Shown: piece by piece, positions 1 through 42,602 of the stretch
How the letters are laid out: each line of letters starts with the position of its first letter
Numbering within the stretch: position 1 is the first letter of the stretch
Assembly (NCBI GenBank): GCA_038240915.1
Contig: JBBRGH010000001.1
Span: 1 to 42,602, forward strand
Reading direction: 5' to 3'
From: Gemmatimonadales bacterium
GTDB taxonomy: Bacteria > Gemmatimonadota > Gemmatimonadetes > Gemmatimonadales > GWC2-71-9
DNA length: 42,602 nt
The notes under the pieces: generated by a model
Seen by the model: only the letters and a program-made list of their open reading frames with translations
Databases searched by the model: none
Told to the model about the DNA's origin: nothing
Made by a program: the position numbers and the translations under genes

Positions 1-33
1 AGCCCAACGCAATGCGGGACGTCCCGGTCACGG

Positions 34-56
34 AAAAGCCCGGCGTGGTGCCGGGC
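34..56 (-). terminator. Hairpin plus U-tract downstream of tRNA-Phe
   Basis: On the minus strand the sequence reads GCCCGGC-ACCAC-GCCGGGC followed by TTTT (plus-strand stem arms 38-44 and 50-56, A-tract 34-37). It lies about 40 nt 3' of the tRNA. Confidence 0.5.
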
Positions 57-94
57 GCTTGAGCGGCTTGTGCTCGTTCTATAAAGTAGTGGTA

Positions 95-167
<73 letters not shown>

Positions 168-273
168 GCGGGGACGGGAATATAGGAAGGGTCCGGGGGC
201 CCGCCAAGGGACCGCCAGGAAACCGTTTGCCCGCCGGCGGCGTTTCCCGGGCACCTGCGTCAGGAGACCGTCC

Positions 274-861
274 ATGCCCCGCCCCGCCCTGCTCTTCACC
301 CTCTCGCTGGCCGCCGTCGTGGCCGGCGGGTTTGCCCTCGAGACCGCCAGCCGGGCCCAGGCCCAGGCGCGCGTTCCGCTGCTCAACGCCCCGGCCAGCG
401 CCCCCGCGCCGGCGCCCGACTGGCGCAACACCAGCTGGCTCAACACCGACCACCCGCTGACCCTGTCCGAGCTGCGGGGCCGGGTGGTCCTGCTCAACTT
501 CTGGGTATTCACCTGCTACAATTGCACCAACACCGTGCCCTCGCTGGTGGACTTCGACCGGAAGTACCGCGACAAGGGACTCACGCTGATCGGGATCCAT
601 ACCCCCGAGTTTCCGCCCTACGCCGGCGAGCACGACCGGGGCAACCTGGAACGGGCGCTCCAGAAGTACGGGATCGAGTATCCCAACGCCCAGGACAACG
701 ACACCAGGACCTGGGATCTGTACAACATCCGCTTCTGGCCCAGCTTCGTGCTGATCGACAAGCGGGGCAACATCCGCTATCAGGGCTACGGGGAGTTCCA
801 CCTGAACGACGGCAGCTACCACACATGGGACAAGCGGATCCAGGAGCTGCTGGCCGAATGA
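274..861 (+). CDS. Secreted thioredoxin-like thiol:disulfide oxidoreductase (TlpA/DipZ C-terminal-type redoxin)
   Basis: N-terminal signal peptide. The CxxC motif sits in 'LLNFWVFTCYNCTNTVP', followed by 'LIGIHTPEF', typical of the redoxin/AhpC-TSA fold. The stop overlaps the next start (ATGA). Confidence 0.85.
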   Translation: MPRPALLFTLSLAAVVAGGFALETASRAQAQARVPLLNAPASAPAPAPDWRNTSWLNTDHPLTLSELRGRVVLLNFWVFTCYNCTNTVPSLVDFDRKYRDKGLTLIGIHTPEFPPYAGEHDRGNLERALQKYGIEYPNAQDNDTRTWDLYNIRFWPSFVLIDKRGNIRYQGYGEFHLNDGSYHTWDKRIQELLAE

Positions 862-1217
862 GGCGGCTGACCCCCCTGCTGGCGGCCGTCCTGGTCGCGG
901 CCTGCGGCGCCTCGGAGGCGGCCTCGGTCCCGGGACCGCTCCGGGTGGTGGCGGCCGAGGCCGGCCCCGACACCCGGCTCACGCTCGAGGCCGACGCCGG
1001 CTATCAGATCAACGCCCGCCTGGCCCCGGCCCTCGAGCTGGCCGATGGCCAGGTGCTCCGCTTCGATGCCGCCGCCCGCACGGCCGACTCGGCCTATTTC
1101 GCCGAGCCGCCGACGGCGCACCTGGCCGGCCGGCACGCCGCCGTGCACGGCACCCTCCGCGCCAGTGTCTGCCAGACCGGCGAGCGCGTCTGCCGGAGCC
1201 TCACGCTGCCGATCTGA
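858..1217 (+). CDS. Lipoprotein, possibly DsbD N-terminal (alpha-domain)-like
   Basis: ATG at 858 overlaps the upstream stop. Lipobox 'LVAAC'. The C-terminal Cys pair 'SVCQTGERVC' is reminiscent of the DsbD-alpha 'C..G.C' region. The functional call is weak. Confidence 0.55.
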   Translation: MRRLTPLLAAVLVAACGASEAASVPGPLRVVAAEAGPDTRLTLEADAGYQINARLAPALELADGQVLRFDAAARTADSAYFAEPPTAHLAGRHAAVHGTLRASVCQTGERVCRSLTLPI

Positions 1218-1983
1218 ACGGGCGGCCCGCCGCCCGGACCTGTTCCACCAGCTCCTCGCGCAGCTTTCTGTCCTTGAGCCGTTCCGCGGCCCCGAGAAAG
1301 GCACGGGCAAGGGCGACATCCCCCTGCCCCGCCGGACCGCCGTCCGCCGGCGGCGCCAGCCGCGGGATCGCGTCGCGGTAGACGGCGCGAATCTCCTCCT
1401 GCCGGCCGCCCGCTACCGCCACGTCGAGCCGGGCGAGCAGGCCCCGCCGCGGATCACGCCGCTCGATCTCGCGGGCCTGCGCCCGGGCGCCGTCGCGGCT
1501 TCCGCCGACGATCCGCGGCGCCTGCAGCAGGAACTGGAGCAGCGTGGCCCGGGCATCGAGGTTGTCCGGGTCGAGAACGATGGCCCGCTCCACCGCCGCC
1601 CGGCCCTGCTTCACCCTGCCGATGGCGCCGAGGCCAGGCCGGTCGCGGGCGTGGCTGAGGTAGGCCTGCCCCACCACCAGCTGGACGGCGGCGCGGTCGG
1701 GCGCCAGCGCCCGCGCGGAGTCGGCCGCCGCCACCCCGGCGTCGTAGTCGCGCGCCGCCATCGCGGCGATGGCCCGGCGGATCCAGGGCTCGGGATCACG
1801 GTGGCCCGGTCCGGCCGCGGCCCGGGGCGGGATGGGCAGCTCGCCACGCGGGGGCCGGACGGGCCCCTGCGGAACGGCCAGCTCGCGACCCCCGCCCTGG
1901 GCCGCGGCGGCCGGGACCCGGAAGAGGACGAGCGCGAGGATCCCGCCGAGCCAGAGGGCAGGGCGAGCGGCGAGTCGGGACAT
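1201..1983 (-). CDS. Secreted TPR-like repeat protein (hypothetical)
   Basis: ATG at 1983 is preceded by GGAGG. Signal-peptide-like '[21 protein letters not shown]' is followed by helical repeat-like sequence. An alternative upstream ATG lies at 2013. Confidence 0.6.
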
Positions 1984-2102
1984 CGGCGGACCTCCACGGC
2001 GGTGAGCGGACATCGTCTGTTGTACGGCGGAAACGGCCGATGGATCCCTGCCGCCTCCCGACGCCCCTAGAAGGAAGGGCAGCCCCCCCGCATATTGGTC
2101 GC

Positions 2103-2753
2103 ATGCCGGCCCCCGAGTTCGCCAACCTGACCGTGCTCGATCATCCGCTGATCCAGCACAAGCTGTCGATCCTGCGCGATCGGAAGACCAGCACCCGCGA
2201 CTTCAAGCAGCTGGTGAGCGAGATCGCGATGCTGATGGCCTACGAGGCCACCAAGGACCTCGCCACCGAGCCGGTCGAGATCGAGACGCCGCTCGAGCGG
2301 ATGACCGGCCGCATGGTGTCGGGCAAGAAGCTGACGCTGGTGCCGATCCTCCGGGCCGGGCTGGGAATGGTCGAGGGGATCGCCCAGCTGATTCCGTCGG
2401 CCCGGGTGGGGCACATCGGGCTCTACCGCGACCACGACACGCTCAAGCCGGTGGACTACTACTTCAAGATCCCGGCGGCCGAGGTCGAGCGCGACTTCTA
2501 CCTGCTCGACCCGATGCTCGCCACCGGCGGCTCGGCCGTGGCGGCGGTGGGCGCGCTCAAGGAGGCCGGCGCCCGGCGGATCCGCTTTCTCTCGGTGGTG
2601 GCCGCGCCCGAGGGGATACGCCGGATGCTCGAGGCCCACCCCGACGTCCACATCTTCACCGCCGCGCTCGACCGCCAGCTCAACCAGCTGGGCTACATCC
2701 TGCCCGGCCTGGGCGACGCCGGCGACCGCCTGTTCGGCACCCGGCACCTCTGA
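2103..2753 (+). CDS. upp: Uracil phosphoribosyltransferase
   Basis: '[16 protein letters not shown]', '[11 protein letters not shown]', the PRPP-binding '[12 protein letters not shown]' and the C-terminal '[16 protein letters not shown]' are hallmark Upp motifs. Length 216 aa. Confidence 0.93.
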
Positions 2754-2780
2754 GCCCTCACCTCCGTCCCGGACCGATCC

Positions 2781-4172
2781 GTGACCGGTATTCGTCTGAC
2801 CTTCTGGGGCGCCGCGGGGCAGGTCACGGGCTCGATGCACCTGCTCGAGGCCGCGGGCGCGCGCTTCCTGCTCGACGCCGGCCTGTTCCAGGGCCGCCGG
2901 GCCGAGGCCCATGAGCTCAATGCCCGGCTGCCGTTCGATCCCCGGCGGCTCGACGGCGTGGTCCTGAGCCACGCCCATATCGACCACGCGGGGCGGCTGC
3001 CGCTGCTGGTGCGCCACGGCTTCCACGGCCCGATCTACACCACCCCGGCCACCCGCGATCTCTCCGCGGTGATGCTGCCGGACGCGGCCCACATCCAGGA
3101 GAAGGACGCCGAGTACCTGTCGCGCCGGGGCACGGCGGGGCCGGAGAGCGAGCCGCTCTACAACCTGGCCGACGCGGTCGCGGTGCAGGAGCTGATGATC
3201 GGTGTGCCCTACCGCCGGATCACCCACCTCCGGAAGCACCTCGCCGTCGAGCTGGTCGAGGCCGGGCACATCCTCGGCTCGGCGTCGGTGGACCTCCGGA
3301 TCAGCGAGGGCGTCAACCACCGGATCGTCTTCTCGGGCGACATCGGCCGGACCGGGCTGCCGATCGTCCGCGATCCCGAGCCGCCGTCGGGGCCGATCGA
3401 CACCCTGATCGTCGAGTCCACCTACGCCGACCGCGACCACGAGTCGGTGACCGGCGCCGAGGAGCGGCTGGGCGAGGTGGTCCGGCGGACCGCGGCCCGG
3501 GGCGGCAAGGTGCTGATCCCGGCCTTCGCGCTCGGCCGGGTGCAGGAGATCGTCTACAGCCTGCACCAGCTCCACCGGGCGGGGCGGATCCCCGACCTGC
3601 CGATCTACGTGGACAGCCCGCTCGCGGTGGATACCACCACGGTGTTCCGGCTGCACCCCGAGGTCTTCGACGCCCGCGAGCGGCTGGTGGGCGAGACCAA
3701 TGCGCTGTTCGACTTCTCGCTGGTCCGCTACGTCCGCACCGTGACCGACTCCAAGGCGCTCAACCAGCTCAACGGCCCCGCCGTCATCATCGCCGCCAGC
3801 GGGATGGCCGAGTCGGGCCGGATCCTCCACCACCTGGCCCACGGTCTGGGCGACCACCGGAACCTGGTGCTCTTCGTCGGCTTCCAGGCGGAGCACACGC
3901 TCGGCCGCCGGCTCCAGGCGGGCGAGGAAGTGGTGCGGATCCTGGGGCAGGAGTATCCCCGGCGGGCGGAGGTCGAGACCATCGGCGGCTACTCGGCCCA
4001 CGCCGACCGGACGGAGCTCCGGGCCTGGGTCCGCCGGCTGGGCGGCCCGATCCGCCGCGCCTTCGTGGTCCACGGCGAGCCGCCCGCCCTGGCGGCGATG
4101 GCCGCCATCCTCCGCCAGGAAGGCGTACGGGAAGTGATCCAGCCGACGCACGGCCAGGCGTTCGACCTCTAG
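2781..4172 (+). CDS. MBL-fold metallo-hydrolase, beta-CASP RNA-metabolising family
   Basis: GTG start. Metallo-beta-lactamase motif 'LSHAHIDHAGRLP', a beta-CASP region and C-terminal 'GYSAHAD'. About 463 aa, as is typical for this family. Confidence 0.88.
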   Translation: MTGIRLTFWGAAGQVTGSMHLLEAAGARFLLDAGLFQGRRAEAHELNARLPFDPRRLDGVVLSHAHIDHAGRLPLLVRHGFHGPIYTTPATRDLSAVMLPDAAHIQEKDAEYLSRRGTAGPESEPLYNLADAVAVQELMIGVPYRRITHLRKHLAVELVEAGHILGSASVDLRISEGVNHRIVFSGDIGRTGLPIVRDPEPPSGPIDTLIVESTYADRDHESVTGAEERLGEVVRRTAARGGKVLIPAFALGRVQEIVYSLHQLHRAGRIPDLPIYVDSPLAVDTTTVFRLHPEVFDARERLVGETNALFDFSLVRYVRTVTDSKALNQLNGPAVIIAASGMAESGRILHHLAHGLGDHRNLVLFVGFQAEHTLGRRLQAGEEVVRILGQEYPRRAEVETIGGYSAHADRTELRAWVRRLGGPIRRAFVVHGEPPALAAMAAILRQEGVREVIQPTHGQAFDL

Positions 4173-4189
4173 CGCGAGCACTCCCGGCC

Positions 4190-4795
4190 GTGCCGCGCCC
4201 CCTCCGCCACGCCCTGGTGCTCCTGGTGCTCGCCGGCGTCATCGTCTACACCGTCGCCCTGGTCATGGTGCTGGTGACGAGCCAGCAGGACCAGCGCCAG
4301 CCCGCCGACGCCATCGTGGTCCTGGGCGCGGCCCAGTACAACGGGCGGCCGTCGCCGGTGCTCCGGGCCCGGCTCAACCAGGCCCTGGGACTCTACCGCG
4401 AGGGGCTGGCACCGCTGGTGATCGTCACCGGCGGCGTGGGCCGGGGTGACACCACCAGCGAGGCGGCGGTCGGCCGGCGCTACCTGATCGCCCATGGCGT
4501 GCCCGACCCGGCGGTGGTGGCCCAGAGCGAGGGCCGCACCACCATGTCCTCAATGACCGCGGTGACCGGCTGGCTCCACGACCGGGGACTCCGCCGGGCG
4601 CTGCTGGTGAGCGACCCGTTCCACATGTTCCGCCTCCGGCTCGAGGCCCGACGCACCGGCCTCGAGGCGTACACCTCACCCACCGACAGCAGCCCCATCT
4701 CCGACAACCCCGTCCTCGAGCTCCGCTACCTCTTCGCCGAGGGATTCAAGATCCCGGTGGCCTGGGTGCGAAGCTGGTCACCGCCATGGCTCTGA
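4190..4795 (+). CDS. YdcF/ElyC-type DUF218 membrane-anchored protein
   Basis: N-terminal TM helix. 'IVVLGAAQYNGRPSPVLRARL', 'VIVTGG' and 'LLVSDPFHMFR' match the DUF218 pattern. Confidence 0.8.
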   Translation: MPRPLRHALVLLVLAGVIVYTVALVMVLVTSQQDQRQPADAIVVLGAAQYNGRPSPVLRARLNQALGLYREGLAPLVIVTGGVGRGDTTSEAAVGRRYLIAHGVPDPAVVAQSEGRTTMSSMTAVTGWLHDRGLRRALLVSDPFHMFRLRLEARRTGLEAYTSPTDSSPISDNPVLELRYLFAEGFKIPVAWVRSWSPPWL

Positions 4796-5328
4796 TCTCC
4801 ACCGAACGCCTGTACACCGGCCGGATCGTCAACCTCGACGCCGACACGGTCCGGTTTCCCAACGGCTCCTCCGGCCGGCTGGAGATGCTCCGGCACCCCG
4901 GCGCCTCGGCGGTGCTGCCGTTCGTCGACGATCCCGCCGCGCCCGATCCGCGGGTCATCCTGCTCCGGCAGTTCCGCCACGCGGCCGAGGGGTACATCTG
5001 GGAGGTGCCGGCCGGCCGGCTCGACGCGGGGGAGTCACCGGAGACCTGCGCGAGACGCGAGCTGGAGGAGGAGACCGGGTACCGGGCCGGACGGCTGGAG
5101 CGGCTCACCACCATCTACACCACACCCGGCTTCACCGACGAGCGGATCCACCTGTTCCTGGCCCGCGACCTCGAGGCGGGTGCCCACCACCGGGAGGTGG
5201 ACGAGTTCATGGAGCTGCACACCCTGCCCTGGTCGCGGGTGCAGGCGATGATGGGCGGGGGGGAGATCGCGGATGCGAAGACCTTAACAACTCTTCTCTT
5301 TGTTCAATGTTATCGCATGAATCCTTGA
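4786..5328 (+). CDS. NUDIX hydrolase (ADP-ribose pyrophosphatase-like)
   Basis: Nudix box 'GRLDAGESPETCARRELEEETGY'. 180 aa. The start overlaps the upstream gene by 10 nt. Confidence 0.85.
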   Translation: MALISTERLYTGRIVNLDADTVRFPNGSSGRLEMLRHPGASAVLPFVDDPAAPDPRVILLRQFRHAAEGYIWEVPAGRLDAGESPETCARRELEEETGYRAGRLERLTTIYTTPGFTDERIHLFLARDLEAGAHHREVDEFMELHTLPWSRVQAMMGGGEIADAKTLTTLLFVQCYRMNP

Positions 5329-5332
5329 ACAT

Positions 5333-6049
5333 TTGAACGGCGCCTTGTACATTGCCATGGCCGGTTCGAGTGAACTTGCCTGGCTCGTTGTCCAAGGTTT
5401 GCCCGCCTCGCGGGCAGGGGAGGGCGCCGTGGAAGTGGCACAGCGATGGGGCAGTCCGGTGGGGGTGGCGCGGGCAGTGCCGGACAGCGCGGAATTGGTG
5501 GCCGCGCACCTCGCCGGCGATTCGCGCGCGTTTCAGGAACTGGTGGGGCGCTACCGCAGCCGGCTGCTCAACTTCGTCCACCGGATGATCGGGGACCGGG
5601 AGCGGGCCGAGGACCTGGTGCAGGAAGCCTTCGTCCGGGTCTACCGGCACCTCCACCGGTTCGACCCGACCAAGAAGTTCTCGACCTGGATCTACACCAT
5701 CGCGTCCAACCTGGCCAAGAACGAGCTCCGCAACCGGAGCCGGAGCCCGCTGGTGTACTACCAGTCGCTCCGTCCGCCCGGCGAGGAGGACCAGCGCCCG
5801 CTCCAGTTCGAAGACGTGAGCACCCGGCCGGACGACATGTACGCCAACCGGTACCTCCGGGAGATGGTGGATGCCACCGTGGCCACGCTCTCGCCGCACC
5901 ACCGCGAGGTCTTCGTCATGCGCGAGCTGGAGGGCCGGAGCTACGAGGAGATCGCCCAGCTGACCCACTGTCACCTGGGCACGGTCAAAAGCCGGCTCAA
6001 TCGCGCCCGGCACGCCTTCGCGGAGCGGATCGCGCCCTATCTCGACTGA
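5333..6049 (+). CDS. ECF-type RNA polymerase sigma-70 family factor
   Basis: Region 2 'DLVQEAFVRVYRHLHRFD...FSTWIYTIASNLAKNELR' and region 4 'REVFVMRELEGRSYEEIAQLTHCHLGTVKSRLNRAR'. The true start is uncertain: ATG 5333 or 5357, or in-frame GTG at 5429/5459. An AT-richer promoter-like stretch spans 5290-5355. Confidence 0.82.
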   Translation: MNGALYIAMAGSSELAWLVVQGLPASRAGEGAVEVAQRWGSPVGVARAVPDSAELVAAHLAGDSRAFQELVGRYRSRLLNFVHRMIGDRERAEDLVQEAFVRVYRHLHRFDPTKKFSTWIYTIASNLAKNELRNRSRSPLVYYQSLRPPGEEDQRPLQFEDVSTRPDDMYANRYLREMVDATVATLSPHHREVFVMRELEGRSYEEIAQLTHCHLGTVKSRLNRARHAFAERIAPYLD

Positions 6050-6100
6050 CGGCGGCGGCGGCCGACTAGTCCCGCTCCGCCGTCCCGCCTACAATTCGGC

Positions 6101-7156
6101 ATGCCCGCCCACACGTACGACGCGCTGCTCCGCTCGCTCCCGAAGGGCGAGCTGGCGCCGGTCTACTACCTGCACGGCCCCGAGGACATCCTGAAGGACG
6201 AGGCGGTCCAGGCGATCGTGGAGAAGGCCCTCGACCCCGCGCTCCGCGATTTCAACTTCGATCAGCGCTTCGCCGGCCAGCTCGACCCCGAGGCCATCTT
6301 CTCGCTCTGCACCACGCTGCCGATGATGGCCGAGCGGCGGGTGGTGGTGCTGCGCGAGGTCGAAGGCTGGAAGCGGAAGCCCAAGGCGCGCGCCGCCTTT
6401 CTCAAGTACCTCGAGCGGCCGGCGGCGGAGACCGTCGTCATCCTGGTGCAGGGCGCCGCCGAGGAAACGGAGGACAAGGAGCTGGTGCGCGGCGCCTTCG
6501 CGGTGGCCTGCGAGCCGCTCCCGGCCGAGCGGGCGCGCCGGTGGTTGCTGCGCCGGGCCGGCGCGCTCGGCGTCACCCTGGAGGAAGCGGCGACCGACCA
6601 TCTGCTGGCCGTCACCGGCGGCGAGCTGGGCGGCGTGGCGGCCGAGCTGCAGAAGCTGGCCGCGTTGCCGGCGGGCGCCCCGCTCACCGTCGAGCAGGTC
6701 GGGGCGCTGGTGGGGGTCCGCCACGGCGAAACGATCTACGACTGGCGCGACGCGGCCCTCGACGGCGACGCGGGACGGGCGGCGCGGCTGGCCGGCCCGC
6801 TGCTCGATCAGCCGGGCGTCAGCGCCGTCAAGCTGGTGACGCTGATCGGCACCAGTCTGGCCGGCGTGGGGCTGGCGCGCAGCATCTACGACCGCGGGGT
6901 GCGCGGAGGCCGGCTCGACGCGGCCGTGTTCGACCGGATGCGTCAGCTCCGCCTGTTCGGACTGCCCGACTGGAAGGCCGAGAGCGCGCGGTGGGCCCGC
7001 TGGGCGGCGGCGTGGCCGGCCGGGCGGGTGCGCGACGGGTTCCGGGCCGCCCGCGATGCCGACGTGGCCCTCAAGAGCACGACCATCTCCGGCGAGGAGG
7101 CCATCCTGGCGGATCTCGTGCTCCGGCTCGGCCAGCGACAGGTGGTGGCGGCATGA
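6101..7156 (+). CDS. holA: DNA polymerase III subunit delta
   Basis: N-terminal 'PVYYLHGPEDILKDEA', 351 aa, helical C-terminal domain. This is the typical HolA layout. Confidence 0.82.
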   Translation: MPAHTYDALLRSLPKGELAPVYYLHGPEDILKDEAVQAIVEKALDPALRDFNFDQRFAGQLDPEAIFSLCTTLPMMAERRVVVLREVEGWKRKPKARAAFLKYLERPAAETVVILVQGAAEETEDKELVRGAFAVACEPLPAERARRWLLRRAGALGVTLEEAATDHLLAVTGGELGGVAAELQKLAALPAGAPLTVEQVGALVGVRHGETIYDWRDAALDGDAGRAARLAGPLLDQPGVSAVKLVTLIGTSLAGVGLARSIYDRGVRGGRLDAAVFDRMRQLRLFGLPDWKAESARWARWAAAWPAGRVRDGFRAARDADVALKSTTISGEEAILADLVLRLGQRQVVAA

Positions 7157-8160
7157 GGACACTGCTTCGCGGCCTGGCCGCCGCGCTCCTCGGCCTGGGC
7201 GCCGCGGGCAGCGCGCTCAGGGCGCAGACCGATCCGCGGCTGGTCGCCGCGGTGCGCGCCGCCCAGGAAGGCGGGGGCGACTCGGCCCGCACCAGCGTCG
7301 AGCGGCTCCTCGCGGCCACGCCGCCTGGCGACACGCTCTATCCCCAGATCCTCTACACCCAGGCCATGGTGGCCGGCACCGCGGGCGACATGCGGCGCCT
7401 GCTGCAGCGGGTCTCGGTCGAATACGTCACCTCGAGCTGGGCCGACGACGCCCTGCTCCGCCTGGTACAGTTGGACTACGCGGTCCGGAACTTCGACGGC
7501 GCCGGCCGGAACCTCGAGCGGCTCAAGGTCGATTTCCCGGTCTCGCCGCTGCTGGCCCAGGCCGCCTACTGGGCAGGGCGGACCTACTTCGACTCGAACA
7601 ACCCGGCGGCCGCCTGCCGCTGGCTGGCCGACGGGATGGCGCAGGCGCAGAACGACGTGGAGCTGCAGAACCAACTCAGCTATCTCTACCAACGCTGCGA
7701 TCTCCGGGCCGACACCGGGGCCCAGACCGCCACCGCCGACAGCGCCCGGATCGACTCGGGCGCGGCGGGCACGCCAGGAGCGGCGAGTACCGGGGCACCG
7801 CCGCTCACCTCGGGATCGCCGTCACCCACGGCGACTCCGACGCCGGCCCCCACGGCGCCGACGCCACCGGCGGGAGCCACTCCCGCGCCGACGCCCACAC
7901 CCGTGGCGCCCTCGCCCGCGGGGACCCCCCCGGGCCGGACGATCTACCGGGTGCAGGTTGCCGCCCTCGGTACCCGGAAGGGCGCCGATGAGGCGGCGCG
8001 GAAGGCCCGCGGACTGGGGCTGACGGTCGTGACCGTGGAAGAGAAGGGCCTCTACAAGGTGCGGGCGGGCGCCTACCCCACCCGCGAGGCGGCCCAGAAC
8101 GCCGCCGCGAGCCTCAAGGCCCGGCTCGGCGGCACGCCCTTCGTCATCGCGGAGCCCTGA
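7153..8160 (+). CDS. Secreted TPR-like / SPOR-domain protein
   Basis: ATGA overlap with holA. Signal peptide, a Pro/Thr/Ala-rich linker and a C-terminal SPOR-like 'YRVQVAALGTRKGADEAARKARGLGL...LYKVRAGAYPTREAAQNAAASLK'. Confidence 0.8.
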   Translation: MRTLLRGLAAALLGLGAAGSALRAQTDPRLVAAVRAAQEGGGDSARTSVERLLAATPPGDTLYPQILYTQAMVAGTAGDMRRLLQRVSVEYVTSSWADDALLRLVQLDYAVRNFDGAGRNLERLKVDFPVSPLLAQAAYWAGRTYFDSNNPAAACRWLADGMAQAQNDVELQNQLSYLYQRCDLRADTGAQTATADSARIDSGAAGTPGAASTGAPPLTSGSPSPTATPTPAPTAPTPPAGATPAPTPTPVAPSPAGTPPGRTIYRVQVAALGTRKGADEAARKARGLGLTVVTVEEKGLYKVRAGAYPTREAAQNAAASLKARLGGTPFVIAEP

Positions 8161-8169
8161 CCGACCCAC

Positions 8170-9471
8170 ATGCGCCCCCGCTCCCGCCGGCCGAGCCGCC
8201 CGCGGGCGCCGCTTGTGGCGCTGGTCGCCGGCGGCGCCCTGGCGGTGAGCGCGGTGGCGCTCGGGTGTACGTCGGGAGCGGGACGCGGGACCGGTGGCGT
8301 CCCCGAGCCGCGGCGCTCCCTCTGCCTCATCGCCAGTGACAGCGCAGCGGCCGACGTGGCCGGCGCGGAGCCTCTCCCGGCCGACCGCGCCGGCGCCACG
8401 ACCTCCCCCGAGATCACCGCCGCCTTCGACGACAGCGCCGACGCGCGCCGCGCGCTACTGGCCGCGTCGCGCCTGGCGCCGCTCCGCCTCGACTGCGAAG
8501 GGCAGCCGCGCCCGGGCCTGGCCAGGTCCTGGTCGCGGGACACGTCGGGGAGCTTCTGGACCCTGGTGCTCGATCCGCGAACCGATTCGACCGACAGCCT
8601 GCGCTGGACCGCGTCCACGCTGGCCGCGACCTGGCGAGCCGATCCACCGGCCCGCGCCGCGCTCCAGTGGGCCGGCGTGCGGTCGCTGGTCCCGCTCGAC
8701 GACCGGCGGCTGGTGGCCGGCCTCACGACCCCGTCGCTCGACCTGCCGGCCGTCTTCGCCGACCGGACGCTCGCCGTACCGAACGCCGCCGCCATCCGGA
8801 TGACGCTGTCTCCGCCGGGGTCGGGCGACCTGCGCGACGCGATCGACCAGGGCACCAACCTGGTCCAGAGCCGCGATCCCGACCTGCTCGACTACGCCCG
8901 GCGCCGTCCGGGGCTGACGGTCGCACCGCTGCCCTGGGATCGGACTTACGTGCTGGTGCTGCCGGCGTGGAGCACGGCCGTCCGGGCCGCCCTTCCCGCG
9001 GACACGGCCGCGTTCCAGGCCGCCCTTGCGGGCGATGCCGTGCGCGGCGACGCCCGGGCGGCGGCAGGCCCGTTCTGGTGGGAGGGTCTGGCGGCGTGCC
9101 CGATGCCACGTTCGCCGCAAGCCCGGGCGGCGTACGAGGACGCCATCGGCTATCCCACCGGCGACGCCATCGCCCGCGCGCTCGCCGAACGGATCGTGGC
9201 ACTCGCGGGGGCGGGCGTCGGTTCGGCCGCCGCGCTGACCGCCCGCGCGATCCCGGGCGGGAGGCTGACCGCGACGGTGCGCCAGGGAGACCTCCGGGGC
9301 TACGTGCTCCGCCTGCCGCGCCACGCGCCCGTGCCGTGCCGCGAGGCCTCGGTCTTTCCGCCCGATGCCGCGATCGTGCCGCTGGTGGACAGCCGGCCCT
9401 CGGCCGTGCTCCAGCGCGGGACGCCCGCACTGGCCGTCGAGTGGGACGGCGCGCTCCGCCCGGCACCATGA
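8170..9471 (+). CDS. Lipoprotein with weak resemblance to family-5 periplasmic solute-binding proteins
   Basis: Lipobox 'VALGC'. 'LRLDCEGQPRPGLARSWSRDTSGSFWTLVL' resembles the SBP_bac_5 N-terminal region. The stop overlaps the kinase start (ATGA). Confidence 0.55.
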   Translation: MRPRSRRPSRPRAPLVALVAGGALAVSAVALGCTSGAGRGTGGVPEPRRSLCLIASDSAAADVAGAEPLPADRAGATTSPEITAAFDDSADARRALLAASRLAPLRLDCEGQPRPGLARSWSRDTSGSFWTLVLDPRTDSTDSLRWTASTLAATWRADPPARAALQWAGVRSLVPLDDRRLVAGLTTPSLDLPAVFADRTLAVPNAAAIRMTLSPPGSGDLRDAIDQGTNLVQSRDPDLLDYARRRPGLTVAPLPWDRTYVLVLPAWSTAVRAALPADTAAFQAALAGDAVRGDARAAAGPFWWEGLAACPMPRSPQARAAYEDAIGYPTGDAIARALAERIVALAGAGVGSAAALTARAIPGGRLTATVRQGDLRGYVLRLPRHAPVPCREASVFPPDAAIVPLVDSRPSAVLQRGTPALAVEWDGALRPAP

Positions 9472-11188
9472 GCTTCCGCACCCGGCTGTTCCTGGCCCTG
9501 CTGGTGGCGGCACTGGTCCCGCTCGCCGTGCTGGCGTATGGCGTCCGCCGCGAAATGACGCTCCGGCTCACCGCCGAGAACGGGCGCCGCGGCGAGGCCG
9601 CGGTGGCGGGGCTGCGCGACGACCTGGCCCGGGAGAGCGCCGCCACAGCCGCGCACCTCGCGACCCTCGCCGCCGAGCTGGCCCGTGACAACGGGGTCCG
9701 GCTGGCATTGCTGTCGGCCGACGCCGGGGCCCGGCGCGGGCTGCTGGACCTGGCCGGCGGCGCCATGCGGAATGCCGGGCTCGCCATGCTGCAGCTGCAG
9801 GACAGCGCCGGCCGGATCCTGAGCTCGGGTCACTTCCGGAACGCCTACGATCGGGAGGAGCCCGCGCTGCCGGCGGCGCTGCGTCAGGCCGGCGGCGCGC
9901 CGGTGCTGGTGCGGGCCCGCACCGCCGACAGCGCGCTGCTCGTGCTGGCGCGCCTGGATTCGCTGCGGGTGGCGGGGGCGCGATACACCCTCGTCGGCGG
10001 CACGGCGATCGAGTCCCGGCTCCGGGGCTCGCTGGCCCGCGACCCGGATCTCTCGCTCCGCCTGGTCGAGCCAGGAGCGAGCCCCTCACCGGGAGACGAT
10101 GCCAGCCCCTCGGTCATCGCCGCGACGGTGCCCCTCGCCTATGCCGACGAGCGTCACCCGCCCGCGGACGAGGGGCCGCTGGATTCGGCGCGGCTGGTGG
10201 TCTCCCGCTCGCCCGGCGCGCTCGCGGCGCTCCGGCGCGACATCGACCGGTGGTTCCTCGCGGCGTTCGCGGCCACCGTCGCGCTCGCGATCGCCGGCGC
10301 GTGGTGGCTCTCATCCCGGGTGAGCCGGCCGCTCACCGAGCTGGCCGCGCGCACCGCCGCGATCGACTTCGACCGGCTGGACCAGTCGTTCCCGGCCGAG
10401 CGCGGGGACGAGATCGGCGTCCTGTCCGCCACGCTCGGCGCGATGACCGAGCGGCTCCGGCTGGGCGCGGCGCGTCTGCGCGAGGCGGAGCGCCGGATGG
10501 CCACCGGCGACCTGGCGCGCCAGGTGAACCACGACATCAAGAACGGACTGGTGCCGATCCGGAATGTCCTCCGCCACCTCGCCGAGGTGGCCCGAGACGA
10601 TCCGGGCGCACTGCCCCGCATCTTCGAGGAGCGCCGCGGCACGCTCGAGTCGAGCCTCGGCTACCTCGATACCCTGGCGCGGAACTACGCCCGGCTCTCG
10701 CCTTCGCCCCAGACGGGCGCCTGCGACGTGAACGCCATGGTCGCGGAGCTCGTCCGCGGCACCGACGCGCCGCAGGTGACGCTTCGGGCCGAGCCCGACC
10801 CCGCGCTGCCGCCGGTCTCGGCCGACCCGCTGGTGCTTCGCCGCATCCTGGAGAACCTGGTCGGGAACGCGGTGGACAGCCTGGCGGGCCGCAGCGGCGG
10901 CGTGGTCACCGTCGGCACCGAGACCGCGGCAGCGACCGACCCGCTGCAGGTGCGGCTCACGGTGAGCGACACAGGCCCGGGGATGAGCCGGGCCGAACTC
11001 GACCGCGCCTTCGACGACTTCCACACCACCAAGGACGGCGGCACCGGGCTCGGGCTCTCGATCGTCCGCCGGCTGGTGCTCGACCTCGGCGGCGCGCTCC
11101 GGATCGAGACGGCGCCCGGCGCGGGTACCCGCGCGATCGTCGAGCTGCCGGCGCGGGCGCCGGTCCCCACCGACGACGGGAGGCGGAC

Positions 11189-11192
<4 letters not shown>
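9468..11192 (+). CDS. Sensor histidine kinase (periplasmic sensor, HAMP, HisKA, HATPase_c)
   Basis: Two TM segments flank a roughly 250-aa periplasmic region. H-box 'VNHDIKNGLVPI', N-box 'ENLVGNAVDS' and G-boxes 'DTGPGM' and 'GGTGLGLSIV'. Confidence 0.88.
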
Positions 11193-12541
<1,349 letters not shown>

Positions 12542-12543
12542 GA

Positions 12544-12579
12544 GCTCGCGGCCGGTCCGACAGCATCGCGGCCGCGAGC
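12544..12579. terminator. GC-rich hairpin between convergent genes
   Basis: GCTCGCGGCCG (12544-12554) pairs perfectly with CGGCCGCGAGC (12569-12579). It sits between the activator stop and the stop of the minus-strand lipoprotein gene. No clear U-tract. Confidence 0.4.
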
Positions 12580-12637
12580 CCCCGTTCAAGCCTTCGCGTT
12601 GGTTACTTCCTTCTTCGCGAAGAGTGGCGGGCTGCCG

Positions 12638-13051
12638 CTACTCGCCGGCGGACGCGGTGGACATCGAGGGATCGGAGCCGATGGTCCAGTAGATCCGCTG
12701 GCCGCGGGGCACGATCAGGAGCGGCGTGGTGATCGCCCGGTTGCCGCCGATCGGGTCGGCCAGGAGCCGGACGCGCAGATCGGTCGGCGCGACGGACGCG
12801 GGAATCGTGAGCGTGGCCTTCCTCAGGCCGCCGGCCTGGCCCACCAGCCAGCGGGTGCCACCCCGCAGCAGATAAATGCTCATGTCGCTGAAATTCTCAT
12901 TGTCGATCTGCAGCTCGATGGCCCGGGAGGCGTGGGTGCTGTCCGCGCGCGCCAACGGGGCCGGTCCAGCCGCATCGGATGACTTGTTCGCGGCGCAGGC
13001 CGCTGCCGACAGCAGCAGCACCGCGCCGATTCCCGCCCTGAGGTTTCTCAT
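12638..13051 (-). CDS. Small lipoprotein, unknown function
   Basis: 'MRNLRAGIGAVLLLSAAAC' (signal peptide plus lipobox). AGGAG-type RBS upstream. 137 aa. Confidence 0.65.
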   Translation of the reverse strand: MRNLRAGIGAVLLLSAAACAANKSSDAAGPAPLARADSTHASRAIELQIDNENFSDMSIYLLRGGTRWLVGQAGGLRKATLTIPASVAPTDLRVRLLADPIGGNRAITTPLLIVPRGQRIYWTIGSDPSMSTASAGE

Positions 13052-13226
13052 TCCCTGTGCTCCTCTCGAATCTCTTCTATCACTTCCTTGACGCCGGGCC
13101 CCTGACCCGCACGGAAGGGGGTAAAAGGCATACAGTAGAAACAGTCCCGAGGTTGGAAGTGGTTCCGTTCACTGATCGGGGGGGGGTGGACCACGGCATC
13201 GTGAACCGCATTCTCCTGAATTCTGG

Positions 13227-13276
13227 GTGTCCACGCGGACACATGGATCAGTTCAATCACGTGTCCATCGGGACAC
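13227..13276 (+). promoter_or_regulatory. Two 16-bp palindromes GTGTCC-N4-GGACAC (candidate enhancer/UAS sites)
   Basis: GTGTCCACGCGGACAC at 13227-13242 and GTGTCCATCGGGACAC at 13261-13276, 34 bp centre to centre. They lie about 120-155 bp upstream of the predicted sigma54 start site. Confidence 0.4.
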
Positions 13277-13363
13277 AACGGGACGCGTGCCGGCCCCGGC
13301 GGCGAAATCGCAAGTGTTTGTAGTTGAATACTTTAGATGGGTCTGGATTCCGTCGTCCTGCAG

Positions 13364-13378
13364 TGGCCGCATGCTTGC
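13364..13378 (+). promoter_or_regulatory. Candidate sigma54 (-24/-12) promoter
   Basis: TGGCCG-CATGC-TTGC matches TGGCAC-N5-TTGC with exact spacing (2 mismatches in the -24 hexamer). It lies about 60 nt upstream of ATG 13439. Confidence 0.45.
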
Positions 13379-13438
13379 CTTTCCTCCCGGGTGCCAGAAG
13401 TCTCCCGCGCCCCTCGGCGCCATACCCAGGAGGAAACC

Positions 13439-14509
13439 ATGTCCCGCTCCACCGCCCGTTTCACGGTCCTCGCGGCCAGCGTCCTCGTGCCACTCGCCGC
13501 GGCGTGCTCCGGCGGGGACCGCTCGTCCCCCAACGATACGGCCAGCGCCGGCACCACCACCATCTCCACCGGCGCGGCCACACCGGCGCCCTCGACCGAT
13601 CCGACCACGGCAGCCGCCGGGATGATCGTGCCGAGCTACGCCGACGCCGACCGTGCCTTCCAGCGCGGCCGGTACGAGGAGGCCGCCAGCATGTTCGGGG
13701 CCTACAGCGAGAGCGAGCCCGACAATGCCGGGGGCCACTACATGCTCGGCCTCTCAGCCTGGAAGATCGGCGACCACACCCGCGCGCTCGAGGCGTTTGA
13801 CGCCGCGCTCAGGATCGAGCCGACCCACCGGAAGAGCCTGCTCAACTCGGCCCGGGTGCTGCTCGAGACCAGCCGGCCCAAGGACGCGCTCAACCGGATC
13901 GAGCAGGCGCTGGCGATCGAGCCGCTGTCCAGCGACGGCCTCCGCCTGCTGGGCCGAGCCCACTTCGAGCTGGGGGAGTTCGACCAGTCGATCGACGCTT
14001 ACCAGCGCGCCCTGGCGCTCGACGACACCGACGTCTGGGCGATGAACAACCTGGGGTACCTCTACATCCAGCAGGGCCGGAGCAGCGACGCGCTGCCGCC
14101 GCTGGCCCGCGCCGTCGAGCTCCGCGGCAACGTGCCGGTGTTCCAGAACAACTTCGCGACCGCTTTAGAGCGGTCGGGGAACCTGGTGGCGGCACGGGAA
14201 GCGTACGGGAAGGCGCTCGAAGCCGACAGCAGCTACAGCAAAGCGGCGGTCGGGCTCGAACGGGTGACGGCGCGTGGCGTCGACTCCGACACGTCGTCGG
14301 TGGACGTGCCGGCGCTGGCGCGGGGGGTCCAGGACCAGATCGCGCAGTGGCGGACCCGGCCGGTGGTGACTGATTCGTCGGTGGTCGCCGACTCGACTGT
14401 GGTCCCCGACCCGGCGACGGTCACGGATTCGACCGCGATGCCTGGCTCCGCGGTGCCCGACTCCGGAATGGCGCGCGACTCGACGGTGAGCGACACGGTG
14501 TCGCGCTAG
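13439..14509 (+). CDS. TPR-repeat lipoprotein
   Basis: AGGAGG RBS at 13428-13433. 'VLVPLAAAC' lipobox. Several TPR-like repeats ('YMLGLSAWKIGDHTRALEAFDAALRIEP', 'NNLGYLYIQQGRSSDAL'). Degenerate DS(T/S)V-rich C-terminal tail. Confidence 0.8.
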   Translation: MSRSTARFTVLAASVLVPLAAACSGGDRSSPNDTASAGTTTISTGAATPAPSTDPTTAAAGMIVPSYADADRAFQRGRYEEAASMFGAYSESEPDNAGGHYMLGLSAWKIGDHTRALEAFDAALRIEPTHRKSLLNSARVLLETSRPKDALNRIEQALAIEPLSSDGLRLLGRAHFELGEFDQSIDAYQRALALDDTDVWAMNNLGYLYIQQGRSSDALPPLARAVELRGNVPVFQNNFATALERSGNLVAAREAYGKALEADSSYSKAAVGLERVTARGVDSDTSSVDVPALARGVQDQIAQWRTRPVVTDSSVVADSTVVPDPATVTDSTAMPGSAVPDSGMARDSTVSDTVSR

Positions 14510-14552
14510 GGCCGAATGCGGATGCGGGCGTTCCCGCCGCCTGACCGCTCGG

Positions 14553-14592
14553 GGAGACCCGTCCCATCGCTGTACTGGTGGGACGGGTCTCC
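14553..14592. terminator. Perfect 14-bp-stem hairpin between convergent genes
   Basis: GGAGACCCGTCCCA (14553-14566) pairs with TGGGACGGGTCTCC (14579-14592) around a 12-nt loop. Confidence 0.55.
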
Positions 14593-14617
14593 GTGTGTCG
14601 GCCCATGGCTGGCGCGG

Positions 14618-15778
14618 TTACAGCAGCTCCGACACCGGGTGGGACTCGCCCGCGGCGAACCGGCCCGGGCGGAGGCTGGTCACGTCGAGGCTGGCCCGTC
14701 CGTGGCAGATGATCTCCGCCAGCAGCTGGCCGAGGGCGGGCGCGTGCATCACGCCATGACCGGAGGAGCCGTTGAGGAGAAACAGGTTGGGGCACTCGTC
14801 GGCCGGACCGAGAATGGCGTGCTTGTCGGGCGACATCTAGTACAACCCGGCCCAGGCGCCCGGCCGGTCGATCGGGACCCCGCGGAGCACCGGCACCCGC
14901 GCCTGCGCCATGGCCACCACCGCGTCGATCCACGCGGGATCCACCCTGGCATCGAACGGCCGGCCGGGGATGCCGGGAGTCGGCCAGAGCAGGAGGACGC
15001 GGCCGTCGCGCACCCGAAGGTGGAAGCCGTCGCCGGCCCAGATCGTCATCGGCATATCGGCCGGCAGGAGGCGGCATGGCCCGGTGGTGGCGATCTGCCG
15101 CCGGAGCGGCACCACCGGCAGCGTCACCCCGGCCAACGCCGCCACCGAGGCGGCCCAGGGGCCGGCCGCGTTCACCACCGCGCCGACCGCGATGCGCCCG
15201 GCGTCGGTCTCCACTTCGACGATCCGTCCTGACCCGTCCCGCCCGAGCCGGCGCACCTCGGCCCCCCACACCTGCCGCACACCCAGCCGGGCGGCGGCGG
15301 TGAGGTAGCCCTCGAGGATGCGGAGCGGGCGAATGAAGCCGTCGGTGGGACAGAAGGCGCCGCCGGCGATGCCGTCGACCCGGATGGCGGGATTGATCCG
15401 CGCGATCTCCGCGGGCGAGACCTCGACCGCCTCGGTCAGCCCCTCGGCGTGCTGCACCGCCCGGCCGACGCGGAGCAGGTCGAGCTCGGCGTCGCTCCCG
15501 GCGAGCCAGAGATAGCCGGCCGGTGCGTAGCCGGGGTCCACTCCGGTCTCATCCGCGAAACGGCGGAGCTTTTCCCGAGCGAGCAGCGAGAGGCGCACGT
15601 TGATGGCCGTGGCGTACTGGGCCCGATAGCCGCCGGTGGCGAGCCCGGTGCTTCCGGCGCCCGGGCCATCCGACCGGTCGAGGACGACCACGTCGGGCTG
15701 GCCGAGGGCGGCCAGGTGATAGGCCACGCTCGCGCCCATCACGCCGCCTCCGATGACGGCAACCGCGGCGCTGCTCAC
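14618..15778 (-). pseudogene. FAD-dependent oxidoreductase (DAO / sarcosine-oxidase-beta-like) interrupted by one in-frame TAG
   Basis: GTG start at 15778. Dinucleotide-binding 'VAVIGGGVMGASVAYHLA'. The frame reads ...AWAGLY-TAG(14837-14839)-MSPDKHAILGP...SGHGVMHAP, which continues the same family in the same frame down to TAA at 14618. Confidence 0.8.
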
Positions 15779-15791
15779 GGAACCGCCGGGC

Positions 15792-16208
15792 TCATGCGGT
15801 GAAGACGTGCTCGGGGTGCCTGAAGCTCTTGAACTCGAGGGCGTTGCCGCTCGGGTCCAGAAGGAACATCGTGGCCTGCTCGCCGGGCTGTCCCGGATAG
15901 CGGATCCGGGGCTCGAGGATGAAGCGATGATCCGCCGCGCGGATCCGGCCGGCCACCGCCTCGAACTCCTCCCAGCCGAGCAGGGCGCCGAAGTGCGGCA
16001 TCGGCACCAGGATGTCTTCCACCTTGCCGGTGTTCCGGGTCGGCGTGACTTCGCCGGTCGTGTGGGCCGAGATCTGGTTGCCGAAGAAGTCGAAATCCAC
16101 CCAGGTCTCGGTGCTGCGGCCCTCGCGGCACCCGAGGACCTGGCCATAGAAGCGGCGGGTGGACGCGAGATCGCGGACGAAGAAGGCGAAGTGGAACGGC
16201 TGGGACAC
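15792..16208 (-). CDS. VOC (glyoxalase/bleomycin-resistance/dioxygenase) family protein
   Basis: 'PFHFAFFVRDLASTRRFYGQVLGC' and 'FLLDPSGNALEF' are typical VOC beta-alpha-beta-beta-beta modules. GTG 16208 was chosen as the start; the ORF is open up to 16298. Confidence 0.78.
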   Translation of the reverse strand: MSQPFHFAFFVRDLASTRRFYGQVLGCREGRSTETWVDFDFFGNQISAHTTGEVTPTRNTGKVEDILVPMPHFGALLGWEEFEAVAGRIRAADHRFILEPRIRYPGQPGEQATMFLLDPSGNALEFKSFRHPEHVFTA

Positions 16209-16409
16209 CGGGCGCTCGCGAGTGAGATCGCCCCAAGTTGGGGCCGGACTGCCTCTGGTGGGAAGCCCCCCGGCCCCCGTCCGGGCGCCGCCGGACAATG
16301 GAGAGCCCGGGGAAGCCGGCCACCCGGGCGACAGCGGGCACCGGCGCGGCGTGCCACCGACGGCGTTTGTCGCATGAACCGTCGGAAAACGACGGTATCG
16401 GGTCGAGTT

Positions 16410-19079
16410 ATGACGTTATATTCTCCCCGGTATGCCCCGCCCGAACTCCCGCACTTTCCCGTGGCCCCCGTGAGCCGCGAGGCCGCCGACGCGTCTCCGC
16501 CGCCGATGCTCAAGCACTGGCGCGAGATGAAGACGCAGCACCCCGACACCATCCTGTTCTATCGGGTCGGCGATTTCTACGAGATGTTCCACGAGGACGC
16601 CCAGCTCGCCGCCCGGGTGCTCGAGATCACCCTCACCGCCCGGGGCGACGGCGTGCCGCTGGCCGGCGTGCCGGTCAAGGCCGCGGCCGATTATCTCCGC
16701 CAGCTGATCGGCGCCGGACACCGGGTCGCCATCTGCGAGCAGGTCGAGGACCCCCGGCTGGCCAAGGGGCTGGTCCGGCGCGAGGTGGTCGAGACGGTGA
16801 CGCCCGGCGCCATGCTGCAGGAGGGCTGGCTGGCCGGGGCGAAGAACAACTTCCTGGTTGCGGTGGCGGGCGGCGGCGCCCAGGTGGGCCTGGCGGCGAT
16901 CGACCTCAGCACCGGCGAGTTCCTGCTGGAGACGCTGGAGCAGTCCGGGCTCGCCGAAGCCCTCGGCCGACTGGGCCCGGCCGAGGTGGTGGTGCCCGGG
17001 GAGCTGGCGCTGCCGGCCTCGGACGGGGTGCTCCGCACGGTGCGGGAGCGGTGGGAGTTCGACCCCGACCTGGCGCGCGAGGAGCTGGCCCGACGGTTCG
17101 CGCTCGCCTCGCTCGACGGTCTGGGCCTGGGCCCGGCGGACGATCCGGCTCTGGGCGCGGCTGGCGCGCTGCTGCGCTATCTCACCGAGCTCCAGCCGGC
17201 GGGCCTGCCCCACCTGGCCCGGCCGTTCGTCCGCCGGAGCGACGGGTTCCTCTGGCTCGACGAGATGACCCGGCGCAACCTGGAGCTGGTCGAACCGCTC
17301 CGGGCCGGGGCCCGCGGCTGCACGCTGCTCGAGACCATCGACGCCACCGTCACCCCGATGGGCGGCCGGCTGCTGCGGCAGTGGCTGCTGTCGCCGCTGC
17401 GCGATCCGATGGCGATCGGCTACCGGCTGGACGCGGTCGAGGTGGCCGTGCGCGACGGGCGCGGACGGGCCCGGCTGCGCGAGGCGCTCGACGGGGTGCG
17501 CGACGTCGAGCGGCTGGCCGGTCGGGCAGCGGCGGGACGCGCCACGCCCCGCGAGCTGGGCGCCCTGCGCGACTCATTCCTCCGCCTGCCCGATGTCGCC
17601 GAGGCGCTAAGCGCGCTGGCCGCGTCCACCCTGCCCGGCGGCGGACCGGCCGCCGCCCTGGCCGACGCGGCCGACGAGCTGGACCTGCTGGCCGACCTCG
17701 CGGCCGAGCTGGCGCGGGGACTCGAGGAGCGGCCGCCGGCGCTGCTGGCCGACGGAGGCGTGATCCGGGCGGGGTACGACGCCGAGCTCGACGAGCTCAG
17801 ATCGCTCCGGGACGGCGGCCGGCAGTACATCGCGTCGCTGCAGCAGCGGGAGCGCGAGCGGACCGGGATCCCGTCGCTCAAGGTGGGCTTCAACAAGGTG
17901 TTCGGGTACTACCTCGAGATCACCAACGCCCACGCCGCCCGAGTGCCGCCGGACTACGAGCGGCGGCAGACGCTGGCCTCGGCCGAACGCTACGTGACCC
18001 CCGAGCTCAAGGACTACGAGGCGCGGGTGCTCGGGGCGGAGGAGCGGATGGGCGTGCGCGAGGCGGAGCTGTTCGGCGGGCTCAGGGCAACGGTCGGCCA
18101 GGCGATTGGCCGGATCCAGCGGACTGCCCGGGTGCTGGCCCGACTCGACGTCTGGACCGCGCTCGCCGACGGCGCCGTGGCCGGCCGCTACGTCCGGCCC
18201 GAGCTGCACGGCGGATACGACCTGGTGCTGCGCGGCTGCCGCCATCCGGTGATCGAGCGGATGATGCCGCGCGAATCGTTCATTCCCAACGACGCCCGGT
18301 TCAGCGAAGCCGAACGGGTGGCCCTGGTGACCGGCCCCAACATGGCGGGCAAGTCCACCATCCTGCGGCAGATCGGCCTCTGCGTGGTGCTGGCCCAGAT
18401 GGGGGCCTTCGTTCCGGCCGACGCGGCCTCGGTCGGGGCGGTGGACCGGCTGTTCACCCGGGTCGGCGCCAGCGACAACCTGGCGCAGGGACAATCCACC
18501 TTCATGGTGGAGATGAGCGAGACCAGTGCCATCCTCCACAACGCCGGGCCGCGGAGCCTGGTGCTGCTGGACGAGATCGGCCGAGGCACCTCGACCTATG
18601 ACGGCGTGGCCATCGCCTGGGCGGTGACCGAGCACTTGCACGACCGGGTCGGGTGCAAGACCATGTTCGCCACCCACTACCACGAGCTGATGCAGCTGCC
18701 CGAGCGGCTGCAGCACGCCCGGAACTACAACGTGGCGGTGCGCGAGACCGGCGAGACCGTGGTCTTCCTTCACCGGCTCGAGCCGGGCGGGACCGATCGT
18801 TCGTACGGCATCCACGTGGCCCAGCTGGCCGGCCTGCCGGACAGCGTGGTGCGGCGGGCGCGCGAGATCCTGGGCACGCTCGAAGGTGACCACCGGGTTG
18901 TGCCCGGCCCGCCGCCCGACGCGGCCCGGGATCCGGGACAGCTGGCGCTGTTCTCCGACCCGGCGCCGCCCGATCCGATGGTCGAGGAGCTTCGGCTGAT
19001 GGACGTGAACACACTGACCCCCCTCGAGGCGCTCAACCGCCTGGCCGATCTCAAGCGGCGGGCGGAGGACCGCCGGTGA
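16410..19079 (+). CDS. mutS: DNA mismatch repair protein MutS
   Basis: 'PMLKHWREMKTQHPDTILFYRVGDFYEMF', Walker A 'GPNMAGKST', 'DEIGRGTSTYDG' and 'THYHEL'. Start at ATG 16410, or ATG 16374. The ORF-track extension back to 15753 overlaps the divergent genes and is not credible. Confidence 0.93.
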   Translation: MTLYSPRYAPPELPHFPVAPVSREAADASPPPMLKHWREMKTQHPDTILFYRVGDFYEMFHEDAQLAARVLEITLTARGDGVPLAGVPVKAAADYLRQLIGAGHRVAICEQVEDPRLAKGLVRREVVETVTPGAMLQEGWLAGAKNNFLVAVAGGGAQVGLAAIDLSTGEFLLETLEQSGLAEALGRLGPAEVVVPGELALPASDGVLRTVRERWEFDPDLAREELARRFALASLDGLGLGPADDPALGAAGALLRYLTELQPAGLPHLARPFVRRSDGFLWLDEMTRRNLELVEPLRAGARGCTLLETIDATVTPMGGRLLRQWLLSPLRDPMAIGYRLDAVEVAVRDGRGRARLREALDGVRDVERLAGRAAAGRATPRELGALRDSFLRLPDVAEALSALAASTLPGGGPAAALADAADELDLLADLAAELARGLEERPPALLADGGVIRAGYDAELDELRSLRDGGRQYIASLQQRERERTGIPSLKVGFNKVFGYYLEITNAHAARVPPDYERRQTLASAERYVTPELKDYEARVLGAEERMGVREAELFGGLRATVGQAIGRIQRTARVLARLDVWTALADGAVAGRYVRPELHGGYDLVLRGCRHPVIERMMPRESFIPNDARFSEAERVALVTGPNMAGKSTILRQIGLCVVLAQMGAFVPADAASVGAVDRLFTRVGASDNLAQGQSTFMVEMSETSAILHNAGPRSLVLLDEIGRGTSTYDGVAIAWAVTEHLHDRVGCKTMFATHYHELMQLPERLQHARNYNVAVRETGETVVFLHRLEPGGTDRSYGIHVAQLAGLPDSVVRRAREILGTLEGDHRVVPGPPPDAARDPGQLALFSDPAPPDPMVEELRLMDVNTLTPLEALNRLADLKRRAEDRR

Positions 19080-19495
19080 AAGCGCTGCCGCTGCTGGCTC
19101 TCGCCCTGGCGACGGGCCTGGCCTCCGGCTGCAAGGGCAAGGACGACGGCAGCTTCCGCCTCTCGACCAACGTGCCGACGCCGCCGACCAGCGACGCCGA
19201 CCAGCCGCCGGTGGCGATCAACCCGGTGTCCCCCGTGGAGTATCCGGTGCCGCTGCTGGAGCAGGGCATGGAGGGTCGGGTGCTGCTCCGGCTCTATGCC
19301 GACTCGATGGGCACGCTGCAGCCGGACTCGACCCGGGTGGCCGAGTCGAGCGGGTACCCCGCCCTCGACTCGGCGGCGGTGGGCGGCGCCGCGTCGCTCC
19401 GATTCTCGCCCGCGCTGCGCCACGGGCGGCCGGTGGCCGGCAGCTTCCTGCAACCGGTCCATTTCCGGAATCCGCGCACCCAGAGCGCCCCATGA
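19076..19495 (+). CDS. Lipoprotein with TonB C-terminal-like domain
   Basis: GTGA overlap with mutS. Lipobox 'LASGC'. 'PVEYPVPLLEQGMEGRVLLRLYADSMG...SGYPALDSAAVGGAASLRFSPA' resembles the TonB_C fold. Confidence 0.68.
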   Translation: MKALPLLALALATGLASGCKGKDDGSFRLSTNVPTPPTSDADQPPVAINPVSPVEYPVPLLEQGMEGRVLLRLYADSMGTLQPDSTRVAESSGYPALDSAAVGGAASLRFSPALRHGRPVAGSFLQPVHFRNPRTQSAP

Positions 19496-20880
19496 CCCCA
19501 CCGCATCTCCGCCCGTACGACTCGGTCCTCGGAACCATCGGCTGGACGCCGCTGATCCGGCTCGGCCGAATCGGGGCCGGGCTCACCACCCCGATCTACG
19601 GCAAGGCCGAGTATGTGAATCCGGGCGGGTCGGTGAAGGACCGGATCGGGCTCGCCATCATCGAGGACGCCGAGCGGCGGGGGGAGCTCAAGCCGGGCGG
19701 GACCGTGGTCGAGGGCACCAGCGGCAACACCGGCGTGGGGCTCGCGATCGCGGCCAGCCTCAAGGGCTACCGCTGCATCTTCACGATGCCGGACAAGATG
19801 TCGATGGAGAAGGTGCGGCTGCTCAAGGCCTACGGCGCCGAGGTGGTGGTGACCCCGACCGCCGTGCCGCCGGACCACCCCGACCACTACGTGATGAAGG
19901 CCAAGCAGATCGTGAAGGAGACGCCCAACGCGGTCCTGGCCAACCAGTTCTACAACCAGGTCAACCCGGAAGTGCACTACGCGACCATGGGCCCGGAGAT
20001 CTGGCAGCAGACCGAGGGACGGGTCACCCACCTGGTGGCGGGAGCGGGCACCGGCGGAACCGTGAGCGGCGCCGGCAAGTACCTCAAGGAGCAGAACCCC
20101 CGGATCCGGGTCATCGCGGGCGATCCGATCGGGTCACTGTACACGAACTACCACCGCACCCGAGCGATGGGCGAAGGGCACCCCTATAAGGTGGAGGGGA
20201 TCGGGGGCGACAAGATTCCCACCACCGTCTGGTTCGACTGGGTGGACGAGTTCCGGCAGGTCTCGGACAAGGCGTCGTTCCTGATGGCCCGGCGGCTGGC
20301 CCGGGAGGAAGGCATCCTCGTGGGTGGATCGGCCGGCCTCAATGTGGCCCTGGCGGTGGATCTGGCCCGGGAAGTGGCGGATCCCTCGGCCCTGATCGTC
20401 ACCATCCTGTGCGATACCGGCGAGCGGTACCTGTCCAAGCAGTTCAACGACGCCTGGATGCAGGAAAATCAGATGCTGGACACGCCGCGCTCGACGGTCC
20501 AGGAGCTGCTCGCCCGGCGGCCGGCCAACTCGCCGGCGGTGGTGAGCGTGGCCCCCGCCGCGGCAGTCCGGCAGGCGCTCAACCTGATGAGCACCTGGGG
20601 GGTGAGCCAGATCCCGGTGCTGGAGGACGGGCAGTCGGTGGGCGGGCTGATCGAGGGCACCCTGATGACCCGGGCTCTGGCCCAGCCGGCGCTGCTCGAG
20701 CGGCCGGTCAGCGAGGTGATGGATCCGCCCTTCCCGGAGGTCGAGGCCGGTACCGCCACCGACCGGGTGGGGGCGATGCTCACCCGGGAGAATCCCGCGG
20801 CGCTGGTGCGGAAGGACGGCAAGCTGATCGGTATCGTGAGCCGGTACGACGTGCTTCAGCAACTGATCGGGACGAGGTAA
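19492..20880 (+). CDS. Cystathionine beta-synthase-type PLP enzyme (CysK/CBS fold plus C-terminal CBS-domain pair)
   Basis: ATGA overlap with the upstream gene. PLP-lysine region 'NPGGSVKDRIG', 'GTSGNTGVGLA' and 'GAGTGGTVSG'. The C-terminal 120 aa or so form tandem CBS domains. Confidence 0.9.
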   Translation: MTPPHLRPYDSVLGTIGWTPLIRLGRIGAGLTTPIYGKAEYVNPGGSVKDRIGLAIIEDAERRGELKPGGTVVEGTSGNTGVGLAIAASLKGYRCIFTMPDKMSMEKVRLLKAYGAEVVVTPTAVPPDHPDHYVMKAKQIVKETPNAVLANQFYNQVNPEVHYATMGPEIWQQTEGRVTHLVAGAGTGGTVSGAGKYLKEQNPRIRVIAGDPIGSLYTNYHRTRAMGEGHPYKVEGIGGDKIPTTVWFDWVDEFRQVSDKASFLMARRLAREEGILVGGSAGLNVALAVDLAREVADPSALIVTILCDTGERYLSKQFNDAWMQENQMLDTPRSTVQELLARRPANSPAVVSVAPAAAVRQALNLMSTWGVSQIPVLEDGQSVGGLIEGTLMTRALAQPALLERPVSEVMDPPFPEVEAGTATDRVGAMLTRENPAALVRKDGKLIGIVSRYDVLQQLIGTR

Positions 20881-21903
<1,023 letters not shown>

Positions 21904-21938
21904 CGGTCGCGGGGTCTCAGTCCAGAAGGCGCGGTCCG

Positions 21939-22781
21939 ATGAACCTGTCTCCCTCCAACCGTCTGACCCCGTGGGTGGGTCGTCTCATCATCGCCAACGC
22001 GGTGGTGCTGCTCCTGCTCATGACGGTGTTCACCTCGCCGGCCCTGCAACAGGCGCTCCGGTTCACACCCGGGCGCGCCCTCGAGCAGCCGTGGACGTTC
22101 GTCAGCTACATGTTCGTCCACGTCGGGCTCCTGCACCTGCTCGGCAACATGATCATGCTGTTCGTGTTCGGTCCGCCGGTCGAGGCCCGAATGGGCGGCC
22201 GGGCCTTCCTGCTCTACTATCTCTACTGCGGCATCGGCGCGGCGGTGCTCTCGCTGGCGCTCTCGGGCATCCTGCCGAGCGCGGCGGCCCCGTTCGCCGG
22301 CGCGTCGGGCGCGGTGCTGGGCGTGGGCGTGGCGTTCGCCATGCTGTGGCCTGATGCCGAGCTGTTGGTGTTCCCCCTGCCCACCCCGATCCGGGCGCGG
22401 ACGCTGATCCTGTTCCTGGTCGGGATTGACGTCATCTTCTCACTGATGCTGCCACGCGACGGGATCGCCCATTTGGCCCACGTGGGCGGGGCGGCGTTCG
22501 GCTTTCTCTTCTTTCGGCTGCAGTCGTTCTCGCGCCGCACTCCGCACCCGCCGCCGCGTGCCGTCGAGCGGGTGGTGATGGTGCAGTCGGGCTCGGCCGA
22601 GCCCGAGCGGCGGACGCCGCCGACCCCGCTCCGTCCCCGCCGCCGGGCCGAGGCCGACCCGGTCGCCGCCGAGGTGGACCGGGTGCTCGACAAGATCAGC
22701 GAGCAGGGCATCGCCAGCCTGACCGCCGCCGAGCGGCGCTTTCTTGACGAGGTGTCGAAGCAGAAGAAGCAGGACCATTAG
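21939..22781 (+). CDS. Rhomboid-family intramembrane serine protease
   Basis: Multi-TM protein with 'HLLGNM', the catalytic 'GASGAV' and a downstream 'AHVGG' His. Cytoplasmic C-terminal tail 'ISEQGIASLTAAERRFLDEVS'. Confidence 0.88.
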   Translation: MNLSPSNRLTPWVGRLIIANAVVLLLLMTVFTSPALQQALRFTPGRALEQPWTFVSYMFVHVGLLHLLGNMIMLFVFGPPVEARMGGRAFLLYYLYCGIGAAVLSLALSGILPSAAAPFAGASGAVLGVGVAFAMLWPDAELLVFPLPTPIRARTLILFLVGIDVIFSLMLPRDGIAHLAHVGGAAFGFLFFRLQSFSRRTPHPPPRAVERVVMVQSGSAEPERRTPPTPLRPRRRAEADPVAAEVDRVLDKISEQGIASLTAAERRFLDEVSKQKKQDH

Positions 22782-22835
22782 CCCGCGAGGGAACGCGCCC
22801 GCGTTCCCTCTTGCATCTGTATCCGGCCTTTCGTA

Positions 22836-23789
22836 TTGTCTGCCGTGCTGATCAATCTCCTCCCCGATTTTCTTGCGGTGCTCGGCGCCGGCGACCGGGA
22901 GGCGGCCTATCGGCAGTATCGCGAATCCCACCGACCGATCCTCGACGCCTACTGGCGAAACTACGTTCTCGATCCGGACAGTCCGCACGCCGGAGCGATC
23001 ATCACGGCCGCGCTCCGGGCCGATCGCAGCGACATCCTCACCCTCGCCGACTCCGTCAATCTCGTTCAGCTCGCCGAAGACGCCATTGCCAAAGCCGACG
23101 CGCTGCTCCAGGTCGACCGCCCGACCGACACCTACCTCATGGTCGGGCTCGGCGGTGCCAACGCGGGCGAGCTGGTGGTGGGCGGCCGCGGGATCGCCTT
23201 CGTCTGCCTCGAGCACTTCACCGGCCGGGTCAACCCCGAGACCTACGGGATGGGGCTGCCGCCCGACCTGATCCCGCTCTGGATTGCGCACGAGCTGGCG
23301 CACACCGTCCGCTACACCTCGCCCGCCAGCGGGAGCGACATGCGGCGGCTGGTGGCGGAGGCGGGCGGGTACTACGACTACTGGTCCACCGGCAGCCGGG
23401 CCGCATTGCGGGAGCTGCTGGTGAACGAGGGCCTGGCGGTGCACGCGGCACAAGCCGTGGCCCCCGGCTTCGACGCGGCCGACTATTTTGGCTATCCGCG
23501 CCGCCAGTACCACCGCCTGCGCGAAATGGAAGCCTTCCTGCGGCGCGTGGTCGAGCCGGACCTGGACCAGAGCGGCCTCGGCCTCCGGCTGCGGTACCTG
23601 TCGGGCGGGATGAGCCCCAGCGCGCGGCTGGTGGGCGGCCGGGTGCTGCCCGAGCGCTCGGGCTACTACCTGGGCTACCGGATGAGTGAGGCGCTGGTCG
23701 GAGAACGGGGTCTGGCCGAGGCGCTGCGGGCGCCGGCGGCGGACTTCCAATCGGCAGAGGATGTGGCGCGGGGGATCCAGACGGCCTGA
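22836..23789 (+). CDS. Putative HExxH zinc-metalloprotease-like protein (DUF2268-like)
   Basis: 'WIAHELAHTVRY' HExxH motif. 317 aa. TTG start at 22836, or GTG at 22845. The family assignment is from memory only. Confidence 0.55.
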   Translation: MSAVLINLLPDFLAVLGAGDREAAYRQYRESHRPILDAYWRNYVLDPDSPHAGAIITAALRADRSDILTLADSVNLVQLAEDAIAKADALLQVDRPTDTYLMVGLGGANAGELVVGGRGIAFVCLEHFTGRVNPETYGMGLPPDLIPLWIAHELAHTVRYTSPASGSDMRRLVAEAGGYYDYWSTGSRAALRELLVNEGLAVHAAQAVAPGFDAADYFGYPRRQYHRLREMEAFLRRVVEPDLDQSGLGLRLRYLSGGMSPSARLVGGRVLPERSGYYLGYRMSEALVGERGLAEALRAPAADFQSAEDVARGIQTA

Positions 23790-23793
23790 GGGC

Positions 23794-25158
23794 CTACTTC
23801 CCGACACAGAAGCTGGCGAACACCCGATCGAGCACTTCCTCCACATCCACCGCCCCGACCAACTCGTCGAGGGCGGTCGTCGCCTGGCGGACGTGGTGCG
23901 CCGCCAGCACCGCATCGGCGATGGCGATCGCGCCCGCGGTCGCGGCCGGACCCCCGCCCATCTGCTCCAGGGCTCCGGCCAGCGCCGCGCGGGCACGGAC
24001 CAGCGCGGTCCGGTGCCGTTCGCGGGTCAGGGCGGGCTCGAGGTCTGCCAGCGTGATCCGGCCGGCGAAGATCCGCTCCGCCACTGCCTGCCGCAGCCGG
24101 TCGAGGCCCTCGCCGGTCACGGCCGAGACACCGATGTCGTCGCCCGCTGCCATCACTGCCTCCCCCAGATCACACTTGGTCCGCACCAGCAGCACCGGAT
24201 GCGCCTCGGCGATCGCGCGCTCGTCCGGGCCGGGCATCCTCCCGCTTTCCACGCAGAGCAGCACCAGGTCGGCCGAGGCGAGATAGCGCCGGCTCATCTC
24301 GACGCCGAGGCGGTCGATCCGCTCGGGCGCCTCCCAGAGCCCCGCCGTGTCCACCAGCCGGACCGGCCAGCCGAGAAAGTCGGTGTGGGCCTCGACCGCG
24401 TCGCGGGTGGTGCCGGGCAGTTCGGTCACCAGAGCCCGGTCGCGGCCGAGGAGGGCATTGAAGAGGGATGACTTGCCGGCGTTGGGGCGGCCGGCCAGCA
24501 CCAGCAGAGCGCCCTCGCGGAGCCGCTCGGCGGCCGGCGCGGTGGCGAGCAGCCGTTCGATCCTTCCGGCCACATCGCCCAGCTGGGTGGCGATCCGCTC
24601 CGGCGGGATCGGGCCGTCGTCCTCCCCCGGGAAATCGATCTCGTAGGCCAGCAGGCCTTCGGCCTCGACCAGCGCGGCGCGGAGCTGGACCAGGCGGCGG
24701 GAGAGACCGCCGTCGAGCTGGCCGAGCGCGGCGCGGGCCTGGGCGGGCGCGATGGCGTCGATCAGGTCGCCGACGGCCTCGGCCTGCACCAGGTCGAGCT
24801 TGCCATTGAGCACCGCGCGGCGGGTGAACTCGCCGGGAGCGGCCTGGCGGGCGCCGGCGGCCTGGAGGGCGGCGAGCAGGCGGGCGGGCGCGAGGAGACC
24901 TCCATGACAGGAAAACTCGACGAGGTCCTCGCCCGTATAGCTGTGCGGCCCCACGAAGACGGTGTAGAGGCCCCGGTCGATCGGCTGGCCGCCGGCGTCC
25001 CGGAAGGTGGCGAGCGTGGCAGTGCGCGGCGCCGCCGCATCGAACCCGGCCACCACCCGGGCGGCGATCTCGAGCGCACCGTCTCCACTCAGGCGAATCA
25101 CCGCCAGGGCCGAGCGCCCGGCCGGTGTGGCCAGGGCCATGATGGGATCGGACAGCAT
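23794..25158 (-). CDS. mnmE: tRNA modification GTPase MnmE (TrmE)
   Basis: 'IMALATPAGRSALAVIRLSG', G1 'GRPNAGKSSL', 'PGTTRD', 'DTAG' and the hallmark C-terminal 'CVGK'. ATG 25158 is preferred over the upstream ATG 25224. Confidence 0.92.
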   Translation of the reverse strand: MLSDPIMALATPAGRSALAVIRLSGDGALEIAARVVAGFDAAAPRTATLATFRDAGGQPIDRGLYTVFVGPHSYTGEDLVEFSCHGGLLAPARLLAALQAAGARQAAPGEFTRRAVLNGKLDLVQAEAVGDLIDAIAPAQARAALGQLDGGLSRRLVQLRAALVEAEGLLAYEIDFPGEDDGPIPPERIATQLGDVAGRIERLLATAPAAERLREGALLVLAGRPNAGKSSLFNALLGRDRALVTELPGTTRDAVEAHTDFLGWPVRLVDTAGLWEAPERIDRLGVEMSRRYLASADLVLLCVESGRMPGPDERAIAEAHPVLLVRTKCDLGEAVMAAGDDIGVSAVTGEGLDRLRQAVAERIFAGRITLADLEPALTRERHRTALVRARAALAGALEQMGGGPAATAGAIAIADAVLAAHHVRQATTALDELVGAVDVEEVLDRVFASFCVGK

Positions 25159-25269
25159 CCGGGAAAGGTACTGCGCCGCGACCCTGCCGCGCGCCGGCGC
25201 ATCTTTGGCGTGTTTGCCGCGCATCCCTCGCCACGCTTGGTGCTTCGACCTCGCTCCGGGGAGATATCC

Positions 25270-25769
25270 ATGATGGCATTGAGCTCGATGGTGGCGCTGG
25301 CGGCGGTTCTCGCTGCCCCCGCCGGGTCAACGCGCGAAGGCCCGGACTCGACCGAGGTGACGCTGGAACTGGTGGATGGCGGGCGCGCGGTAATCCAGGC
25401 ATGGCTCGACGGGAAAGGGCCGTACCGGCTCGCGGTCGAGACCGGGTCGCCCGAGGTGATCCTGTCGGCCTCGCTGGTGAGCGCCCTGGCGCTGCCGCCA
25501 GCCGGCTGACACGGCTGCAGGTGGTGGGCCGGGCCATCGTGGGGGGCGGGGCGCCGGTGGTCGTCAAGGCCGCGGCCCTGGCAGGCGATCTCAGGCTGGG
25601 GCGGCACGTCTTCCGCCATCCGCGGATCGCGGTCCACCCGCTGCCGCCGGACATCCCATCGCCGATGACGATCGGGCTCGAGGCCCTACGGCATTTCAGC
25701 CTGACGATCGACCAGCGCTCGATGCGGATCCGGTTCACCCGCGCCGACACCACCGCGATCACCGACTAG
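25270..25769 (+). pseudogene. Retropepsin-like (clan AA) aspartyl-protease-family protein, frameshifted
   Basis: Frame 1 (25270-25509) gives a signal peptide and 'AWLDGKGPYRLAVETGSPEVILS' (ETG in place of DTG), then TGA. The family continues in another frame: 'RLQVVG...GDLRLG...IGLEALRHFSLTIDQRSMRIRF' to TAG at 25767-25769. A 1-nt indel near 25495-25515 is implied. Confidence 0.6.
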
Positions 25770-25791
25770 CCCGCGGCGGGCGCCGCGGGGC

Positions 25792-27522
25792 TCAGGCTTT
25801 CTTCTTGGTCTTGCCGCTCCCCGCCCCGCTCGCGGCCGGCTTGGTGCCCACCACCGGTGCCGCGTGCTTGCGGAGCCGCTCCCGGGCCAGCAGCCACTGC
25901 TGCGGAATGCTGGCCAGGTTGCTCACCGCGTAGTACAGGTTGAGACCCGAGGCGAAGTTGAGGAACAAGAACGTCATCATGACCGGCATGATGTACAGCA
26001 TCATCTTCATCTGCGGATTCGGCTCCATCCCGACCTGGCCCACCTTGCTGAGGCCCCACATCGAGGCGCCCATGAGGACCGGGATGATGTAGAGCGGATC
26101 GGGCCGGGAGAGGTCCGGCAGCCACAGGAACGCGGCCCCGCGCAGCTCGATCGTGTTCTGGAACACGAAGAAGAGCGCGAACAGCACCGGCATGGGCAGC
26201 AGCATCGGCCAGCAGCCGCCCAGCGGATTGACGTTGTACTCCTTGTACAGCTTGAACATCTCCTGCTGCATCTTCTGCGGATCGTTCTTGTGCCGGTCCT
26301 GGATCTCCTTCATCAGCGGCTGGACCGCCTGCAGCTGCATGTTGGCCCGCATCGCCTTCTGGTTGAGCGGCCAGAGAAGGACCCGGACCATGATGCCGAA
26401 GCTGACCAGCACCAGGCCGTAGGCCAGGTGCAGGTGCTGGTGCATCCAGACCAGCAGCCAGCGCACGCCGACCGCGACCGGCCGGATGATGGTCCGGAAG
26501 CCGGGCCAGCCGTACGGGTTGACGTCGTCGAAGCCACGGCCGAGCCGGCCGAGCCGATCGTACTCCATGGGGCCGGCATAGGCGGTGTAGCTGAACTCGC
26601 CGCCGGGGGGCAGCGGGACACTGAGGCTGACGTCGGCCTCGGTCGGGCTCTTCTCGGTGGTGGGCCGGCCGGTTAGCGCAGCCCCGCCGATCCGGCCGCC
26701 GGTGCTGTCGTAGGCCAGGATGCCGGTGACGAAGTACTTCGACTTCATCGCCACCCAGTCGAGCGGGCCGCTCACGGTGCGGGTCTCGCCCGGCTTGAGG
26801 CTGGCGAGGTCGATCCGCTCGGCGTCGTCGCGCCGGGTCACCACCGCGAGAGCCCGGTGGTTCTCGACGATGTTCGCCTCGGTGTTGGCCAGGGTGGGTC
26901 CCATGCCGACCAGGAGGGTCCCGCCGTTGGGCCCGACCCCGGTGACCCGGCCGCTGACCTCGATCCGGTAGTCGTCGGGCACAAAGCGATAACTCAACTC
27001 GACCGCCACCGGGCCCCGGGCAGCGGTCAGCCGGAGCGGCTGGCCGGCCGCGGCATCGAGCGAGTCGGCCGAGGCGGCGAAGGTCCACTGGTCGAGCGGC
27101 AGGGTGTCACGGCCGAGCACCAGGACCAGGCCGAGGAGCCGGCTGTCGCGCGGCAGAAGCTCCGCCGTCCCGCCGCTATCGGCCGGGGACATCGAGCGGT
27201 AGTGGGTCAGGCGGGCCTCGACCAGGCGGCCGCCAGCCGTGCTGATGCCGTAGGTGTAGATCGGCGAGATGACCCGGACTACGCGGGCCGGGGCGGCGGC
27301 GCCGCTGTCGGCCTGGGGCCGGAGGCTGTCGACCGGCGCGGTGGCGGCCGAGACGGCGGGCGCCGTGGTGGCCGAGGTCGCCGCCGGCCCGGCGGCCGGG
27401 CCCGCGGCGACGCTGTCGGTTCCCGCAGCGGGGGTGGGCCGGGGTGGACGCTTGATGAAGATCGCGGGCGTGATGGCGATGACCATCATGAGGAGAATCG
27501 CCCAGACGGTACGGCGGTCCAT
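25792..27522 (-). CDS. yidC: Membrane protein insertase YidC
   Basis: N-terminal TM, a large periplasmic domain and a conserved C-terminal core: 'MQLQAVQPLMKEIQDRHKNDPQKMQQEMFKLYKEYNVNPLGGCWPMLLPMPVLFALF'. Confidence 0.93.
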   Translation of the reverse strand: MDRRTVWAILLMMVIAITPAIFIKRPPRPTPAAGTDSVAAGPAAGPAATSATTAPAVSAATAPVDSLRPQADSGAAAPARVVRVISPIYTYGISTAGGRLVEARLTHYRSMSPADSGGTAELLPRDSRLLGLVLVLGRDTLPLDQWTFAASADSLDAAAGQPLRLTAARGPVAVELSYRFVPDDYRIEVSGRVTGVGPNGGTLLVGMGPTLANTEANIVENHRALAVVTRRDDAERIDLASLKPGETRTVSGPLDWVAMKSKYFVTGILAYDSTGGRIGGAALTGRPTTEKSPTEADVSLSVPLPPGGEFSYTAYAGPMEYDRLGRLGRGFDDVNPYGWPGFRTIIRPVAVGVRWLLVWMHQHLHLAYGLVLVSFGIMVRVLLWPLNQKAMRANMQLQAVQPLMKEIQDRHKNDPQKMQQEMFKLYKEYNVNPLGGCWPMLLPMPVLFALFFVFQNTIELRGAAFLWLPDLSRPDPLYIIPVLMGASMWGLSKVGQVGMEPNPQMKMMLYIMPVMMTFLFLNFASGLNLYYAVSNLASIPQQWLLARERLRKHAAPVVGTKPAASGAGSGKTKKKA

Positions 27523-27540
27523 GAGCTCAGATCACACTGG

Positions 27541-27771
27541 TCAGGGGACGGGGTCGAACCCGCCCGGATGGAACGGATGGCAGCGGGCGAGCCGGCGCAG
27601 GGCCAGCCAGCCGCCCCGAAGGGCGCCGTGGCGGGTGACCGCCTCGAGCGCGTACTGGGAGCAGGACGGATGAAAGCGGCAGCTCGGCGGCAAGGCGGGC
27701 GAAACGAAGCGCTGGTACCCGCGGATGAGCGTGGCGACGAGACGACGGGGGACGCGGGCCAGACCGGGCAC
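27541..27771 (-). CDS. yidD: Membrane protein insertion efficiency factor YidD
   Basis: '[49 protein letters not shown]' is the YidD signature. GTG start. Confidence 0.9.
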
Positions 27772-27774
27772 CGG

Positions 27775-28128
27775 TCACCCCGCCCTCAACACCGTGCGCC
27801 GCCAGGCGAGCAGCTCGGTCCGCAGGGCGTCGAACGAGGCGCCGTAGGCTTCGCGGCGCGCCTTGATCAGGAGGTCCCACGCGGGCTGGGCGGGCTGCAG
27901 CTCGAGCCGCCAGATCTCGCGCAGGCGGCGGCGGATACGGTTGCGGGCCACCGCGGTCGACTGAAACTTCGGAACGATCAGTCCCATCCGCGGGTGGCCC
28001 GTCGTGTTGTCCATCCAGATCATGTCCAGATGCTCAAAGCGGCGGCGCCGTCCCTGGGTGAGGCACCGCCGAATGTCCGACGCGCGCGCGAGCCGGTGGG
28101 CCCGCGGGAGGCGCGCCGAGGGCGTCAG
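27775..28128 (-). CDS. rnpA: Ribonuclease P protein component
   Basis: '[16 protein letters not shown]', '[23 protein letters not shown]' (RNR motif). The start is uncertain. No ATG/GTG/TTG is available between the rpmH stop and the conserved N-terminus. A CTG at 28128 overlaps the rpmH stop (CTGA). Confidence 0.75.
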
Positions 28129-28286
28129 GAGCCCCCGTGCTTCGACGGCAGCGAGACCGTGAGCGACTTGCGGCCCTTCTTGCGGCGGCGGGATAGAACT
28201 GCCCGTCCCCAGCGCGTGGCCATGCGAGCGCGGAAGCCGTGCTTGTTGATCCGGCGCTTGTTGCGCGGCCGATACGACGGTTTCAT
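28125..28286 (-). CDS. rpmH: 50S ribosomal protein L34
   Basis: '[42 protein letters not shown]' is the canonical L34 sequence, here with a 9-aa C-terminal extension. Confidence 0.93.
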
Positions 28287-28351
28287 GCGGGCGTTCCTCC
28301 AAAGTGAGCCCGGGAAGCTAGTTAGGAAGCGGGGGTTGGTCAAGCGGACGG

Positions 28352-28360
28352 GGCCGGGGC
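28352..28360. repeat. Target-site duplication, left copy (GGCCGGGGC)
   Basis: A 9-bp sequence immediately outside the left inverted repeat. It is identical to 33228-33236, immediately outside the right inverted repeat. Confidence 0.75.
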
Positions 28361-28380
28361 GGTAGTGTCCGGTTATGACT
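28361..28380. repeat. Left terminal inverted repeat GGTAGTGTCCGGTTATGACT
   Basis: Perfect 20/20 reverse complement of 33208-33227. It begins GG-nnn-TG, as IS1-family ends do. Confidence 0.85.
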
Positions 28381-28399
28381 GTAACGGATTTCCGGGGGC

Positions 28400-30055
28400 C
28401 TAGTCGGCGGGGGCGTCCTTGTCGAACAGGCCCCGGATCGGCTCCGCTACCTTCTTGGCCTTGGGTGCCTGCTTGTAAGTCCGGTTGACCCCTGACGTCT
28501 GTGGGTAGTCGATCCGTTTCCCCTCTAGCAGCTCGCCCACTGTCAGAAGCTGAATCCGGGGGTGCTTTCCCCATGGTGACTCATACAACCCCGCGCTGGC
28601 CGCTTCCTGCCGCATAGGTTTAGTGGGCTCCTCGAAGCTCAGAAGCACGCCCATTTCGGCCTTCTCCCGCTGCATCACCCCACCGAGCGAATGCACTTGA
28701 TCCCGCCCGACGTGGCCCGCCTTCACTGAGAGGATGATTTGGTGTGTTTTGCCCCCGGCGGTGCCGTCGTGGAAGTAGAGTCGGCCGTCAATGCCCTTGT
28801 CTGCCCCCTTCTTCTGTTCGGCTGGGCGAGCGCCGACAAGCCCCAGCGCCCACCACTGGAATTGGTAGGGATCGGATGCGGCCAGCACCTCGGCGTCCTC
28901 GACCGTCGTGGGTTCACCGACCACCTGGTAGTTCACGTTGGCCCCGTATGTGTCCCGGAGTCTCGTCTTGATGAGGGCGATTGCGAGATGCGTAACGTCA
29001 ATTCCAATCCATCGGCGGCCGAGTTTCTGAGCGGCGGCAACCGTCGTCCCGCATCCGCAGAACGGGTCCAGCACCGTTGCTCCCTCAGCACTGCTCACCT
29101 TGATGATCCGCTCTAGAAGTGCCTCGGGTTTCTGTGTGGGGTAGCCAAGCCGCTCGGCCGCCTGCGAGTTCAGGGGTGGGATTGTATCCCAAATATCTTG
29201 GAGTGCGGCCCCCTTGGCCTCCTCGGCGTAGACCTTCAACCGAGGCATGCCCCCCTTGTTGGCTGGCCAGTAAATCCGCCCCTCCTTCTCCAGGTCGTCG
29301 AGCTTCCCCACCCCGTACTTCCAGTGTCCCCCCTTGGCCGTAATGTCTATTCCGCGCCACGGCTTACCAGATTCGCCGTGTCGCGTTCCGAGGGCATGGA
29401 GCGTGATGGGATAAAACTTTCTCCCGCCGGGCTCTACATAGGTATACCGCTCCGCAATGTATTCCTCATCGCGCTCAAACTGCGCGTTCCAGGTGTAGTC
29501 CTCGGACTTTGAGTAGAACAGGATGGTGTCGTGTAGGGGGCCGTACTTGGATGAAGAGTTGTGCGCACCAGAGCGTTTCCATATCACCTCGCTCCGGAAT
29601 TGCTCGGGTCCGAACACCGCGTCAAGCAACATTTTCAGATAGTGGCTGGCCGTCGGGTCGCAGTGGAGATACAGCGACCCGGACGACTTTAGCACCCGGC
29701 GCAGCTCGACGAGACGGGGGGCCATCATGGCCAAATACGCCAGCATGTCATTGTCGCCAAGGAACGTGCGGAATGCGAGCATTGCCTGCGCGACCTTGCC
29801 GCCAGCTTCCACCGCCTCCTGGTAGGCCGCCGCCGCCGCCTCGTCCCACTCCCAGGTGTCCTCGAATGCTCGAATCTGCGCCGCCGCCCGCGTGCCGTCC
29901 TTCTCAGCGAACAGCACGTTGTAGTTCTGATTTGAGTTGAACGGCGGGTCTAGGTAAACGAGGTCTACCGACTCGTCCGGGACGTGCCGGCGGAGCACGT
30001 CGAGATTGTCGCCGTAGTAGAGCAGGTTGTCTGTAGGGGGCATGTCGGGGAGCAT
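28400..30055 (-). CDS. Beta-class N6-adenine/N4-cytosine DNA methyltransferase fused to a C-terminal Mrr-like PD-(D/E)xK domain
   Basis: Motif IV '[17 protein letters not shown]' precedes motif I '[26 protein letters not shown]' (beta permutation). The C-terminal '[10 protein letters not shown]...IILSVKAG...QVHSLGGVM...[11 protein letters not shown]' resembles the Mrr_cat fold. ATG 30055 was chosen as the start; alternatives are TTG 30079 and ATG 30043. Confidence 0.87.
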
Positions 30056-30082
30056 ACCAAGGCCGCCGCCGCGCCTCAAGCG

Positions 30083-30949
30083 TTAGCGCGACGGCAGGAG
30101 CCGTTGCGGGTCCATCAGGGCCACGATGTCCTTGACGGTCCAAACCTTGTCCGTCAGGCCCGACGCCATAGCCGGGGTCGTCTTGACGCCCTGAGCAGCC
30201 TTGGTGAGCGTCTGGTGGGGACGGCAGTAGTTGTAATACAGGAAGAACAGGCTGGCCGCGTGGGCGTGATTCTCCGCCTTCTTGGAGAAGGCGTTGGTCA
30301 GCCGGGTATAGCGGCGGCTCTGCATGCGAAGGGTGAGGTTCGACCGCTCGACATAAGACGTAGAGACAAGGTCCGGGTCCGGAGTTCCGATCACACGGAT
30401 TTTCTGTGTGCCGGTGCAGACGGGGGGGCTGTACCGCCGCGACGAATCCACCCCACTCTCAAGCTGGCCGTAGCTCTTCACCAACTGCGCATAATCCACT
30501 TCATCGAAGCGGAAGGCGGCCCGGACGGCGGTGAGGCACATGCCGTGGCCGTCCGTCGTCAACTGAATCCGGCGGGTCACCCGCGCCCGCAAGTCCTGCA
30601 TAAACTCGATGGCGTTCTCTTGGGTCCGCCCGCCCACCAGCCACGTCATGATGAGCTTGGACTCTGCATCCAGGGCCGTAAAGGTCCAAATGTCGCCATC
30701 ACCCGGACGGGTGGCCCGCCGCTGCTTGGCTCCCACGAAGGCCCAAATCTCGTCCGCCTCGACCACCGCCGTCCTGAGGTTCCGGTGGACCGCATCCTGA
30801 TAGGCTGACGCAAACTCCCCCGCCTCGACCATCAGCTTCATGACCGTCTCTTTGTTCGCCCCGGTCATGCGGGCGGTCGCGCGGATGCTGTTGCCCTCGC
30901 AGAGGGCAGTGATGATGGCGGCGCGACGGTCGGCAGAAAGCTTGTTCAT
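30083..30949 (-). CDS. IS1-family DDE transposase (single-ORF type)
   Basis: N-terminal HTH 'NSIRATARMTGANKETV'. 'EADEIWAFVGAKQRR', 'LTTDGHGMC' and 'YVERSNLTLRMQSRRYTRLTNAFSKKAENH' align with E. coli IS1 InsB 'EMDEQWGYVGAKSRQ', 'WMTDGWPLY' and '[30 protein letters not shown]'. ATG 30949 (the ORF track begins at TTG 30970). Confidence 0.87.
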   Translation of the reverse strand: MNKLSADRRAAIITALCEGNSIRATARMTGANKETVMKLMVEAGEFASAYQDAVHRNLRTAVVEADEIWAFVGAKQRRATRPGDGDIWTFTALDAESKLIMTWLVGGRTQENAIEFMQDLRARVTRRIQLTTDGHGMCLTAVRAAFRFDEVDYAQLVKSYGQLESGVDSSRRYSPPVCTGTQKIRVIGTPDPDLVSTSYVERSNLTLRMQSRRYTRLTNAFSKKAENHAHAASLFFLYYNYCRPHQTLTKAAQGVKTTPAMASGLTDKVWTVKDIVALMDPQRLLPSR

Positions 30950-30998
30950 TGTAACGGTCAATATAGCCAATTGCTAAGCATTGGTCAAGGGAGGATTG

Positions 30999-31023
30999 AC
31001 CTAAAAGGTAGCATGGTGCTACC
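30999..31023. promoter_or_regulatory. Candidate MqsA operator palindromes in the TAC promoter
   Basis: ACCT-AAA-AGGT at 30999-31009 overlaps a second palindrome, GGTAGCA-TGG-TGCTACC, at 31007-31023. A TTGACC -35-like hexamer lies at 30996-31001. The sites are 10-35 nt upstream of ATG 31033. Confidence 0.5.
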
Positions 31024-31032
31024 ATTCAGGGC

Positions 31033-31362
31033 ATGCTTCCTAGCATGCCAACCGGGCTAACCGACGAACAGGTGGTGGATTTGGTCCGGACAGCTGCTTG
31101 CAGCGCCGGGTTTTACGTCCATCGCCGGTGCCAGGACTCGGTCCAGGATCACGGCTACGATCTGGCGAGGGTACGGGGGTTGCTGGCGGGCTGCGACGTG
31201 TCGGAACTGGTGAAACATGAGCCCGATGACCAGGGGCGACCGTACTACATCGTGGAGTTCGACATTCTGGACTATGACCAATCGTTCCCGTTCTACATCA
31301 AGGTTTCTCTAGTGATACCCGAGTTGAGAGATGGCTACTTACTCTCATTCAAGCGGAAGTGA
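31033..31362 (+). CDS. mqsR: MqsR-family type II toxin (mRNA interferase)
   Basis: The C-terminus 'FYIKVSLVIPELRDGYLLSFKRK' parallels E. coli MqsR 'VYLKITVIHDVLIVSFKEK'. The N-terminal 'DEQVVDLVRTAA' parallels 'LSQVKKLVNAGQ'. About 105-109 aa (ATG 31033 or 31045). Confidence 0.8.
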   Translation: MLPSMPTGLTDEQVVDLVRTAACSAGFYVHRRCQDSVQDHGYDLARVRGLLAGCDVSELVKHEPDDQGRPYYIVEFDILDYDQSFPFYIKVSLVIPELRDGYLLSFKRK

Positions 31363-31363
31363 C

Positions 31364-31960
31364 ATGAGCCCATCTGAGCCCCTCATCCAGTGCCCGGCAT
31401 GCAGAAGCACCGAGCTTGAAATCGAGCGCGAGGAAAAGTTTGCTCGGAGTGAGCGCGGAAAGTCTGTGGCGTACTGGCAGGAGTTTCACCGTTGCCGAGG
31501 GTGCCAAGAGGAGTTTCTAACTCCGGCGCAGTCGGATGCGAGTAGCCGGGGTCATGCATCGGCCCTCAGGAAAGCCGAGCGGCTGGTCACGCCCGATGAA
31601 ATTGTCGAAGCTCGCAACCGGCTTGGCATGACCCAGGATGATTTTGAGATCGCGCTCGGGGTCGGCAGAAAGACCGTCGTCCGGTGGGAGCGTGGCACGG
31701 TGGTGCCGAGCCGAGCCGCCAACGGACTTCTTTGGTTTGCCGTTCACTACCCGAGCGTGTTTAAGAAGTATGCGCGAGCGAACGCCCCGGAGTCTGTGCG
31801 TGCAACCGCGGAAGCCCAATTGGTCGCCAGTATCAGCTCTCCCCCCGAGGGCCGCGGAATGGCCAAGGTTACCCGCTGGTCGCCTCCGAGCGCAGAGCGA
31901 ACGACCACGGACGCTGGCCCAGAAATCGGGGGCGACGTGCTTGCCGGGAGTTCTGTGTGA
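31364..31960 (+). CDS. mqsA: MqsA-family antitoxin (Zn-ribbon plus XRE HTH) with extended C-terminal tail
   Basis: Starts 1 nt after the toxin stop. 'CPACRS...CRGCQEEF' forms a CxxC/CxxC zinc ribbon. HTH 'ARNRLGMTQDDFEIALGVGRKTVVRWERG'. A further 70 aa or so follow beyond the length of E. coli MqsA. Confidence 0.85.
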   Translation: MSPSEPLIQCPACRSTELEIEREEKFARSERGKSVAYWQEFHRCRGCQEEFLTPAQSDASSRGHASALRKAERLVTPDEIVEARNRLGMTQDDFEIALGVGRKTVVRWERGTVVPSRAANGLLWFAVHYPSVFKKYARANAPESVRATAEAQLVASISSPPEGRGMAKVTRWSPPSAERTTTDAGPEIGGDVLAGSSV

Positions 31961-32430
31961 CGACGCCCGCCCTCCCTCGCGTCGAGATGACCTTAGCGCA
32001 CATCTTCTTGGACCACGCTGAGTTTCGGCATCGGAGCGAGCCGCTAGACTTCGACCCGAGCGCCGAGAGGAAGCCGTCACCGCCAGCAGCTGTGACGGTC
32101 AACTTGCGGCTGGCCGAGGACAAGAAGAGTGTCGCGGTGAGGCTCCAAGTAGAGAGCGAAAACCCGGACAATCCATATATCTACTCGGTCGCTTACGTTG
32201 CGCTCTTTACCGTGCAAACGGACGCCGATCTCGACGCCGAGGAATCCAAGCCGATACGGGATAGGATGATGGCAACCGGGGCAACGGTGGCGATGCCGTT
32301 TGCACGCGAGTTGGTGGGCAACCTGACCGGCAGATCGCGGCTCGGCCCGCAGTGGTTGAATCCTATCAACTTCGCCACGCATCTACTGAATCCTGAAAGT
32401 CAGAACAAGCTAGTTCCGCCCACAATCTAG
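31957..32430 (+). CDS. SecB-like chaperone (TAC chaperone)
   Basis: GTGA overlap with the antitoxin. 'VALFTVQTD...ATGATVAMPFARELVGNLTGRSRLGPQWLNPINF' parallels SecB '[35 protein letters not shown]' and M. tuberculosis Rv1957 'RFALYPYIREYVYDLTGRLALPPLTL'. An alternative ATG lies at 31987. Confidence 0.8.
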   Translation: MTTPALPRVEMTLAHIFLDHAEFRHRSEPLDFDPSAERKPSPPAAVTVNLRLAEDKKSVAVRLQVESENPDNPYIYSVAYVALFTVQTDADLDAEESKPIRDRMMATGATVAMPFARELVGNLTGRSRLGPQWLNPINFATHLLNPESQNKLVPPTI

Positions 32431-32449
32431 GAGCCGAGGGCCTGCCTCC

Positions 32450-32647
32450 ATGCCTGACTACTACAACTCAGCCTTTCACGCTCACGGCGCAGCGGTCCAC
32501 CACGTCGAGACGGAATGCCCTGACGGCTTGCGGGTTCCCGGCCCTGAGCGGGTATCCGGAACTGGCAACCTTCCGATGTGCAATTGGTGTCGGGATGAAT
32601 CGAACCGGCGGCGGAGGCCCCCGCGCCGGTACTACTCTGGCGGGTAG
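32450..32647 (+). CDS. Small Cys-containing hypothetical protein
   Basis: 65-aa ORF. 'HHVETECPDG...VSGTGNLPMCNWC' resembles a small conserved protein type I recall (YH..C..G....SGTGG..LC..C). No clear RBS. Confidence 0.4.
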   Translation: MPDYYNSAFHAHGAAVHHVETECPDGLRVPGPERVSGTGNLPMCNWCRDESNRRRRPPRRYYSGG

Positions 32648-33012
32648 AAGGTCATCTCCCAGGTCGGGCCGTCGGGCTCACCGAGAGTCATCAGCCACAC
32701 GCGGCGGAGGGCGTTGACCGGGAGGCCCGCATCGAGCGCCACAGCCAGCGCACGAAATCCATCGGCGAAAGGCCCGTGGAAGCGAACGGTGGGCTCGGGG
32801 AAGGCATGCCCCGGCCCACCTTCGCAACTTTCATAGGTTTCCACCCCGCAGGCCCGGAGCGCATGCACGATATCGGCTATGCCGATATCGAGGCTACCGA
32901 GCCCCCGGCTACTCTCCAGTGGCCTTCCCGTTCGTCCAGCGGCCTTTGGCGGCCTTTCTTGCGATAGCCGTCCTATCGGCCGGGCTGAGCCTGTCTTTGC
33001 GGTTTCGGCCAC
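32632..33012 (-). CDS. Hypothetical protein
   Basis: Open frame of 126 aa with no recognisable family. The upstream third overlaps the next gene, so the true start is probably internal (for example the GTG of 'VHALRAC'). Confidence 0.35.
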   Translation of the reverse strand: MAETAKTGSARPIGRLSQERPPKAAGRTGRPLESSRGLGSLDIGIADIVHALRACGVETYESCEGGPGHAFPEPTVRFHGPFADGFRALAVALDAGLPVNALRRVWLMTLGEPDGPTWEMTFYPPE

Positions 33013-33157
33013 CCTTCGATCCTCTTGAGACGGCGTCTGGATTATTGTCGCGCTCCCCAGGTGGCAGCGTCTTAGGGGCCTGTCTAGTCGCCTCTAACAT
33101 CGTCCTGAAGGCGATTTCGGCCACGTCGGGCCGGAGCTTGGTCGGTTTCTTTGGCAT
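32909..33157 (-). CDS. Small basic hypothetical protein with KGG / 'ARKAAKGRW' C-terminal motif
   Basis: 82-aa ORF. 'RGSKGGRNRKDRLSPADRTAIARKAAKGRW' is a motif commonly seen at the C-terminus of small mobile-element proteins. This is recollection, not verified. Confidence 0.5.
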   Translation of the reverse strand: MPKKPTKLRPDVAEIAFRTMLEATRQAPKTLPPGERDNNPDAVSRGSKGGRNRKDRLSPADRTAIARKAAKGRWTNGKATGE

Positions 33158-33207
33158 AGCTGGAATCTAGGGACCGGTCCCGGAATCACCAATCGGCTTG
33201 TGTACCA

Positions 33208-33227
33208 AGTCATAACCGGACACTACC
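33208..33227. repeat. Right terminal inverted repeat AGTCATAACCGGACACTACC
   Basis: Perfect reverse complement of 28361-28380. Confidence 0.85.
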
Positions 33228-33236
33228 GGCCGGGGC
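33228..33236. repeat. Target-site duplication, right copy (GGCCGGGGC)
   Basis: Identical to 28352-28360 and directly abutting the right inverted repeat. Confidence 0.75.
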
Positions 33237-33412
33237 CGGGGCGGGCGCGGAGGGCGATCCGCCGAGCGGCGGCGAGCAGGCCGCGGCCGCGCCGAATCGT
33301 CGTGCACGACGGCGGAGCGCGGTCGTGCGGGGCGCGGAAAATTTTCGTCGTTTCGTGCGGTCGAAAATCATTCTGTCAAGAGCGCGATCGCGCACATTTT
33401 TGGCTGGTTGAC

Positions 33413-33421
33413 TTTTCCACA
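33413..33421 (+). promoter_or_regulatory. DnaA-box-like 9-mer TTTTCCACA in the dnaA promoter region
   Basis: One mismatch to TTATCCACA. It immediately follows a TTGAC -35-like element (33408-33412), 56 nt upstream of the dnaA ATG. Confidence 0.4.
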
Positions 33422-33476
33422 CCCGTTCCGTAACATCTCCTGCCCTTGATCAGTCCCCCACCGTTTTCGAGTTCCG

Positions 33477-34859
33477 ATGCAGCTGTCCGCAAAAGACGCA
33501 TGGAAGCGCATCCTCGATGAGGCGCATCGCGAGCTTCCTGACCACACGATCCGGACCTGGCTGGAGCCGACGGAGGCGATCGCCCTCGATGAGGGTCGCC
33601 TGATCGTCGGAGCGCCGGATCAGTTCGCCGTGGAATGGAACGAGACGAAGCACGCGACGCTGCTGTCCCGCCTGGCCGAGCCGGTCATCGGGCGGCCGAC
33701 GTCAGTCGTCTTCCGCGTGCACGAGGATCGTCAGAAGCGGCCGCAGATGGATTTCTTCGTCGCGCCGAGCTCGCCGGCGGTCGTGGCGGTGGCGGCCAAT
33801 CCGAGTACCCAGCCGCTCAACGAGCGGTACACGTTCGACACCTTCGTCATCGGCAAGTCCAACGAACTCGCGGCCGCCGCGGCCCACGCCGCCGCCGAAT
33901 CCCCGGGCAAGACCTACAACCCCCTCTTCATCTACGGCGCCACCGGGCTGGGCAAGACCCACCTGATGCAGGCCATCGCCCACACCGTCTGCCAGCGCCA
34001 GCCCGACACCCGGGTGCTCTACGTCGGGGCCGAGCAGTTCATCAACGAGGTGATCGAGAGCATCCACAGCCGGACCATGCCGGAGTTCCGCCGCCGCTAC
34101 CGCGCCGACGTGGACCTCTTCCTGGTGGACGACGTCCATTTCCTCGAGGGCAAGGAGATGACGCAGGAGGAGTTCTTTCATACGTTTAACGCGCTGTACG
34201 AAGGCAACCGGCAGATCGTCCTGACCTCCGACCGGCCGCCCAAGGAGATCCCGGGGCTCGAGGCCCGGCTGGTGAGCCGGTTCGAGTGGGGCATGGTGGC
34301 CGACATCGGGCAGCCCGACCTGGAGCACCGGATCGCAATCCTGCGGAAGAAGCAGGAGCAGGACCACCTGGAGCTCACCATTCCGGACGACGTGCTGCGG
34401 TTCATCGCTGAGCACGTGCGCTCGAACGTGCGCGAGCTGGAAGGCTGCATCATCAAGCTGCTCCTGTTCGCCTCGCTCAAGCACAAGGAAGTGTCGATCG
34501 AGCTGGCCCGCGAGGCGCTGAGCGACAAAATCCGGCCGGGTGAGGACGGGATGGCGAATCCCAAGGCCCTGCCGTCGATCAACAAGGTGCAGGAGGTGGT
34601 GGCCCGGCGCTGGGGCGTGACGCCCGAGGGCCTCCGCTCGAAGGCGCGGATCAAGACGCTCACGGTGCCGCGCCAGATCGCGATGTATCTCGCGCGCGAG
34701 CTGCTGGAGATGCAGCTGGTGGAGATCGGGCAGGCGTTCGGCGGCCGCGATCACTCGACGGTGATTCACAGCGTGGACAAGGTGAGCCGGCAGATGTCGC
34801 GCGATCGCACCTTCCGCGAGCGGGTCGATCACGCGCGCCAGGAGTTGTGCGCAGAGTAA
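33477..34859 (+). CDS. dnaA: Chromosomal replication initiator protein DnaA
   Basis: 'W..ILDEA...L.....TWL' at the N-terminus. AAA+ 'YNPLFIYGATGLGKTHL', 'LVDDVHFL' and 'LTSDRPPKEI'. Domain IV 'RQIAMYLARE...IGQAFGGRDHSTVIHS'. Confidence 0.95.
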   Translation: MQLSAKDAWKRILDEAHRELPDHTIRTWLEPTEAIALDEGRLIVGAPDQFAVEWNETKHATLLSRLAEPVIGRPTSVVFRVHEDRQKRPQMDFFVAPSSPAVVAVAANPSTQPLNERYTFDTFVIGKSNELAAAAAHAAAESPGKTYNPLFIYGATGLGKTHLMQAIAHTVCQRQPDTRVLYVGAEQFINEVIESIHSRTMPEFRRRYRADVDLFLVDDVHFLEGKEMTQEEFFHTFNALYEGNRQIVLTSDRPPKEIPGLEARLVSRFEWGMVADIGQPDLEHRIAILRKKQEQDHLELTIPDDVLRFIAEHVRSNVRELEGCIIKLLLFASLKHKEVSIELAREALSDKIRPGEDGMANPKALPSINKVQEVVARRWGVTPEGLRSKARIKTLTVPRQIAMYLARELLEMQLVEIGQAFGGRDHSTVIHSVDKVSRQMSRDRTFRERVDHARQELCAE

Positions 34860-35079
34860 TCCCCGCGTCCGCACTTGCGGTGTGGGAACTCTGGACGACG
34901 GTGGAGAGGTGGGGTCGAACGTCCCCAACGCCAACAGCGTGTCGACACGCGGCGGGGACAGTAACTCGGGACCCACGGACGGATTACGGGCGCCGCCCAC
35001 ATATCCAGACTCTCTACTACTGCTACTAGATCTTTTAAACTGGTAAAGCAGTACTGCTTTTTCCTCCTTGAGGAGCGGC

Positions 35080-36195
35080 ATGAAGCTCACGATCACGCGA
35101 GAGCAACTCCAGGAAGGTCTCGTCGCCGTGGCGGCCAGCGTGCCGGCCAAGACGACGCTGCCGATCCTGTCCAACATCCTGCTCGAAGCCACCAAGGACG
35201 GCATCCGTCTCTCGGGCACCGATCTCGACATCGCCGTGAGCACCACGGTGTCGGCTTCGGTTGACCAGGAGGGCGCCATCACCTTGCCGGCCAGGAAGCT
35301 GGTCGAGATCGTCCGCGAGCTTCCCAGCGCCGCCATCCGGCTCACCGCCTCCGGCGAGCAGCGGGTGACGATCGAGTGCGGCCGCTCCAAATTCCGGCTG
35401 CTGGGCCTGCCCCGCGAGGAATTCCCGGCCTTCCCGACCGTCAAGTTCGACGGCAGCTGGCGGACCTCCTCCAAGGATCTCCAGAAGCTGATTGCCCACG
35501 TGGCCTTCGCCGCCAGCACCGAGGAGAGCCGGCCGATCCTCAACGGCGTGCTGTGGGAGCTCCGGCCCGAGCGGATGCGGATGGTGGCCACCAACGGACA
35601 CCGGCTGGCCCGGATGGACGTGCCCACCCCGCCGTCGGGGAACACCGCGCAGGCCGACCTGATCGTCCCGCCCAAGGCGCTGGAGCAGATCCGCCGCCTG
35701 TTCAAGGCCGACGAAGAGGTCGAGATCGCCCGGAGCGACAACCACCTCGGCTTCCGCTCGGCCACGACCCAGATCTTCACCCGGCTGATCGAAGGCCCGT
35801 ATCCGAACTACGAGCAGGTGATCCCGCGGGAGAACGACAAATCGGCGACAGCGGACAAGGCGGCGTTCTCGTCGGCGCTTCGGCGGATGAGCATCGTGGC
35901 CAGCGATCAGACCCACCGGATCCGGATGGCTTTCGCCAACGGCTCGTGCAAGCTGTCGGTCCAGACCCCGGACCTGGGCGAGGCGCAGGAGGAGATCACG
36001 GTGAGCTACGACGGCGACCCGCTCGAGATCGGGTTCAATGCCTCGTACCTGCTGGAGATCCTCAAGTACATCCCGACCGACGAGGTCCGGCTCACGTTCA
36101 AGGCTCCTGAGCGAGCGGCCACGTGCGAGCCGGTGGGCTGGAACGACCCCTCAAGCTACCTGACGCTGGTCATGCCGCTCCGCCTGGTGGATTGA
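35080..36195 (+). CDS. dnaN: DNA polymerase III subunit beta (sliding clamp)
   Basis: 'MKLTITREQLQEGL', 'LPILSNILLEA', 'ATNGHRLA', 'LIEGPYPNYEQVIP' and the C-terminal 'LVMPLRL'. GAGGAG RBS. The ORF track begins at TTG 35068. Confidence 0.95.
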   Translation: MKLTITREQLQEGLVAVAASVPAKTTLPILSNILLEATKDGIRLSGTDLDIAVSTTVSASVDQEGAITLPARKLVEIVRELPSAAIRLTASGEQRVTIECGRSKFRLLGLPREEFPAFPTVKFDGSWRTSSKDLQKLIAHVAFAASTEESRPILNGVLWELRPERMRMVATNGHRLARMDVPTPPSGNTAQADLIVPPKALEQIRRLFKADEEVEIARSDNHLGFRSATTQIFTRLIEGPYPNYEQVIPRENDKSATADKAAFSSALRRMSIVASDQTHRIRMAFANGSCKLSVQTPDLGEAQEEITVSYDGDPLEIGFNASYLLEILKYIPTDEVRLTFKAPERAATCEPVGWNDPSSYLTLVMPLRLVD

Positions 36196-36285
36196 CCCCC
36201 GCGCGGGCCGCGCTGTGACGGTGGCCCCGGTCCGCCGGCGGGCACCGTGGTATTTTAGGAGGACACGCGAGCCTTGGAGGGCCTG

Positions 36286-36723
36286 ATGCGCACCAACCTG
36301 AACAATTTCGATCTCGAGCCCGCCGACGGTGAGGCGTCCGGGGGCGGAGTGCTGGGCCTGGCCCTGGTGGCGCTGGCCGTCGGCGCCGGCACGGCACTGC
36401 TGTTCGCGCCCGCCGAGGGCGCCAAAACCCGGGAGGTGGTTGGCGGCCACCTCCGCGATTTCCGGGGCGAGGCGGAAAGCGCCCTGGCCCGGGTGCAGCG
36501 GGAAATTGGCCGGCGGGACGCGCGCCGCCGACGGGAACGCCGCTTGGCCGCCCTGCTCGGCCTGGCGGTCGGGGCTGCCGTAGCCGCCCTGGTGCTCCCG
36601 CAGAGCGGGCCCGACACGCGCCGGAAGCTCTCCGCGGCGGTCCGGCGGCGGAAGGAGCAGGCGGATGAGGTGGTGGATCGGGTGGTGCGGGAGCCGCAGC
36701 GGGATCCGCAGCCGGCGGCCTGA
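36286..36723 (+). CDS. YtxH-like membrane-anchored protein
   Basis: GGAGG RBS at 36276-36280. 'LGLALVALAVGAGTALLFAPAEGAKTRE' matches the YtxH pattern, followed by a second hydrophobic helix. Confidence 0.68.
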   Translation: MRTNLNNFDLEPADGEASGGGVLGLALVALAVGAGTALLFAPAEGAKTREVVGGHLRDFRGEAESALARVQREIGRRDARRRRERRLAALLGLAVGAAVAALVLPQSGPDTRRKLSAAVRRRKEQADEVVDRVVREPQRDPQPAA

Positions 36724-36747
36724 GCGGCGCGGCGAGACCCGAGCAGG

Positions 36748-36781
36748 CGAAGGGGGCATGCCGAGTGGCGTGCCCCCTTCG
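36748..36781. terminator. Bidirectional hairpin between convergent genes
   Basis: CGAAGGGGGCA (36748-36758) pairs with TGCCCCCTTCG (36771-36781) around a 12-nt loop. Confidence 0.5.
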
Positions 36782-36837
36782 TCGCGCTCAGGGTGGCAGT
36801 TGCGGCTGCCCCAGGCGCCAGGCCGTGACGGCCTCCT

Positions 36838-37734
36838 TCAGCGCGAGGCGCTCGAGGTGATGGCGTAGCTGCCGGACTGCTTGACCGGCACGGTCTGACC
36901 CACGGTGGGGACAGTGATGGTCATGTCACCGGCCTCGCTGCCGAAGGCCGAGATGAGGCTGCCGTCCAGGCCCAGCACGTGGGCACCCTTCCGGGTGCCG
37001 GCGGCCTGCATCTGCAGCTCCTGGTCGCCCTGGGTGCGGGTGCCGGTGCGGTCGTAGGCGCCGTCGCTCTGGAGGGTGATCCCCTTCCGCATCCCGGGCG
37101 CGTCGCTGGCGGAGGCGTGGTAGGTCGTGACGGCGCGCTCGCTGCCGGGGAAGGCATCGGCCGTAAGCTTGTATTCGGTGGTGTCGGTCCAGGCCATGCC
37201 CTCGCGGACGCCGCCGGCGGGGAGCGCCGGAAAGAGCAGTCGGAGGCGGCCCGTCAGCTCGTCGGGCAGGGTGCCGGTGCGATCAGGGGTCAGCGCGCCG
37301 AGCCCGCCGGCGGCCGTGAGGGTCGCGGTCCACCTGGTGCCGCGGGCCGCCGCTACCGAGTCGGGCGACACCGGCTGGCCGCTCTCGAGCGCCTGCACCG
37401 AGTCGAGCACAATCGTGACCTGGTACGCTCCCGGCGTCGGCGACTCCACGACCGACACCCTGAGGAAGGCGATCCGGTCGCGGACCTGCTCCTGCGAGGC
37501 CCCGCCGGGATACTGCAGGCTCAGGCTGTCGTGCCGCTCCAGCCGGTAGGCCACGTTGCGGACCGCCTGGTAGGTCACGGCCGGACCCTTGCCCGGAGTG
37601 GTCGGCGCCGGGGCATCGGGCTCGCCCGGCCGGGGCGCGGGCGCCGGCGTGGGGGCATTGCCGGCGGTCGAGCCGCCGCAACCGGCCAGCAGCAGGGCGA
37701 TCAGGAGAACGGGGGTCGTGCGCGGCGCCGTCAT
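36838..37734 (-). CDS. Lipoprotein, unknown function (paralog of the upstream gene)
   Basis: ATGA overlap with the upstream gene. 'LLIALLLAGC' lipobox. Beta-rich sequence. Confidence 0.7.
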   Translation of the reverse strand: MTAPRTTPVLLIALLLAGCGGSTAGNAPTPAPAPRPGEPDAPAPTTPGKGPAVTYQAVRNVAYRLERHDSLSLQYPGGASQEQVRDRIAFLRVSVVESPTPGAYQVTIVLDSVQALESGQPVSPDSVAAARGTRWTATLTAAGGLGALTPDRTGTLPDELTGRLRLLFPALPAGGVREGMAWTDTTEYKLTADAFPGSERAVTTYHASASDAPGMRKGITLQSDGAYDRTGTRTQGDQELQMQAAGTRKGAHVLGLDGSLISAFGSEAGDMTITVPTVGQTVPVKQSGSYAITSSASR

Positions 37735-38513
37735 TTGAGAGCCGTCACCTTGGTCGTCTGGGTGATGGTGATCGGCAGCGGCTCGTTGGCGAACGCCCCC
37801 GAGATGGTCAGCGCCGAGCGGAGCTGCCAGGCGCCCCCGAGGTACTGACCCTCGGGGCTCACGAAGTAATTGCCGGTGCCCTTGCCCGAGCCCTCGATTC
37901 GGGCGGGTCCGTTGGGAGTGGGCTGGGTACCGGCCACCGTCGAGGTGTATTCGCTGGCCACCCGGAGCGCCTTCCGCGAGTCGTGGGTTTCCTTCCCGAC
38001 CACCCGATAGGCCGTCACCCGCTTGACCACGACGCTGTCGGTCCCGTCGGTCGTGGCCTTGCTGCTGGTGTCGGCCCACATCTCCCCCGCCTTCACCCCG
38101 GGCTTGACCCAGGGAAAGAAGTCGGTGAGGAAGCCCTGCACCCGGAGGGCGGCGGGCGACACGTTGACGGCCTCGAGCTCGCCCAACTTGCCGTCGGCGC
38201 TGAGGAAGGCGTGGAATTCGGCACCTTTGGCGCTGTCGAAGACGGCGGTGGGAATCGGCGCGGCGCTGTCGCCGCTCATCGAATCCACCACCAGCCGCAC
38301 GCTCCGTCCGCCGGCGCTGTCGGTCAGCGTGAGGGTCAGGAAGCTGGCGGTGGTGAAGGCGATGCTCTGCTTGCCCTTGCCCGCGGCGCTGGCGTCCATT
38401 TCCTGGGACAGCGTCTGGTCCACCCGGTAGCGGGTGATGAGCGGGGCGCGCTGGGCGGTGGCGGCGCTGGCGAGTCCCGCGAGGGCGGCGGCGGCGACGA
38501 ATCGAGCGACCAT
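37731..38513 (-). CDS. Secreted protein, unknown function
   Basis: AAGGAG RBS. Signal peptide 'AAAALAGLASAATAQ'. Colinear weak similarity to the downstream lipoprotein. Confidence 0.7.
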   Translation of the reverse strand: MVARFVAAAALAGLASAATAQRAPLITRYRVDQTLSQEMDASAAGKGKQSIAFTTASFLTLTLTDSAGGRSVRLVVDSMSGDSAAPIPTAVFDSAKGAEFHAFLSADGKLGELEAVNVSPAALRVQGFLTDFFPWVKPGVKAGEMWADTSSKATTDGTDSVVVKRVTAYRVVGKETHDSRKALRVASEYTSTVAGTQPTPNGPARIEGSGKGTGNYFVSPEGQYLGGAWQLRSALTISGAFANEPLPITITQTTKVTALK

Positions 38514-38542
38514 CGTATCTCCTTGGGGGCCCGAAGCGCTGC

Positions 38543-38569
38543 GGCCCTCCGAACCAGGTCCGGAGGGCC
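38543..38569 (-). terminator. Hairpin immediately 3' of rnpB
   Basis: GGCCCTCCG (38543-38551) pairs with CGGAGGGCC (38561-38569). It directly follows the 3' strand of P1. No U-tract. Confidence 0.4.
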
Positions 38570-38946
38570 GCGCTGGTCGAGCCGTAAGCCGAGTTCTGTT
38601 CCCGGCACTCGCGCGCCCGGGATGGTCATCTGTCTGGGATGGCCGTCGCCGGCCACCTCTAGCAGCCTACCCGCGGCTTGTCCTAGCGGTGTGGGTCACA
38701 CCTCGCCGCTTATTTGGCCTTGCTCCGACTGGGGGTTACCGTGCCACCGCCGTTGCCGGCGGCGCGGTGGGCTCTTACCCCACCGTTTCACCCTTACCCT
38801 CCGGTTGCCCGGGTGGCGGTCTGTTCTCTGTGGCCCTGTCCGTCGCCTTTCGGCGCCCAGGCGTTACCTGGCAGTCTACCCGGTGGAGCTCGGACTTTCC
38901 TCGAGCGGCCTTGCGGCGCCCGCGACCATCGCGCTCGACCAGCGGG
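38570..38946 (-). ncRNA. rnpB: RNase P RNA, bacterial type A
   Basis: The minus strand contains the universally conserved 'GAGGAAAGTCCGAGCTCC' (plus 38886-38903), 'GGGTAACGCCTGGG', 'CACAGAGAACAGACCGCC' and 'ACAGAACTCGGCTTAC'. P1 is formed by CGCTGGTCGAGC (5', plus 38933-38944) and GCTCGACCAGCG (3', plus 38571-38582). The ends are good to about 5 nt. Confidence 0.9.
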
Positions 38947-38977
38947 GGGAATATAACGGTGGCAGGATGAACCGGCG

Positions 38978-40273
38978 CTACCCCGCCTCGCCCAGCCGGG
39001 CCAGCCCCTGTTGGGCCTGGCGGACGAAGGGCTGGAGCGACGGATCGGCGGTGCGCCACTGGCTCAGCACCTCCTGGTACTGCTGGCGCGCCTCCGCCCG
39101 GCGGCCGAGCTGCTCGAAGGCGGCCGCGCGGAGCAGGCGGACCCGCCCGACCATGCCCCAGCGGGGGTCGAAGCCGCCGGTCCGGAAGGCCTCGGGCTCG
39201 AAGTCCTGCAGGTTCCGGAGGGTGGCCTGGTAGTCGCCGAGGAGGAAATACGCCTGGGCCGCGAGCGGCCGGCGGTAGCTGCTGTACATGATCTTGGCCT
39301 GCGACGAGTCAGGTTCGGCCAGCGCCCGGCGGGCGGCGGCCGAGTCGCCTCGGCTCAGGGCCAGCAGCGCGCGGACTTCCTTGGTCAGCGTCTCGCCAGT
39401 GAGCGCACGGTACTCGGTCAGCGCAGTGGTGTCGGCGGACGGGCCGGTGAACAGGCCGATCGCCGCCGAGGCGCCGGTGTGAGCCACGTGGGTCCGCTGC
39501 TCCGCGGGCGCCATCCGCACCGCCTCGGCGGCGCTCTGCCACACCTGCCGGAGCGACGCGGTCGGGAGCCCGGTGGCGCCGTACAGCTCACCCAGCGCCA
39601 TCCGCCGCCAGCCCTCTCCCTCCTTGCCCTCGCGGCCGGGCTGGAGCACCACCTCCCGCCGGACCTGGTCGGCCAGGTCGATCGTCTTGGCGGCGCTGGA
39701 GAGGTCGCCCTGATAGGCGAACACGTTCGCGGCCGCCGCGATGTCGCCCACCACCGTGGGCGCCCCCTCATAGGTCCGGAAGTCCTGCGGGGCCACGGTA
39801 TCGAGCGCGCTCCGGAGCTCCCGAGCGGCCCGGTCCACCTCGCCCGACGCGAACCGGATCCGGGCCTCCACGAACGGCAGCTCCGGGTGCACCGGCGCCG
39901 TCTGCCGGAAGCGCTCCACTTCGGCCAGGGCCGCGCTGTAGTTGCCCGCGCCGATATAGGCGTCCACCATCGCGCCGTGGGCCCGGAGCGTGGTCGGCTG
40001 GGTGTTGACCCAGCTCCGGGCACTGGCCAAGGCCTCGCTGCGGGCCCGACGGACCGCGGTGGCGCCGCCGCCGCTGTCCATCAGCGCGTGCCCGCCGTTG
40101 CCCTCGGTGAGCGCGAAGGAGTCGGTCCCCACCAGCGCGTAGTAGGGCCGGGCGCTGGCCGCCGAGCTGAGCATCGCCTGCACGTGCTCGTAGGCCAGGG
40201 CGTAGCCGGGGTCGAGCGCCAGCGTCCGCTTGAAGGCGCGGATGGCCTGGGTCCAGGCGGGCGCCTGGTTCAT
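38978..40273 (-). CDS. TPR-repeat region. It is most likely the C-terminal part of the upstream kinase gene, separated from it by an in-frame TAG.
   Basis: ATG-bounded ORF of 431 aa with many TPR-like repeats. The same frame stays open and TPR-like ('INAYRAFLGGEFADARAAYQQLLARDQTDADAWYGLGEAWFHD') up to 40444, directly after the kinase stop codon. Confidence 0.7.
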   Translation of the reverse strand: MNQAPAWTQAIRAFKRTLALDPGYALAYEHVQAMLSSAASARPYYALVGTDSFALTEGNGGHALMDSGGGATAVRRARSEALASARSWVNTQPTTLRAHGAMVDAYIGAGNYSAALAEVERFRQTAPVHPELPFVEARIRFASGEVDRAARELRSALDTVAPQDFRTYEGAPTVVGDIAAAANVFAYQGDLSSAAKTIDLADQVRREVVLQPGREGKEGEGWRRMALGELYGATGLPTASLRQVWQSAAEAVRMAPAEQRTHVAHTGASAAIGLFTGPSADTTALTEYRALTGETLTKEVRALLALSRGDSAAARRALAEPDSSQAKIMYSSYRRPLAAQAYFLLGDYQATLRNLQDFEPEAFRTGGFDPRWGMVGRVRLLRAAAFEQLGRRAEARQQYQEVLSQWRTADPSLQPFVRQAQQGLARLGEAG

Positions 40274-40444
40274 CCCGGTCGTATCGTGGAACCAGGCCTC
40301 GCCCAGGCCATACCAGGCGTCGGCGTCGGTCTGGTCGCGGGCCAGGAGCTGCTGGTACGCCGCCCGCGCGTCGGCGAACTCGCCGCCGAGGAAGGCGCGA
40401 TAGGCGTTGATGACGGTGCGATCGTGGGCCGGCAGGTTGCCGGA

Positions 40445-42079
40445 CTAGGCGGTGGCGCGCACGATGGCGGCGTCGGCGATCGAGTCGCCCGTGCCCACCA
40501 GCCACCCGCGGGTCAGCGCCAGCTTGTAATAGGCCAGGCCGAAGGTGGTGTCGATCCGGATCGCCCGCTCCAGCTCCCGCTCGGCCCCGCCCAGGTCCCA
40601 CCGGTTGAGCTGCTCGACCCCCGCGAGATAGGCGCGGTAGGCTTCCAGCGAGGCGGTGGTGCTCCGGGCGATGCCGATCCGGACCTCGTTGGGCGCGCCC
40701 GAGAGGTCGAGCAGCTTGGCGGCCAGGTCGTCGAACAGGGGGCGAACGTCGGCGCCCGCCTGGTCGTCCACCCGGGCCACGTCCACCCGGGCCCCGCTGG
40801 CCACGTCGAACACGCGGGCGGTCAGATGGAGCGAGTCGCCCGCCTGGGCGTAGTCGCCGAGCACCACGGTCCAGACGCCGGCCTCCCGGGCCAGCCGCCG
40901 GGCGAGGTCGAGACCGACGTCGTCGCCGGGCCGGAGCCGGTGCGCGGCCATGAGGTCGTGCAGCCGCTCGTGATCCACCACGGTCAGGTCGTTCCACTGG
41001 GACAGGTTGAGCCCCAGCATGCTGACGCTGCCGTCGCGGAGCCAGTCGACCGACCGGTCATCGCGCAGGTTGTCGAACGGGAGGACCAGGATCGAGTGGC
41101 GCGGGTTGACCCCGCTCGGCGGGCCGGGGGCCCGGCGGGCCAAGCCGAACGAACCCGCCGCCACGGCCAGCGCCAGGCCCAGGCCGGCGAGGACCAGCCG
41201 GCGGCGCCGGGGCGCGGGGCGGGCGGGCGGCTGCTCGGCCACGAGCGCCTGGCGGAAGGCCTCGCCGGTCTGCCAGCGGTCGGCCGGCTGCTTCTCCAGC
41301 GCGCGCATGATCGCGGCGGCGAGCGGACGCGGGGTGTCGGGCCGGACCCGTTCGATCGGGACCGGCCGCTCGGCGATGTGTTTGGAGACTACGACCCGAT
41401 TGGGCCCCCGGAACGGAGGCGCGCCGGCCAGCATCTCGTAGGCGACGACGCCGAGCGCGTAGAGATCGCTCCGGCCGTCCACCTCCTCGCCCGAGGCCTG
41501 CTCGGGGCTCATGTAGGCCGGCGTGCCGACCGCCACCCCTTGCCCCGTGCTGCTGGTGCCGCTCTCCCCCGCCATCGCCCGGGCGATCCCGAAATCGGCC
41601 AGCATGGCCCGGCCCGACGCCTGGTCGAGCAGCACGTTCTCCGGCTTGACGTCGCGGTGGACCACGCCGGCCCGGCCGGCGGCTTCGAGCGCCGCGGCCA
41701 CGTCGCCCACGATCCGGGCGGCCGTGGCGGGGTCGAGCCGCTGCTCCCGGACCAGCCGCTGGCGCAGGCTCTCGCCCTCGACCTCGTCCATCACATAGTA
41801 AAGGAGGCCCTCGGCGTTTCCGGCAGTGTGGACGGCGACGATGTTGGGATGGCGCAGCCGGGCGATGGTCCGGGCCTCGGCCAGGAAGCGGCGGCCGATC
41901 GACTGGTGCGAGGCGAGCTCGGGATGGACCGCCTTGATGGCAACCCGGCGGTCGAGGGTGGTGTCGGTGGCGAGGAAGACCACGCCCATGCCCCCGCGGC
42001 CCAGCTCGCGCTCGAGCCGATACTGCGGTTCCAGCACCGCCTGAAGCGCGGCGAAGAGATCGAGGGTCGGCGTCGTCAT
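40445..42079 (-). CDS. Ser/Thr protein kinase with TM helix and periplasmic domain (N-terminal part of a kinase-TPR sensor)
   Basis: Hanks kinase motifs: 'GRGGMGVVF', 'VAIKAV', 'HRDVKPENVLL', 'DFGIA' and 'GTPAYMSPEQ'. TM 'LVLAGLGLALAVAAGSF'. It ends at TAG 40445-40447, in frame with the TPR ORF. Confidence 0.88.
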   Translation of the reverse strand: MTTPTLDLFAALQAVLEPQYRLERELGRGGMGVVFLATDTTLDRRVAIKAVHPELASHQSIGRRFLAEARTIARLRHPNIVAVHTAGNAEGLLYYVMDEVEGESLRQRLVREQRLDPATAARIVGDVAAALEAAGRAGVVHRDVKPENVLLDQASGRAMLADFGIARAMAGESGTSSTGQGVAVGTPAYMSPEQASGEEVDGRSDLYALGVVAYEMLAGAPPFRGPNRVVVSKHIAERPVPIERVRPDTPRPLAAAIMRALEKQPADRWQTGEAFRQALVAEQPPARPAPRRRRLVLAGLGLALAVAAGSFGLARRAPGPPSGVNPRHSILVLPFDNLRDDRSVDWLRDGSVSMLGLNLSQWNDLTVVDHERLHDLMAAHRLRPGDDVGLDLARRLAREAGVWTVVLGDYAQAGDSLHLTARVFDVASGARVDVARVDDQAGADVRPLFDDLAAKLLDLSGAPNEVRIGIARSTTASLEAYRAYLAGVEQLNRWDLGGAERELERAIRIDTTFGLAYYKLALTRGWLVGTGDSIADAAIVRATA

Positions 42080-42269
42080 GGTCCAACCGATGTGGGGGAC
42101 GGACCCGACAATATACCGCGGCGGCGAGCGGGATTCACGGTCCGCGAGCCACCCTTGGATGCGTCACCCGGGGAAAGGGTTGCTGGCGGCGCGGAAAGGC
42201 GGTGTTTCGGGTTGAATCCCAGTTGACGTGGGAGGCCTATCCTCTTGCACCATCTCGCCGGAGGTTCCC

Positions 42270-42602
42270 GTGTCACCAGTCGCCGAAGCCCGTCCGACCA
42301 CCGTGGCCGCCGTCCTCATGCCGGGGGAGCGCCCTCGGGTGGACGCCGCCGGCAACGGACTCTTCGCGGTCCTGCACCGCGACTCGATCCCGGACGCGGT
42401 CCGGGCAGTCCGGGAGCGGCCGGTGGACGCGGTGCTGGTGTCGGTGCACCGGTGCGGGGCGGATCAGATGGCGGTGTTGAGCCACCTGGTGCGGGAGTTC
42501 CCGTCCATCCCCACCGTCGCGCTGGTGTCCCAGCACGATCCGGGGGCCATCGAGATGCTGCTCCGGCTGGGCGCGTCGGGGGTGCGGCAGGTGGTGGACG
42601 TC
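42270..42602 (+). CDS. Partial CDS (5' end only), receiver-like domain protein
   Basis: GTG at 42270 is preceded by GGAGG (42260-42264). The frame stays open to the window edge. 'VDAVLVSVHRCG...IPTVALVSQHD...LLRLGASGVRQVV' looks like a CheY-like fold. It is not in the ORF track because it has no stop. Confidence 0.45.
   Translation, partial: MSPVAEARPTTVAAVLMPGERPRVDAAGNGLFAVLHRDSIPDAVRAVRERPVDAVLVSVHRCGADQMAVLSHLVREFPSIPTVALVSQHDPGAIEMLLRLGASGVRQVVDV

Follow-up and report, generated by a model that had tools for sequence, protein, structure and literature searches.

Known relatives of the element

Insertion sequences of the IS1 family have ends beginning with GGnnnTG and generate target duplications of 8–9 bp. 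IS1A is 768 bp long, carries no cargo and encodes InsA and, through a programmed −1 frameshift, InsAB′. Larger sizes occur in the ISMhu11 subgroup, which ranges from about 0.9 to 4.6 kb in ISfinder. Insertion sequences that carry passenger genes are collectively described as transporter insertion sequences (tIS; PMC7986276, PMC9330008).

Toxin–antitoxin–chaperone (TAC) modules are recognized by a SecB-like gene directly downstream of the antitoxin gene, in the same operon and with an overlap of a few nucleotides (PMC3581621). MqsRA-type TAC systems, including the 4-nt overlap between antitoxin and chaperone genes and a C-terminal chaperone-addiction region on the antitoxin, have already been described (PMC3581621, PMC5105189). 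Addiction regions do not share sequence similarity between systems (PMC5105189). The operator of Escherichia coli MqsA is AACCT-N3-AGGTT (PMC4894380).

An IS1-like element between rpmH and dnaA

The window analysed here, a 42.6-kb stretch of DNA, belongs to a contig of a metagenome-assembled genome (MAG) from an uncultured soil bacterium of the Gemmatimonadales. Positions 28361–33227, a segment of 4867 bp between the outer repeat edges, very probably represent an intact, single-copy IS1-family tIS that was recently inserted in the variable middle of the rpmH–dnaA spacer of this Gemmatimonadales genome. Each end consists of the 20-bp inverted repeat GGTAGTGTCCGGTTATGACT, on the forward strand at the transposase/methylase end (28361–28380; inward continuation GTAACG) and on the reverse strand at the orf82 end (33208–33227; inward continuation TGGTACA). 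The two copies match at 20/20 positions and are the only ones in the window even with three mismatches allowed (none expected from 100 shuffles); metagenome relatives retain the GTAACR type at the transposase/methylase end. Both repeats are abutted by a perfect copy (9/9) of the 9-bp target-site duplication GGCCGGGGC, at 28352–28360 and 33228–33236. Because the insertion occurred within a short repeat of GGGGCC type, another repeat register (repeat family D11) also exists; of the registers at the target, only the 9-bp one touches both element ends. GC content is 61.6% in the element against 71.7% in the remaining contig, where the lowest window of equal size has 68.1%; the neighbouring dnaA and dnaN genes are themselves just 66–67% GC. 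The sequence-only reading, which had described an IS1-family transposon with perfect 20-bp inverted repeats, an identical 9-bp direct repeat and a drop in GC content, is upheld on each of these points.

Inside the single repeat pair lie one transposase gene, a DNA methyltransferase gene, the genes of a TAC module and two or three small open reading frames. A single transposase and one repeat pair around the passengers are also the hallmarks of tIS, which include the ISMhu11 subgroup within IS1 and, within IS1595, the ‘+’ subgroups. The element, at 4.87 kb, is slightly above the ISMhu11 size range, and its relatives reach 8 kb. A composite transposon, which requires two complete insertion sequence copies, was rejected on the basis of the one transposase gene and just two repeat copies. 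The passengers occupy two cargo slots, of which one separates orf82 from the transposase gene and the other lies past the transposase gene.

Cargo genes

The slot past the transposase gene holds the methyltransferase gene (28400–30079, reverse strand), which starts 3 nt beyond the transposase stop, with an alternative ATG at 30055. The two genes are probably transcribed together. Pfam and PADLOC identify the product as a beta-class N6A/N4C DNA methyltransferase (PF01555, 1.1e-44; PADLOC MTase_II, 3e-76) with a C-terminal Mrr-like nuclease domain (PF22722 NA-iREase1, 1.8e-7; PF04471, 1.8e-6). The methyltransferase named in the sequence-only reading is hence present, with the refinement that it is fused to a nuclease-like domain that looks inactive. 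The closest family of this domain is the ‘inactive’ NA-iREase1, and the usual (E/Q)xK motif reads SVK in the translation, suggesting that the domain is probably inactive. A type II restriction-modification system was considered and rejected, given that there is no separate nuclease gene and that the fused domain is NA-iREase1-like with SVK for (E/Q)xK. For the same reasons, the protein is probably an orphan methylase; its most likely role is to protect or mark DNA. Orphan beta-class N6A/N4C methyltransferases also occur on plasmids, and one on pMLa of Mesorhizobium japonicum (WP_044552088) is 51% identical across 97% of the length, nuclease-like domain included. Whereas the methylase described here lies directly downstream of a transposase gene and inside terminal repeats, the pMLa methylase has no annotated transposase gene within 4 kb on either side in the PLSDB gene table, which is incomplete.

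The other slot, on the orf82 side of the transposase gene, holds three forward-strand genes, which would be transcribed from their own promoter with an MqsA-type operator. The first (31045–31362; alternative ATG at 31033) encodes a 105-aa predicted MqsR-like toxin. Its AlphaFold2 model (pLDDT 84) has E. coli MqsR (3HI2) as top Foldseek hit, with probability 1.00, TM 0.64–0.70 and a modest E-value of 6e-3. The protein has no match in Pfam, and PF15723 matches in three of ten remote homologues are all sub-threshold. The second gene (31364–31960) encodes a 198-aa MqsA-family antitoxin (TIGR03830, 90.5 bits; cut-off 61.8) that matches MqsA 3GN5 over residues 9–131 only (E = 2e-5) and extends for about 67 aa past the last aligned residue. 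This C-terminal extension is a candidate chaperone-addiction region, for which only presence and length can be demonstrated, given the lack of shared sequence among such regions. The third gene (31957–32430) encodes a 157-aa SecB-like chaperone (PF02556, 31.8 bits; cut-off 26), with weak matches to SecB 1FX3 and Rv1957 5MTW; its first 4 nt (GTGA, 31957–31960) are also the last four of mqsA. Upstream, a scan detected the promoter-like site TTGACC-18-TACCAT (30996–31025, forward strand). The palindrome ACCT-AAA-AGGT (30999–31009), the sole ACCT-N3-AGGT in the window, overlaps its −35 hexamer and is a candidate MqsA operator, while a second palindrome, GGTAGCAccaTGCTACC (31007–31023), overlaps its −10 hexamer.

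The predicted module resembles the MqsRA-type TAC of Vibrio cholerae RC385 in its toxin–antitoxin–chaperone order, in the helix-turn-helix and the pair of CxxC motifs of MqsA, in the extension of the antitoxin beyond the MqsA fold, and in the 4-nt overlap of the SecB-like gene with the antitoxin stop (PMC5105189, PMC3581621). It differs in that the toxin is too diverged for the Pfam MqsR family and recognizable by fold only, and in its location inside an IS1-like transposon. The ‘toxin module’ of the sequence-only reading would more exactly be a three-gene TAC module.

Two further open reading frames lie between the chaperone gene and the right end. One of 65 aa (32450–32647, forward strand) has no family match, may encode a zinc ribbon and may not be a gene. 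The other, of 126 aa (32632–33012, reverse strand), was matched once and weakly by tblastn, to a plasmid of Mesorhizobium; if its start is placed at 32868 instead, it shortens to 78 aa and does not overlap orf82.

Related elements and the role of the cargo

The homology survey covered 118 sequences, comprising 80 transposase-bearing genome loci, six dnaA loci, 27 metagenome contigs, four annotated records and the window. Ends are recognizable at 51 of the 80 related genome loci, and 39 of these elements are flanked by perfect duplications of 8 bp (32 elements) or 9 bp (seven elements). All 51 are 1.9–8.0 kb in length, from which it follows that the clade habitually carries cargo. Its recorded domains include IrrE-type peptidases with a helix-turn-helix (8), methylases (7), Fic (3), STAND NTPases (3), KAP NTPases (3) and NYN (2); homologues of the methyltransferase described above occur within six or seven of the related elements. 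Hits to the clade extended to more than 7,900 protein clusters, from Gemmatimonadota, Acidobacteriota, Actinomycetota, Chloroflexota and Alphaproteobacteria. A sister element (L001), in another Gemmatimonadales MAG, is 4978 bp long; it shares the ends, orf82, the methylase and the transposase (84% identical) but differs in its middle cargo. No second copy of the exact element was found anywhere, and its mobility is thus deduced rather than observed. In L001 and another related locus (L030), tandem copies are set apart by exactly one duplication length.

A conserved companion of the transposase is orf82 (32909–33157, reverse strand), which encodes a small basic protein of 82 aa just inside the right repeat. 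Homologues are present in 76 of the 118 sequences, almost always upstream of the transposase gene and on the same strand. The protein has no match among family profiles, and its single-sequence structure model is poor (pTM 0.25). Its conservation across the clade beside one end suggests a probable part in transposition, as a DNA-binding factor with an accessory or regulatory role, and the survey singles it out as a small protein with a testable role in transposition.

The toxin module most likely either stabilizes the element through post-segregational addiction or provides abortive-infection-type defence. A credible, if less favoured, possibility is that the methylase and TAC module serve the host, through anti-phage defence or epigenetic regulation near dnaA, rather than stabilizing the element. 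The richness of the clade’s cargo in defence- and toxin-type domains is consistent with such a service, as is a RES/Xre pair in one relative. However, PADLOC returned no system-level match in the element apart from the methyltransferase, and no active nuclease partner for this enzyme is evident. Service to the host is also compatible with a transposon origin and does not exclude it.

It has further been considered, tentatively and with more doubt than conviction, that orf82 and the transposase define an undescribed and widespread IS1-like cargo subgroup, never cargo-free and with two slots, that acts as a major shuttle for toxin–antitoxin, methylase and defence genes among soil bacteria. Were this so, the transposase–methylase operon of one sub-clade might allow methylation of the ends or promoter to control transposition, and the one-duplication-spaced tandems would indicate intermediates in the form of circles or dimers. 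The survey suggests in any case that addiction and defence genes are regularly carried by this clade in soil phyla that have received little study. The element offers a detailed case of a small IS1-type element in which a methyltransferase and a complete TAC module travel as a single unit. It exemplifies well a type of element that is already familiar; neither transporter insertion sequences nor the horizontal spread of TAC modules is new, and current concepts are unchanged.

Transposase and family assignment

The transposase gene (30083–30949, reverse strand) encodes a 288-aa DDE enzyme with an N-terminal helix-turn-helix (HTH_23), and is preceded by the promoter-like site TTGACC-17-TATATT (30960–30988, reverse strand; 10/12 matches). 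As the sequence-only reading had claimed, the protein aligns with InsB of E. coli IS1A (BLASTP, E = 2e-6), with catalytic residues D66, D132 and E201 corresponding to D44, D101 and E126. By analogy with the way IS1-type DDE elements work, the transposase would bind the 20-bp GGTAGTG... ends via its helix-turn-helix, cut there and join the ends to a 9-bp staggered target cut, the repair of which would produce the flanking duplication.

The element departs from IS1A in several respects. The insA/insB′ programmed frameshift layout and the length of about 0.77 kb are absent, and the transposase is a single reading frame with its own helix-turn-helix. The second D and the E are separated by 69 aa as opposed to 25 (a 44-aa insertion), and the C terminus is extended by about 60 aa, with a YNxxRPH segment. 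A separate conserved 82-aa gene is present at the far end, together with six or seven passenger ORFs. These features (the spacing, the extension and the missing frameshift) would fit an element of another family, for example IS1595 or IS481-like, or a lineage of its own, with the IS1 label reflecting only distant DDE similarity. The profile searches provide some further grounds for this: the match to Pfam DDE_Tnp_IS1 (PF03400; 35.8 bits, cut-off 24.1) is limited to profile positions 5–69 of 131, the score of 61.5 against the NCBIfam IS1 model NF033558 is below the cut-off of 100, and weak NCBIfam matches to IS481, IS630 and IS6 are also found. Assignment outside IS1 is nevertheless improbable. 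IS1 is the top match in both libraries, all three catalytic blocks align with InsB, and the Pfam search gave no IS1595 match at E ≤ 0.01. Both ends read GGTAGTG, fitting the GGTRRTG pattern of IS1A (GGTAATG and GGTGATG), and the 9-bp duplication, like the 8–9-bp duplications of relatives, falls within the IS1 range. In addition, the homologues (285–300 aa) are named IS1 family transposases by both NCBI and JGI.

Insertion site and host promoters

On the left, the element is flanked by rpmH (28125–28286, reverse strand; ribosomal protein L34), recognized by translation and by a PF00468 gene in the same place in relatives, and on the right by dnaA (33477–34859, forward strand). Removal of the element and one duplication copy restores an rpmH–dnaA spacer of 314 bp, and the duplication ends 240 bp before the dnaA ATG; the earlier estimates of roughly 310 bp and about 250 bp were close to these values. 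Comparison with empty sites likewise bears out an insertion: in five related lineages (DnaA 92–96% identical), rpmH lies directly beside dnaA without the element, separated by 231–297 bp, and gene order is shared across both flanks (mnmE-yidC-yidD-rnpA-rpmH | dnaA-dnaN). The maximal gene dosage beside the origin named in the sequence-only reading is at most a possibility: the window has a single DnaA-box-like site, and its GC skew shows no sign change at dnaA.

A dead relic, or a chimera produced during assembly or binning, is a very unlikely alternative to a functional insertion. In its favour, the element is single-copy, the contig derives from a MAG, and neither the transposase nor DnaA was found on a further contig by exact protein look-ups. 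Yet synteny on both flanks makes a chimera unnecessary, the repeats and duplication are perfect, and the transposase is full length relative to its homologues and retains its three catalytic residues. The repeat GGTAGTGTCCGGTTATGACT, which the sequence-only reading had allowed might be a REP-like host repeat, also forms the element end on 27 further metagenome contigs, whose flanks differ and two of which are short derivatives with their own 9-bp duplications, identifying it as a transposon end. That the genes are ancestral residents of the locus, with coincidental or REP-like terminal repeats, is scarcely conceivable: chance flanking repetition is possible in a short G/C-rich repeat target (D11), but the locus is empty in relatives, the repeat occurs just twice in the window and elsewhere always ends IS1-like elements, and the element is 10 GC points below its host.

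As an insertion, the element appears to have left both divergent host promoters untouched. The hexamer TTGACC (28337–28342, reverse strand), 10 bp from the insertion point, is the putative −35 of rpmH as read by eye; the promoter scan did not report it, and the block is conserved in the rpmH–dnaA spacers of relatives. On the other side, the scan found the dnaA promoter-like site TTGACT-17-TAACAT (33408–33436, forward strand), which contains the DnaA-box-like sequence TTTTCCACA, the only such site within the window. Both promoter-proximal blocks are conserved in the empty-site relatives, and such an element can apparently settle between the rpmH and dnaA promoters with neither broken.

Insertion between rpmH and dnaA

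The segment separating rpmH (28125–28286, minus strand) from dnaA (33477–34859, plus strand), which lie 5190 bp apart, contains an insertion: a real, intact-looking IS1-family transporter IS (an insertion sequence carrying passenger genes) that probably arrived recently. Its terminal inverted repeats (GGTAGTGTCCGGTTATGACT at 28361–28380 and the exact reverse complement at 33208–33227) are the only copies of this 20-bp sequence in the 42.6-kb window with up to three mismatches allowed, where chance would produce none. GGCCGGGGC touches both repeats (28352–28360 and 33228–33236). Since the target sequence is a short GGGGCC-type repeat in its own right, a second repeat register is present (family D11); the 9-bp register is the sole one contacting both element ends. 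GC content is 61.6% across the enclosed 4867 bp versus 71.7% in the remaining contig, where other windows of the same size never fall below 68.1%. The perfect inverted repeats, abutting 9-bp direct repeat and GC drop described in the sequence-only reading are all borne out.

Removal of the element and one duplication copy leaves a spacer of 314 bp, in agreement with the approximately 310 bp originally estimated, and reconstructs the empty site as ...GCGGACGG-GGCCGGGGC-CGGGGCGGG.... The proposed insertion at this junction is supported by five related lineages with DnaA proteins 92–96% identical, in which the site is empty: the L34 gene adjoins dnaA, with spacers of 231–297 bp and no additional genes (the closest, at 96% identity, was compared by gene coordinates). 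The reconstructed site can be aligned with these spacers, with both an rpmH-proximal block (...AAGCTAGTT...GGTCAAGC) and a dnaA-proximal block (TTGACTTTTCCACACCCG...TAACAT) conserved. The insertion point falls in the variable middle, approximately 10 bp past the putative rpmH -35 element and 172 bp ahead of the dnaA promoter-like site; given this position between conserved blocks, both host promoters look intact at the sequence level. Flank synteny (mnmE-yidC-yidD-rnpA-rpmH and dnaA-dnaN) is as in the relatives, making an assembly chimera less likely. A metagenome scan with the exact left flank plus duplication, suited to catching both empty and occupied sites, gave no match, and searching for exact copies of the window's transposase and DnaA sequences returned no contig on record.

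The location upstream of dnaA is unusual, though its significance is unproven. The suggested maximal gene dosage of the cargo beside the origin is unsupported, as the window contains a single DnaA-box-like site (TTTTCCACA, 33413–33421), within the dnaA promoter, and GC skew switches sign near 10–12 kb, not at dnaA. Because no second copy of the exact element was found, we infer its activity from its intactness. Transporter ISs of this kind are already known, and the clade-level pattern is more notable than the single element.

Transposase and family assignment

The transposase ORF (30083–30949, minus strand; 288 aa) scores 35.8 bits against the Pfam IS1 model (cut-off 24.1), and its best NCBIfam match is also IS1, at a score of 61.5 that lies below the cut-off of 100. 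It has more than 7,900 homologues, many of them named IS1 family transposase. The predicted similarity to IS1 InsB holds: BLASTP against Escherichia coli IS1A InsB yields E = 2e-6, and in a multiple alignment D66, D132 and E201 coincide with InsB D44, D101 and E126. Both element ends start with GGTAGTG, compared with GGTAATG and GGTGATG in IS1A. The protein nevertheless departs from classical IS1 in being encoded by one ORF that includes a helix-turn-helix of its own, in a wider spacing between the second D and E (69 aa versus 25) and in a C-terminal YNxxRPH-type extension. In ISfinder, the ISMhu11 subgroup, to which this element may belong, reaches about 4.6 kb.

Other classifications fare less well. 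Assignment to IS1595 was dropped, since a PF12762 match is absent and profile searches gave no IS1595 match at E ≤ 0.01. A composite transposon is discounted by the single transposase, and an integrase-borne island by the presence of neither integrase nor tRNA.

Cargo and accessory genes

Between orf82, a small gene near the right end, and the transposase gene lies a three-gene module. By sequence and predicted fold, it is a putative toxin-antitoxin-chaperone (TAC) system resembling the published architecture of the MqsRA type, which includes a 4-nt overlap and a C-terminal addiction extension (PMC3581621, PMC5105189). The putative toxin gene (31045–31362) has no family match, and a search of 1.8 billion representatives detected only about 30 relatives. 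A sequence-profile search of its product against the PDB found nothing relevant, and MqsR is indicated by fold search only: the top structural match to its model (pLDDT 84) is E. coli MqsR (probability 1.00, TM 0.64–0.70). Three remote homologues give marginal matches to the Pfam MqsR profile. The second gene (31364–31960) encodes an MqsA-family antitoxin (TIGR03830, 90.5 bits) that aligns with MqsA (3GN5) over residues 9–131 and continues for approximately 67 residues more, a candidate addiction region. It overlaps by 4 nt the third gene (31957–32430), which is SecB-like (PF02556, 31.8 bits).

Divergent promoter-like sites occur between the transposase gene and this module. The plus-strand promoter overlaps ACCTAAAAGGT (30999–31009), the sole ACCT-N3-AGGT in the window, a core shared with the MqsA operator of E. 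coli, AACCT-N3-AGGTT (PMC4894380). The toxin operon promoter contains two overlapping palindromes (30999–31023), ACCTaaaAGGT and GGTAGCAccaTGCTACC; the latter opens with GGTAG like the transposon ends, possibly by coincidence. Two further ORFs, orf65 (32450–32647) and orf126 (32632–33012), separate the chaperone gene from orf82; orf126 and orf82 share 104 nt, an overlap that disappears if orf126 starts at 32868. The C-terminal third of the orf126 product has one weak match, to a Mesorhizobium plasmid region that carries no annotation. No counterpart of the toxin, antitoxin, SecB-like gene, orf65 or orf126 was found in the other elements examined.

On the other side of the transposase gene, starting 3 nt past its stop, is a 559-aa ORF (28400–30079, minus strand) encoding a beta-class N6A/N4C methyltransferase (PF01555, 1e-44; PADLOC MTase_II, 3e-76). 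The best match of its C-terminal Mrr-like domain is an 'inactive' nuclease family, and in translation the (E/Q)xK motif is replaced by SVK. As the element has no separate nuclease gene, the enzyme is read as a putative orphan methylase. Homologues reside inside five related elements with mapped ends (L001, L010, L040, L014 and L018) and immediately downstream of the transposase gene in two loci with unmapped ends (L011 and L009). Another, 51% identical, is carried by plasmid pMLa of Mesorhizobium; for the 4 kb on either side of it, the incomplete PLSDB gene table lists no transposase gene.

The 82-aa orf82 (32909–33157, minus strand) lies approximately 50 bp inside the repeat. An iterative profile search detected homologues in 76 of 118 sequences (80 transposase-bearing genome loci, six dnaA loci, 27 metagenome contigs, four annotated records and the window), including most transposase-bearing loci. 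Nearly all are upstream of and on the same strand as the transposase, usually just inside that end, and share the motif KNPAAVALG-KGGKARA-LT-E-RSEIA-KAA-ARW. One on a Mesorhizobium loti plasmid (L115:2075–2284) is labelled 'histone H1'. Neither orf82, orf65 nor orf126 matched Pfam or PHROGs at lenient thresholds, and a single-sequence AlphaFold2 model of the orf82 product has two helices and a disordered linker at low confidence (pTM 0.25). We infer a role for this product as a DNA-binding accessory factor or regulator in transposition, comparable in function to IS1 InsA though not its homologue.

Related elements

A genome scan for transposase relatives yielded 80 loci. Ends were sought by anchoring on GGTAGTG, in place of a generic inverted-repeat finder that was too noisy in GC-rich DNA, giving credible repeat pairs in 51 loci and perfect duplications of 8 bp in 32 and 9 bp in seven. 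The transposases of the seven elements with 9-bp duplications are, without exception, among those most similar to the window's (51–69% identity); the source MAG is named Gemmatimonadota in six cases and Gaiellales in the remaining one (L045). Mapped lengths span 1944–8047 bp, with two identical 1944-bp copies (L058 and L059) at different sites in one genome; as none of the 51 is shorter, cargo is the rule in this clade.

A Pfam scan covered 150 non-transposase ORFs in 48 of the 51 elements, leaving out one doubtful end pair and the redundant copy in two duplicate pairs. It detected HTH_3 (10 ORFs), IrrE-type peptidase M78 (8), N6_N4 methylase (5), NA-iREase1 (4), Fic, STAND NTPase and KAP NTPase (3 each), and C5 methylase and NYN (2 each). 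Together with a RES-toxin/Xre-antitoxin pair carried by an Acidiphilium plasmid relative, these counts indicate that toxin-antitoxin and defence-type cargo is typical of the clade.

The closest relative, a 4978-bp sister element in a Gemmatimonadales MAG (L001; transposase 84% identical), has the ends, small end gene and transposase-methylase pair in common with the window's element and differs in its middle cargo. A gap of 9 bp separates it from the right end of another, truncated copy (L001:1335–1665), and the flanks of the 4978-bp element, TATAACGGG and CCTATAACG, do not form a clean 9-bp duplication.

Beyond the two copies in the window, the exact 20-bp repeat terminates 27 metagenome contigs with unrelated flanks. 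Three of these contain short derivatives without transposase: 698 bp (L093:215–912) with the 9-bp duplication CGCAGGCCG, 899 bp (L094:3564–4462) with GAACCCAGG, and 409 bp (L107:2402–2810). In the window and these 27 contigs, the two ends differ just inside the repeat, with GTAACR at the transposase/methylase end and TGGTACA at the orf82 end (28381–28387 and 33201–33207 in the window). In an Acidobacteriota MAG, a 2548-bp relative occurs as three head-to-tail copies (L030:8341–15998) with exactly 8 bp between neighbours, equal to the duplication length in its sub-clade; this arrangement could stem from circle or tandem-dimer intermediates, or from targeting beside an existing end.

What the first reader, a model, noticed from the sequence alone, without database searches (positions are those of the whole stretch)
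31033..32430. Tripartite toxin-antitoxin-chaperone (TAC) module of the MqsR/MqsA type with a SecB-like chaperone, carried on a transposon
Three tightly packed genes follow one another with a 1-nt gap and then a GTGA overlap:
- An MqsR-like toxin with the C-terminal '...YIKVSLV...LLSFKRK' signature.
- An MqsA-like antitoxin with a CxxC/CxxC zinc ribbon and an XRE HTH.
- A protein whose C-terminal half aligns with SecB and with the M. tuberculosis TAC chaperone Rv1957.

The antitoxin is about 198 aa, against 131 aa in E. coli MqsA. It carries a roughly 70-aa Ser/Pro/Ala-rich C-terminal tail, where TAC antitoxins carry their chaperone-addiction segment.

TAC systems are best known from the HigBA1-Rv1957 locus, and MqsRA-type TACs have to my recollection been noted but are little studied. 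Here the module is cargo of an IS1-family element beside oriC, alongside a methyltransferase. That points to an addiction or defence role for the element. This is the most system-like accessory content in the window. I do not claim it is an entirely new class.
Basis: partly seen in the sequence, partly recalled or inferred. Interest (0 to 1): 0.8.

Follow-up and report, generated by a model that had tools for sequence, protein, structure and literature searches.

The report
MqsRA-type toxin-antitoxin-chaperone module on transposon
Three overlapping genes encode an MqsR-like RNase toxin, an MqsA-like antitoxin with a long floppy tail and a SecB-like chaperone, a kind of system already shown experimentally in Vibrio and E. 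coli, here as cargo of a 4.9-kb IS1-family transposon.

Summary
Three co-directional genes sit at 31033-32430, with a 1-nt gap and then a GTGA overlap.

- **Antitoxin:** passes the curated MqsA cut-offs. It carries a 61-aa C-terminal tail that E. coli MqsA lacks and that is predicted disordered.
- **Chaperone:** passes the Pfam SecB cut-off. A six-sequence profile of it and its syntenic homologues matches solved SecB structures (E 1.7e-9).
- **Toxin:** hits no family model on its own. Its 43-member family links to MqsR by profile. A pLDDT-96 model matches only E. coli MqsR (TM 0.71-0.76). The aligned positions of both essential catalytic residues (Lys56, Tyr81) are kept.

The T-A-C order recurs in 11 other loci. 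Those whose organism is named are Gemmatimonadota MAGs. Most share a 17-bp palindrome over the -10 box.

The module lies inside a 4867-bp IS1-family transposon, which has 20-bp perfect inverted repeats and a 9-bp target duplication. The transposon also carries a DNA methyltransferase and is inserted between rpmH and dnaA.

MqsRA-type TACs are already experimentally characterised (V. cholerae RC385; E. coli C496_10, anti-T2 defence). This is therefore a new, divergent member of a known kind.

The transposon context is the freshest part. Related IS1 elements have a variable cargo slot at the same position. An IS1595-type transposon carries the same methyltransferase-transposase-TAC order.

The parts
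28352..28360 (.). Left copy of the 9-bp target-site duplication GGCCGGGGC
   Evidence: Read directly from the sequence. It is identical to 33228-33236.
28361..28380 (+). Left terminal inverted repeat GGTAGTGTCCGGTTATGACT of the 4867-bp IS1-family transposon
   Evidence: 2 exact copies, 0 expected by chance. The GGTAGTG terminus is shared with IS1-family elements L020 and L021.
28400..30055 (-). Passenger DNA methyltransferase (551 aa): N6_N4_Mtase domain plus a C-terminal Mrr_cat / NA-iREase1-like domain
   Evidence: Pfam N6_N4_Mtase 1.1e-44, Mrr_cat 28.5 bits, NA-iREase1 31.6 bits. PADLOC MTase_II 3e-76. The start matches the NCBI protein. It is 59% identical to the methyltransferase in transposon L002.
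30083..30949 (-). IS1-family transposase (288 aa, single ORF with an N-terminal HTH)
   Evidence: Pfam DDE_Tnp_IS1 35.8 bits, above its cut-off of 24.1. It is 47-50% identical over its full length to plasmid genes annotated 'IS1 family transposase'. The start matches the NCBI protein.
30960..30988 (-). Promoter-like site for the transposase (TTGACC-17-TATATT)
   Evidence: Consensus scan only. Its -35 box forms a palindrome with the -35 box of the TAC promoter (GGTCAAgggaggaTTGACC, 30983-31001).
30996..31025 (+). Promoter-like site for the TAC operon (TTGACC-18-TACCAT, with an upstream TG)
   Evidence: Consensus scan. The -10 box ends 7 nt before ATG 31033, which suggests a leaderless mRNA (inference).
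30999..31009 (.). ACCT-AAA-AGGT, which matches the canonical MqsA box ACCT(N)3AGGT
   Evidence: It is the only occurrence in the window, with 0.25 expected. It is not found upstream of the toxin gene in any other fetched TAC locus. The motif definition comes from PMC5422877.
31007..31023 (.). Putative antitoxin operator: the 17-bp palindrome GGTAGCA-TGG-TGCTACC, overlapping the -10 box
   Evidence: It is unique in the window, with 0.02 expected. The same palindrome lies upstream of the toxin gene in L001, L002, L003/4, L005, L006, L011 and L019.
31033..31362 (+). Toxin: a divergent MqsR-family endoribonuclease (109 aa; NCBI aa from ATG 31045)
   Evidence: - The window protein itself has no Pfam hit.
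- 13 of 43 family members hit PF15723.
- hhalign against E. coli MqsR gives E 2.4e-5.
- The AlphaFold2 model has pLDDT 95.9. Its top Foldseek hits are MqsR 3hi2 chains B and D, TM 0.71-0.76.
- In all six loci tested, an in-frame start codon lies 17-19 nt from the operator centre, which favours ATG 31033.
31364..31960 (+). Antitoxin: MqsA family (198 aa), with a zinc ribbon and HTH in residues 9-135
   Evidence: PF15731 34.6 bits and TIGR03830 90.7 bits, both above their cut-offs. PDB MqsA 3gn5 by sequence, E 2e-5, and by fold, E 6e-7.
31775..31957 (+). Antitoxin C-terminal tail (residues 138-198), the candidate chaperone-addiction (ChAD) segment
   Evidence: - It is absent from E. coli MqsA.
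- Tails of 49-67 aa occur in all full-length homologues.
- The AlphaFold2 model shows pLDDT of about 50-70 for a weak helix at 143-157 and below 50 over most of 158-198.
31957..32430 (+). SecB-like TAC chaperone (157 aa, GTG start inside the GTGA overlap)
   Evidence: Pfam SecB 31.8 bits against a cut-off of 26. A 6-sequence profile matches SecB 1fx3 at 1.7e-9 and E. coli SecB at 1.2e-7 over almost the full length. It scores far below the NCBIfam housekeeping SecB cut-offs.
32450..32647 (+). Unassigned 65-aa ORF inside the transposon
   Evidence: No family hit. This is a mechanical ORF, and whether it codes is not established.
32632..33012 (-). Unassigned 126-aa ORF inside the transposon
   Evidence: No family hit.
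32909..33157 (-). Small basic protein (82 aa) conserved in this IS1 clade, next to the inverted repeat distal to the transposase gene
   Evidence: BLASTP gives 45% and 38% identity to the small ORFs of elements L020 (annotated 'histone H1') and L021 (annotated 'hypothetical protein'), E 1.6e-7 and 1.2e-6.
33208..33227 (-). Right terminal inverted repeat
33228..33236 (.). Right copy of the 9-bp target-site duplication GGCCGGGGC

Best explanation
This is a tripartite type II toxin-antitoxin-chaperone (TAC) operon of the MqsRA type ('MqsRAC'). It is a passenger of a 4867-bp IS1-family transposon inserted between rpmH and dnaA. The host chromosome is probably Gemmatimonadota.

**Shown here**
- The family and fold of the toxin and antitoxin, and the family of the chaperone.
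- The extra, disordered antitoxin tail.
- The operon layout.
- The conserved promoter palindrome.
- The transposon ends.

**Inferred from the characterised homologues**
1. The antitoxin's zinc-ribbon domain binds the toxin and blocks RNA access. The toxin is an MqsR-like, ribosome-independent RNase that uses a Lys/Tyr catalytic pair.
2. The antitoxin's HTH dimer represses the operon at the 17-bp palindrome GGTAGCA-N3-TGCTACC, which overlaps the -10 box.
3. The 61-aa tail makes the antitoxin prone to aggregation or to protease attack unless the SecB-like tetramer holds it.
4. When the chaperone is titrated away, for example by a phage structural protein or by unfolded clients, the antitoxin is lost. 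The toxin then cleaves mRNA and growth stops, giving abortive infection or stasis.

My committed view is that the selected role is mainly phage defence carried on a mobile element. Post-loss killing that stabilises the transposon is a secondary benefit.
For: **Antitoxin**
- It passes the MqsA HMM cut-offs.
- E. coli MqsA is the top PDB hit by sequence and by fold.

**Toxin**
- It belongs to a family of 42 representatives in 1.84 billion proteins.
- 13 of 43 members hit Pfam MqsR_toxin.
- hhalign against E. coli MqsR gives E 2.4e-5. It aligns the window's Lys57, Tyr84 and Lys103 (105-aa numbering) with E. coli Lys56, Tyr81 and Lys96.
- Tyr is 43/43 and Lys 27/43 in the family.
- Lys56 and Tyr81 are the essential catalytic residues of MqsR (PMC9636575).
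- The pLDDT-95.9 model matches only MqsR well (TM 0.71-0.76; the next hits are below 0.45).

**Chaperone**
- It passes the Pfam SecB cut-off.
- Its profile matches solved SecB at E 1.7e-9.

**Tail**
- It is present (49-67 aa) in all full-length homologues and absent from E. coli MqsA.
- It is predicted disordered.
- Most tails hold aromatic residues and end in small aliphatic residues. This fits what the literature describes for ChADs and ClpX degrons.

**Synteny**
- T-A-C recurs in 11 further loci. In most loci the antitoxin stop and chaperone start overlap by 4 nt.

**Operator**
- The palindrome is conserved in 8 loci, at a fixed distance from the toxin start codon.

**Transposon**
- Inverted repeats and a target duplication are present. 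Homologous GGTAGTG termini with 8-bp duplications occur in two related IS1-family elements.

**Literature for the mechanism**
- PMC5105189.
- PMC9519451.
- 10.1101/2024.02.24.581848.
Against: - No experiment was run. Toxicity, neutralisation and chaperone dependence are all inferred.
- The window's toxin has no Pfam or NCBIfam hit of its own. The residue aligned with E. coli Gln68 is Ile.
No antitoxin-chaperone complex model was possible.
- The window's tail holds only one aromatic residue (Trp172), whereas characterised ChADs use several.
- The operator differs from the canonical MqsA box. The base-contacting Asn97 position is Lys here, so DNA binding at the palindrome is inferred from conservation only.
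- Defence versus addiction cannot be separated in silico. No relative was found on phage contigs or plasmids.
Confidence: 0.8

Rival explanations
1. The module's main role is maintenance of the transposon, not phage defence. That role would be addiction or 'stable invasion', possibly with cross-talk to transposase expression. Cells that lose the element, or fail to establish it, would lose the labile antitoxin and be arrested. This is what has been proposed for TA pairs embedded in Tn3-family transposition modules.
For: - The TAC lies directly and divergently next to the transposase gene, and their promoter-like sites are back to back.
- A transposase gene directly flanks the TAC in L002, L003/4, L005 and L008 as well. 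These are IS1595-type transposases.
- Related IS1 elements have other small modules in the same slot.
- The Tn3 precedent is PMC7157771.
Against: - The only tested biological role of an MqsRAC is phage defence (PMC9519451).
- A chromosomal transposon is not lost by segregation the way a plasmid is.
- The operator lies in the TAC promoter, not in the predicted transposase promoter.
- Other homologous TACs lie next to integrases or next to no mobile gene at all.
Confidence: 0.3
2. The locus is an ordinary two-gene MqsRA pair followed by an unrelated or merely co-transcribed SecB-like gene. The antitoxin would be stable without the chaperone, and the tail would serve another purpose or none.
For: - Chaperone dependence was not tested.
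- The window's tail is poor in aromatic residues.
- The tail sequence is weakly conserved across homologues.
Against: - Every antitoxin homologue found by sequence search that could be examined has both the tail and a downstream SecB-like gene. Most of those genes overlap the antitoxin stop by 4 nt.
- The chaperone scores far below the housekeeping SecB cut-offs: 31 against 143 bits.
- The locus sits inside a transposon.
- ChADs are known to be highly variable in sequence (PMC5105189).
Confidence: 0.08
3. The module is a decayed, non-functional remnant.
For: - The window's toxin fails the Pfam MqsR model.
- The clusters of all three proteins have a single member.
Against: - All three ORFs are intact with coupled starts.
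- The aligned positions of catalytic Lys and Tyr, the four zinc-binding Cys and the HTH core are kept.
- The operator is a perfect palindrome.
- A homologue 73-79% identical exists in another sample.
Confidence: 0.04

Closest known systems
MqsRAC / MqsRA-type TAC systems (V. cholerae RC385 Vcho-TAC, Bordes et al. 2016, PMC5105189; E. coli C496_10 mqsRAC, Vassallo et al. 2022, PMC9519451)
   Same: - The three-gene order is the same: MqsR-like toxin, then MqsA-like antitoxin with a C-terminal extension, then a SecB-like chaperone. Vcho-MqsA's ChAD spans residues 136-176, and the tail here spans 138-198.
- The expected logic of chaperone-gated antitoxin stability is the same.
   Different: - The toxin belongs to a divergent subfamily that the Pfam MqsR model does not detect for this protein.
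- The host lineage is probably Gemmatimonadota rather than Gammaproteobacteria.
- The operator palindrome differs (GTAGCA-N3-TGCTAC).
- The module is carried on IS1 or IS1595 cargo transposons.
- I could not compare sequences directly because the Vcho and C496_10 proteins were not available in the tools.
M. tuberculosis HigBA1-SecB(TA) TAC (Rv1955-Rv1957)
   Same: - It has a SecB-like chaperone. Rv1957 is a weak direct hit, E 0.077.
- It follows the ChAD principle.
- Its antitoxin has a C-terminal aliphatic ending that serves as a ClpX degron: Val-Ala in HigA1, against Ser-Val here.
   Different: - The toxin and antitoxin families differ (HigB/HigA against MqsR/MqsA).
- The gene context differs.
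E. coli MqsR/MqsA two-gene system (PDB 3hi2, 3gn5)
   Same: - The toxin fold matches, and the aligned positions of Lys56 and Tyr81 are kept.
- The antitoxin has the same zinc ribbon plus HTH architecture.
- The toxin gene comes first in both.
   Different: - The E. coli system has no tail and no chaperone.
- Its operator is ACCT(N)3AGGT.
- The Asn97 position is Lys here.
- Sequence identity is only about 15% for the toxin and about 24% for the antitoxin.
Toxin-antitoxin modules embedded in Tn3-family transposons (Lima-Mendez et al. 2020, PMC7157771)
   Same: A toxin-antitoxin module sits directly beside the transposition genes, inside the transposon ends.
   Different: - The transposon family differs (IS1 or IS1595 against Tn3).
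- The module here is three-component.
- There is no resolvase or res site here.

Membership tests
TAC (toxin-antitoxin-chaperone) system | Three co-directional, tightly linked genes: toxin, antitoxin and chaperone | tested here: met
   A 1-nt gap and a 4-nt GTGA overlap. The same order is found in 11 other loci.
TAC (toxin-antitoxin-chaperone) system | The third gene encodes a SecB homologue | tested here: met
   Pfam SecB 31.8 bits against a cut-off of 26. The profile matches SecB structures at 1.7e-9 and 1.2e-7 over nearly the full length.
TAC (toxin-antitoxin-chaperone) system | The antitoxin carries a C-terminal extension (ChAD) that two-gene homologues lack | tested here: met
   A 61-aa tail extends beyond the end of E. 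coli MqsA. Tails of 49-67 aa occur in all full-length homologues. The tail is predicted disordered.
TAC (toxin-antitoxin-chaperone) system | The antitoxin depends on the chaperone for stability and for neutralising the toxin | not testable with these tools
   This needs co-expression assays or at least a complex model.
MqsR toxin family (PF15723) | Match to the family HMM | tested here: not met
   The window protein gives no hit at E<=1. However, 13 of 43 members of its family do hit, the best at 7.6e-7. Profile against E. coli MqsR gives E 2.4e-5 with 75% probability.
MqsR toxin family (PF15723) | MqsR fold | tested here: met
   The model has pLDDT 95.9. Foldseek top hits are 3hi2 chains B and D, probability 1.0, TM 0.71-0.76, with all other hits below 0.45.
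MqsR toxin family (PF15723) | Catalytic Lys56 and Tyr81 (PMC9636575) | tested here: met
   The aligned residues are Lys57 and Tyr84 in 105-aa numbering. Tyr is invariant in the family and Lys is 27/43.
MqsR toxin family (PF15723) | Ribosome-independent cleavage at GC(U/A) | not testable with these tools
   This is biochemical.
MqsA antitoxin family (PF15731 / TIGR03830) | HMM match above the curated cut-offs, a four-Cys zinc ribbon and a C-terminal HTH | tested here: met
MqsA antitoxin family (PF15731 / TIGR03830) | DNA-contact residues Asn97 and Arg101, and the operator ACCT(N)3AGGT | tested here: inconclusive
   The Arg101 position is kept (Arg107) and the Asn97 position is Lys103. One canonical box lies in the promoter, but it is not found upstream of the toxin gene in the other loci. 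The conserved palindrome is a different one.
IS1 family transposon | Transposase of the IS1 type | tested here: met
   Pfam DDE_Tnp_IS1 is above its cut-off. The protein is 47-50% identical to annotated IS1-family transposases. It scores below the NCBIfam IS1 cut-off, 61.5 against 100 bits.
IS1 family transposon | Terminal inverted repeats and an 8-9-bp target-site duplication enclosing the genes | tested here: met
   20-nt perfect inverted repeats plus a 9-bp duplication. Relatives L020 and L021 share the GGTAGTG termini and have 8-bp duplications.
Housekeeping export chaperone SecB | Score above the NCBIfam SecB equivalog cut-offs | tested here: not met
   The best score is 31.1 bits against a cut-off of 143. 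The gene also lies inside a transposon.

The most novel reading that the evidence does not exclude
The TAC may be more than incidental cargo. It may occupy a dedicated, exchangeable slot divergent from the transposase gene in a class of cargo-carrying IS1 and IS1595 transposons.

- The antitoxin operator shares a back-to-back promoter region with the transposase gene.
- The toxin-antitoxin-chaperone state could therefore be coupled to transposase expression or to establishment of the element.
- The methyltransferase (with its Mrr-like domain) and the TAC would travel together as a unit that has been re-mounted on unrelated transposases.
Probability: 0.15. Interest if true: 0.6.

Novelty: new member of a known kind. 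Interest (0 to 1): 0.38.

Why it matters
The finding extends the experimentally defined MqsRAC type of chaperone-gated toxin-antitoxin system in three ways:
- to a little-studied phylum;
- to a toxin subfamily that standard models miss;
- to carriage on small cargo transposons, not only prophages and superintegrons.

It also gives concrete handles for experiments: a defined operator, a probably leaderless promoter, a 61-aa tail to delete and intact transposon ends.

The recurring transposase-TAC adjacency is a modest but testable lead on how insertion sequences spread defence or addiction modules. So is the same methyltransferase-transposase-TAC order on two unrelated transposase backbones.

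None of this changes the understanding of how TACs work.

Tried and rejected
- **Word-indexed homologue searches.** They found almost nothing for the toxin (2 hits) and the chaperone (itself only). Homologues had to be recovered through a full HMMER scan and through synteny around antitoxin hits.
- **PADLOC.** It gave no toxin hit. This is uninformative, because E. coli MqsR itself hits nothing in that library.
- **Chaperone structure prediction.** No SecB fold model and no antitoxin-chaperone complex model exist.
- **Plasmid and viral collections.** There are no relatives of the toxin or chaperone on plasmids and no TAC relatives on viral contigs.
- **Metagenome scan with the chaperone profile.** It added only one close locus.
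- **Canonical MqsA box as the operator.** I set this aside as the main operator because it is not found upstream of the toxin gene in the other loci.
- **Target duplication in L002.** I looked for one around the 46-nt inverted repeats and found none.
- **Housekeeping SecB reading.** I rejected it: the score is far below the cut-offs, the gene is inside a transposon, and its start is coupled to the antitoxin stop.
- **L007 and L010 (Longimicrobiaceae).** These hold short, solitary MqsA-like genes without a toxin or chaperone and were not counted as TACs.
Full report

Yes. The ORF list and the sequence show three co-directional genes:
- Toxin (T): 31033-31362, 109 aa.
- Antitoxin (A): 31364-31960, 198 aa. 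It starts one base after the toxin's TGA.
- Chaperone (C): 31957-32430, 157 aa. Its GTG start overlaps the antitoxin's TGA as GTGA.

NCBI's own gene calls use slightly different starts: toxin from ATG 31045 (105 aa) and antitoxin from ATG 31331 (209 aa).

**2. Antitoxin**

- It scores above the curated cut-offs of Pfam MqsA_antitoxin (34.6 against 30 bits) and NCBIfam TIGR03830 (90.7 against 61.8 bits) over residues 9-135.
- Its best solved relative is E. coli MqsA, by sequence (3gn5, E 2e-5) and by fold (Foldseek E 6e-7 over all 132 residues of the target).
- The four zinc-ribbon cysteines and the HTH core are invariant among 13 homologues.
- Aligned with E. coli MqsA, the protein continues for 61 residues (138-198) past the end of the E. 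coli protein.
- All full-length homologues are 189-213 aa and have tails of 49-67 aa.
- The AlphaFold2 model is confident for residues 1-140 (pLDDT above 90). It has a weak helix at 143-157 and pLDDT below 50 over most of 158-198.
- The tails are poorly conserved in sequence. They share a hydrophobic stretch (AQLVASI here), usually one or more aromatic residues (Trp172 here) and mostly small aliphatic C-termini.
- These features fit published descriptions of chaperone-addiction segments and ClpX degrons (PMC5105189; PMC8165232; 10.1101/2024.02.24.581848). They prove nothing on their own.

**3. Chaperone**

- As a single sequence it passes Pfam SecB (31.8 against 26 bits, residues 28-141).
- It weakly hits H. 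influenzae SecB and M. tuberculosis Rv1957 in the PDB.
- A profile of it and five syntenic homologues matches SecB structures over nearly the full length: 1fx3 at E 1.7e-9 and E. coli SecB at 1.2e-7.
- It scores far below every NCBIfam housekeeping SecB cut-off, 31 against 143 bits at best. It is therefore a SecB homologue but not the export chaperone.

**4. Toxin**

This was the least secure part. The protein hits no Pfam, NCBIfam or PDB sequence. Four lines of evidence now place it in the MqsR family:
- A full HMMER scan of 1.84 billion representatives found a small family of 42 representatives. Thirteen of the 43 aligned members hit Pfam MqsR_toxin, the best at 7.6e-7.
- A profile-sequence comparison with E. 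coli MqsR gives E 2.4e-5 over 82 columns. It aligns Lys57, Tyr84, Lys86 and Lys103 (105-aa numbering) with E. coli Lys56, Tyr81, Lys83 and Lys96.
- Lys56 and Tyr81 are the two residues strictly required for MqsR catalysis (PMC9636575). In the family Tyr84 and Lys86 are invariant, and Lys57 is present in 27 of 43 members, including the window's protein.
- The AlphaFold2 model (pLDDT 95.9) has E. coli MqsR (3hi2 chains B and D) as its only good structural match: probability 1.0 and TM 0.71-0.76. All other hits have TM below 0.45.

The toxin is a divergent MqsR. It is a member by fold and active site, but not by the Pfam model threshold.

**5. Conservation of the system**

- Looking up the contigs of antitoxin homologues, and scanning genome collections, gave 11 further loci with the same T-A-C order.
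- These loci are L001, L002, L003/L004, L005, L006, L008, L011, L018, L019 and two JGI contigs without DNA. In two of the eleven the third gene is cut off by the end of the contig.
- In most of them the antitoxin stop and chaperone start overlap by 4 nt.
- The named genomes among them are all Gemmatimonadota MAGs. That is my only basis for the likely host phylum.
- No relatives were found on plasmids or viral contigs.

**6. Regulation (partly shown, partly inferred)**

- A perfect 17-bp palindrome, GGTAGCA-TGG-TGCTACC (31007-31023), is unique in the window, with 0.02 expected.
- The same palindrome lies just upstream of the toxin gene in seven other loci. It is degenerate in L008 and absent in L018.
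- It overlaps the -10 box of a promoter-like site, TTGACC-18-TACCAT.
- In all six loci tested, an in-frame toxin start codon lies 17-19 nt from the palindrome centre. That last point is inference.
- The canonical MqsA box ACCT(N)3AGGT (PMC5422877) occurs once in the window, at 30999-31009 inside this promoter. It is not found upstream of the toxin gene in the other loci.
- The Asn97 base-contact position is Lys in this family. I therefore regard the GTAGCA palindrome as the likely operator.
- A transposase promoter-like site faces the other way. The two -35 hexamers form the palindrome GGTCAAgggaggaTTGACC.

**7. The transposon**

- Perfect 20-nt inverted repeats GGTAGTGTCCGGTTATGACT lie at 28361-28380 and 33208-33227, with none expected by chance.
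- They are flanked by the 9-bp direct repeat GGCCGGGGC. This defines a 4867-bp element.
- The element carries these parts:
  - a DNA methyltransferase with an Mrr-like C-terminal domain;
  - the transposase;
  - the TAC;
  - two unassigned ORFs;
  - a small basic protein.
- The transposase passes Pfam DDE_Tnp_IS1. It is 47-50% identical to plasmid genes annotated as IS1-family transposases.
- Two of those plasmid elements have the same GGTAGTG termini, 8-bp target duplications and a homologue of the small basic protein:
  - Mesorhizobium loti, 3370 bp;
  - Acidiphilium multivorum, 2634 bp.
- Both hold other small gene modules in the position divergent from the transposase gene. The TAC is therefore cargo in a recurrent slot of this IS1 clade.
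- The element's G+C content (0.58-0.64) is below that of its flanks (0.66-0.75).
- It is inserted between rpmH and dnaA, 240 bp upstream of dnaA. Only one consensus DnaA box was found, so 'beside oriC' is plausible but not shown.

**8. An unexpected parallel**

Locus L002 is a second transposon. It has 46-nt inverted repeats and an IS1595-type transposase with no detectable similarity to the window's. It nevertheless has the same order: methyltransferase, transposase, T-A-C, small ORF. Its methyltransferase is 59% identical to the window's. IS1595-type transposase genes also directly flank the TAC in L003/4, L005 and L008. This family of TACs is therefore habitually carried next to transposases.

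**9. Mechanism**

I take the mechanism by homology to characterised systems.
- The V. cholerae RC385 MqsRA-TAC needs its chaperone. TAC ChADs are transferable. Vcho-MqsA's ChAD spans residues 136-176 (PMC5105189).
- E. coli C496_10 mqsRAC protects against phage T2 (PMC9519451).
- In HigBAC, a phage tail protein competes with the ChAD for the chaperone (10.1101/2024.02.24.581848).

From these I infer the following steps:
1. The chaperone keeps the tailed antitoxin soluble and protected.
2. The antitoxin blocks the RNase and represses the operon.
3. Loss of free chaperone releases the toxin.

None of these steps was tested here.

**10. Verdict**

The class is already known and experimentally validated, so this is a new and divergent member rather than a new kind. 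The added value lies in three things:
- the toxin subfamily that standard models miss;
- the conserved operator;
- the well-defined transposon context.

Noticed in passing
L002:747-5581, compared with window 28361-33227: A second transposon carries the same gene order: methyltransferase, transposase, toxin, antitoxin, chaperone, small ORF. It has 46-nt inverted repeats and an IS1595-type transposase with no detectable similarity to the window's IS1-type one. Its methyltransferase is 59% identical to the window's. So the same cargo order is mounted on two different transposase backbones.
   Followed up: partly
L003:3-308, L005:3-230, L008:1146-2285: IS1595-type transposase genes lie directly next to homologous TAC operons in three more independent loci. 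They are divergent in L003 and L008. Tyrosine integrases flank two others (L001, L018).
   Followed up: partly
L020:1796-5165 and L021:2267-4900 (plasmids of Mesorhizobium loti and Acidiphilium multivorum): Related IS1-family elements share the GGTAGTG termini, 8-bp target duplications and a small basic protein. This protein is annotated 'histone H1' in L020 and 'hypothetical protein' in L021. Both hold other modules in the slot divergent from the transposase gene. The M. loti module is an HTH protein containing an HExxH motif plus a partner gene. The Acidiphilium module is a 318-aa hypothetical protein plus a partner gene. This suggests an exchangeable cargo slot.
   Followed up: partly
window 28400-30055 (-): The passenger methyltransferase is fused to a C-terminal Mrr_cat / NA-iREase1-like domain. 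The usual acidic residue before the Lys appears to be Ser (ILSVKAG; AIISVKAG in L002). The nuclease domain may therefore be inactive. No separate restriction enzyme was recognised in the element.
   Followed up: no
window 30983-31001: The palindrome GGTCAAgggaggaTTGACC is formed by the two -35-like hexamers of the divergent transposase and TAC promoter-like sites. Both predicted transcripts would have very short leaders or none.
   Followed up: partly
window 31201-31215 (toxin residues 57-61 in 105-aa numbering): The toxin subfamily has a conserved K-H-E-P-D motif around the catalytic Lys (His 23/43, Glu 33/43, Asp 36/43). E. coli MqsR lacks it. A His/Glu pair beside the Lys might alter the catalytic mechanism.
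   Followed up: no
window 33413-33421: This is the only consensus DnaA box (TTTTCCACA) in the 42.6-kb window. It lies about 55 nt upstream of dnaA and about 185 nt from the transposon's right end. The transposon has split the rpmH-dnaA intergenic region.
   Followed up: partly
L007:2641-3096 and L010:5893-6333: Longimicrobiaceae MAGs carry a short (146-151 aa) solitary MqsA-like gene downstream of pth. No recognisable toxin or chaperone is nearby.
   Followed up: no
L021:4883-5721: A RES-domain toxin and an Xre (MbcA/ParS) antitoxin pair lies immediately outside the right end of the Acidiphilium IS1-family element.
   Followed up: no
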